Assembly: GCF_003003885.1 (NCBI RefSeq)
Contig: NZ_PVWN01000003.1
Location: 136,520-168,519, forward strand
From: Chlorogloea sp. CCALA 695
GTDB taxonomy: Bacteria > Cyanobacteriota > Cyanobacteriia > Cyanobacteriales > Chroococcidiopsidaceae
DNA length: 32,000 nt
Reading direction: 5' to 3'
Part shown: positions 1 through 32,000 of the stretch, in pieces
Numbering within the stretch: the first letter of the stretch is position 1
Layout: the number at the start of each line of letters is the position of its first letter
The notes under the pieces: model-generated
What the model was told of the DNA's origin: nothing
The model's input: the letters and a program-made list of their open reading frames with translations, nothing else
Databases searched by the model: none
Translations under genes and position numbers: made by a program

Positions 1-107
1 ATTAACTGCTACCGATGACCACGTAGACAAAAAAAATAACTTCAGAAATTATCAAGTCGTAGTCTGACTAATATCCTGTAAACAAACTAATTATCTAGAT
101 TTAACGT

Positions 108-1838
108 ATGTCTTCCGACCAAACAACACCTCAAAGTAACTCAAATCTAGATGAACTTCGTGCTGCCAGAATAGAGAAAATAGCGCAACTCCAACAGGCG
201 GGGATAAATCCTTATGCTTATAATTGGGAATCAACCCATCATGCGGCGCAACTCCAGGAAATGTATGCAGAGTTGGCAAGTGGTGAGGAAGTAGATGTTA
301 ATGTAGCGATCGCGGGTAGAATAATGGCGCGGCGAGTTTTTGGTAAGCTGGCTTTTTTTACCTTGCAAGATGAAACCGGGATTATTCAGCTATACCTAGA
401 CAAAAATCGCATCTCCGAAAGCATGGCAGATACTGATTCTGATGCTTTTAACCACCTCAAGCAACTAACCGATATCGGGGATATTATCGGCGTTAAAGGC
501 ACAATTAAGCGTACAGAAAAAGGGGAATTATCGGTTTATGTTCATCAATACACCATATTAACCAAGTCACTTTTACCATTACCCGATAAATGGCACGGAT
601 TAACTGATACAGAAAAGCGTTATCGCCAAAGGTATGTAGATTTAATTGTTAACCCCCAAGTGCGACAAACTTTTCGTCGTCGCGCTCAAATTACCGCCGC
701 ATTACGACGTTATTTAGACAATTTGGGCTTTATTGAAATTGAAACCCCCGTACTACAATCTGAAGCTGGGGGAGCGGATGCGCGTCCTTTCATCACCTAT
801 CACAACACTCTTGAGATGGAGTTGTATTTGCGGATTGCGACAGAGTTACATTTAAAGCGGCTAATTGTCGGTGGCTTTGAAAAAGTCTTTGAATTAGGGC
901 GAATTTTCCGCAATGAAGGCGTTTCAACAAGGCATAATCCCGAATTTACAACCATTGAACTGTATCAAGCATACGCAGACTACTTTGATATGATGGCGCT
1001 AACAGAAAATGCGATCGCAAGTGTCACAGAAGAAGTATTAGGTACATTGCAAATCAACTACCAAGGTCAAGAAATTGACTTTAGCTTACCTTGGCGCAGA
1101 GTCACCATGCACCAAGTAGTACAAGATGCCACAGGTTTAGATTTTAGTTCTTTTTCTACCTTCGCAGAAGCAAAAGCCGCTACAGAAAAGGCAGGAATTA
1201 CAGTTTCTCCCGAAGTAAATTCTATTGGACGCTTGCTAAACGAAGTCTTCGAGGAAAAGGTTGAGACAACATTAATTCAACCTACATTTATCACAGATTA
1301 TCCCGTCGAAATTTCACCTTTAGCTAAACCCCATCGTTCGCAACCTGGCTTAGTAGAGCGTTTTGAGCTATTTATAGTAGGTAGAGAGACAGCTAATAGT
1401 TTTTCTGAGCTTACCGACCCCATCGATCAACGTCAACGCTTAGAAGCCCAAGCAGCACGTAAAGCCGAGGGAGACTTAGAAGCACAGGGAGTAGACGAAG
1501 ACTTTTTGACCGCCTTAGAGTACGGAATGCCGCCTACTGGGGGTTTAGGGATTGGAATCGATCGCTTAGTAATGGTATTAACAGATTGTGCCAGTATTCG
1601 AGATGCGATCGCATTTCCGTTATTGAAAAGTTCTAGCAGCTTTGTTAAAGAGCATAATTACGACGTTGCAACTCAAATATTAACTATAAAGTTCAACAAT
1701 GGCAGCATCTACAAGTATCAAGATGTTCCGGTGAGTATTGCTCAAGGATTAGAAACTGCAACATCCGCAGGACAATACTTTAACGAAAGTATTAAGGAGA
1801 AATATGCTTTTGACCAGGTGCGTTTAAGTAGTAGTTAG
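108..1838 (+). CDS. lysS: Lysine--tRNA ligase (class II) with C-terminal KTSC-domain extension
   Basis: 576-aa ORF with class II aaRS core ([32 protein letters not shown]) and an OB-fold anticodon-binding N-terminus. A ~70-aa tail after AFPLLK ([25 protein letters not shown]) resembles the KTSC domain. Confidence 0.95.
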
Positions 1839-1849
1839 GGAGTGTAAAG

Positions 1850-2287
1850 ATGTTAGCAATTCGACTTTACACTGATACCGATCTTGATAACGTAGTAGCC
1901 CTTTGGTATCGGAGTTGGACACACGCTTTTCCTGAACTTAACCACCCTCAGCCTTTCGAGCAATGGAAATCCCGGTTCCAAAATGACTACGCGAAGCAAG
2001 GTGGTGTTTGGATTGCAACGGATCAAGGTCAAATTGTTGGTTTTGTCGTTGTGAGCAATGATGTAATTGCCCAGATATTTGTAGAGGTGGAAATGCAGAA
2101 TCGTGGGATTGGAACGGGCTTGCTAAATCATGCAAAGAGCCTGTATCCAAATGGATTAAGCTTAACAACCCTTAAGCGAAATGACCAGGCACAGCAATTT
2201 TATGAAAAACATGGGTTTGTAGCTGGAACAGCCGGAGTCAATCTAGTCAATGGACAACCTAGTATCAACTATGATTGGAAGCCCTAA
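1850..2287 (+). CDS. GNAT family N-acetyltransferase
   Basis: 145 aa with acetyl-CoA motif A (QIFVEVEMQNRGIGTGLL) and a C-terminal FYEKHGF motif. Starts 11 bp after lysS. Confidence 0.8.
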   Translation: MLAIRLYTDTDLDNVVALWYRSWTHAFPELNHPQPFEQWKSRFQNDYAKQGGVWIATDQGQIVGFVVVSNDVIAQIFVEVEMQNRGIGTGLLNHAKSLYPNGLSLTTLKRNDQAQQFYEKHGFVAGTAGVNLVNGQPSINYDWKP

Positions 2288-2394
2288 AGTGTGGCAGCAG
2301 AATAATTAGCTCTGAGCGGAATGCTTCACGAGCCTCGTACATTTGGTTATATTGCTCTAGTATGTTGAATTTTTGACTAGCGGTTGAGTACAAA

Positions 2395-2514
2395 GTGCGA
2401 TAGCGCAAGCGCGCCCGTTACCGGGCTTCGCATCTCCAAAAATAATAGCTAAGACTTCGCTGTATAACAAATACAGTAGTTGATTGTAGGCGATCGCATT
2501 TCTTGCAAAGATAC
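2395..2514. repeat. Dispersed intergenic repeat, copy A (SDR/MITE-like)
   Basis: Shares the core GGGCTTCGCATCTCCAAAAATAATAGCTAAGACTTCGC..GTTGATT..GCGATCGCA..TTGCAAAGAT with copies at 3091-3210 and 3975-4064. Confidence 0.8.
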
Positions 2515-2575
2515 TCAAAACTACAGGTAAAATTAGGAAGTTGTAGGAAATTGCAGTGCTTGCTGCTACTAAGTT

Positions 2576-2800
2576 ATGACTGAATTGCTTCGACAAGCGA
2601 TTTCTCTTATTGAGAAACTTCCAGCCGAACAACAAAATGCGATCGCAACTCAGCTTCTGGCAGATTTGCAAGACGACCAAAAATGGGAACCTCGTTTTGC
2701 AGCGACGACCGACGATCAGTGGGATCGAATGGCGGCAATGGTTCGGCAAGAAATCGCCAGTGGCGAAACAGTGACCCTTGATACTGTTTTCCTTGCTTAA
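2576..2800 (+). CDS. Putative type II antitoxin (small acidic protein upstream of toxin)
   Basis: 74-aa ORF ending 2 bp before the toxin-like ORF. The size, order and spacing are typical of a cyanobacterial TA pair. No family assignment is possible by eye. Confidence 0.5.
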   Translation: MTELLRQAISLIEKLPAEQQNAIATQLLADLQDDQKWEPRFAATTDDQWDRMAAMVRQEIASGETVTLDTVFLA

Positions 2801-2802
2801 AA

Positions 2803-3072
2803 ATGGAATCGAGTGTAACCAAAACATTTCGCAAACAACTTGCCTTACTTCCGGCATCGGTTCAAGAGCAAGCGGTTAAAGCCTATGGGATCTGGATTGA
2901 AGATCCCTATCACCCCAGTCTTCAATTTAAACGAGTCAGTCAAAGACAGCCGATCTATTCTGCCCGTGTCAGTCTTAACTATCGTGTTCTAGGTTTGTTG
3001 GAGTCTGATCGTATTTACTGGTAATGGATTGGCGCACATGATGAGTATGATGAGTTACTTCAACGGATGTAG
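2803..3072 (+). pseudogene. RelE/ParE-superfamily-like toxin interrupted by in-frame TAA
   Basis: The ORF reads ...LLESDRIYW then TAA (3022-3024), then continues in the same frame as WIGAHDEYDELLQRM to TAG (3070-3072). The W-x-W-I-G-x-H-x-E-Y tail is the usual conserved C-terminus of this small toxin family. Confidence 0.5.
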
Positions 3073-3090
3073 ACTAGCGTGGATTGTGAA

Positions 3091-3210
3091 GCGCGCAGGG
3101 CTTTGCACTTCCAAAAATAATAGCTAAGACTTTGCCGTACAGCAAGCTTAGTGGTTGATTACGTGCGATAGCGCAAGCGCGCACGCAGGGCTTCGCATTG
3201 CCAAAGATCC
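3091..3210. repeat. Dispersed intergenic repeat, copy B (about 1.4 units)
   Basis: GCGCGCAGGGCTTTGCACTTCCAAAAATAATAGCTAAGACTTTGCCGTACAGC..GTTGATTACGTGCGATAGCGCAAGCGCGCACGCAGGGCTTCGCATTGCCAAAGATCC. The unit restarts at about 3163. Confidence 0.8.
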
Positions 3211-3295
3211 ATGAATATCAAGGGCTTAATCCGTCACGCATCCATCACATATTCGATCTGGTAGACTGAAGGCATTGATTGGGCTAAGTTGACCT

Positions 3296-3922
3296 ATGAC
3301 TATTGCAATCGATCAACCAATACAACAGAAGCTACTCAGCTTTGACGATTTTCTCGCCCGTTATGGTGGCAATAACCGCTATGAACTGATTGATGGAGAG
3401 GTCTTTGACTTGGAGCCAACAGGACTACACGAAGAAATTGCAGCCTTCATCACTACAAAAATCTGTGTCCAGATAGACAAAACAAGCTTACCTTGGTTTG
3501 TCCTTCAACGGGGATTATTGCGCCCTTCTAACATGGGTATGACAGCGTTTAGACCTGATGTTGCAGTTGTCAATCGAGATGAACTGACCGAGGAACTGCT
3601 TTGGTTTGACCAGTCGATCCTGACGCTGGGTAGTTCGATAAAATTTGTGGCGGAAGTTGTAAGTAGCAATTGGCAAAATGATTATGCCCGTAAGGTCGAA
3701 GACTATGCGGCTCTGAGCATTTCTGAATATTGGATTGCAGATTATGCAGCTTTAGGTGGTACTCGACACATTGGGAAGCCCAAACAACCTACTCTCTCTG
3801 TCTGTACGTTAATGAATGGGGAGTATGAAATTCAGCAGTTTCGGGGCAATCAGACTATCGTTTCTCTAACCTTCCCAGATTTAAAGCTGACGGCTGAAAA
3901 GGTGTTGAGGGCTGGTAGGTAA
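3296..3922 (+). CDS. Uma2 family (DUF820) PD-(D/E)xK endonuclease
   Basis: 208 aa with the typical Uma2 layout: FDDFLARYGGNNRYELIDGEV near the N-terminus, PDVAVV, EVVS, and a C-terminal EYWIADY motif. Confidence 0.8.
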   Translation: MTIAIDQPIQQKLLSFDDFLARYGGNNRYELIDGEVFDLEPTGLHEEIAAFITTKICVQIDKTSLPWFVLQRGLLRPSNMGMTAFRPDVAVVNRDELTEELLWFDQSILTLGSSIKFVAEVVSSNWQNDYARKVEDYAALSISEYWIADYAALGGTRHIGKPKQPTLSVCTLMNGEYEIQQFRGNQTIVSLTFPDLKLTAEKVLRAGR

Positions 3923-3974
3923 AATCGACATAATTCGATACTCTGATGAATGTGCGAGCAATAAATATTAACAA

Positions 3975-4064
3975 GCGATCGCACTTCCAAAAATAATAGT
4001 CAAAACTTCGCGGTATAAAAATCAGTCCTTGATTACGTGCGAAGTCTTTTCTTGCAAAAATACT
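3975..4064. repeat. Dispersed intergenic repeat, copy C
   Basis: GCGATCGCACTTCCAAAAATAATAGTCAAAACTTCGCGGTATAAAAATCAGTCCTTGATTACGTGCGAAGTCTTTTCTTGCAAAAATAC aligns to copies A and B. Confidence 0.75.
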
Positions 4065-4144
4065 AGATAAATTGGGTGGGAGAGGCGATCGCGCTAAGTA
4101 TCGTTAAAATAACCGTATAACTTTGCTTTTGCCAAACATTTATT

Positions 4145-4357
4145 ATGGTTTCCCAGCAAATTGAAGCTCAATCTTCACACATCGAATTGAGAGTTGCAAC
4201 TTTAGAAACAGAACTAGCACAAATGAAACAGATGCTTTCTGTAATTGTTGAGAAAAAAGATCCTTGGTGGCTAAAAGTTGCTGGTAGCTTTGAAAACGAT
4301 CCTACCTTTGATGAAGCCATCCGCCTCGGACAAGAATGGCGTAAATCGGCGCAATAG
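4145..4357 (+). CDS. Small antitoxin-like protein (coiled-coil N-terminus, WW..AG.F..DP..DEA..G tail)
   Basis: 70-aa ORF. The C-terminal motif DPWWLKVAGSFENDPTFDEAIRLGQEWRK is common in cyanobacterial antitoxins that precede PIN/VapC toxins. Confidence 0.4.
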   Translation: MVSQQIEAQSSHIELRVATLETELAQMKQMLSVIVEKKDPWWLKVAGSFENDPTFDEAIRLGQEWRKSAQ

Positions 4358-4366
4358 CTCGTTGCC

Positions 4367-4438
4367 ATGTATATTTTTGACTCAAAATATTGCCTTAGTT
4401 CCGGCTTTTTACTAGATTGGCAACCCAAATATCTATAA
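4367..4438 (+). pseudogene. Possible remnant of a PIN (VapC-like) toxin gene (first ~23 codons only)
   Basis: ATG 9 bp after the antitoxin stop encodes MYIFDSKYCLSSGFLLDWQPKYL then stops. MY(I/L)(F/L)D(S/T) is the usual VapC N-terminus with the first catalytic Asp. Confidence 0.25.
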
Positions 4439-4609
4439 TAGGCAATTTACGCGCTCAGTTTAGCAAAAGTAAGGGTGCACGCCGCGATTAAAGCAAAAGT
4501 CAAAAAACTTTTAGTCAAACAGAAACACGTTGACGAAAAAAACGTCATAGATTAGGAATGGTTGCAAAACTAAAAAAAAGAGTCGTTTAACGAAATCAAC
4601 AGGGGTTTT

Positions 4610-5365
4610 ATGTCACCAAACAAGTTTAAGTTTCCAGTAAAAAGTTTGAGTTTAGTTGTCGGCGCGGCTTTGATGCTCGGACAAAATAGCCTAATAGCTA
4701 ATGCTCAAACCCCCGCCGATGTAGTGGTCGATACTGGCTCCAACGGTGGCTCTAATAGCGGCTCTAATAGCGGCACAAACCCTATTTACGATCGCAATAC
4801 TCGTTTTGCTTGCGAGTCTACTAGCGGTCAATACACCGTGATGTACTTCCCCGAAAGCCAACCCAATCAATCTTTTGCTTGGGCAACTCCTTCAGCTTTA
4901 GGCGGTGGGTGGAGTCCTCAAAAACGTTGCAACGAAATTGCTAGAAGATTAGAGCAGTATAGACCAGACGGCTTAATTGAACTAACTACCAGTGTCGAAA
5001 ATGGCTACAATACCGTTTGCGTAACTACCGAGCAAGTTCCCACTTGTCGGATTGTTTTAACTGTACCCCCCGGACAAGATCCTTTAACTACCCGCGATCG
5101 CGTTTTTGAAAATTTGACTGTAGCCGATAGCGGACAGCAAACTCAAGGAGTTTATACCTACTCCGCCGGACGAGGAAACTCTCAAGTAGACCAACTAATA
5201 AATAGAGGGAGAGCGATTTTAGGCGGCTCAAATAATAGCCAACAGAGTAATGCTATCAATCTGCGACCATTTTTAGATCGCGCTGATGGCGGAACGGGTG
5301 CAATGCTAAATAACGGCGTACCAGCAAAAACCCAACGCCAGCTAAAACCTGGTAGTTTCCGTTAG
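4610..5365 (+). CDS. Secreted COP23-like (circadian oscillating protein) domain protein
   Basis: 251 aa with a signal peptide (KSLSLVVGAALMLGQNSLIANAQ) and a GSNS low-complexity linker. The Cys-containing core FACE..GQYTVMY..W..P..RC..IA.R...NGYNTVCV...C matches my recollection of the COP23 family. Confidence 0.55.
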   Translation: MSPNKFKFPVKSLSLVVGAALMLGQNSLIANAQTPADVVVDTGSNGGSNSGSNSGTNPIYDRNTRFACESTSGQYTVMYFPESQPNQSFAWATPSALGGGWSPQKRCNEIARRLEQYRPDGLIELTTSVENGYNTVCVTTEQVPTCRIVLTVPPGQDPLTTRDRVFENLTVADSGQQTQGVYTYSAGRGNSQVDQLINRGRAILGGSNNSQQSNAINLRPFLDRADGGTGAMLNNGVPAKTQRQLKPGSFR

Positions 5366-5380
5366 TCCGCTATTTAATTT

Positions 5381-5423
5381 GCCAGAGTAAGTTAAATTTG
5401 AGTAGAAATTAACTTACTCTGGC
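5381..5423 (+). terminator. Perfect 15-bp stem hairpin downstream of the COP23-like gene
   Basis: GCCAGAGTAAGTTAA (5381-5395) pairs with TTAACTTACTCTGGC (5409-5423) around a 13-nt loop. No U-tract follows, so its terminator function is inferred only. Confidence 0.45.
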
Positions 5424-5433
5424 TCAACTAAAA

Positions 5434-5931
5434 ATGTTTAATCGACAACGTATTGAACCCCAGCCTGGTCAAGAATCCGTATGGGATTACCCACGCCCCC
5501 CGCGCTTAGAAGATACAAATAAGCACATTCAAATTATATTTAACGATATTGCGATCGCCGATACCCATCAGGCAAAGCGGGTACTCGAAACAAGTCATCC
5601 ACCTGTTTATTACATTCCGCCCTGCGATATATTAATCGAGCATTTAGTATTAATGCCTCATTCTAGTTGGTGCGAGTGGAAAGGTAGAGCCGCCTACTAC
5701 ACCGTATTAGCTGGCGAAAAACAAGAACAAAATGCCGCTTGGTATTATCCAGCGCCTACAACAGAATTTGCAGACATCAAAGATTATGTAGCTTTTTATC
5801 CGCACTTAATGGATGCTTGCTATGTTGACGGCGAGAAAGTGCAGCCCCAACCCGGCGATTTTTACGGTGGTTGGGTTACAAGCGATATTATCGGCCCATT
5901 CAAGGGCGGAGCCGGAACTTGGGGTTGGTAG
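5434..5931 (+). CDS. DUF427 domain protein
   Basis: 165 aa. ESVWDYPRPP, HPPVYYIP, CEWKGRAAYY and AWYYPAPT are signature stretches of DUF427. Confidence 0.7.
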   Translation: MFNRQRIEPQPGQESVWDYPRPPRLEDTNKHIQIIFNDIAIADTHQAKRVLETSHPPVYYIPPCDILIEHLVLMPHSSWCEWKGRAAYYTVLAGEKQEQNAAWYYPAPTTEFADIKDYVAFYPHLMDACYVDGEKVQPQPGDFYGGWVTSDIIGPFKGGAGTWGW

Positions 5932-6010
5932 TTCAAGCTTTTTTAAACGCCCTTTGCCAAATAACATAGAAACAGAAATAGAGCAGGCGATCGCTCAAAA
6001 TCACAAACCA

Positions 6011-7453
6011 TTACTTTAATTCCATCGCCTGTTGCAACCTTGACTTGTCTTGTCCAAGCTGATGCAGAATTAACCAAGATTGCATTAAATCTGGCCCGTG
6101 CATAGCTTTTGTTAAGGCGGCTCTCAAACTCCGCATTACTAAGCCTTTTTTGACATTTTTCTCTTTGACAACTTGTTTAATAATTTCTTGGATGGCTGCT
6201 TCATCAAATTCTGAGGTGTTATTCAAAGCATCAAGGATACCTTGTAAAACGTTACTGGCTCCCTCTTGCTGCAAGGCACTAGCCGCTTCCGAGCTATATT
6301 CCAGCGATTTAAGAAAAAATAGCTTAGTCATGTCTACAGCATCGGGGAGGCGAGTTAGACTAGCACCAATTAAACTTGTAACTTGTTCAAGCCAAGGGCG
6401 ATCGCCTGTTGGATCAAATTCGTACCCAGCTTTTTGCCAGTAAGGAATCAACAAGTCTGTCAGCTTGCTTACAGGCATACTATGCAAGTATTGACTATTG
6501 AGCCAATCTAGTTTGTCCCAGTCAAATTTTGCCCCAGCTTTATTAACTCGCTCAAACCCAAATTGCTGCGCGGCGGTTGCTAGATCAAATATTTCTTGAG
6601 TCGAATCTGGAGGCGACCAACCGAGCAATGTCATGTAGTTTACCAATGCTTCGGGGACAAAGCCCATTTCTTTGAAGTCAAAAATTGAAGTGACACCATC
6701 GCGCTTAGACAGCTTTTTGCCTTCTATGTTCAAAATCAAAGGTGTGTGAGCAAATTGGGGAATTGTTGCATCCATTGCTTCGTACAACAATATTTGTTTA
6801 GCCGTATTAGCAATATGATCCTCTCCCCGAATCACATGACTAATTTGCATATCAATGTCATCAATAACCACTGCAAAGTTGTACAAAGCTTGCCCAATCT
6901 CATTTTCGGCAGCACGAGCAATCACCATATCGCCCCCCAAATCGCTACCGCGCCAACTCATTTGTCCGCGTACCATGTCATTCCAAACAATTTCGCGATT
7001 GTCTTCTATTTTGAAACGTATTACCGGGTGACGACCTTGGGCGACAAAAGCCGCTTGTTGCTCGGTAGTTAAGTTACGATGGCGATTGTCATAGCGGGGT
7101 GCTTCGTTTCTAGCTTTTTGCTGTTCCCGCATTTCTCCTAATTCTGCTTCACTGGTATAGCAGTAGTAAGCCAATCCTTTATCTAGTAGGGTTTTAACCC
7201 CTTCTTTGTACATTTCTAAGCGCTTTGACTGGTAAAAAGGCCCTTCATCCCAAGTTAGTCCTAGCCATTGCAAGCCATCAAATATATTTTGGGTATATTC
7301 ATCACGTGATCGCTCGACATCTGTATCTTCAATTCGCAAAATAAACGTACCGCCCTGATTACGGGCGTATAACCAATTAAATACAGCAGTTCTCGCCGTG
7401 CCAATGTGTAGGTTTCCGGTAGGACTTGGAGCAATGCGGACGCGAACAGTCAT
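6011..7453 (-). CDS. gltX: Glutamate--tRNA ligase
   Basis: 480 aa with HIGH motif ([14 protein letters not shown]), KMSKS-type motif (KLSKRDG) and a class I catalytic core. Confidence 0.95.
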
Positions 7454-7601
7454 AGATTAAGGTTAAATCAACAAATATAATTTTGTTCTATTCTAAACCG
7501 GAACGGTAAGAACTAATTAGTAACTCTCCAATGGCGATCTGTTCTCATATTTCGCTACTATTAACGCCTAGAAAGGCAATTTTGTGTAGAGGAATGAAGT
7601 A

Positions 7602-8597
7602 ATGAGGACACTATACTTTTTAGTCCCTGGTTTGGGTGCTAAATTTGCCTGTGGTGGTTTGTGGGCGGAGTTAAAAACCTTTAACCTGGCTAAACAAGTT
7701 TGTAACTCCGAAGTTGTGACTTATCGTCAACGAGAAAAAGATACTTTATTTATTGATGAAGTCCTGCAAAATAAAGACTTAGACCAGGGAATTTTTGTAA
7801 TTAGTTGGGGCTTTGATATTGCTAAACTTGTTGCCAAGTTAAAGTCGTACAATGTCGTCTATCATGCCCACAGCGCAGGTTATAAGTTTAATTTGCCTGC
7901 AAATATGCCGATTATTACTGTTAGCCGCAATACTATGGGTTATTGGGGGCAAAAGTCACCAAACTCGCTGATTTATTACTTACCTAATCAAATTAGTGCA
8001 GAATTTAGCAATTTTTCCCTCGAACGCGATATTGATGTTTTGGTGCAAAAACGCAAGTCTTCGGAGTATTTGATGCAACAATTAATACCAACGTTGCAAA
8101 AAAAGTGTAATGTCTATGTAGTTGATTCCTACGTGGAAGATTTGGCAAAGTTATTTAATCGCGCCAAAGTTTATCTTTACGATTCTGCCGAATATTGGGC
8201 ATTGCAAGGAGTTAGCGAAGGCTTCGGACTGCAACCATTGGAAGCAATGGCGTGTGGATGTCAGGTTTTTTCGAGTATTAATCATGGATTGTCTGATTAT
8301 TTAGATCCGGGTTTTAATTGCTACAAAATTGCTGGGTACTCCCAACACTACGATGTGCAACGTATATTAAAAGTAATAGAAAGTCCTTTAGAATTTAATT
8401 TGCCAGAATATATCTTAAATGAGTATCGAGTAGAAAATATTACTCAACGGCTACAAGTAATTCTCCAAGATATCAATAACTTTTTTGACGGCAAAAATTC
8501 TTACAGCGCTGATATTAAAAGCTTGACAAGAATTCAAACTACTAAGTTATTTGCCCAAAGTACACTCAATAAGCTGAAAAAAAGGTTATCTAAGTAA
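7602..8597 (+). CDS. Glycosyltransferase (GT-B fold, GT4-like C-terminal domain)
   Basis: 331 aa. EGFGLQPLEAMACGCQVFSS is the canonical GT1/GT4 nucleotide-sugar binding motif. Confidence 0.6.
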   Translation: MRTLYFLVPGLGAKFACGGLWAELKTFNLAKQVCNSEVVTYRQREKDTLFIDEVLQNKDLDQGIFVISWGFDIAKLVAKLKSYNVVYHAHSAGYKFNLPANMPIITVSRNTMGYWGQKSPNSLIYYLPNQISAEFSNFSLERDIDVLVQKRKSSEYLMQQLIPTLQKKCNVYVVDSYVEDLAKLFNRAKVYLYDSAEYWALQGVSEGFGLQPLEAMACGCQVFSSINHGLSDYLDPGFNCYKIAGYSQHYDVQRILKVIESPLEFNLPEYILNEYRVENITQRLQVILQDINNFFDGKNSYSADIKSLTRIQTTKLFAQSTLNKLKKRLSK

Positions 8598-8599
8598 AT

Positions 8600-9820
8600 A
8601 TGGGCAATATGACAAAAATCCGTTCGCGCCTTGCTAATACTCTCAAAAAACCTCGTAAAGATTATTTTAACGAGCAACCCGGTAGTATACCTGGAACTTT
8701 AAATATTGCTGCCGATGCGTCACCATCACAAATTGAGTTAATCGATTACGAAGAGATAAACTATATTCACGAGCAAATAGCTTTGCCAGAAGACTTGATT
8801 CCGTACCTTGACAGTGAATCGGTTTCGTGGGTAGATGTCCAAGGTTTGGGTAGTGAAGATATTTTGCAAAGGATTGGAACAATATTCGCTCTGCATCCAC
8901 TGGTTTTGGAAGATATTGTTAATGTACCTCAACGCCCAAAAGTAGAAGATTACGACGATCAATTGGTGATTATTACTCAAATGGTATTGCCTTTAACTAA
9001 TACTGCTGGCTTTCATCAAGAACAAGTAAGCTTTGTTTTGGGAAAACATTATTTACTGACAGTGCAAGAAGAAGCACAGTACGATTGCTTTAACCAAGTG
9101 CGATCGCGCATTTGCAAGGATAAGGGTATACTCCGTAAGCATGGACCCGATTACTTAGCTTATACACTCATTGATGCGATCATCGATGGTTTTTTCCCAG
9201 TATTAGAAGCTTATGGCGAGCTAATTGAGGAATTAGAAGAAGAAGTAGTAGCAAATCCTACCCGAAAGACTCTAGAAAAAATTTATCGCCTCCGCCGAGA
9301 ATTATTATCGTTGCGTCGGGCAATCTGGCCACAGCGAGACGCTATTAATGCTTTAATTCGAGATGATAGCGACCTAATTAGCGACCATGTGCGCGTTTAT
9401 CTGCGCGACTGTTATGATCACGCAGTTCAAGTTATGGATATGGTAGAAACCTACCGCGAGTTGACTTCAGGCTTGATGGATGTGTATTTATCTGCCGTTG
9501 GTAATAAAATGAACGAAATTATGAAGCTGCTAACAGTAATTTCCTCAATATTTATTCCCTTAACTTTTATTGCCGGAATTTATGGCATGAATTTCAATAC
9601 CGAAAAATCGCCCTGGAATATGCCAGAATTAAATTGGTACTTGGGTTATCCAGGTTGTCTAGCCTTAATGGCAATAATTGGTGGTGGTATGGTGGTTTTC
9701 TTCTGGCGGCGTGGCTGGTTTGAGAATTTTTCGACAATTCAAGACGACTACAACACTAACAACGCAGCACAGGAATTAATGCAAAATCACCCCAATCGTT
9801 CTAAAAAAATCCGGCGTTAA
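8600..9820 (+). CDS. corA: CorA family magnesium/cobalt transporter
   Basis: 406 aa with a YGMNF motif (AGIYGMNFNT) between two C-terminal TM helices and a long cytoplasmic N-domain. Confidence 0.9.
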   Translation: MGNMTKIRSRLANTLKKPRKDYFNEQPGSIPGTLNIAADASPSQIELIDYEEINYIHEQIALPEDLIPYLDSESVSWVDVQGLGSEDILQRIGTIFALHPLVLEDIVNVPQRPKVEDYDDQLVIITQMVLPLTNTAGFHQEQVSFVLGKHYLLTVQEEAQYDCFNQVRSRICKDKGILRKHGPDYLAYTLIDAIIDGFFPVLEAYGELIEELEEEVVANPTRKTLEKIYRLRRELLSLRRAIWPQRDAINALIRDDSDLISDHVRVYLRDCYDHAVQVMDMVETYRELTSGLMDVYLSAVGNKMNEIMKLLTVISSIFIPLTFIAGIYGMNFNTEKSPWNMPELNWYLGYPGCLALMAIIGGGMVVFFWRRGWFENFSTIQDDYNTNNAAQELMQNHPNRSKKIRR

Positions 9821-9945
9821 AACTAAACTTAGCAGCAATTAGGCTCTAAACTCGGAAAATAGTTGTACCTGTCGAAGGTGATGATTTTAGAGATATATTG
9901 TTAAAATTGGTAACAAAGATGAAAAGTTAGGGCATTGTAACTGTT

Positions 9946-11109
9946 ATGGGTCGTATTGGGGTATTGCTACTTAATCTTGGTGGGCCAGATCAACTAGAAG
10001 ATGTGGGCCCCTTTCTGTTTAACTTATTTGCTGACCCGGAGATTATTCGCCTCCCCTTTACGTGGTTACAAAAACCCTTAGCTTGGTTTATTTCCACTCG
10101 GCGCACAACTACATCTCAAGCCAATTACAGGCAAATTGGCGGCGGTTCTCCTTTGCGACGGATTACTGAAGAACAAGCGCAAGCTCTCAAGCACCGATTA
10201 AATGAATTGGGAAACGAGGCTTATACTTATGTAGGAATGCGTTATTGGCATCCTTTTACCGAAGAAGCGATCGCCCGGATTAAACGCGACCAAATTGATA
10301 AATTAGTTATCTTACCTTTATATCCTCAATTTTCTATTAGTACCAGTGGTTCTAGCTTTCGCTTATTAGAAAGAATTTGGCGAGAAGATCCAAAACTTGC
10401 CCAGATTGAATACACAGTTATTCCTTCTTGGTACAAGCAACCTAACTATCTTCAAGCGATGGCTGATTTGATTGCTGGAGAGTTAGAAAAGTTTTCTGAC
10501 CCTGACAATGCGCATATATTCTTCAGCGCTCACGGTGTTCCTCGCAGCTACGTTGAGGAAGCTGGCGATCCTTATCAGCAAGAAATTGAAGAATGTACAA
10601 GCTTAATTATGCAGACTTTGAGGCGACCGAATCCTCATACTTTAGCTTACCAAAGCAGAGTTGGCCCTGTAGAATGGCTCCAGCCTTATACGGAAGATGC
10701 TCTTAATGAATTAGGCGCAAAAGGTGTAAAAGATTTGGTTGTAGTACCGATTAGCTTTGTCTCCGAACACATTGAGACGCTACAAGAAATTGATATTGAG
10801 TACCGCGAAGTAGCAGAAAAAGCCGGGATTCACAACTTCCGGCGCGTCCCGGCTTTAAATACGCACCCTTTATTTATTCAATCTTTGGCAGATTTGGTGA
10901 TAGAAGCGGTTAATAGTCCCGATTTGAAGTTGTCTCAAGTCAAACAAATTAAGAAAAATCTAAAAATGTATCCTCAAGAGCGTTGGCAATTGGGGATGAC
11001 AACATCGGCGGAAGTTTGGAACGGTCGGATTGCGATGCTGGGCTTTATTGCATTAGTTTTCGAGTTAATAACTGGTCGCGGACTGCTGCATTTTGTGGGA
11101 ATTTTGTAG
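9946..11109 (+). CDS. hemH: Ferrochelatase with C-terminal CAB (chlorophyll a/b-binding-like) helix
   Basis: 387 aa with a ferrochelatase core ([14 protein letters not shown]) and a C-terminal [25 protein letters not shown] helix, as in cyanobacterial and plastid ferrochelatases. Confidence 0.95.
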
Positions 11110-11114
11110 ATAAA

Positions 11115-11666
11115 TTAATTCGCGCGATCGCCCGATTTGTTTTTGCTGTACCATTTGGCTGAAGATTGATAACTCCGAATCGCCCACCACAATAAACTTA
11201 GGGCGATAATCCCGCCCAATTGAGGTAGTTTAACTGCTAAGAATGTTAACAAAATAGCTACTATGTCTTGAGCAAAGACAAACCCTACTTTTAGCCTCGG
11301 TTGTCGATAAAACCAAGCAGTCTGAACGCTTTGGAGTACAAAGGCAAACAAACCGCCCACTATCCCAGTTAGCCAAATTGGCAAGGCGATCGCATTAGAA
11401 GTTGCAGCAATTGCTCCAGCAATTGGGCTACTTACTAGCATAATAAATTGCAGCAAACGTTGACCAAGCAAGTGTTTTGAAATCAATAGTTCAAGCAAAG
11501 ACAATGTGCAAAGAACAGCTAACCTAATTGATGGATTGATAGCAGCTATAAATGGGATCGCGGACCACAAAGCCTCGCCCCGCAACAGTTCGAGGCTAAG
11601 TAAAGGTAAGGCAATTCTGATTCCCACCGCCGCCGAAGCAGAAAGCGCCGTTAAAATTTCAACCAT
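11115..11666 (-). CDS. Multi-pass membrane protein (DUF4126-like)
   Basis: 183 aa and highly hydrophobic with 5-6 predicted TM segments. The family call is tentative. Confidence 0.45.
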   Translation of the reverse strand: MVEILTALSASAAVGIRIALPLLSLELLRGEALWSAIPFIAAINPSIRLAVLCTLSLLELLISKHLLGQRLLQFIMLVSSPIAGAIAATSNAIALPIWLTGIVGGLFAFVLQSVQTAWFYRQPRLKVGFVFAQDIVAILLTFLAVKLPQLGGIIALSLLWWAIRSYQSSAKWYSKNKSGDRAN

Positions 11667-11734
11667 AGAGAAATAAAGTCAGCGCTCTCGACTCAGTTAA
11701 TATTTAGACGAGATTTTAGATGTTTGGTTTCTTT

Positions 11735-13030
11735 CTAAATACTTAGTCTTTGATAAATTTCGTCTAAGTGCTTTAGATGATGCTTAGGATCGAAACAACT
11801 TTTAATTTCTGCCTCTGATAGAACATCCATTACACGAGAATCTTTGCTAATTAAGTCTTGAAAGTTCCCTTGGGGTTGATTCCAAGCTTGATGAGCGCAA
11901 GATTGTACCACTGTATAAGCATCCTCTCGACTCATACCTTTGTCCACCAAAGTTAGCAATACCCGTTGACTGAACACTACACCCCCGTAACAATTCATAT
12001 TACGTTCCATGTTTTCAGGATAAACCAACAAATTTTTAATTAAATCTGTAGCCTCACGAATCATAAAATGCGTCAAAATGCAAGTGTCTGGGAAAATGAC
12101 TCTTTCTACCGCACTATGAGAAATATCTCGCTCGTGCCATAAAGCGACGTTTTCTAAGGCTGCAACCGCATTACCGCGCAAAATTCGTGCCAGTCCCGTC
12201 AAGCGCTCCGAACGGATGGGGTTGCGCTTATGAGGCATAGCTGAGGAGCCTTTTTGACCTTTAGCAAAAAATTCTTCAACTTCTAAAACATCAGTTCGTT
12301 GCAGGTTACGAATTTCTACAGCAAATCGTTCTAGAGAAGATCCCAGTAATGCTAATTGTTGCACGTAGTCGGCATGGCGATCGCGCGAAATTACCTGAGT
12401 AGAAGCAGTATCTGGCTGTAAACCTAACTTTTGACAAGCGATCGCTTCAATTTTTGGTTCAACATTAGCATAAGTTCCTACCGCCCCAGAAATTTTACCG
12501 ACGGCGATATTTTGACGCAGATTAACTAAACGCTCTTGACTTCGCAATACTTCCGCCAACCAGCCAGCTAGTTTAAAGCCAAAGGTAATTGGTTCTGCGT
12601 GAATTCCATGCGACCTCCCAATCATGATCGTATAACGATGTTGTTTAGCTTGCCCTCTAATTGCTGCAATTAATTCTTCCAGTTCTATTAGCAACAAGTC
12701 TAAACTAGCTACTAATTGCAACGCCAAAGCCGTATCTAAAATATCGGAACTCGTCAAACCCAAGTGTATGTAACGTCCCGCATCGCCTACATATTCGTTG
12801 ACATTAGTTAAAAAGGCAATCATATCGTGGCGGACTTCAGTTTCAATTTCTAAGACGCGCTTGGGGTCAAAATTTGCCTTTTCCTTAATTTCCTCTACGG
12901 CTTGGCTAGGAATATAACCTAACTCCGCCTGAGCTTCACAAACAGCTATTTCTACTTGCAACCAAGTTTTAAGTTTGTAGGTTTCTGTCCAAAGTTCGCC
13001 CATTTGGGGCAATGTATAACGCTCAATCAC
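11735..13030 (-). CDS. purB: Adenylosuccinate lyase
   Basis: 431 aa with the fumarate-lyase signature GSSAMPHKRNP and the N-terminus MIERYTLPQM typical of PurB. Confidence 0.95.
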   Translation of the reverse strand: MIERYTLPQMGELWTETYKLKTWLQVEIAVCEAQAELGYIPSQAVEEIKEKANFDPKRVLEIETEVRHDMIAFLTNVNEYVGDAGRYIHLGLTSSDILDTALALQLVASLDLLLIELEELIAAIRGQAKQHRYTIMIGRSHGIHAEPITFGFKLAGWLAEVLRSQERLVNLRQNIAVGKISGAVGTYANVEPKIEAIACQKLGLQPDTASTQVISRDRHADYVQQLALLGSSLERFAVEIRNLQRTDVLEVEEFFAKGQKGSSAMPHKRNPIRSERLTGLARILRGNAVAALENVALWHERDISHSAVERVIFPDTCILTHFMIREATDLIKNLLVYPENMERNMNCYGGVVFSQRVLLTLVDKGMSREDAYTVVQSCAHQAWNQPQGNFQDLISKDSRVMDVLSEAEIKSCFDPKHHLKHLDEIYQRLSI

Positions 13031-13115
13031 TCGTCCGCCACAGAATACAACTGTTGTATTTTACAGCTTTACTCAACCTACTGCTGTTTCCGTGGCAGTT
13101 TCTTCTAGTTTGCTA

Positions 13116-13144
13116 TGTGACACATCGTCCGTAGACTGATAGTC
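13116..13144 (+). promoter_or_regulatory. C-box operator pair upstream of the controller (C) gene
   Basis: TGTGACACATCGTCCGTAGACTGATAGTC. The proximal half is a perfect GACT-N3-AGTC C-box (13134-13144) and the distal half is GACACATCGTC. It ends 22 bp upstream of the C-gene ATG. Confidence 0.7.
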
Positions 13145-13166
13145 ATTAAACTTTCACAATCAGCAG

Positions 13167-13415
13167 ATGAATGGAGCAAAAAAAAAGATTCTTGCTGCCT
13201 TGGGTCAACTTGTTAAGCAGCGCCGAGTAGCATTGAAAATTTCTCAAGAAGAACTAGGGCTACGCGCTAACTTAGATCGAACATACATTTCTGGAGTAGA
13301 ACGAGGCTTACGCAACCCTTCTTTAACGGCTCTTACCAGCCTTGCTAGTGGATTAGGTATTACTGTTGCAAATCTTCTGGACAATTTAGAGATAGAAGTG
13401 GAAAAGATAAAGTGA
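13167..13415 (+). CDS. XRE-family HTH controller (C) protein of an R-M system
   Basis: 82 aa with HTH ISQEELGLRANLDRTYISGVERGLRNPSL. Its stop overlaps the next ORF start (GTGA), and a C-box lies upstream. Confidence 0.8.
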   Translation: MNGAKKKILAALGQLVKQRRVALKISQEELGLRANLDRTYISGVERGLRNPSLTALTSLASGLGITVANLLDNLEIEVEKIK

Positions 13416-13940
13416 GTAAGGGAACTTTAGCAGAAACGATTAAATCGCAACTAAAAGCAGACTCAAGCCAATATAAAGTCTTTAATCTTCTATCCGATCA
13501 AAAATGGCATTGTCGGCAATGTGAGGGAAAACAAATAGCTTCAGGTCAGTATGCTGGTGGTGGCGGAATCCAAGGTTTACAACGCGGGGGAACAAAGCGC
13601 CGATCATCGGTTTCCAATGGAGCGATGGAGAGAAAGTGAACCACCACACCTTAGTTCTATGAGTGAGAATGAAATAAAAAAAAAGTTTCAGTTATTGAAA
13701 AAAGATGCGTCTGGCAATCATAATCTTTTAAAATCAAGAAGTTGCGAACGCTGCATTAAAACAGACAATAGAGGTACGCCCTTTAACATCAAGTTTTGGT
13801 ACGAAGGCGGCGAAAAATGGTCTTCGAGCCACAAAAAAGGTGCGGAAGCTGAAGCGGGTTGTGTAGGATGTGGTTGGTATGATTTTGCCGCTTGGCGCAA
13901 CGCTCTTAATCAAAAACTATCTTCTCCTCACAATGATTGA
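13412..13940 (+). pseudogene. Putative restriction endonuclease gene, apparently split by a frameshift
   Basis: Two overlapping ORFs in different frames (13412-13639 and 13551-13940) together fill the C-to-M interval. The first is coupled to the C gene. Cys pairs are present (WHCRQCEG, CERC, CVGCG). A G5 run lies at 13586-13590 within the overlap. Confidence 0.45.
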
Positions 13941-15087
13941 CAACAACTTGAGTTGAAGATGCGATCGCATTCAAATTAGGTATGAGCGCATAACCTATAC
14001 ACTCGGCTAGCCGGGGAGGTACAGCATTACCAATTTGCCACATTGCCTTTTTCATTGAACCCGCAAAAATAAAACTATCGGGAAATGTTTGAAATCGAGC
14101 CATTTCACGGGCAGAAATTACGCGGTTAAGGTACGGATGGATGTGAGTACCGCCGTGATTTTCCTTAATAGTCATGCTAGGTTTGCCTGGATACTGGCGT
14201 TTAAAAGCATCAACATAGGTTTCGTACAATGAACCGCCTGGAGGAACTTTTGCCAGTCGTTCCATGTATTCTTGTGAATGTCGAGTCCACTGATGGTTTA
14301 TTTCAGGAATAGGAGTATAGGCTGGAAGATCAAAAATAGCTGACTCAATAGGTTTGTAGTTTTCCATCGCTAATTGAGCTTTCGGGTATGGGTTGCTTTT
14401 TCCAAATCTGTTAGCAATAAAAATTGCTCTGGGGCGAATTTGTGGTAATCCATAATCCGCAGATTCAAGAATGGCAATAGAAATATGGGGATAACCAATG
14501 GCTGCAAAAGCGTCACAAATGGCTTTTTTGACAGCGCCATTTTTAATAGTCAAAATCCCCGGTACATTTTCCATGACAACATACCAAGGTCGAATTTCTG
14601 CAACAATGCGGATAAATTCTTGAAATAAACGATTGCGATTGTCCTCTGGATTGCGTTTTCCGGCAACAGAGAAACCTTGACACGGCGGGCCTCCTACCAC
14701 AAGATGGACTTCAGTAGAAAGAAGATCGCCCTGCCAATTTTTGGGATTGAAGGTTTCTATGTCACCACAAAAATGATGGCATTCTTGAAAGTTTCTTGTA
14801 TAAGTTTCTGAAGCAACTGGGTTAACTTCTACACTCGCTACTGGTTTAAATCCTGCTGTTAGTAAGCCTTGGGTCATGCCTCCTGCACCACAGAAAAGAT
14901 CGACAAATGTATAGTTAATCATTGGATTAACAGGCGATGCAACGTCTACAAATATTTTGGATGTGTCGTAGTTATTTGCATCTAATTCGCGTTTAATGCG
15001 TTCGTAACGACCCAACTTTGCTTTCTTTTGCTTCTTAATGATGTCTTCTTTGATTTTAGAAAACAAAGATAGCTGTATGTTTTGCAT
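13906..15087 (-). CDS. DNA (cytosine-5)-methyltransferase
   Basis: 393 aa with motif I DLFCGAGGMTQG, motif IV GGPPCQGFS, motif VI MENVPG, motif VIII QIRPRAIF and motif X GNAVPP. Convergent with the C-R operon, with 3' ends overlapping. Confidence 0.95.
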   Translation of the reverse strand: MQNIQLSLFSKIKEDIIKKQKKAKLGRYERIKRELDANNYDTSKIFVDVASPVNPMINYTFVDLFCGAGGMTQGLLTAGFKPVASVEVNPVASETYTRNFQECHHFCGDIETFNPKNWQGDLLSTEVHLVVGGPPCQGFSVAGKRNPEDNRNRLFQEFIRIVAEIRPWYVVMENVPGILTIKNGAVKKAICDAFAAIGYPHISIAILESADYGLPQIRPRAIFIANRFGKSNPYPKAQLAMENYKPIESAIFDLPAYTPIPEINHQWTRHSQEYMERLAKVPPGGSLYETYVDAFKRQYPGKPSMTIKENHGGTHIHPYLNRVISAREMARFQTFPDSFIFAGSMKKAMWQIGNAVPPRLAECIGYALIPNLNAIASSTQVVVNHCEEKIVFD

Positions 15088-15112
15088 TGATGTTGTAATA
15101 GATATGCTTTAT

Positions 15113-15134
15113 TGTGACACATCGTCTACATGAC
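15113..15134. promoter_or_regulatory. C-box-like half operator in the methyltransferase promoter region
   Basis: TGTGACACATCGTCTACATGAC shares 14 identical nt (TGTGACACATCGTC) with the distal C-box at 13116. It lies 26-47 bp upstream of the M start codon (15087). Confidence 0.55.
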
Positions 15135-15188
15135 CTCAAGAAAGTATTGAAAGGCTAGTTTGTCAGGTCTTGATCTAGATGTCGGAAT

Positions 15189-15220
15189 TGTTAACAATTA
15201 GCGATCGCTAATTGTTAACA
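15189..15220. repeat. 32-bp perfect palindrome centred on a HIP1 site
   Basis: TGTTAACAATTAGCGATCGCTAATTGTTAACA. Every one of the 16 mirrored pairs is complementary. It sits between the comM stop and the M-gene promoter. Confidence 0.9.
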
Positions 15221-15262
15221 GTAACTTGAAAGGGTTAAAAAACTGTTTTTGAAAACTCACAC

Positions 15263-16726
15263 TTATTGCATTCGGTCGATAGTTCGGTACTGCACAGCCT
15301 CCGCAACGTGGCTTGTAAGTAAATTTTCTTCCCCGGCTAAGTCGGCAATAGTTCTTGCTACTTTAAGGATGCGATCGCTTGCTCTAGCTGATAGACCGAG
15401 TTTACGAATCGCTACTTCTAATAAATTGCGGCTAGAATCATCAAGCTGACACCACTGCTGTAAATGGCGGCTTTGCATCGCGGCATTGCAAAGTAGGTTT
15501 TTTTCTGCCTTAAAACGATTGTAAGCCATGTCGCGGGCTTGCTTGACGCGGATACGGACAGGTTCGGAGGCTTCTCCCCTAGGTTGAGCGGTAATTTCTT
15601 CAGGCTTTAATCGATTAACCGCAACTTGCAAATCGATTCTGTCCATCAACGGCCCAGAAAGTTTTGCCCAATATTGTTCTCTTTGCCTAGGTGAACAACT
15701 GCAAGCTTGAATAGTGTCGCCAAAATAGCCGCAGGGACAAGGGTTTGTGCTGGCAATTAAAGTAAACTGTGCTGGAAACATCACCGATTGGCGAGTACGT
15801 GACACTGTTACATAGCCGTCTTCTAAAGGCTGGCGGAGAAATTCTAATACATCGCGCTTAAATTCTGTAAGCTCATCCAAAAAAAGTATACCCCGGTGGG
15901 CTAAAGATATCTCTCCAGGACGCGGAAAACTACCGCCGCCAACTAGCGCTGGGCCAGAGGCGGAATGGTGCGGACTGCGAAAGGGGCGATCGCGTACCAA
16001 CAATCCACGATTTTTTAATAACCCAGCGACAGAATGAACTTGAGTAACTTCTAAAGACTCCTCAAAACTCAAAGGTGGCAAAATGCCCGGTAAACGCCTA
16101 GCAAGCATAGTTTTTCCACTCCCCGGCGGCCCCACAAAAATTAAATTATGCCCTCCCGCCGCCGCTATCTCTAAGGCTCTACGAGCATGAACTTGTCCTT
16201 TGACATCTTTTAAATCTGCACTATTTACTAGCGACGTTACTAAGATTGTTTCATCTAGCTTTACTGGCTCATAACGCTCTGGTTGATTTAAAAAAGTTGC
16301 TACTTCTGCTAAATATTTGAAACCATATACATTTAATCCGGCAACTACCGCCGCTTCTTGGGCATTGTCAAAAGGTACAACTAAGCTAGTAATCCCTAGT
16401 TTTTTTGCCGCCGCCGCAATAGGTAAAACTCCCGCCACCGATCGCAATGTCCCATCAAGGGAAACTTCGCCTAAAAATAAATGATCTCCCAATAACTGAG
16501 CGCTCACCTGCTCGGAAGCTGCCATAATGCCTACACTAATTGGTAAGTCAAAGCTCGGCCCCTCTTTGCGTAAGTCCGCCGGAGTTAAGTTAATAATGAT
16601 TTTTCGCAGAGGAAAAGCATAACCAGCATTTTTCAGCGCGGCTTTTACCCTTTCGCGGGATTCTTGGACGGCGGTATCGGGCAAACCTACAAGCACTATT
16701 GCTGGTAAACCGCCTGATACATCAAC
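15263..16726 (-). pseudogene. comM: comM/yifB (Mg-chelatase-like AAA+ ATPase), 3' part from codon 22/23 onward, severed by the CAST insertion
   Basis: The ORF has a Lon-protease-like N-domain (GLPDTAVQESRERVKAAL), Walker A (GPPGSGKT) and a ChlI-like C-terminus. The first 11 codons of the tracked ORF (MSQRQTISHCT, TTG start) are encoded by the transposon end, not by comM. Confidence 0.9.
16722..16726. repeat. Target-site duplication copy 1 (TCAAC)
   Basis: TCAAC lies immediately outside TGTACAGTGAC. An identical pentamer is at 27446-27450, just outside the other terminus. Confidence 0.8.
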
Positions 16727-16940
16727 TGTACAGTGACTAATTGTTTGTCGTTGGGACAAATTGTTGTCATCTGATAAAGCCTTATACAGCAGACATTGTA
16801 GCTATTTAATATCATATGGTCAATTCATTAGTAGTGACATAATAAATGTCATTTTCTATGATCTTGACAAGTTAACTGTCGCTTTAAGAATTGGGGAAAA
16901 GTTTTGTATATTTTCATAATGACAAATTGACTGTCGCTTT
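16727..16940. repeat. tnsB-proximal transposon end with about 5 TnsB-binding-type repeats
   Basis: TGTACAGTGACTAATTGTTTGTCGTT, GGGACAAATTGTTGTCAT, GTGACATAATAAATGTCAT (about 16833), TTGACAAGTTAACTGTCGCTTT (about 16864) and ATGACAAATTGACTGTCGCTTT (about 16919). Confidence 0.8.
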
Positions 16941-16953
16941 TCAAACAGTTAAG

Positions 16954-16968
16954 ATAACATTATGTGTT
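16954..16968. promoter_or_regulatory. CvkR-type operator upstream of tnsB
   Basis: ATAACATTATGTGTT fits the palindromic AnnACATnATGTnnT motif recalled for CvkR. It matches the cas12k-proximal site at 14 of 15 nt and ends 17 bp before the tnsB ATG. Confidence 0.6.
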
Positions 16969-16984
16969 TATAAAGTTTGCTTTT

Positions 16985-18739
16985 ATGAGCAGAGAGGAAA
17001 GTTTTGATTTGACTGTTCATACCCTAGAAATCCCTGGGAAAGACATACCAATAGCAGATAACACACCCTCTGAAACTAATGTAATTGTGACAAATCTCTC
17101 GGAGGAAGCTCAACTTAAGCTAGAAGTCTTAAAAAGTTTGATCGAACTGTGCGATCGCACTACCTATGGGCAGAAGTTGCAGGAGGCGGCTGGAAAACTA
17201 GGTGTATCGGTGCGAACTGTGCAAAGGCTAGTCAAAAAGTGGGAGCAGGATGGCGTAGCTGGACTCACTCAAACTGGCAGGGCTGATAAAGGAAAACATC
17301 GAATTGGTGAGTTTTGGGAAACCTTCATCCTCAAAACCTATCGGGAGGGTAATTAGGGTAGTAAACGCATGACCCCCAAACAAGTTGCTCTTAGAGTCCA
17401 GGCTAAAGCCCATGCGCTAGAGGACGTTAAGCCGCCTAATTACAAAACTGTATTACGAGTATTAGCACCCATCTTAGAAAAACAAGAAAAAACTAAGAGT
17501 ATCCGCAGCCCTGGTTGGAGAGGGACAACACTTTCAGTTAAAACTCGTGAAGGAAAAGATTTATCCGTTGATTACAGCAACCATGTTTGGCAATGCGACC
17601 ACACCCGTGTAGATGTATTACTGGTAGATCAACATGGTGAACTCCTAAGCCGTCCTTGGTTAACAACAGTAATCGATACTTATTCACGCTGCATTATGGG
17701 TATTAATTTAGGCTTTGATGCACCTAGCTCTGAGATTGTGGCATTAGGATTGCGTCATGCTATTTTGCCCAAATTGTACGGTGCAGAATACAAGTTACAT
17801 TGCGAGTGGGGAACCGATGGTAAGCCAGAACATTTTTACACTGATGGCGGTAAAGATTTTCGCTCTAACCACTTGAGTCAGATTGCAACGCAATTAGGTT
17901 TTGTTTGTCATTTACGCGATCGCCCTTCTGAAGGTGGAGTAGTCGAACGTCCCTTCAAAACATTAAATGACCAGCTATTTTCAACACTTCCTGGCTATAC
18001 AGGTTCTAATGTACAAGAACGCCCAAAGGATGCAGAGAAGGATGCAAGACTAACTCTGAGAGAACTGGAACAGCTACTTGTGGGTTACATAGTGAATCGT
18101 TACAACCAAAGTATTGATGCTCGTATGGGCGATCAAACTAGATTTGGGCGTTGGGAAGCAGGATTGCCTACAGTGCCAGTATCAATATCAGAACGAGAGT
18201 TGGATATCTGTTTAATGAGGCAGTCACGGCGTACTGTGCAAAGAGGTGGTTACTTGCAGTTTCAGAACTTGATGTATCGAGGGGAATATCTGGAAGGTTA
18301 TGCAGGGGAAACTGTGAACTTAAGGTTTAACCCTAGAGATATTACAACGATTCTGATTTATCGTCAAGAGAAAAATCAGGAAGTATTTCTCACTCGCGCT
18401 CATACTCAAGGTTTGGAGACAGAGAAACTGTCATTAGATGAGGCTGAGGTAGCAAGCCGCAGACTTCGCGCCGCAGGTAAAACTATCAGTAATCAATCAT
18501 TATTGCAAGAAGTTCTTGAACGTGATGCTTTTGTGACCAGTAAGAAAAGCCGTAAGGATCGGCAAAAGTTGGAGCAAGCTGTTTTACGACCTACTCCGAT
18601 CAATGAAAGTAAAACAGAGTTTTTGTCTTTTCAAATAGTTGAACCGGATGATTTGGAGTCAACGGCTGAAATTAAATTCACTTGCGAAGAACTTGAGGTG
18701 TGGGACTATGACCAACTTCGTGAAGAATATGGGTTTTAG
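16985..18739 (+). pseudogene. tnsB: TnsB DDE transposase (V-K CAST) interrupted by one in-frame TAG
   Basis: The two tracked ORFs (16964-17356 and 17369-18739) are in the same frame, reading ...TYREGN-TAG(17354-17356)-GSKRMTPKQVALRV.... The likely true start is the ATG at 16985 (MSREESFDLTVHTLEIPG). The HTH N-domain, DDE core (WQCDHTRVD, YTDGGKDFRS, ERPFKTLN) and C-terminal tail are all present. Confidence 0.85.
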
Positions 18740-18742
18740 ACA

Positions 18743-19573
18743 ATGATAGAAGCTCAAGACTTCGCCAATCAATTGGGTGGAGTGAAACCAGATGATGAGT
18801 GGTTACAAATTGAAATTACTCGTCTCAAGGGAAAGAGTATTGTTCCATTACATCAAGTAAAAACTCTCCACGATTGGCTAGATGGAAAGCGCAAATCCAG
18901 ACAATCCTGTCGAGTAGTTGGGGAATCAAGAACTGGCAAGACTGTTGCCTGTGATGCCTATAGGTATAGACAAAAACCACAGCAAGAAGTTGGTAGACCC
19001 CCGATCGTACCTGTTGTTTATATTCAGCCTCCACAAAAATGTGGCTCTAAGGATTTATTTAAGGAGATGATTGAGTACCTTAAGTTTCGTGCAACCAACG
19101 GGACTGTTTCAGATTTTCGTGGTAGAGCGATGGAGGTACTCAAGGGGTGTGGGGTAGAAATGTTGATTATTGATGAAGCAGATCGTCTTAAGCCTGAAAC
19201 GTTTGCTGAGGTGCGAGATATTTATGACAAGTTAGGCATTGCTGTAGTATTAGTAGGAACAGACCGCTTGGAGGCAGTGATCAAGCGGGATGAACAAGTT
19301 TATAACCGTTTTCGGGCTTGCCATCGCTTTGGTAAGTTATCGGGGAAAGAATTCCAAGATACAGTGCAAGCTTGGGAAGAGAGGGTTTTAAAGCTGCCTT
19401 TATCTTCTAATTTAACTAGCAAGGATATGTTACGAATTCTCACATCGGCAACTGGAGGTTACATTGGTCGGCTAGATGAAATTCTCAGGGACGCAGCGAT
19501 TCGGTCGTTATCCAAGGGGTTTAAAAAGATTGATAAGGCTGTTTTACAGGCAGTTGCTCAGGAGTATAAGTAA
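18743..19573 (+). CDS. tnsC: TnsC AAA+ ATPase (V-K CAST)
   Basis: 276 aa with Walker A GESRTGKT and Walker B LIIDEADRL. High similarity to my recollection of ShCAST TnsC. Tightly coupled to tnsB and tniQ. Confidence 0.93.
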   Translation: MIEAQDFANQLGGVKPDDEWLQIEITRLKGKSIVPLHQVKTLHDWLDGKRKSRQSCRVVGESRTGKTVACDAYRYRQKPQQEVGRPPIVPVVYIQPPQKCGSKDLFKEMIEYLKFRATNGTVSDFRGRAMEVLKGCGVEMLIIDEADRLKPETFAEVRDIYDKLGIAVVLVGTDRLEAVIKRDEQVYNRFRACHRFGKLSGKEFQDTVQAWEERVLKLPLSSNLTSKDMLRILTSATGGYIGRLDEILRDAAIRSLSKGFKKIDKAVLQAVAQEYK

Positions 19574-20079
19574 TGACAGCACCAGATATTAAACCTTGGC
19601 TTTTCATTGTAGAACCATATCTAGGGGAAAGCCTAAGCCATTTTTTAGGTCGATTTAGACGTGCTAACCATTTGTCCCCTGCTGGGCTGGGTAATTTAGC
19701 AGAAATTGGTGCTGTAGTGGCACGTTGGGAAAGATTTCATTTTAACCCTCGCCCTAGTCAGCAAGAATTGAGTGCGATCGCATCTGTTGTAGAAGTGGAT
19801 GCCAAGACGTTAGCCGAGATGCTGCCACCTGCTGGGGTGGGTATGCAGCATGAACCCGTTAGGTTATGTGGTGGTTGTTATGCAGAAATACCTTGTCACC
19901 GGATTGCGTGGCAGTTTAAGGAGACGGGGAAATGCGATCGCCACAATTTGCGTTTACTGTCTAAGTGTCCCAAGTGCGAGGCTAGATTCAAAATTCCAGC
20001 TTTATGGGAGGATGGATGCTGCAATCGCTGTCGGTTGCCGTTTGGTAATATGGTAAGTTGTCAAAAGTTAGCGCTCTAA
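19573..20079 (+). CDS. tniQ: TniQ (short V-K type)
   Basis: 168 aa. PWLFIVEPYLGESLSHFLGRFRRANHLS plus Cys-rich zinc-ribbon motifs (CGGCY, CDRH, CPKC, CCNRC). The ATGA-type overlap with tnsC supports coupling. Confidence 0.92.
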   Translation: MTAPDIKPWLFIVEPYLGESLSHFLGRFRRANHLSPAGLGNLAEIGAVVARWERFHFNPRPSQQELSAIASVVEVDAKTLAEMLPPAGVGMQHEPVRLCGGCYAEIPCHRIAWQFKETGKCDRHNLRLLSKCPKCEARFKIPALWEDGCCNRCRLPFGNMVSCQKLAL

Positions 20080-20099
20080 GCTAATTAAAGAAAGCCAGT

Positions 20100-22151
20100 T
20101 CAACTGTCATTCAGAGAAAAGGCATAGTTACCATCTGGAAATCTGATAACTGGAACCCAGAAAGGTACTCCATCCCAACCACCTTGAGCATCAACGTTAC
20201 CTCTTAATCTAGTCATCAACAAAGTAGGATAATTGGGGTCAACACCATAAGGTATGTTCCCTGCATCACCAGGCATAACGCTACCAAGTTGGGTATAGTT
20301 CCTACTAGCGCTTTTCTTTAAATTTGAGTCTCTGTTAATAATTAATAATATACCTGTGTTTTGATATCTGGGATTATCTCGCAGAGTAAAAACAGCTTGC
20401 CTGATCAAATCATCATTCCAAGCACCACTTGATTCAGGCGTTGCATAGTGAAACTTAAGAATCTCTAACATCTCATCAATTGTTGCGTTATATGGCTGTT
20501 TCAGACTAGGATACTTAGCTATAGACAGAAGATTATCAAGTTCCTGAGTTTGGTTACTCAAAGTATTAGGTTCAGATATTGGTAGGGATGGAAAATACTG
20601 CTTTCCTCCTTGATAAGTTACCAAATTAACCGTATTTTCATTTAATACATTACGGCGAGTCGGTTTTATTCCTTTCGCTACCAAAGGAATCACCTGAATA
20701 GGTAAATTAGTTGCCTGACACTGCTCTCTAACTAAATTATCACTGACATGAATATCTACAAATCTTTGAGCTAAATGAACTGGTAAATAAATACGAGTTG
20801 CTGGTAGTTCATTTTGACGGTATCCATACATTCTTGCGTGCTGTAAAACTGTATCCATCTGAGGTTGTTGAGCATCTCTACCATAGTAAGTAACTAGAAG
20901 ATCCTTGACAGTCACACCCCGCCCTATCTTTGTACCACCTATGTAAAGGGTATGTTTTCTTGCTGGAGTAGGTTTAATTCCTTCACCACTATCAGAGTTA
21001 ATTTCTATAATTTCTGTAGAGGTTATTCGTCTTGCTGTTTCTACTAAAACATCATGAAATGGTGGAACATTTACAAAAGTTTGTTGTAAATCATCGTAAG
21101 CATTTTGTAATTGTGTTCTGAGCGCAGAAGATACACCTATTATTGGGTCATTAGGATTTTGTCTAAGCTGGTTCATCAATTCCTGCTTAAATTTATCAAC
21201 TAATTCTGCTGCTAAATGATGCTGTTCCTGTCTAAAGCTAGTATGCAGCAGATATGTATAGTTTTTTCGATTTTCCTGTATCCTTAAAATTGCTGCCCCT
21301 AGAAAAAATACCAACATTGACTGTATCACAGTATCAGGAATACGATTGCTAGTCTGCAACCTACCAAGCTCAATGTCAGGTACTAAGCGAATATGATTTG
21401 AATTACTAAAGTTACTGTCACCAAAAAAATAGTTACCACCAACGTAACCTGTACCAGGTATAGTAACAACTACAAAATTTGGTCTAAAAGCACTTTGACT
21501 ATCTTGTAATAATAATGATTGAGGAGTAGCGGTAGTTTGCAAGTATGTATGAGAATTAAGATAAGTTCTTAAATCAACAATTGCTCGATTTACTGCGCTT
21601 GTAGGTTTGTTTAGATCATTAATATTAGTATCTAAACTAGCTTGATCTGCCTCATCGTCAATAATGATAACTGATTGAGCTTGCCAGTTTGATATCCGAA
21701 CAATATTTAAAGCACCTCGCAAATGGGTTGGATGTTTAGGACAAACTAAAGCTAGTAGTAAACCAGGAGTAGCTCTTGAATTTTGTTTAATTTCTGTCTT
21801 ACCAAAAACTTGAAAACTATCTAATGCTCCTTTGATTCTTTCAAGCGTCTGCTCATAGATATCATTTAGATTTGATGTCATAACTACGAAATTATTAAAG
21901 CCGTTATCTGCGGCTAATGCCATCGTTGTCAGAATAACGGATGTTTTCCCGCTTTGGATATGTCCATAAATTAATCCTTTCACAGAACCAATTTTTGCAG
22001 GCTCTAAACATCTTTCTAATACTTCAATTGCCGTCTTAAGTATTAACTCAAAATCAGCATATGAAATATTTTCTTCATCATGTAGATACTCTTTGAGATT
22101 ACTAATATTATCTCCTTCTAAAGTATTTATCTGTGCCATATTATACCTCAT
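20100..22151 (-). CDS. Z1-domain ATPase/helicase-like protein (methylase-associated putative restriction component), CAST cargo
   Basis: 683 aa with Walker A GHIQSGKTS, DEAD-like IIIDDEADQAS, TTATPQS, and the Z1 signature GGTKIGRGVTVKDLLVTYYGR...DTVLQHARMYGYR. Immediately downstream of a C5-MTase in the same orientation. Confidence 0.75.
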   Translation of the reverse strand: MRYNMAQINTLEGDNISNLKEYLHDEENISYADFELILKTAIEVLERCLEPAKIGSVKGLIYGHIQSGKTSVILTTMALAADNGFNNFVVMTSNLNDIYEQTLERIKGALDSFQVFGKTEIKQNSRATPGLLLALVCPKHPTHLRGALNIVRISNWQAQSVIIIDDEADQASLDTNINDLNKPTSAVNRAIVDLRTYLNSHTYLQTTATPQSLLLQDSQSAFRPNFVVVTIPGTGYVGGNYFFGDSNFSNSNHIRLVPDIELGRLQTSNRIPDTVIQSMLVFFLGAAILRIQENRKNYTYLLHTSFRQEQHHLAAELVDKFKQELMNQLRQNPNDPIIGVSSALRTQLQNAYDDLQQTFVNVPPFHDVLVETARRITSTEIIEINSDSGEGIKPTPARKHTLYIGGTKIGRGVTVKDLLVTYYGRDAQQPQMDTVLQHARMYGYRQNELPATRIYLPVHLAQRFVDIHVSDNLVREQCQATNLPIQVIPLVAKGIKPTRRNVLNENTVNLVTYQGGKQYFPSLPISEPNTLSNQTQELDNLLSIAKYPSLKQPYNATIDEMLEILKFHYATPESSGAWNDDLIRQAVFTLRDNPRYQNTGILLIINRDSNLKKSASRNYTQLGSVMPGDAGNIPYGVDPNYPTLLMTRLRGNVDAQGGWDGVPFWVPVIRFPDGNYAFSLNDS

Positions 22152-22180
22152 TAAGTTATTAGAAATTTAGTAAATAAAAG

Positions 22181-23563
22181 CTATAGCTTTAGTATGTATC
22201 GCGCTATCGCTAGTGTTAAAAGAAAACTAACAGTATTAGCTAACTGCTGTTGCTTGTGCGCTAAACCCAGACCTTTAGAATTATCAGTAGTGCCACAAAA
22301 AGTAAACCAATCAGGAAGAGACTGTAGACGACTGGCTTCCCGTAATGATAATCCTCTATTTTGCTCTGGATGAATTATCATGCTTTTACGATAATTACCA
22401 ATTGTGATTGAAGGTTCATCCCATCTTAACCGTCTGTAGATATTGCTATGGGTATTTTCTATGTCAGAATAATTAGTCATCATGTGTCGAATATTCTTCC
22501 AGTTTCCACCCGCCGGAATGTGTCTATACCTATCAATTACATAATCCGCCTGTTTTGAAACAATGTGACCTTCAATAGTATCTAGGCTTGCCATTTGGCG
22601 CATTTGTTGCAAAAACGGATTCGAGTTTAATTGTTCCTGTGTAGGTTCGTCGTACTCTTGAACAACTCGGCTTTCACCATTCTCAACCACAGGTAGACTG
22701 GCAATTGCTTCTTTGACTGTCACATAGTTGTATCTACCTATTGCTCCATGTGTAGGTAAGGGAAATGCGCCCCATTCACCAAAACTATCAACTTTATAAC
22801 CTAAACTTTGGTGCAATGCCAATAAAAAAAATCTATTCCGGTGTTGTGGAACTCCATACCAAGCAGCATCTAAAACTGCGGGGAAAAGAATATACCCAGC
22901 ATCCGCAAATTTTCTGGCAATATAATCAACTACCGTTAATTTGTGCTTATTTTTGCCTTTGTTAGAACGAGGTGTCCATAAAATACCCTGTACATTTTCC
23001 AAAAGAATTGCTTTCGGTGCTAGTTCTAAGGAACATTCGATAAAGTATTCAACGAGTTGATTATAAGTATTCTTAGCATTCCAATTACTTCGATTGGATT
23101 GTGAAAAACCTTGGCAAGGTGTTCCACCAATAACAAGATCGACACCATCTGCTCTTTTAACGCTTTCATATACCAGTTGGCAATCGTGTTTTTTGGTTAA
23201 ATCGATAGGGATAAAGTTGTTAGGAATACTGTCTTGGATGCTTTTAGTTGAGTGATTATAAAAATGTTTATAATTAGTTTCGAGACTTCTTAAATATATC
23301 GGATTAATTTCGGCAGATTTTATAATTCTGAAGCATTTTTTTTTGTCCCCAGCCATCAGAAATCCAACCCCCATTCCGCCTGCTCCAGCAAAAAGCTCAA
23401 CTACACGTACATCATTTCTGGAGGCTGTGAGCGCACCATGTAGAGCAATATCTTGCTTTACTGGAGACAAAGAGCTATTAAGTTCCTGATCTTGTTCTTT
23501 AGATAATTTAATATTAGCTCTATAACGAACCCTCGACCCTGGATTGCAAGCTGGCTTGATCAT
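22181..23563 (-). CDS. DNA (cytosine-5)-methyltransferase, CAST cargo
   Basis: 460 aa with motif I ELFAGAGGMGVGF, motif IV GGTPCQGFS, motif VI LLENVQG and motif VIII QHRNRFF. Visibly AT-richer than the flanking host genes. Confidence 0.9.
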   Translation of the reverse strand: MIKPACNPGSRVRYRANIKLSKEQDQELNSSLSPVKQDIALHGALTASRNDVRVVELFAGAGGMGVGFLMAGDKKKCFRIIKSAEINPIYLRSLETNYKHFYNHSTKSIQDSIPNNFIPIDLTKKHDCQLVYESVKRADGVDLVIGGTPCQGFSQSNRSNWNAKNTYNQLVEYFIECSLELAPKAILLENVQGILWTPRSNKGKNKHKLTVVDYIARKFADAGYILFPAVLDAAWYGVPQHRNRFFLLALHQSLGYKVDSFGEWGAFPLPTHGAIGRYNYVTVKEAIASLPVVENGESRVVQEYDEPTQEQLNSNPFLQQMRQMASLDTIEGHIVSKQADYVIDRYRHIPAGGNWKNIRHMMTNYSDIENTHSNIYRRLRWDEPSITIGNYRKSMIIHPEQNRGLSLREASRLQSLPDWFTFCGTTDNSKGLGLAHKQQQLANTVSFLLTLAIARYILKL

Positions 23564-23667
23564 AAAATATTTTTTTTAAGCAAGGAATTGAATTATAAGA
23601 CAGTTTGCATCTGGGCTAAATACCCACGTACAAGTTGAAATTAGTATCAGGATTACAGTATTAACAC

Positions 23668-24120
23668 TTATTTAACATAACTTTGGAGATTATCCCTTAA
23701 TTGTTGATGCACGTGATCGCACCAAAGAGGAATCACAGTTTGCCCCTGACAAAGTGCTTCTAGCGCTACTTGCTTGTCAAACTCTGCTATTCGCAAAAGT
23801 TGTCCCTGCGATCGCCTGGCTAAAAACATCAGTCGCTTCATCTGTTTTTGGGTAACAGACGGCTCGAATAACCAAGGTTCTTCCTCACGTAATGTCTCTA
23901 AAGCTGCATGGCAAACCTCAAAATTTAAACCGATTGACAGCAATTGTTCCATCACTGCCAGTGCCAATAAGTCAGCCTTGGAATAGTAAACATTACGACC
24001 CTTACCAGTCGTGTTGACCGTAGGTACAATAATTCCCTTCTCACGCCAATACTGTAACTGTCGCCGAGAGCAATTAGTAATTTTTGCTGCTTCTGTGCTG
24101 GTATAGAACTTTTCTTCCAT
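23668..24120 (-). CDS. cvkR: MerR-family repressor of V-K CAST (CvkR-like)
   Basis: 150 aa with a MerR HTH (YTSTEAAKITNCSRRQLQYWREKGII). Divergent from cas12k with an 80-bp intergenic region carrying the palindromic operator. Confidence 0.8.
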   Translation of the reverse strand: MEEKFYTSTEAAKITNCSRRQLQYWREKGIIVPTVNTTGKGRNVYYSKADLLALAVMEQLLSIGLNFEVCHAALETLREEEPWLFEPSVTQKQMKRLMFLARRSQGQLLRIAEFDKQVALEALCQGQTVIPLWCDHVHQQLRDNLQSYVK

Positions 24121-24166
24121 AAAACCATCCTATAGAAGCATTTCCTGAAACACACTAAATTTTTAA

Positions 24167-24181
24167 ACAACATTATGTGTT
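24167..24181. promoter_or_regulatory. CvkR-type operator in the cvkR-cas12k divergent promoter region
   Basis: ACAACATTATGTGTT fits AnnACATnATGTnnT and ends 20 bp before the cas12k ATG. Confidence 0.65.
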
Positions 24182-24200
24182 TTTGTGATATTGTATTTTC

Positions 24201-26117
24201 ATGAGTCAAAGTACCGTTCAATGCCGCTTAATTGCCAGTACATCCACTCGTCAACAACTTTGGAAGTTGATGGCACAATTAAATACACCCCTAATTAACG
24301 AAATACTTCAACAGCTTAATAAACATCCAGACTTTGAGAAATGGCGGAAAAATGGCAAACTGCCATCAACTGTTGTTAGCCAACTTTGCCATCCCCTGAA
24401 AACGGATCTTCGCTTTGTAGGTCAGCCCAGTCGTTTGTATACATCAGCAATTCATGTTGTCGATTACATCTACAAATCTTGGTTAGCAATCCATAAACGT
24501 TTACAGCAGCAGCTAGATGGCAAAATACGCTGGCTAGAAATGCTCAACAGTGATGCTGAATTAGTAGAAACTAGCTTTTGTAGCTTAGAGGAGATTCGTA
24601 CCAAAGCTGCTGATATTTTGGCAATGACTACGCCAGAATCTGACGCTAATGCTCCTTTAATTGAAAGAAGAAAGACTAAGAAATCAAAAAAATCATCTAC
24701 TTCAAATTCTGACCGGGGATTATCTCATAAATTATTTGATGCTTACCAAAATACCGAAGACAGACTCCGTCGTAGCGCCATCAGCTATCTGCTGAAAAAT
24801 GGCTGTAAACTGAAGGACAAAGAAGATCCGGAACAATTTGCTAAACGCCGTCGTAAGCTAGAAATCCAAATTCAAAGGCTGACAGAAAAGCTAACAAGTC
24901 GAATTCCTAAAGGTCGAGATTTGGCTAATGCCAAATGGTTGGAAACACTCTTTACTGCTACAACTACTGTTCCAGAAGACAATGCTGAAGCCAAACGCTG
25001 GCAAGATATTTTATTAACCAGATCGAGTCTCCTCCCCTTTCCCCTGGTCTTTGAAACAAACGAAGACCTTGTTTGGTCAACAAATGAAAAAGGTCGGCTA
25101 TGTGTCCACTTCAATGGCTTGAGCGATTTAACTTTTGAAGTGTACTGCGATAGTCGTCAACTGCATTGGTTTAAACGCTTCTTAGAAGACCAACAGACTA
25201 AACGTAAAAGCAAAAATCAGCATTCTAGTGGCTTGTTTACCCTTAGAAATGGTCGTTTAGCTTGGCTTGAAGGCAAAGGTAAAGGCGAACCTTGGGAACT
25301 TCACCACTTAACTCTCTACTGCTGTGTTGATACTCGCCTGTGGACTACTGAAGGCACAGAACAAGTGCGCCAGGAAAAAACAAATGAGATTACTAAATTT
25401 ATTACAAAGATGAAGGAGAAGACAGACCTGAGTGTCACTCAGCAAGCTTTTGTTCAGCGTAAACAATCAACACTTACTCGAATAAATAATTCCTTTGAGC
25501 GTCCCAATAAACCTGTTTACCAAGGTCAATCAAACATTTTGGTTGGAGTAAGCTTAGGACTAGAGAAACCTGCCACAGTAGCGGTAGTAGATGCGCTCAC
25601 CAACAAAGTCTTGGCTTGCCGGAGTACCAGACAACTACTTAATGAAAATTACGAGCTTCTAAATCGCCAAAGACGACAACAGCAATCTTTATCCCACGAA
25701 CGCCACAAAGCCCAAAAAAGCTTCTCTCCCAACCAACTTGGAGCTTCTGAGTTAGGGCAGTATGTAGACAGATTATTGGCTAAAGAAATTGTAGCGATCG
25801 CACAAAGCTATTTTGCAGGCAGTATAGTATTGCCTAAGCTGGGTGATATGCGAGAGATTATTCAATGTGAAATTCAAGCCATAGCCGAGGCAAAATGTCC
25901 TGGTTCCAAAGAAATTCAAAAAAATTATGCCAAGCAATATCGAGTAAACGTCCATCAATGGAGCTATGGCAGATTACTTCAAAACATTCAAAGTAAAGCT
26001 ACTCAGATGGGAATTGTGATTGAAGAAGGTAAACAACCTGTTCGTGGTAGTCCCCAAGACAAAGCACAAGAATTAGCACTCTCTGCTTACAAGCTGCGCC
26101 TAGCTAGGCAAAGTTGA
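24201..26117 (+). CDS. cas12k: Cas12k (nuclease-deficient type V-K effector)
   Basis: 638 aa. Collinear with my recollection of ShCas12k along the whole length (MSQ..Q.RLI, QQLWKLMA.LNTPLINE, GLFTLRNG, VGVSLGLEKPATVAVVDA, YRVNVH.WSYGRL). Confidence 0.95.
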   Translation: MSQSTVQCRLIASTSTRQQLWKLMAQLNTPLINEILQQLNKHPDFEKWRKNGKLPSTVVSQLCHPLKTDLRFVGQPSRLYTSAIHVVDYIYKSWLAIHKRLQQQLDGKIRWLEMLNSDAELVETSFCSLEEIRTKAADILAMTTPESDANAPLIERRKTKKSKKSSTSNSDRGLSHKLFDAYQNTEDRLRRSAISYLLKNGCKLKDKEDPEQFAKRRRKLEIQIQRLTEKLTSRIPKGRDLANAKWLETLFTATTTVPEDNAEAKRWQDILLTRSSLLPFPLVFETNEDLVWSTNEKGRLCVHFNGLSDLTFEVYCDSRQLHWFKRFLEDQQTKRKSKNQHSSGLFTLRNGRLAWLEGKGKGEPWELHHLTLYCCVDTRLWTTEGTEQVRQEKTNEITKFITKMKEKTDLSVTQQAFVQRKQSTLTRINNSFERPNKPVYQGQSNILVGVSLGLEKPATVAVVDALTNKVLACRSTRQLLNENYELLNRQRRQQQSLSHERHKAQKSFSPNQLGASELGQYVDRLLAKEIVAIAQSYFAGSIVLPKLGDMREIIQCEIQAIAEAKCPGSKEIQKNYAKQYRVNVHQWSYGRLLQNIQSKATQMGIVIEEGKQPVRGSPQDKAQELALSAYKLRLARQS

Positions 26118-26142
26118 CAGATATCCGAACCTTGATAATAGA

Positions 26143-26365
26143 ATATTTAATAGCGCCGCAGTTCATGCTGTTTACAGCCTCTGAACTGTGTTAAATGAGG
26201 GTTAGTTTGGCTGTAGCAATATAGTCTTGCTTTCTGACCCTAGTAGCTACTCACCCTGATGCTGCTGTCTTTATGACAGGATAGGTGCGCTCCCAGCAAT
26301 AAGGGCGCGGATGTACTGCTGTAGTGGCTACTGAATCACCCCCGATCAAGGGGGAACCCTCCCCA
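26143..26365 (+). ncRNA. tracrRNA of the V-K system
   Basis: ATATTTAATAGCGCCGCAGTTCATGCTG...GGATAGGTGCGCTCCCAGCAATAAGGGCGCGGATGTACTGCTGTAGTGGCTACTGAATCACCCCCGATCAAGGGGGAACCCTCC is near-identical in blocks to the ShCAST tracrRNA as I recall it. The 3' AACCCTCC is the anti-repeat for GG(C/T)GGGTT. Ends are approximate. Confidence 0.85.
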
Positions 26366-26564
26366 ATTCTTCCTTTGAAGAACTAAATTTGAGGCAAAAT
26401 TTCTCAGATACCCGCGCAAGTTCCAAATAGCTTGTCCAGTCTGGCTTTTATCGTTTTTTTATCAAAAAGTGATTCTTAAGGCTGAGGCTCAGATAGTAAA
26501 TTGAGGGACATTCGCGCTTGTGACATCTAGAAACATTGCCCCACAGTATTTTAAGCTTGGTGGT

Positions 26565-26978
26565 GTCACAACAACCCTCCAGGTACTCAGGCGGGTTGAA
26601 AGCGACAGTAAATATTAGTATTTTTATATAAAAAAGTCACAACAACCCTCCAGGTACTAGGCGGGTTGAAAGTTAAATCTACTTATTCTAAGTTATTAAG
26701 GGATACGTCACAACAACCCTCCAGGTACTAGGCGGGTTGAAAGGAAAAGCTGGTATGCCCCAGAGGTGACACTAGAGTCACAACAACCCTCCAGGTACTA
26801 GGCGGGTTGAAAGTTGTTTCTACTGGAAATAAAGGAATCACCCCGCAAGTCACAACAACCCTCCAGGTACTAGGCGGGTTGAAAGTAATAATTTCGCAAG
26901 CAAACAGTGGAGCCTGGATGTCAAACAAGCCTCCAGGTACTAGGTGGGTTGAAAGAGCAAGAGTATGGATTGAAGCCA
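26565..26978 (+). CRISPR. V-K CRISPR array: 6 repeats, 5 regular spacers plus a terminal homing spacer
   Basis: Repeat GTCACAACAACCCTCCAGGTACTAGGCGGGTTGAAAG at 26565-26602 (38 nt, one extra C), 26636-26672, 26707-26743, 26777-26813 and 26849-26885. A diverged repeat GTCAAACAAGCCTCCAGGTACTAGGTGGGTTGAAAG is at 26920-26955. Spacers are 33, 34, 33, 35 and 34 nt. The terminal spacer starts at 26956. Confidence 0.95.
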
Positions 26979-27332
26979 AACTCAAAATATCCCTCGATAA
27001 TAGCTTTAAAGGCTGCAAACTTTCGTTAGTGTGCAGAACGAACAGCAGGTCAAGGAACAGGTAAGTCTTAAACTAAAAGGGATGGCAATGGAAAAGAATA
27101 TGCCGAAAAGAAAGCAACATGAGTTCAAAATGTTTCTCTGCAATTTGTAATAGTTGACAGTCAAATTCTACATTTGGTGTTTGCTTATTTATCCAGATAA
27201 TATACGTGGAATGTAGCTACCAATAACTGAGGACTATTACGACTAAGAATTTTTTGCAACACAACCTTGAGCAAAGTTCGTTTAAAGTTAAAGAGTGATA
27301 CGTTGACATCATCGCTACAGTCTCTGTAAGTT

Positions 27333-27445
27333 AATGACATTAATCCGTCACTGACACTTAAAAGACATTAATTTGTCTCGACGACAATTAAATAGTAATA
27401 ATGACACTAATGTGTCACCGACGACAAATAATTAGTCACTGTATA
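27333..27445. repeat. CRISPR-proximal (target-proximal) transposon end with about 4 TnsB-binding-type repeats
   Basis: Read inward from the terminus: TATACAGTGACTAATTATTTGTCGTCG, GTGACACATTAGTGTCAT, GAGACAAATTAATGTCTTT, GTGACGGATTAATGTCAT. The layout resembles what I recall as the ShCAST LE. Confidence 0.8.
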
Positions 27446-27450
27446 TCAAC
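27446..27450. repeat. Target-site duplication copy 2 (TCAAC)
   Basis: Identical to 16722-16726. The base just inside the element at this end (A, 27445) equals the host base preceding the other TSD copy (A, 16721), so a 6-bp duplication cannot be excluded. Confidence 0.8.
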
Positions 27451-27513
27451 CTCTACACCTACTTTGACGGCATCAATCCCAACAATTGCCGCACTCCATA
27501 CTCTTGCTAACAT
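27451..27513 (-). pseudogene. comM: comM/yifB 5' fragment (start codon plus first ~21 codons)
   Basis: The minus strand reads ATG TTA GCA AGA GTA TGG AGT GCG GCA ATT GTT GGG ATT GAT GCC GTC AAA GTA GGT GTA GAG (MLARVWSAAIVGIDAVKVGVE). It continues in frame through the TSD (GTTGA) into VDVSGGLP at 16726. Confidence 0.88.
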
Positions 27514-27568
27514 TTATTTCATTACCATAACCATTTAGAATCTGTAGCAGAAATACCTGTGAATCTGC

Positions 27569-27919
27569 ATGAGTGAAACTACAGAGACAATTTTTAGTAA
27601 AATTATTCGTCGGGAAATACCCGCAGATATTGTTTACGAAGATGAATTGGCGATCGCCTTTAAAGATGTCCATCCTCAAGCCCCCGTCCATATCTTAGTT
27701 ATCCCCAAGCAGCCAATTAAATCTTTAGCTGATGTTACATCTGGCGATCAAGACTTAATGAGTCATTTATTAGTGACGGCTCAACAAGTTGCTCTCAATG
27801 CTGGGCTTACTAATGGCTACCGCTTGGTCATTAATACTGGCAATGATGGCGGTCAAACCGTTTCCCACATTCACTTACACATTTTGGGCGGCAGACAAAT
27901 GACTTGGCCCCCCGGTTGA
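27569..27919 (+). CDS. HIT (histidine triad) family protein
   Basis: 116 aa with the histidine triad HIHLHILGG and an N-terminal FSKIIRREIPA. Confidence 0.9.
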   Translation: MSETTETIFSKIIRREIPADIVYEDELAIAFKDVHPQAPVHILVIPKQPIKSLADVTSGDQDLMSHLLVTAQQVALNAGLTNGYRLVINTGNDGGQTVSHIHLHILGGRQMTWPPG

Positions 27920-28054
27920 ACTATAAGCAAAACTGATTACTCTCATAACCTTAGCCAAATTAAAATACCTTTACAAAACTAAATAGAGGAGGTAGATTGA
28001 ATACAAGGAAGCAAAAAACTTCTGATTATCCAAAAATCAAGCAATCATAAAGAA

Positions 28055-29137
28055 ATGACAACAACATTACAAAGACGCGAAAGCGCCAGCGTATGGGAAA
28101 GATTCTGTAGCTGGGTAACATCCACCGAAAACCGTCTATACGTAGGCTGGTTCGGAGTATTGATGATCCCCACACTACTAGCAGCAACAACCTGCTTCAT
28201 CATCGCCTTCATCGCCGCACCACCAGTAGACATCGACGGCATCCGCGAGCCAGTAGCAGGTTCATTAATCTACGGAAACAACATCATCACCGGTGCAGTA
28301 GTACCATCCTCGAACGCCATCGGCTTGCACTTCTACCCAATATGGGAAGCAGCATCATTGGACGAATGGTTGTACAACGGCGGCCCTTACCAATTAGTAG
28401 TATTCCACTTCTTAATCGGAATATTCTGCTACATGGGACGTGAGTGGGAACTATCATACAGACTCGGAATGCGCCCCTGGATTGCAGTAGCTTATTCCGC
28501 ACCAGTAGCCGCAGCAACAGCAGTATTTTTAATCTACCCAATCGGACAAGGATCATTTTCCGACGGGATGCCTTTAGGAATCAGTGGAACATTCAACTTC
28601 ATGTTAGTATTCCAAGCGGAACACAACATCTTGATGCACCCCTTCCACCAGTTAGGAGTAGCCGGAGTATTCGGCGGTTCATTATTCAGCGCCATGCACG
28701 GCAGCTTGGTAACATCAAGCCTAGTTCGTGAAACAACAGAAACCGAAAGCCAAAACTACGGATACAAATTCGGACAAGAAGAAGAAACCTACAACATCGT
28801 TGCAGCCCACGGCTACTTCGGACGGTTGATCTTCCAATACGCATCATTCAACAACAGCCGCAGCTTGCACTTCTTCCTAGCAGCATGGCCAGTAATTGGC
28901 ATCTGGTTTACATCCTTGGGCATCAGCACCATGGCATTCAACCTCAACGGATTCAACTTCAACCAGTCAGTAATTGACTCTCAAGGACAAGTAATCGGCA
29001 CTTGGGCAGACGTACTCAACCGCGCTAACTTAGGAATGGAAGTAATGCACGAGCGCAATGCTCACAACTTCCCTCTAGACTTGGCTGCGGGTGAAGCGAC
29101 ACCAGTTGCTCTAACTGCTCCAGCGATCAACGGTTAA
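28055..29137 (+). CDS. psbA: Photosystem II reaction-centre protein D1
   Basis: 360 aa of unmistakable D1 sequence ([25 protein letters not shown]). Residue 130 is Glu (YMGREWELS), as in D1:2-type isoforms. Confidence 0.98.
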
Positions 29138-29166
29138 TTTTTAACCCGACATAGCTAATATATTTA

Positions 29167-29200
29167 AAGCGCTCTCCATCATGGAGGGCGCTTTTTATTT
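29167..29200 (+). terminator. Rho-independent terminator after psbA
   Basis: AAGCGCTCTCCA-TCA-TGGAGGGCGCTT stem-loop with one mismatch, followed by TTTTATTTGTTTTT. Confidence 0.75.
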
Positions 29201-29331
29201 GTTTTTAATATGCGATCGCACTTCCTTCACTTCAGAGTGTCATTATAGATATAGAACGTTTTGGAGATAAGACAACGGTTTACGCACGCCCTTTAGCTCG
29301 ATTAATAGAGCAACTACAACGCTTACCAGGA

Positions 29332-29871
29332 GTGGGGCCTAAAACCGCTCAACGCCTAGCGCTACATATACTTAAACGCCCCGAAGCTGAGGTACAAGCT
29401 TTAGCTCAAGCCTTAGTTGAAGCTAAACAACAAATTGGCTTATGTTCAGTTTGCTTTAATTTATCTGCCCAGCCGACTTGCGAAATCTGCCGTAACTCTA
29501 ACCGCGATAATAATACAATTTGTGTGGTTGCCGATGCTCGTGACGTAATTGCTCTGGAAAAAACTAGAGAGTATAACGGCAAATATCATGTATTAGGGGG
29601 AGTGCTTTCGCCTATGGAAGGTATTGGTACAGAGCAACTAAACATTCAACCCCTGGTGCGGAGAGTTAGTCAAGAGCAGCCTAAAGAAATTATCTTAGCT
29701 ATTAGTCCTAGCGTAGAAGGCGAAACAACAACTTTGTATGTAGGACAATTGCTTAAGCCTTTTACAAAAGTTACGAGAATTGCTTTTGGGCTACCTGTGG
29801 GTGGCGAATTAGAGTATGCAGACGAAATCACTTTAGCTAGAGCTTTAGAAGGTCGCAGAGAGTTAGATTAA
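29332..29871 (+). CDS. recR: Recombination protein RecR (annotated from the first canonical start; conserved N-terminus extends upstream)
   Basis: C4 zinc finger ([12 protein letters not shown]), Toprim domain and HhH ([11 protein letters not shown]). The in-frame upstream sequence from 29275 encodes [19 protein letters not shown], which belongs to RecR, but no ATG, GTG or TTG is in frame back to the stop at 29206. Confidence 0.85.
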
Positions 29872-31241
29872 TCATACTTGCTACCAATAAAACCAGTAGC
29901 AAAATTTTGACTCCGCGTTGGCGATAAAGTCCTAGCTTTGAGAATCGCCGCCATCAAAAAAGCGTAAGACAATATCCCCACCAGCGCTAAGAATAAGCCG
30001 CTAAGTAGACCTGTAGCATTCCATAACGCATGAAGAGCCGCCGCCGTGAAGTATCCCACCGCTAAAATTTGCCAGCGTTTGCGCGGCTTTAATACGCTTA
30101 AACCAATGAAATAACCCAAATAGCCACTATAAGCCATGTGTCCGGCTACAGAGCCAATAATTCGGGGAATTAATAACTGCAATCCTACCAATTGACCAAT
30201 CCCCTCTCCCGATTGCCAGCCTACATTGCGGCTAATTTCTGGGACGTATTGACCGAGAGTTTCGATTAGTGTAAAGCCCACCGCCGAAGCTGTACCTAAC
30301 AAAATGCCGTCTAAAGGCTCCCAAACACCGATGCGCTCTCGCCAAGGAGTGCGAAGCTTCTGACCGATCAAATAAGCAGCTATTATCGGCAAAGCTTTCA
30401 GTAATTCTTCCATCAACCCAGCGCCGAAGAACATTCTTAGCAACAATTGAGGAAAACCAATTGCTTCCTCAAGTAGGGGTAAGCGTCCGGGGAGAATATT
30501 ACGGAAAATTAAAATAAATAGGGGTAATATCGGACTTAGTAAGATTAATCCGGTAGCTATTGCCATGCTAAACAATACCCACCAAGGTTTATGTTTGCCA
30601 CAAAGTTGATAAACAAAATAGTAGGCAATTCCAGCTAAATAGATAGCTACAAGCATTTGATTAAAAAATGCTGTCTCTGGTTGTCCTACAGTGGCAAACA
30701 TTAATATTACAAATACGACAGTAAATATACCTGGGATTAAATAACCTTTTTTAGTTAAATCTCGTCCGGTGGAAAAGATCGGAAATAACTGAGTAAAACT
30801 GACTCCGGGATCGGTTTGCGAGTTTGGAGTTAGGCTACCTGGCGGTGGCGGGGCTTGGAAAAATTGAAAGCTAAACTCTGGCCCGTTGTTACCAAGAATA
30901 AAGCGATCGCCTACAAGTAACTTTCGGCATCCTAATAGCGATTCTCCATTGATATACGTGCCATTGACGCTATTGAGGTCGCAAAGGAGCCAACTATTCG
31001 TTGTTAAGGGACGGATGGCGACATGGCGGCGGGACACTACACCATAGGAGCTATCAAGCACAATTTGGCAGCTAGGATCGCGTCCGATCGCAATCTCTTG
31101 GTCTGGGGAAAGTAAGTAGCGGCGAGAAACGGGTGGCGCAGCATTGGCGATCCCTGCGGTGGTCGGCAATTGCTGTAAATAATACCCCTCACCAAATTGC
31201 TCTTTCATCTTTGCCATGCTGCAAGTAGCAACAGCATACAA
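29868..31241 (-). CDS. FHA domain fused to a PrsW-family intramembrane protease
   Basis: 457 aa. N-terminal FHA ([33 protein letters not shown]), then multiple TM helices carrying [21 protein letters not shown] and HALWN motifs typical of PrsW. Confidence 0.75.
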
Positions 31242-31279
31242 CTAAAGCGCGAATTTATTAAACGTAATCAAGGCAACTG

Positions 31280-31480
31280 CTACTGCTTATTGGCATCGCG
31301 GACAGCAGCAAAGAAACAGAACACTGTTAAAGGAACACTCAGGGCTAAAATAATACTTGTATTCAAGCTGCCTAAATCAGGAGTACCAGAAGCTAGTTCA
31401 AAAATTGAACCTACTGAAGCGATCGCACTTATACAACAACCACCTAAAAATAAACCGCTTTTGGGGGTCATTGCATTCAT
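31280..31480 (-). CDS. Small two-TM membrane protein
   Basis: 66-aa hydrophobic ORF. Its ATG overlaps the def stop (ATGA), suggesting translational coupling. Confidence 0.45.
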   Translation of the reverse strand: MNAMTPKSGLFLGGCCISAIASVGSIFELASGTPDLGSLNTSIILALSVPLTVFCFFAAVRDANKQ

Positions 31481-32000
31481 GACGATTTACCTTGAGGGAT
31501 GGGTTTTACAGCTTTTGCCGAAAAGCCTTGTTTAGTTAATTCTTGAGTTAATTGGATGCTATTTTGAACGCGATCTACAAATAGTATGCCATTAAGGTGA
31601 TCGATTTCGTGCTGAATGCAGCGCGATAGTAATTCTGTCGCTGTTAAGGTTTGCGGACGACCATGTTCGTCTTTGTAGGCTATTTCTACCATTTGAGGGC
31701 GCGTTACATCCATATACACATTGGGGATGCTCAAACAACCTTCCGAAGCTACGCATAACTCTGGGCTGAGGCGCGCGATCATCGGATTAATTAGTATTAA
31801 GGGTGGATTAGCGGGATTCTCTGGATCGCAGTCGATGACGATTAGCTGTTTTTGTACGGCTACTTGGGGCGCGGCTAAACCAATCCCATCGGCACTGTAC
31901 ATTGTTTGAAGCATTTCCCGTGCTAATTGACGAATTTCTGCGTCTACTTTCGCCACCCGTTTATTGTTTTGCCGTAAAGCCCGATCGCCCAAATAGCAAA
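31477..32000 (-). CDS. def: Peptide deformylase (5' end beyond the window)
   Basis: GIGLAAPQV, EGCLSIP and QHEIDHLNG motifs. The reading frame stays open to the window edge (..CYLGDRALRQ), so the true start lies outside. Confidence 0.92.
   Translation of the reverse strand, partial: CYLGDRALRQNNKRVAKVDAEIRQLAREMLQTMYSADGIGLAAPQVAVQKQLIVIDCDPENPANPPLILINPMIARLSPELCVASEGCLSIPNVYMDVTRPQMVEIAYKDEHGRPQTLTATELLSRCIQHEIDHLNGILFVDRVQNSIQLTQELTKQGFSAKAVKPIPQGKSS

Follow-up and report, generated by a model that had tools for sequence, protein, structure and literature searches.

What brought a type V-K CAST, whose closest relatives home to tRNA-Leu or tRNA-Val, into the coding sequence of comM in Chlorogloea sp. 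CCALA 695? ComM, a helicase, serves in natural transformation, and in the stretch of DNA analyzed here (32,000 nucleotides, hereafter the window) its gene is divided at codon 22/23, with an element of 10,719 bp (16727–27445) between the two parts. A first-pass annotation made from the sequence alone had already described a V-K element inside comM, and Cas12k, the operon, the CRISPR array and the junctions all agree with that description. The analysis below concerns how the element arrived, and whether comM is a site to which it was programmed.

The element and the interrupted gene

With all parts of the system present in canonical order, the element belongs to the type V-K CASTs. By the naming convention for these elements, left refers to the end beside the array (27445) and right to the end beside tnsB (16727) (PMC9938897). 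The features of the element and its flanks are as follows.

15263–16726, minus strand: 3′ part of comM/yifB, codons 22–508 plus stop (Pfam ChlI, Mg_chelatase, Mg_chelatase_C)
16727–16945, plus strand: right end (tnsB-proximal), terminus TGTACAGTGAC; Table S1 of 10.1101/2021.02.06.429022 has it as right_end at contig position 153246
16985–18739, plus strand: tnsB pseudogene, ~90% identical to ShTnsB; marked 'pseudo' in Table S1
18743–19573, plus strand: tnsC, AAA+ regulator (Pfam TniB 5e-34, AAA_22)
19573–20079, plus strand: tniQ, short V-K type, 168 aa (Pfam TniQ)
20100–22151, minus strand: cargo, Z1-domain 'type II helicase domain' protein (Pfam Z1; PADLOC Helicase_II, 321 bits, full length)
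22181–23563, minus strand: cargo, C5 cytosine DNA methyltransferase (Pfam DNA_methylase, TIGR00675, PADLOC MTase_II)
23668–24120, minus strand: MerR-type regulator, CvkR-like, divergent from cas12k (Pfam MerR_1)
24201–26117, plus strand: cas12k, 638 aa (ShCas12k in PDB 7n3o, 1119 bits, full length)
26143–26364, plus strand: putative tracrRNA with inferred coordinates, a conserved non-coding stretch after cas12k
26565–26955, plus strand: CRISPR array, five spacers between six 37-nt repeats that end in GGTTGAAAG (Rfam CRISPR-DR15)
26956–26972, plus strand: homing (att) spacer AGCAAGAGTATGGATTG, 17 nt, the final guide of the array; att_spacer in Table S1
27333–27445, plus strand: left end (array-proximal), terminus ...GTCACTGTATA, with closely packed TnsB-site-like repeats
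27446–27450, no strand: second copy of the target-site duplication, TCAAC; a single GTTGA in empty sites
27451–27513, minus strand: orphaned 5′ fragment of comM, codons 1–21 (MLARVWSAAIVGIDAVKVGVE), a stub cut off by the element
27492–27511, minus strand: guide target in comM codons 2–7, PAM GTT at 27511–27509 and protospacer at 27508–27492

The operon tnsB-tnsC-tniQ adjoins one end of the element, with Pfam rve, Mu-transpos_C, TniB and TniQ occurring in order. TnsB could be aligned to ShTnsB from end to end, with an in-frame TAG (17357–17359) at the position where ShTnsB has K124. This nonsense codon argues against autonomous transposition by the CCALA 695 copy, which, judged from its sequence, is probably immobile and stuck in place. 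Eight non-nested ORFs of 80 aa or longer lie within the element, the two tnsB halves counted separately, and a scan of all eight gave no TnsA-like protein.

Cas12k has 79% identity to ShCas12k and is the same sequence as an NCBI entry named 'Cas12k [Chlorogloea sp. CCALA 695]'; the position of the MerR gene agrees with the description of CvkR (PMC9938897). The stretch assigned to the tracrRNA is without a matching family in Rfam; it shows 94% column identity across six elements with Cas12k proteins 83–88% identical, and the changes in its stem are compensatory (GCTGT..ACAGC versus GCTGC..GCAGC). Its start relative to the cas12k stop codon also agrees with the published description (PMC9938897). 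The array is short, as in other V-K elements, with six 37-nt repeats ending ...TTGAAAG and spacers of 33–35 nt; its final repeat (26919–26955) is full-length but degenerate.

Junctions, target-site duplication and empty sites

Both termini can be read to the base. The right terminus, TGTACAGTGAC, begins at 16727 and the left, GTCACTGTATA, finishes at 27445; the two are inverted repeats, identical at 25 of their 30 outermost nucleotides, and inward of both lie repeats of the GTGACA...TGTCG type. At the right end these TnsB-site-like repeats are dispersed (~16733, 16754, 16834, 16864 and 16919). A 5-bp duplication, TCAAC, flanks the element at 16722–16726 and 27446–27450, and corresponds to codon 22 (GTT) of comM plus the first two bases (GA) of codon 23. 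Inverted-repeat ends (TGT...ACA), TnsB-site repeats and a 5-bp duplication are the boundary characters of V-K elements. The left-end terminus reads TGTATA rather than TGTACA, and the idea that this is an inactivating mutation was dropped because L090, a relative in Nostoc, has the same terminus.

When the element and one copy of the duplication are removed in silico, 27513–27451 and 16726–15263 (both minus strand) join into one ORF of 508 aa. The encoded protein matches TIGR00368 (YifB family) in a single stretch over profile positions 1–499 of 499, at 750 bits against a cut-off of 362, and its alignment with 80 cyanobacterial ComM proteins runs through the junction without a gap. In the interrupted state, with codons 1–21 parted from the remaining 487, a normal ComM protein would be absent.

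A protein search yielded intact ComM homologues 94–98% identical, and the empty sites closest to our locus came from that search alone, the genome scan for ComM having returned only intact genes of at most 83% identity. Two contigs carry an uninterrupted comM, one with 95.4% DNA identity and no gaps (L092) and one with 92.9% DNA identity (L093). Both have a HIT gene upstream of comM, as at the interrupted locus, both contain GTTGA once at the position of the duplication, and in both the PAM and protospacer are identical to the CCALA 695 target. L092 equals the reconstructed site at every base between −55 and +70, counted from the ATG. The first-pass annotation had described the termini with their coordinates, the repeat arrays and the TCAAC flanks, all of which were verified, and had predicted a ComM/YifB protein of about 508 aa on deletion. 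It had made its claim depend on a continuous joined translation and on matching empty sites, and on both counts the claim held.

A homing guide directed at comM

Between AGCAAGAGTATGGATTG, the guide that closes the array, and comM at 27508–27492 (minus strand), 16 of 17 positions agree, with an exact run of 14 nt and a single mismatch at position 15. The GTT PAM overlaps the comM ATG. The distance from the PAM to the left-end terminus is 63 nt, with the left end downstream of the PAM; the same script gave 58, 63 and 60 nt for three close relatives targeting tRNA-Leu or tRNA-Val, and reported V-K spacings are 46–82 nt with a mean near 62 (PMC9938897; PMC12416283). Homing guides of V-K elements are characterized by 17 nt, a GTN PAM and a target outside the left end at 46–82 nt (PMC9938897), and the values at comM (16/17, GTT, 63 nt) fall within this description. 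We first assumed a target beside the tnsB-side end, where no guide match occurred at the expected place in 16400–16726; V-K targets adjoin the array-side end (PMC9938897).

Together, the guide match, PAM, canonical distance and orientation explain the insertion in comM, and we consider it highly probable that the homing guide carried by this ShCAST-like V-K CAST (16727–27445) directed the element into the chromosomal gene. The geometry, taken with the experimentally established behavior of the V-K CAST family, points to an RNA-guided step in which Cas12k, the tracrRNA and the final array guide would bind the 17-nt protospacer at comM codons 2–7, beside the GTT PAM. TniQ and TnsC would then assemble on the comM target, and TnsB would insert the element ~60 bp downstream with its left end nearest the target, making the 5-bp duplication. 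The first-pass annotation, which missed the homing guide as the cause of the insertion, had suggested convergent use of comM by an RNA-guided element; the 17-nt guide, GTT PAM, and canonical distance and orientation lend support to that suggestion.

Whether comM is a programmed site is a further matter. Tentatively, we propose that one lineage within a tRNA-homing V-K clade re-programmed its guide to comM, and that it may represent a third convergent, selected Tn7-like system that inactivates this gene. A different and rather unlikely account is that the comM spacer was an ordinary acquired spacer that caused a one-off insertion, with no selection for comM disruption. This account draws on the poor conservation of the protospacer beyond close relatives: a GTT PAM occurs at the guide position in 17 of 79 other cyanobacterial comM genes, and all 79 have at least three mismatches to the guide, so the guide fits only a narrow host group. 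It also draws on the guide's position within the array behind a full-length (degenerate) repeat, where relatives have a short detached repeat, and on its occurrence at only two loci, both in copies that are decaying. Against it, the match spans 17 nt, the length of V-K homing guides and about half that of the array spacers; the guide is array-terminal, one typical location for homing guides; and the script that detects tRNA guides in relatives yields only the comM guide here, leaving the element without another homing guide (there is no tRNA gene in the window). The identical guide is moreover retained in L081, a second contig with a Cas12k only 88% identical, and type I-B1 CASTs likewise carry a final guide against comM (PMC9881144).

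Guided entry itself has points against it: the single mismatch, the full-length repeat before the guide, the narrow host group, the tnsB pseudogene, and a small record of copies, with one intact copy and one decayed sister as the only ones found (metagenome contigs, protein search). Six metagenome contigs matched a homing guide of the comM type (GTTGAAAGRGCNAGRGTNTGGA), the sixth being L081; the other five were taken as chance, having no homology to the element, Cas12k, TnsC, TniQ, MerR, ComM or HIT. L081 is itself a metagenome contig that looks rearranged. An opposite-strand comM guide was considered as the cause of this rearrangement and rejected for want of a suitable PAM, and the extra spacer of L081 had no match in the L081 contig or the window. 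Another contig in the set, L089, stops short of its attachment site.

Untargeted insertions are known for V-K CASTs. The element could in principle have entered comM by such RNA-independent TnsC/TnsB transposition, with the guide match coincidental or acquired later. We regard this as very unlikely given the coincidence of the PAM, the 16/17 match, the 63-nt spacing (equal to that of the tRNA-targeting sisters) and the left-end-proximal orientation; we roughly estimate at ~1e-7 the chance that any of six spacers would match at 16/17 or better, at a permitted position and beside a GTN PAM. To attribute the split gene to misassembly or a chimeric contig is scarcely credible, for although the source assembly is a draft and the sister contig L081 is metagenomic and seemingly rearranged, the 5-bp duplications at the two junctions match and the termini are inverted repeats. 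The flanking gene order, with HIT to one side and purB, DUF4126, ferrochelatase and CorA to the other, is moreover that of an empty-site contig, L095.

Relation to known comM-targeting and V-K systems

The CCALA 695 element has the gene order of ShCAST (Scytonema hofmanni UTEX 2349), shares its tracrRNA and its 37-nt repeats with the ending GGTTGAAAG, and has in common with V-K CASTs in general the 17-nt guide, GTN PAM, ~60-nt spacing, left-end-proximal insertion and 5-bp duplication. It differs in target, as ShCAST homes to tRNA-Leu (Table S1) and the CCALA 695 element to the 5′ coding region of comM. Its insertion splits a gene, its tnsB is a pseudogene, and its guide closes the array, preceded by a full-length repeat rather than by a detached truncated one.

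The first-pass annotation had held that V-K elements lie downstream of tRNA genes without destroying a gene. The restriction to tRNA genes does not stand, since V-K elements also occur at ffs, mutS and mutL (10.1101/2021.02.06.429022), where homing guides are likewise aimed at non-tRNA targets. From the published coordinates, the mutL protospacer lies 7–23 nt before the stop codon, with the left end 41 nt after it, and the mutS protospacer 40–56 nt before the stop (10.1101/2021.02.06.429022). These positions suggest that the mutS and mutL insertions fall downstream of the gene and are non-disruptive. Whereas those sites are at gene 3′ ends, the element in comM entered at codons 22/23 out of 508.

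Two other kinds of Tn7-like element use comM. In cyanobacterial type I-B1 CASTs, the final guide is directed at the coding sequence of comM, which is inactivated on insertion (Hsieh & Peters 2023, PMC9881144); comM-targeting guides have been known for these systems and not for V-K. The I-B1 systems use Cascade I-B, an ATG PAM and TnsA+TnsB, and neither Cascade I-B genes nor a separate tnsA were found among the ORFs of our element. The Tn6022/AbaR islands of Acinetobacter baumannii are Tn7-like elements whose programmed attachment site inactivates comM (PMC11406308). Unlike the CCALA 695 element, Tn6022 is a protein-guided system of Proteobacteria (TniQ plus Orf3, TnsE) with tnsA and without CRISPR parts, a combination absent from our element.

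The kind of element described here is known, and what is new is the comM attachment site. The element is row 57 of Table S1 in a 2021 preprint (10.1101/2021.02.06.429022), with its guide, protospacer and PAM; the target is entered as 'Unknown noncoding region', a label borne by 28 rows, and the entry lacks a left end and a duplication. The spacer, protospacer and PAM in that table, listed independently by Hsieh and Peters, are the ones identified here.

The mechanism is not new, but if the guide was indeed re-programmed, homing would knock out the natural-transformation helicase, at a V-K attachment site that would be the first on record to destroy a gene, and V-K elements would be the third independent system on comM, after protein-guided Tn6022 and the type I-B1 CASTs. 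The element adds a third kind of Tn7-like targeting in comM, which strengthens the idea that mobile elements profit from disabling natural transformation. The locus also offers a natural instance of V-K homing switched away from tRNA genes and onto a protein-coding one, for which sisters that target tRNA genes and natural empty sites allow comparison. A V-K site left as 'Unknown noncoding region' in the published catalogue can now be named, and other 'unknown' entries in catalogues of this kind may likewise be orphaned 5′ stubs of split genes.

Element architecture and the split comM gene

The first-pass annotation had read this locus as a type V-K CAST splitting comM/yifB, and our analysis confirms each of its sequence readings, supports that interpretation and adds a guide that explains the insertion. 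The gene order, Cas12k, tracrRNA and array are those of type V-K, matching the canonical layout of Ziemann et al. (PMC9938897), and tnsA is absent from the element. Its coordinates agree, at an offset of 136519, with row 57 of Table S1 in the preprint of Hsieh and Peters (bioRxiv 10.1101/2021.02.06.429022), and its Cas12k and NCBI's Cas12k of Chlorogloea sp. CCALA 695 are the same protein; both findings place the window at 136520-168519 of contig PVWN01000003.1.

Features of the comM-inserted element, from the 16727 end inward (ShTnsB and ShCas12k, proteins of the Scytonema hofmanni UTEX 2349 V-K CAST)
tnsB: first gene inward from the 16727 end; ~90% identical to ShTnsB
tnsC, tniQ: after tnsB
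Cargo 1: Z1 / "type II helicase domain" protein
Cargo 2: C5 DNA methyltransferase
MerR/CvkR-type regulator: divergent from cas12k
cas12k: 1119 bits to ShCas12k, 79% identical
tracrRNA: conserved non-coding RNA after cas12k; 94% column identity over six elements, with compensatory stem changes
CRISPR array: six 37-nt repeats ending GGTTGAAAG

Both termini lie where they had been placed: TGTACAGTGAC starts at 16727 (the tnsB-side, or right, end) and GTCACTGTATA finishes at 27445 (the array-side, or left, end; naming after PMC9938897). The two are inverted repeats, identical at 25 of the 30 outermost nucleotides, and are followed inward by GTGACA...TGTCG-type repeats, dispersed at the right end and tightly packed at the left. 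TCAAC adjoins each end (16722-16726 and 27446-27450), a duplication that takes in comM codon 22 and the first two bases of codon 23. The left-end terminus (27440-27445) reads ...CTGTATA rather than the canonical ...CTGTACA; since a Nostoc relative with a tRNA-Val target (L090, 9221-9226) shares this terminus, the departure from the terminal CA may be tolerated.

Fusing 27513-27451 to 16726-15263 (both minus strand) yielded the predicted 508-aa ComM/YifB protein, which matched model TIGR00368 in a single stretch (positions 1-499 of 499, 750 bits) and whose N-terminus, MLARVWSAAIVGIDAVKVGVE/VDVSGGL, aligned without gaps with 80 cyanobacterial ComM genes. A protein search returned intact 508-aa ComM proteins 94-98% identical to it, and uninterrupted comM, sought in relatives as the annotation had proposed, was compared at the DNA level in four empty-site contigs (L092-L095). 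The divergent HIT gene lies upstream of comM in all four, as in the window, and purB lies downstream in two (L094 and L095), the L092 and L093 contigs stopping soon after comM. L092 comM is 95.4% identical without gaps and, from -55 to +70, matches the in-silico excision product exactly across the junction; L093 (92.9%) has no differences over PAM, protospacer and junction. GTTGA is single-copy in 4/4 empty sites at the position duplicated in the window. Because these natural sites agree with the in-silico product, the excision model is confirmed.

The 3' part of comM is still an intact ORF of 487 codons, which suggests that the insertion is not ancient. A TTG-initiated minus-strand ORF (16759 to 15263, 498 aa) fuses 11 right-end codons to comM from codon 22 onward, and a promoter-like site, TTGACC-17-TACAAT (16823 to 16795, minus strand), faces it. 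Judging from these consensus matches only, a ComM with an altered N-terminus might still be made from this fusion.

A terminal guide to comM

A k-mer comparison of the array region with the element flanks returned a single guide match, at 26956-26972 (AGCAAGAGTATGGATTG), directly 3' of the last, degenerate repeat. Its target, on the left-end side of the element, is 27508-27492 (minus strand), within comM codons 2-7; the first 14 nt match exactly, and 16/17 overall. A GTT PAM, its G being the final base of the ATG, precedes the protospacer, with 63 nt between this PAM and the left-end terminus downstream of it. The lone mismatch, at guide position 15 (window 26970; 5016 in the related contig L081), is T in both guide copies and G in comM and in all four empty sites, so it is on the guide side.

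As a positive control, the same guide-finding script was applied to the closest relatives. It recovered a 17-nt guide to tRNA-Leu(caa) in Aulosira FACHB-615 (L082, Cas12k 85% identical) and guides to tRNA-Val(gac) in Nostoc DSM 114159 (L090) and L091 (Cas12k 84% identical), all three with a GTN PAM and with spacings of 58, 63 and 60 nt, respectively; published V-K spacings are 46-82 nt, with a mean of about 62 (PMC9938897; PMC12416283). The geometry of the comM insertion is thus that of its sisters' homing events. The window holds no tRNA gene, and the script found no second homing guide in the element.

The architecture, guide-target match, geometry and empty site are read directly from the DNA. 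From the experimentally established behavior of V-K CASTs, we infer that insertion into comM was directed by Cas12k, tracrRNA and the terminal guide, which would have recruited TniQ, TnsC and TnsB.

Novelty, decay and spread

The element is a standard V-K CAST at a new, gene-splitting attachment site, and shows no new mechanism. Table S1 of the preprint already lists the element, guide, protospacer, PAM (AATGTT), single mismatch, pseudo-tnsB and right end, with the target as an "Unknown noncoding region" and without left end or duplication (bioRxiv 10.1101/2021.02.06.429022). In contrast to the comM insertion, V-K elements at mutS and mutL have targets at gene 3' ends (preprint coordinates), so those insertions would fall after the stop codon. 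Targeting of comM by CASTs is itself an established theme: cyanobacterial type I-B1 CASTs reach it via a final array guide (PMC9881144). The gene is also a programmed target of the protein-guided Tn6022 (PMC11406308) and a target of a cyanobacterial tyrosine-recombinase element (PMC9881144). Our literature search found no paper tying V-K or Cas12k elements to comM. The novelty lies in identifying the site, in placing the left end and the duplication, in the empty sites and in the I-B1 parallel.

The comM-inserted element is also decayed and nearly unique. Its tnsB, a pseudogene in the preprint (bioRxiv 10.1101/2021.02.06.429022), has an in-frame TAG at 17357-17359, aligned with ShTnsB K124, and no further disruptions; the TAG could stem from one recent inactivating mutation, or from an error in sequencing. 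As read, this copy is probably immobile unless TnsB comes from another element, and a second Cas12k element in the same genome, at tRNA-Pro on PVWN01000012.1 (Table S1 row 58, bioRxiv 10.1101/2021.02.06.429022), might supply transposition proteins in trans.

Among Cas12k relatives, the same guide occurs at only one further locus, L081 (QQTW01007288.1, a metagenome contig, Cas12k 88% identical), itself decayed, without tnsBCQ and with IS debris 3' of the array; a metagenome scan for comM-type guides gave no further real case. When 79 other cyanobacterial comM genes were compared with the guide, only 17 showed a GTT PAM at the corresponding position and none came below 3 mismatches; close empty sites have 1-2. 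The guide is therefore adapted to a narrow set of hosts, in keeping with the remark that 17-nt guides suit protein-coding targets less well (Hsieh and Peters, bioRxiv 10.1101/2021.02.06.429022).

In L081 (880-1260 and 4950-5340), a truncated additional repeat and a spacer (GGGTTGAAAG-CTTGATTTTCTATGGGC) come after the identical guide, and the contig holds no target for this spacer. Compared with the window, the HIT-psbA flank of L081 is inverted. At 2 nt short of the expected comM ATG, this flank meets a different Tn7-like end with four close repeats (TGTACATTCACAAATTA...), and MerR and cas12k come directly after it. The arrangement could reflect inversion or deletion by a second element, or chimeric assembly. 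Since assembly GCA_003429145.1 holds both L081 and L094 (QQTW01011802.1, intact HIT-comM, ComM 95% identical), occupied or rearranged and empty variants may coexist in one sample.

Cargo and the comM-purB interval

The cargo pair (20100-23563) recurs beside cas12k, with two extra genes, in a JGI relative (P0003, Cas12k 85% identical); other relatives instead carry BREX, DarT/DarG-like or GmrSD cargo. Outside the element, two further features lie between comM and purB.

Features between comM and purB
13906-15087, minus strand: second C5 DNA methyltransferase
13551-13940: weak ICEA-like nuclease ORF

This interval varies among the loci compared: in the window the two features lie within 13031-15262, in L094 it contains a 182-aa ORF and an Mrr-like nuclease, and in L095 purB follows comM after 155 nt. 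Restriction-modification genes thus seem to have a separate, variable slot of their own immediately after comM.

Follow-up and report, generated by a model that had tools for sequence, protein, structure and literature searches.

The terminal repeat-spacer unit of the CRISPR array in this stretch of DNA (26920-26972) very probably encodes the att-targeting ("homing") crRNA of a type V-K CRISPR-associated transposon (CAST), as judged by comparing it with its target site and with related elements. The transposon is present in complete form in the analyzed window, i.e., the whole stretch of 32,000 nt from Chlorogloea sp. CCALA 695, where it occupies 10.7 kb (16727-27445) inside the gene comM. Both the phenomenon of the homing guide and the present guide-target pair are already published. 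Hsieh and Peters (bioRxiv 2021, 10.1101/2021.02.06.429022) described att-targeting "truncated repeat-spacer units" of Tn7-CRISPR-Cas12k elements, and row 57 of their Table S1 lists contig PVWN01000003.1 of Chlorogloea sp. CCALA 695 with the same repeats, spacers and att pair. Our analysis adds that the target is comM and is disrupted, locates the left end and the target-site duplication, and describes empty sites in relatives. It furthermore adds the narrow host range of the guide, a fixed mismatch at position 15, the near-intact repeat that stands in register with the array, and a nonsense codon in tnsB.

Coordinates of row 57 agree with those of the window after subtraction of 136519. The entry comprises cas12k (160720-162636), the att_spacer AGCAAGAGTATGGATTG (163475-163491), the att_protospacer AGCAAGAGTATGGAGTG (164011-164027, minus strand), the handle TAGGTGGGTTGAAAG, a PAM field AATGTT, one mismatch, tnsB denoted as "pseudo", and a right end TGTACAGTGACTAATTGTTT at contig position 153246, which is 16727 in the window. 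As in 27 further rows of the table, the entry for the att gene reads "Unknown noncoding region"; the fields for left end and duplication contain "-". The features located in the window are collected in Table 1.

Table 1. Features of the type V-K CAST and of its target gene, in window coordinates.
Feature	Position	Strand	Evidence or remark
comM 3' part (YifB-family Mg-chelatase-like AAA ATPase)	15263-16726	-	last base of codon 23 to stop
Target-site duplication, copy 1, TCAAC	16722-16726	.	same 5 bp at both element ends
tnsB-proximal ("right") end	16727-16960	+	TGTACAGTGACTAATTGTTT...; repeated TnsB-site-like motifs
tnsB, with one in-frame TAG at 17354-17356	16985-18739	+	Pfam HTH, rve, Mu-transpos_C
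tnsC (TniB-type AAA+ regulator)	18743-19573	+	Pfam TniB, 5e-34
tniQ, short, 168 aa	19573-20079	+	Pfam TniQ alone; without extra DNA-binding domain
Cargo: Z1-domain protein and C-5 cytosine DNA methyltransferase	20100-23563	-	Pfam Z1, DNA_methylase
MerR-family regulator, divergent from cas12k	23668-24120	-	Pfam MerR_1
cas12k	24201-26117	+	NCBIfam NF038191 V_Cas12k, 958 bits (cutoff 150)
tracrRNA (predicted boundaries)	26142-26366	+	homology to ShCAST region, anti-repeat segments, hairpin
CRISPR array, repeats 1-5 and spacers 1-5	26565-26919	+	direct-repeat family D1; also in Table S1 row 57
Variant sixth repeat	26920-26955	+	provides handle ...TAGGTGGGTTGAAAG; 70 nt after repeat 5, in register
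Homing (att-targeting) spacer, 17 nt	26956-26972	+	AGCAAGAGTATGGATTG; identical in L081; catalogued in Table S1 row 57
Array-proximal ("left") end	27300-27445	-	inward TATACAGTGACTAATTATTTGTCGTC...; repeated TnsB-site-like motifs; inner boundary approximate
Target-site duplication, copy 2, TCAAC	27446-27450	.	direct comparison of ends
comM 5' fragment, codons 1-22 and two bases of codon 23	27446-27513	-	translation MLARVWSAAIVGIDAVKVGVEV
Protospacer AGCAAGAGTATGGAGTG, comM codons 2-7	27492-27508	-	16/17, single mismatch at position 15
PAM GTT	27509-27511	-	G of the ATG start and TT of the Leu2 codon TTA

The gene content of the element is that of a V-K CAST. Its Cas12k effector is 100% identical to Cas12k of Chlorogloea sp. 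CCALA 695 and aligns over the full length with ShCas12k (PDB 7n3o, 1119 bits), and the transposition module consists of tnsB, tnsC, and tniQ with a short TniQ and no tnsA, with the caveat of the in-frame TAG in tnsB. The TnsB reading frame nonetheless aligns end-to-end with TnsB of ShCAST (PDB 7svw; 1090 bits, collinear over 583/584 aa), the TAG falling at Lys124. No TnsA-type domain was found among the eight ORFs of at least 80 aa of the element in Pfam and NCBIfam, and since TnsA is absent, transposition would be replicative. In NCBIfam, the cargo shows a partial MzaC match and, in addition, dcm. By analogy, the MerR-family gene divergent from cas12k would be in the position of CvkR, an arrangement as described in PMC9938897.

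The element is delimited by inverted ends of the TGT...ACA type, which contain TnsB-site repeats and are flanked by a 5-bp duplication; one of the termini, the left one, reads TATACA and not TGTACA. Read at 16727, the right end begins with TGTACAGTGAC..., and the left end, read outward to 27445, runs out in ...GTCACTGTATA. The left-end repeats constitute families D2 and D4. Bases 1-26 of this end agree with the other end at 23 of 26 positions, and over the terminal 69 nt it shares 90% identity with the end of ShCAST. The target-selection genes found on the element are Cas12k and the short TniQ, and hence it shares the comM site with the TnsF elements (Tn6022) and with the I-B1 Cascade elements, but belongs to neither group. 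A tRNA attachment site, which is usual for V-K elements, is ruled out here, as the window contains no tRNA gene.

Six direct repeats with a period of 70-72 nt extend from 26565 to 26955. Repeats 2-5 are identical (GTCACAACAACCCTCCAGGTACTAGGCGGGTTGAAAG) and each matches Rfam CRISPR-DR15, and repeat 1 carries a 1-nt insertion. Searches of plasmid and phage records with array spacers 1-5 remained without a match. Repeat 6 (GTCAAACAAGCCTCCAGGTACTAGGTGGGTTGAAAG, plus strand) is 36 nt long and agrees with the 37-nt consensus at 30/37 positions ungapped and at approximately 34/37 with one gap. Within its first 11 nt, one nucleotide is deleted and one C is replaced by G, and in the 3' part a C-to-T change converts GGCGGG to GGTGGG. 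An earlier, sequence-only reading of this DNA had described the 5' half of the repeat as diverged; divergence there is real, but mild in extent, amounting to the one deletion and the one substitution just named. The same reading regarded the 3' half as the preserved tracr-pairing part; the complementary segments found are confined to the last 13 nt or so of the repeat and do not extend over all 26 nt of that half.

Pairing between tracrRNA and repeat was assessed by explicit complementary segments: GGGTT of the repeat pairs with AACCC at 26355, and GAAAG with CUUUC at 26230. The predicted tracrRNA region contains a terminator-like hairpin at 26350-26364. With Rfam at gathering thresholds, CRISPR-DR15 was reported on repeats 2-5 only, and the tracrRNA region remained without a match. 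Comparison with the sequence 3' of cas12k in the native ShCAST locus (L018) reveals 76% identity over 869 nt for 26118-26956. A putative tracrRNA gene is located between cas12k and repeats of approximately 37 nt ending in GTTGAAAG, in accordance with the arrangement of V-K CASTs.

Downstream of repeat 6, the sequence AGCAAGAGTATGGATTGAAGCCA corresponds to AGCAAGAGTATGGAGTGCGGCAA on the minus strand of the flank (27508-27486). Nucleotides 1-14 are identical, as are 16/17 and 19/23, and the figures of the sequence-only reading were reproduced in this respect. Past nt 17, the identity of spacer and target is at chance level (6/18), so that the meaningful unit of the guide is 17 nt long. Preceded by a handle ...GGGTTGAAAG of approximately 13 nt, this spacer at the array end has the composition of a V-K homing crRNA. 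The described guide class consists of a 17-nt spacer and a handle of approximately 13 nt, is situated at or past the array end, and uses a GTN PAM (Hsieh and Peters 2021, and reviews). The earlier reading had invoked short guides behind atypical repeats as the signature of homing; the short guide was confirmed, but repeat 6, with 30/37 ungapped matches and in register, is hardly atypical. Being near full length, it likewise does not correspond to the "truncated" or "delocalized" form of homing unit.

The geometry of the site is equally characteristic. The protospacer lies outside the array-proximal end and on the strand opposite to cas12k, which is the configuration used by Hsieh and Peters (2021) to find att guides. 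Relative to the protospacer, the TCAAC duplication spans +59 to +63 and the element terminates at +64, within the insertion distance of approximately 60-66 bp of V-K homing. By the same measure, the terminus is at +65 in the native ShCAST locus and at 55-68 in relatives.

On the target side, the 15263-16726 ORF contains the Pfam domains Mg_chelatase, ChlI, and Mg_chelatase_C, and the translation of the 5' fragment is identical to the N-termini of six intact ComM proteins (P0001-P0006). Deletion of 16727-27450, i.e., of the element and one TCAAC copy, yields an unbroken 508-aa ORF which is recognized by TIGR00368 YifB/ComM with 750 bits. In public data, uninterrupted ComM proteins of the same length (508 aa) are found at 94-98% identity. 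The insertion disrupts comM within codon 23 and inactivates it. It had been proposed that the guide explains the insertion site, and the GTT PAM, the orientation, the spacing, the TCAAC duplication and the restored ComM ORF bear this out.

Four related genomes (L087-L090) provide the empty site: comM is whole at the same psbA-HIT-comM locus, with a single copy of TCAAC. The HIT gene diverges from comM in each of them, with psbA homology past HIT in L088 and L090; downstream of comM, L087 and L088 encode adenylosuccinate lyase. On the tnsB side, homology to the window ends at 16727 (at 16732 for L089, an overlap resulting from the duplication), and on the array side at 27445 (L089 and L090) or 27442 (L087 and L088).

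In L089 and L090, with 93-96% flank identity, protospacer and PAM are identical to those of the window. L087 and L088, with approximately 85-88% flank identity, reveal two target mismatches, at positions 4 and 15. The comM targets of Chroococcidiopsis sp. CCMEE 29 and Nostoc sp. NIES-2111 each have four mismatches to the guide, and in the latter the PAM is lost (GCT). In terms of target sequence, the host range of the guide is demonstrably narrow. Mismatches that rise with host distance fit the published argument that V-K elements favor RNA genes because their 17-nt guides need near-perfect conservation. Position 15, the second base of the Ser7 codon, is G in all six targets, and the two copies of the guide known so far both read T there. 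The mismatch is therefore a lasting feature of the guide and not the result of recent local drift.

For comparison, the same search for a handle followed by a 17-nt guide was applied to 80 loci encoding Cas12k relatives. In 62 of these loci, such a guide has its match downstream on the opposite strand, in every case with a GTN PAM; over all pairs examined, GTN was found in 63/63. Nearly all mismatches in the pairs of the relatives occur at positions 9-17, most commonly at position 15, and thus the mismatch in the window is a typical one. The window is set apart by its repeat. In the 61 relatives that have an array repeat for comparison, the 37 nt before the homing spacer agree with the array repeat at 11-26/37 positions, compared to 30/37 in the window, and the homing unit is usually out of register, displaced by 49-310 nt.

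The present spacer itself was not found behind a repeat handle in the 80 Cas12k-relative loci when up to 3 mismatches were allowed, and tblastn of ComM against these loci revealed no comM adjoining any relative. A degenerate handle-plus-comM pattern gave no match in viral contigs and six in metagenome contigs, of which L081 (QQTW01007288.1) alone is real. L081 also encodes the closest Cas12k besides that of the source genome (88% in the protein search), and its MerR-cas12k-tracrRNA-array region is 85% identical to the window at the DNA level. It carries the identical 17-nt spacer, here behind GTCGTAACAACCCTCCAGGTACTAGGTGGGTTGAAAG; the spacer has been kept while the surrounding sequence diverges.

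L081, too, occupies the comM locus in a related organism, since its left flank consists of HIT and psbA genes 87% identical to those of the window. A few bp before the expected ATG of comM, this region is joined to a different V-K-type end, TGTACATTCACAAATTA, and MerR and cas12k follow approximately 290 bp beyond it. The homing unit is followed by a putative insertion-sequence remnant and a helicase gene. On the 8.4-kb contig, neither tnsBCQ nor comM was found, and no guide within the contig matches the L081 junction with up to 3 mismatches. L081 has no simple occupied-site structure and is rearranged.

The match, PAM, orientation, spacing, duplication, split of comM and empty sites are read directly from the DNA, and with the mechanism of ShCAST as a model, the following course can be proposed. 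The array transcript would be processed to a crRNA of approximately 13 nt of repeat (GGTGGGTTGAAAG) and the 17-nt spacer, which would pair with the tracrRNA (approximately 26142-26366) and be loaded into nuclease-dead Cas12k. Cas12k would then bind the GTT PAM contained in ATG-TTA and form an R-loop over codons 2-7 of comM. With the site marked by TniQ and TnsC, TnsB would join the element approximately 60 bp further on, its left end next to the target.

A serious alternative concerns the present state of the unit. The guide may be a historical relic which directed the original insertion, the unit now being non-functional and the element fixed and decaying; we consider this to fall only a little short of an even chance. 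The in-frame TAG in tnsB, which corresponds to Lys124 of the ShCAST protein, makes present-day mobility doubtful and suggests that the element was immobilised recently, provided that the stop is neither read through nor complemented, and owing to this nonsense codon the element is probably stuck at present. Decay is also indicated by the left terminus TATACA instead of TGTACA, by the mismatch of the guide to its target, and by the relative L081, which is rearranged and devoid of tnsBCQ on its 8.4-kb contig. However, the single stop aside, TnsB aligns collinearly and with high similarity to its ShCAST counterpart, and cas12k, tnsC and tniQ are intact, as are tracrRNA region and array. The mismatch at position 15 is of the commonest type in native V-K pairs, and TnsB might be provided in trans by another V-K CAST of this genome, a tRNA-Pro element (Table S1 row 58).

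It is very improbable, on the other hand, that the 17-nt identity arose by chance or represents captured target DNA, with the insertion into comM directed by a protein selector or by untargeted, Cas12k-independent transposition. In a shuffle control with up to 3 mismatches allowed, 0.15 matches were expected in the window, and the real match has one mismatch. The eight GAAAG/C handles 3' of cas12k inside the element lead to an expectation of 1.1e-4 opposite-strand matches in the downstream flank with at most one mismatch, which drops to approximately 2e-8 once a GTN PAM and canonical spacing are required as well. Among all 17-mers of the 1.3-kb non-coding tail of the element, the homing match is the best opposite-strand pairing with the 200 nt past its end; uniqueness of the protospacer was checked within the 32-kb window. 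Protein-directed or untargeted insertion has precedents: Tn6022 and Tsy choose comM via the protein TnsF (PMC10293859), and high off-site targeting (PMC11406308) as well as crRNA-independent, non-specific integration (PMC11300857) have been reported for V-K and type V CASTs, respectively. Yet TnsF acts on the Walker B region of comM and not on its 5' end, and the element, with the 168-aa TniQ alone, is without TnsD, TnsF or a second TniQ. Given an expectation of at most about 1e-4, or 2e-8 with PAM and spacing, a match which starts exactly at the repeat-spacer junction in the required orientation with GTT PAM and canonical spacing, and a spacer conserved in L081 amid diverging surroundings, both the chance and the captured-fragment readings are rejected.

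The present result turns an att site published as an "unknown noncoding region" into a defined one, codons 2-7 of comM; in itself, this has little import beyond annotation. It adds the Cas12k family to the Tn7-like elements known to converge on comM. The attachment sites described for V-K elements are for the most part tRNA genes; ffs, mutS, mutL and a few further genes are also on record (Hsieh and Peters 2021, and reviews). As a crRNA-guided site, comM has been reported for type I-B1 CASTs only (PMC9881144), and as a TnsF-guided site for Tn6022 and Tsy (PMC10293859). No paper linking Cas12k or V-K elements to comM was found in the literature searched. We tentatively suggest, with somewhat less than even confidence, that the present element belongs to the first recognised V-K CAST lineage with a private homing guide aimed at, and destroying, a protein-coding competence gene, the start codon contributing to the PAM. 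If true, this would be a further independent convergence on the inactivation of comM, after TnsF in Tn6022 and Tsy, the type I-B1 CASTs and a tyrosine-recombinase element. The locus provides a native pair of guide and target in a coding gene; its mismatch, PAM-distal at position 15, is fixed, and the host range of the guide is narrow. For genome engineering, it adds one more native case of mismatch tolerance and spacing, and no new mechanism. Finally, the near-intact repeat, which has kept its register, may mark an early step by which "truncated" or "delocalized" units evolve from ordinary trailer-end spacers.

Compared to the units of Hsieh and Peters (2021), the present one is alike in its 17-nt spacer, a handle of approximately 13-15 nt, a protospacer in opposite orientation outside the left end, the GTN PAM and the distance of approximately 60 bp, and differs in that its repeat is near full length and in register at 70-nt spacing. 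Units of this kind have also been named "delocalized crRNA" (Saito et al. 2021, as cited in PMC11656645). Also close to the present element is ShCAST from Scytonema hofmanni UTEX 2349 (Tn7747), whose Cas12k is approximately 79% identical in the best BLAST segment. Its native locus displays the same layout, GGTGGGTTGAAAG followed by 17 nt, a GTT PAM and the terminus at +65. However, the ShCAST homing unit is situated 134 nt past the last repeat and matches the repeat at 23/37 positions, whereas the unit in the window is in register with 30/37; the 17-nt spacer and the cargo also differ.

Other CASTs and Tn7-like elements resemble the present one in part. In type I-F3 CASTs, too, a dedicated att guide, located at the trailer end and preceded by a variant repeat, exists alongside the guides of an ordinary array, as summarised from Petassi et al. 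(2020) in PMC11406308, but according to that summary they use Cascade, 32-nt guides, and the att sites ffs, guaC, rsmJ and yciA. Tn6022 and Tsy (Faure et al. 2023, PMC10293859) share comM as an attachment site whose disruption is tolerated, but in contrast to the window element, which encodes no TnsF, they rely on recognition by the protein TnsF at the Walker B region. The type I-B1 CASTs (Hsieh and Peters, NAR 2023, PMC9881144) resemble the present element with regard to the target: in cyanobacteria, they home into comM by means of a crRNA from the last guide of the array, and inactivate the gene. They differ in their I-B Cascade effector, in the ATG PAM and in cut-and-paste transposition by TnsA and TnsB. 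Homing into comM by type I-B1 CASTs and by the Cas12k element of the window are independent co-options of CRISPR.

A counterpart of the homing unit examined here lies on the metagenome contig L081 (QQTW01007288.1; 900-1230 and 5000-5080), which carries a related Cas12k module with an identical comM guide. This module occupies the HIT-psbA/comM locus in a different organism, in rearranged form: the comM upstream region is adjoined by a different V-K end, TGTACATTCACAAATTA..., and neither tnsBCQ nor comM is present on the contig. The homing unit of L081 is followed by a second truncated unit, composed of GGGTTGAAAG and CTTGATTTTCTATGGGC, for which no match was found within the L081 contig or the window.

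The gene order around comM was compared with six related loci (L087-L092), and in all of them HIT is divergent from comM. In Chroococcidiopsis (L091) and Nostoc (L092), the next gene called past HIT includes psbA, which encodes a photosystem reaction-centre protein; L088 and L090 have homology to psbA of the window. On the other side of comM, the window holds a small restriction-modification-like islet; the matching spot is empty in L087 and occupied by an Mrr-like gene in L088, so this is a variable defence spot beside comM.

Features of the element and its comM neighbourhood (window coordinates)
Feature	Position	Details
Restriction-modification-like islet	13167-15087	Between comM 3' end and adenylosuccinate lyase; Xre-type HTH protein, weak IceA-like ORF, second C5 methyltransferase
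In-frame TAG in tnsB	17354-17356	
Cargo pair	20100-23563	Z1-domain protein (683 aa), C5 cytosine methyltransferase (460 aa)
tracrRNA segment	26225-26234	UCUUGCUUUC
Array repeat 1	26565-26602	1-nt insertion (ACTCAGG vs ACTAGG)
Array-proximal terminus	27440-27445	TATACA
HIT-psbA region	27569-29137	

The same cargo pair was found beside an 85%-identical Cas12k on another metagenome contig, that of P0123 (JGI 3300071358). There the flank is pdxA rather than comM; thus, related elements with similar cargo have different attachment sites.

At the array-proximal terminus the usual form would be TGTACA, and this deviation is probably the reason why the published catalogue gives neither a left end nor a duplication for the element. 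Within the array, both repeat 1 and repeat 6 fall under the Rfam CRISPR-DR15 threshold. Compared with 26951-26964, the tracrRNA segment is complementary to the repeat GAAAG, and, across a 2-nt bulge, it could also pair with CAAGA in the homing guide (spacer bases 3-7), which is probably coincidental.

In the 2021 catalogue, tnsB of this element is given as 'pseudo' (Hsieh & Peters, bioRxiv 2021, 10.1101/2021.02.06.429022, Table S1). The single TAG stands at the position of Lys124 (EGN-K-GSKR) in TnsB of the Scytonema hofmanni element ShCAST. Apart from it, the 584-aa TnsB is collinear with ShCAST TnsB and highly conserved, which suggests that the stop arose recently by nonsense mutation or is a sequencing error. 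Row 58 of the same table records another V-K CAST of Chlorogloea sp. CCALA 695, more distantly related and located outside the window on contig PVWN01000012.1; this second element homes to tRNA-Pro and might supply transposition proteins in trans.

Follow-up and report, generated by a model that had tools for sequence, protein, structure and literature searches.

A type V-K CRISPR-guided transposon within the start of comM in Chlorogloea sp. CCALA 695, matched by a guide at the end of its own array

The closest described relatives of the element reported here are ShCAST and other type V-K CASTs, which insert according to a small set of rules. The PAM is 5'-GTN-3', insertion falls 60-66 bp downstream of it, and the functional R-loop is 17 nt long and capped by TniQ (PMC9798831). 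The element takes a target-left-right orientation, and 63 bp has been given as the PAM offset (PMC10370016). Guides to att sites match over 17 nt and usually lie at or beyond the end of the array, and the att sites recorded for V-K elements comprise tRNAs, mutS, mutL, ffs, a nuclease and an sRNA (Hsieh & Peters 2021 preprint). The gene comM is known as a target of other Tn7-like elements. In Acinetobacter baumannii, Tn6022/AbaR elements use an att site whose occupation inactivates comM (PMC11406308), and their targeting is protein-guided (TniQ + TnsF/Orf3, with TnsE for plasmids) and proceeds without CRISPR. Type I-B1 CASTs with a comM guide (Hsieh & Peters, NAR 2023) inhabit cyanobacteria, target the comM coding sequence through the last guide of their array and inactivate the gene, and they do so with Cascade I-B, an ATG PAM and TnsA. 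The element described below resembles both groups in interrupting comM and shares with the I-B1 CASTs a cyanobacterial host and a comM guide in last array position; in contrast to them it has Cas12k, a GTT PAM and no TnsA.

The guide/target pair itself has been on record since 2021. Row 57 of Table S1 in the Hsieh & Peters 2021 preprint lists the same spacer and protospacer, AATGTT in the PAM field and one mismatch, together with a right end and a tnsB entered as 'pseudo'. The att_gene is given as "Unknown noncoding region", and neither a left end nor a duplication was called, probably because the left end starts with TAT. The present analysis newly identifies comM as the target and adds the left end, the duplication and the empty sites. 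None of the papers searched links Cas12k or V-K with comM. The catalogue has 28 entries labelled "Unknown noncoding region"; one of them is thereby explained, and others may also be remnants of split genes.

In Chlorogloea sp. CCALA 695, the start of comM is occupied by a ShCAST-like CRISPR-guided transposon of 10.7 kb, which our analysis places at 16727-27445. Coordinates refer to the window, the whole 32,000-nucleotide stretch of contig PVWN01000003.1 that was analyzed, and equal the contig coordinate minus 136519. The genes run in the order tnsB-tnsC-tniQ, cargo, divergent merR, cas12k, tracrRNA region and array, the same as in ShCAST (tnsB-tnsC-tniQ ... merR / cas12k-tracrRNA-array). On the plus strand, tnsB (16985-18739; Pfam rve/Mu-transpos_C) is a pseudogene, cut into ORFs of 130 aa and 456 aa by an in-frame TAG at 17354-17356, where TnsB relatives presumably carry Lys. 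It is followed on the same strand by tnsC (18743-19573; Pfam TniB and AAA_22) and by tniQ (19573-20079; Pfam TniQ), whose 168-aa product is of the short V-K type. Domain searches identified two cargo genes on the minus strand, one for a Z1-domain protein (20100-22151) and one for a C-5 cytosine DNA methyltransferase (22181-23563), and the same pair occurs in a related element on locus L082. A gene for a MerR-type regulator (23668-24120, minus strand; Pfam MerR_1) is divergent from cas12k; we call it CvkR-like after CvkR, reportedly a regulator that has been described. The 638-aa product of cas12k (24201-26117, plus strand) is 100% identical to a protein named Cas12k from Chlorogloea sp. CCALA 695 and, in a homology search, 79% identical to ShCas12k. 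Contiguous with cas12k and conserved in loci L081-L083 is a putative tracrRNA region (26130-26365, plus strand, boundaries inferred) with the anti-repeat motifs CTTTCTGACCC (26230-26240) and AACCCTCC (26355-26362), which we take, from the sequence alone, to be the counterpart of the ShCAST tracrRNA. No Rfam family covers this region, CRISPR-DR15 being the sole type of match obtained. Almost all of TniQ can be aligned with ShCAST TniQ structures (8rdu, E=2.6e-93; 7n6i, ~1e-93). Judged by this alignment and by the 79% identity of Cas12k, the element classes as a type V-K CAST and a close relative of ShCAST.

The properties of TniQ bear on one way in which the element might have reached comM without a guide. 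Given that comM is the protein-guided att site of Tn6022-family Tn7-like elements (PMC11406308), the gene could have been recognized by protein, through TniQ and TnsF as in Tn6022/AbaR, and the guide match would then be incidental. Yet a 168-aa V-K TniQ that matches its ShCAST counterpart almost end to end argues against an extra DNA-binding domain. Furthermore, searches of ORFs and Pfam domains within 16727-27445 returned no tnsA, tnsD, tnsE, tnsF-like or Cascade gene, and no further transposase-like domain was present among the other ORFs of at least 80 aa in that interval. The element has neither the Tn6022-type set (TnsA, TnsE, TniQ + TnsF selector) nor the I-B1 set (Cascade I-B, tnsA, ATG PAM), and we consider protein recognition of comM extremely improbable.

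A candidate homing guide, which would make the insertion RNA-guided, is found downstream of cas12k. The array holds six 37-nt repeats (26566-26955) whose 3' ends read GGGTTGAAAG, in agreement with the V1 consensus wkrGGyGGGTTGAAAG (PMC12416283). Five of these, of sequence GTCACAACAACCCTCCAGGTACTAGGCGGGTTGAAAG, are regular and alternate with spacers (26566-26885, plus strand; Rfam CRISPR-DR15 matches). The terminal repeat (26919-26955, plus strand) is degenerate in its 5' half, with 69% identity to the reference repeat, and keeps the handle TAGGTGGGTTGAAAG, which the portion of Table S1 used here also records for other att guides. Downstream of it the sequence is AGCAAGAGTATGGATTGAAGCCA, and directly after it lies the att spacer AGCAAGAGTATGGATTG (26956-26972, plus strand), the last unit of the array and the spacer of Table S1 row 57. 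The CRISPR-DR15 matches at 26636-26885 fall on the minus strand; the functional orientation, as cas12k, the tracrRNA and the 3' handle GTTGAAAG show, is the opposite one.

The spacer pairs with its protospacer at 16 of 17 positions: the first 14 PAM-proximal nucleotides are exact, nucleotide 15 is mismatched, and 16-17 are paired. Over 23 nt the identity is 19/23, and past nucleotide 23 it drops to chance level. By chance, the search space should contain about 9e-5 matches with one mismatch or none, and shuffled sequences gave 0.15 matches across the whole window with 3 mismatches permitted. What the final array unit holds is, in these respects, what is expected of a dedicated att guide.

Read on the minus strand, the beginning of comM is gaaataaATG TTA GCA AGA GTA TGG AGT GCG GCA ATT, with the ATG at 27513-27511. 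The first-pass annotation had proposed that a GTT PAM is built from this start codon, and direct reading bears it out, since the PAM (27509-27511, minus strand) consists of the G of the ATG and the TT of Leu codon 2. The protospacer that it had put next to the PAM does lie at the start of comM, although not with the extent proposed. A 23-nt target covering codons 2-9 had been envisaged (AGCAAGAGTATGGAGTGCGGCAA, 27508-27486, spanning the last base of codon 2 through the first of codon 10), whereas the part matched by the guide is the first 17 nt, AGCAAGAGTATGGAGTG (27492-27508, minus strand), within codons 2-8. From the PAM to the left end there are exactly 63 bp (27508-27446), and it is the CRISPR-proximal left end that faces the protospacer.

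The element ends at 16727 and 27445 were placed by terminal inverted repeats. The left, CRISPR-proximal end (27333-27445, minus strand) contains repeated TnsB-site-like motifs of the TGTACAGTGAC...TGTCGTCGGTGAC type, which we take to resemble those of ShCAST ends. It is 90% identical to the left end on L082, and its terminus is TATACAGTGAC, not TGTACAGTGAC. The right, tnsB-proximal end (16727-16960, plus strand) has the terminus TGTACAGTGAC, and its first base corresponds to the right_end value of 153246 in Table S1. The element is flanked by two copies of GTTGA, one beside the left end (27446-27450, minus strand) and one beside the right end (16722-16726, minus strand); a 5-bp duplication is also what ShCAST produces. 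A 6-bp duplication, GTTGAT, was considered and rejected, as it would make the ends asymmetric, while 5 bp gives TATACAGTGAC / TGTACAGTGAC. Outside the duplications lie the two parts of comM, both on the minus strand: a 5' fragment of codons 1-22 plus two bases of codon 23 (27446-27513) and a 3' part with the Pfam domains ChlI, Mg_chelatase and Mg_chelatase_C (15263-16721). Deleting the element and one GTTGA copy in silico restores an uninterrupted 508-aa YifB/ComM, to which intact ComM relatives from metagenome assemblies are 98-94% identical.

Empty versions of the site exist among these relatives. In four of them (L120-L123) comM is intact within the same HIT(-)/comM(+) synteny, the PAM is GTT, and GTTGA occurs once, at nt 59-63 past the PAM. 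In L120 and L121 about the first 70 nt equal the restored site and the protospacer is identical, and in L122 and L123 the protospacer differs by one base (position 4). The four empty sites therefore prove that an insertion took place, and they establish exactly where its boundaries are and that 63 bp separate the PAM from the left end.

To place this geometry among natural insertions, the detection rule of Hsieh & Peters was run on loci fetched by Cas12k, which yielded 19 further natural guide/target pairs. A GTN PAM was present in 20/20 pairs, the window included, and the left end pointed towards the target in 19/19 of the other loci. The PAM-to-left-end distance was 54-64 bp in 18 of these 19, the remaining locus having tandem ends, and 57-65 bp in the 22 rows of Table S1 that were used, except for one row at 74 (mode 63). 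Pooled, these ~40 other insertions, drawn in part from Table S1, are all GTN, with distances of 54-65 bp, a mode of 63 and the outlier at 74. By comparison with the 19 loci and 22 rows, the geometry of the window is completely typical. The reading of PAM, distance and orientation as ShCAST-like, made from the letters of the window in the first-pass annotation, thus agrees with the published 60-66 bp rule and with natural insertions; its coordinates were confirmed, and the interpretation is supported. Where the window departs from the other loci is in the nature of its target. In all 19, the interval between PAM and left end was judged by eye to be tRNA-like or non-coding, and a tRNA att site is typical of V-K elements without strictly defining them; here the target is codons 2-8 of comM.

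The divergence of the target can be followed through ComM. A genome-contig scan with the restored ComM provided 80 cyanobacterial comM orthologues (76-83% ComM identity), among which the peptide MLARVWSA is nearly invariant. The conserved N-terminus that had been assumed for the target is accordingly real in the protein, but not in the DNA. Codon 2 is CTN in 62/80 orthologues, which gives GCT and falls outside the GTN PAM, and GTT is kept in only 17/80 (21%). The Val codon GTA (protospacer nt 9-11) is absent from all 80, the best 17-nt match among them departs from the protospacer at 2 positions and from the guide at 3, and no orthologue at or below 85% ComM identity has the protospacer within one mismatch. 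Target changes number 0-1 at ComM identities of at least 94% and 3-4 at 90-85%. From this fast decay it follows that homing by the comM guide is confined to a narrow clade. Lack of conservation among orthologues had been named beforehand as something that would count against the reading; this is in part the case, as the DNA does vary, which limits the host range and leaves the geometry standing. The restriction agrees with the published case for RNA genes as the targets favoured by 17-nt guides (Hsieh & Peters 2021 preprint). Synonymous change abolishes PAM or seed before ComM divergence exceeds roughly 10%, in support of a V-K preference for RNA genes. All orthologues retrieved by the scan (up to 83% identity) were intact, with no further insertions among them.

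The same guide occurs in a second element. Metagenome contig QQTW01007288 (L081/L084) carries a merR-cas12k-array module whose Cas12k is 88% identical to that of the window and whose terminal guide is identical. On the same contig lie 935 bp of the flank on the HIT side of comM, at 87% identity. This flank adjoins a different Tn7-like end (TGTACATTCACAAATTAAGTGTCG; TGTACATTCACAAATTAAGTGTCGCCGTTCACAAATTAATGTCG; L081 930-1110), 6 nt before the expected comM ATG, and the module is inverted relative to the window and has an IS-like fragment after its array. Neither a left end nor a comM junction is present on QQTW01007288. The contig is a case of the comM guide being retained across diverged elements, not a second clean insertion. 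It was the only one of 36 loci to carry the guide in a metagenome scan with Cas12k, and a viral-contig scan returned no Cas12k relative. The L081 locus is rearranged or multiply invaded. Just past its comM guide, at 5054-5080, is a truncated repeat-spacer unit (GGGTTGAAAG + CTTGATTTTCTATGGGC) that may be a second, delocalised homing guide, for which a search of the contig turned up no target.

These observations help to weigh whether the comM spacer is a homing guide at all. It could be an ordinary array spacer with a chance match to the chromosome, in which case the insertion would be a one-off and comM not a maintained att site. In keeping with that, the spacer follows a full-length repeat in array register and not a truncated, delocalised unit, conservation of its DNA target does not extend past a narrow clade, and its string occurs in a single row (57) of the 282-locus cas12k catalogue. 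Against it, the unit is the last of the array and is preceded by a degenerate repeat, a position usual for att guides, and its similarity to the target stops at about nt 17-23, as in att guides, whereas a fresh spacer would be ~35 nt. Moreover, a second element, with a Cas12k diverged by 12%, has kept the identical spacer. On balance, we think an ordinary spacer improbable.

Another possibility reverses cause and effect: the element could have landed in comM in an untargeted, RNA-independent event and acquired the spacer from its flank afterwards, so that the match would result from the insertion. RNA-independent insertion into AT-rich DNA is known for ShCAST (PMC10370016), and V-K arrays are thought to gain spacers in trans (Hsieh & Peters 2021 preprint). 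A spacer taken at random from the flank would, however, rarely come with the correct PAM, strand and 63-bp spacing. In addition, this spacer sits at the array's old end, away from the leader, where a decayed repeat precedes it, and it recurs in the second, diverged element; the L081 copy points to a spacer that predates the insertion. Acquisition after landing strikes us as very improbable.

We consider it highly likely that this V-K CAST inserted into comM by means of its own dedicated homing guide. This conclusion draws on the 16/17 match at a GTT PAM, with a chance expectation of about 1e-4, and on the 63-bp spacing, the facing left end, the duplication, the restored ComM and the empty sites. 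It also draws on the recurrence of the same att spacer in the same terminal array position of the element with the 88% identical Cas12k, on the full V-K gene set without tnsA, and on the independent listing of the pair in Table S1 row 57. Several points count against dedicated homing. The guide has a mismatch at position 15, though this is common among natural homing guides; only two elements carry the guide, the second of them rearranged; so narrow a phylogenetic range of the DNA target is not usual among homing sites; and the present copy has a tnsB pseudogene and a mutated left-end terminus.

ShCAST biochemistry allows one to infer in what order the molecular events proceed and what the guide does. 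The last repeat-spacer unit would be transcribed, pair with the tracrRNA and provide Cas12k with a guide that matches comM, through its first 17 nt, immediately past the ATG. Cas12k would then read the GTT PAM that overlaps the ATG and form a 17-bp R-loop, which TniQ, with S15, would complete while nucleating a TnsC filament pointing downstream. TnsB would join the left end about 63 bp from the PAM, with duplication of the 5 bp GTTGA. The outcome is a comM split at codon 23, and hence the knock-out of a competence gene.

The copy in the window appears to have decayed. Its left-end tip (27443-27445) reads TATACA as against TGTACA at the right end, while all other left ends examined start with TGT. 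The change from TGT to TAT turns the 3'-CA of the transferred strand into 3'-TA, and the terminal CA matters for DDE transposases of the V-K CAST kind. Because of the nonsense codon in tnsB and the TAT tip, this copy is probably no longer mobile, and the element is likely to be non-autonomous. The strain has a second, apparently intact V-K CAST, located at a tRNA-Pro on PVWN01000012.1 (Table S1 row 58). Since that element has other repeats and other ends (TGTACATTCGCACATTATAT), mobilisation of the comM element in trans seems unlikely.

In its targeting the comM element follows ShCAST closely, with a GTN PAM, a distance within 60-66 bp, the left end towards the target and a 17-nt match corresponding to the 17-bp R-loop. 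It differs in what is targeted and in how the guide is kept. ShCAST homes to a tRNA gene with a truncated guide unit that stands apart from the array, whereas here the site is the 5' end of a protein-coding gene, and the guide closes the array, preceded by a repeat that is degenerate but of full length. Further differences are the nonsense codon in tnsB and the mutated tip of the left end. Closer in kind of target are the V-K CASTs at mutS and mutL (Hsieh & Peters 2021), in which a Cas12k guide is likewise directed to a coding sequence at a GTN PAM with 1-2 mismatches. Their protospacers lie in the last 25-75 nt of the gene, in contrast to codons 2-8 in comM. The left end of the mutL element consequently falls about 41 bp past the end of the gene (Table S1), which is spared, and the mutS protospacers imply the same, whereas comM is cut at codon 23. 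The insertion is therefore best described as ordinary ShCAST-like homing at an unusual, gene-disrupting and narrowly conserved target. It adds comM to the homing targets of V-K elements as a clear case in which the target gene is destroyed, with no landing just past it, and it strengthens the published view that natural transformation is shut down again and again by integrating elements.

The single mismatch of the guide, at nt 15 (window 26970 vs 27494), turns out to have company. Among 16 independent homing-guide lineages with at least one mismatch, assembled from our own loci and part of Table S1, 9/16 are mismatched at position 15 with 16-17 paired. Besides the window, the observation concerns L088, L095, L098, L100, L109 and L111 and, from that part of Table S1, rows 48, 51, 53, 115, 166, 260 and 263. 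For this partial sample, the excess at position 15 has p = 7e-8 against a uniform distribution and p = 1.5e-3 if mismatches are confined to positions 13-17. Substitutions of several kinds occur at the position in these lineages, so they are not all wobble pairs. The pattern goes unmentioned in the preprint, the 2024 review and the structural paper.

Two linked ideas follow for the wider picture, namely that a V-K lineage independently adopted comM knock-out homing and that the position-15 mismatch is a general rule and not decay. We offer them tentatively, as a reading somewhat more doubtful than probable. If V-K homing to comM is true, Tn7-like elements would have converged on comM by three routes, the protein of Tn6022, the Cascade of I-B1 and the Cas12k of V-K, with, in the last case, the PAM embedded in the start codon. 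If the position-15 rule is true, nt 15 would be left unread or deliberately unpaired as TniQ completes the 17-bp R-loop. Should the pattern hold, it would amount to a natural mutational scan of the Cas12k guide, relevant to the design of V-K tools and to the prediction of off-targets. Of the two, the position-15 pattern is the more intriguing lead, ahead of the comM homing event.

Some smaller observations concern the attachment sites themselves. At L090, L096 and L104, short extra remnants of left-end tips (TGTACAGTGACAAATT, TGTACATTCGCAAATTAAAGGTCGC) lie between the tRNA protospacer and the full left end, which suggest repeated insertions and decay at one attachment site. At comM, the interval between this gene and that for adenylosuccinate lyase is variable (window 13031-15262, L122 2206-3615, L123 2020-2173). 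In the window it contains a C-5 DNA methyltransferase gene (13906-15087) and small ORFs, in L122 a gene for an Mrr_cat/NA-iREase1 protein and a 182-aa ORF, and in L123 it is nearly empty. This variable interval beside the comM att site looks like a small defence islet.
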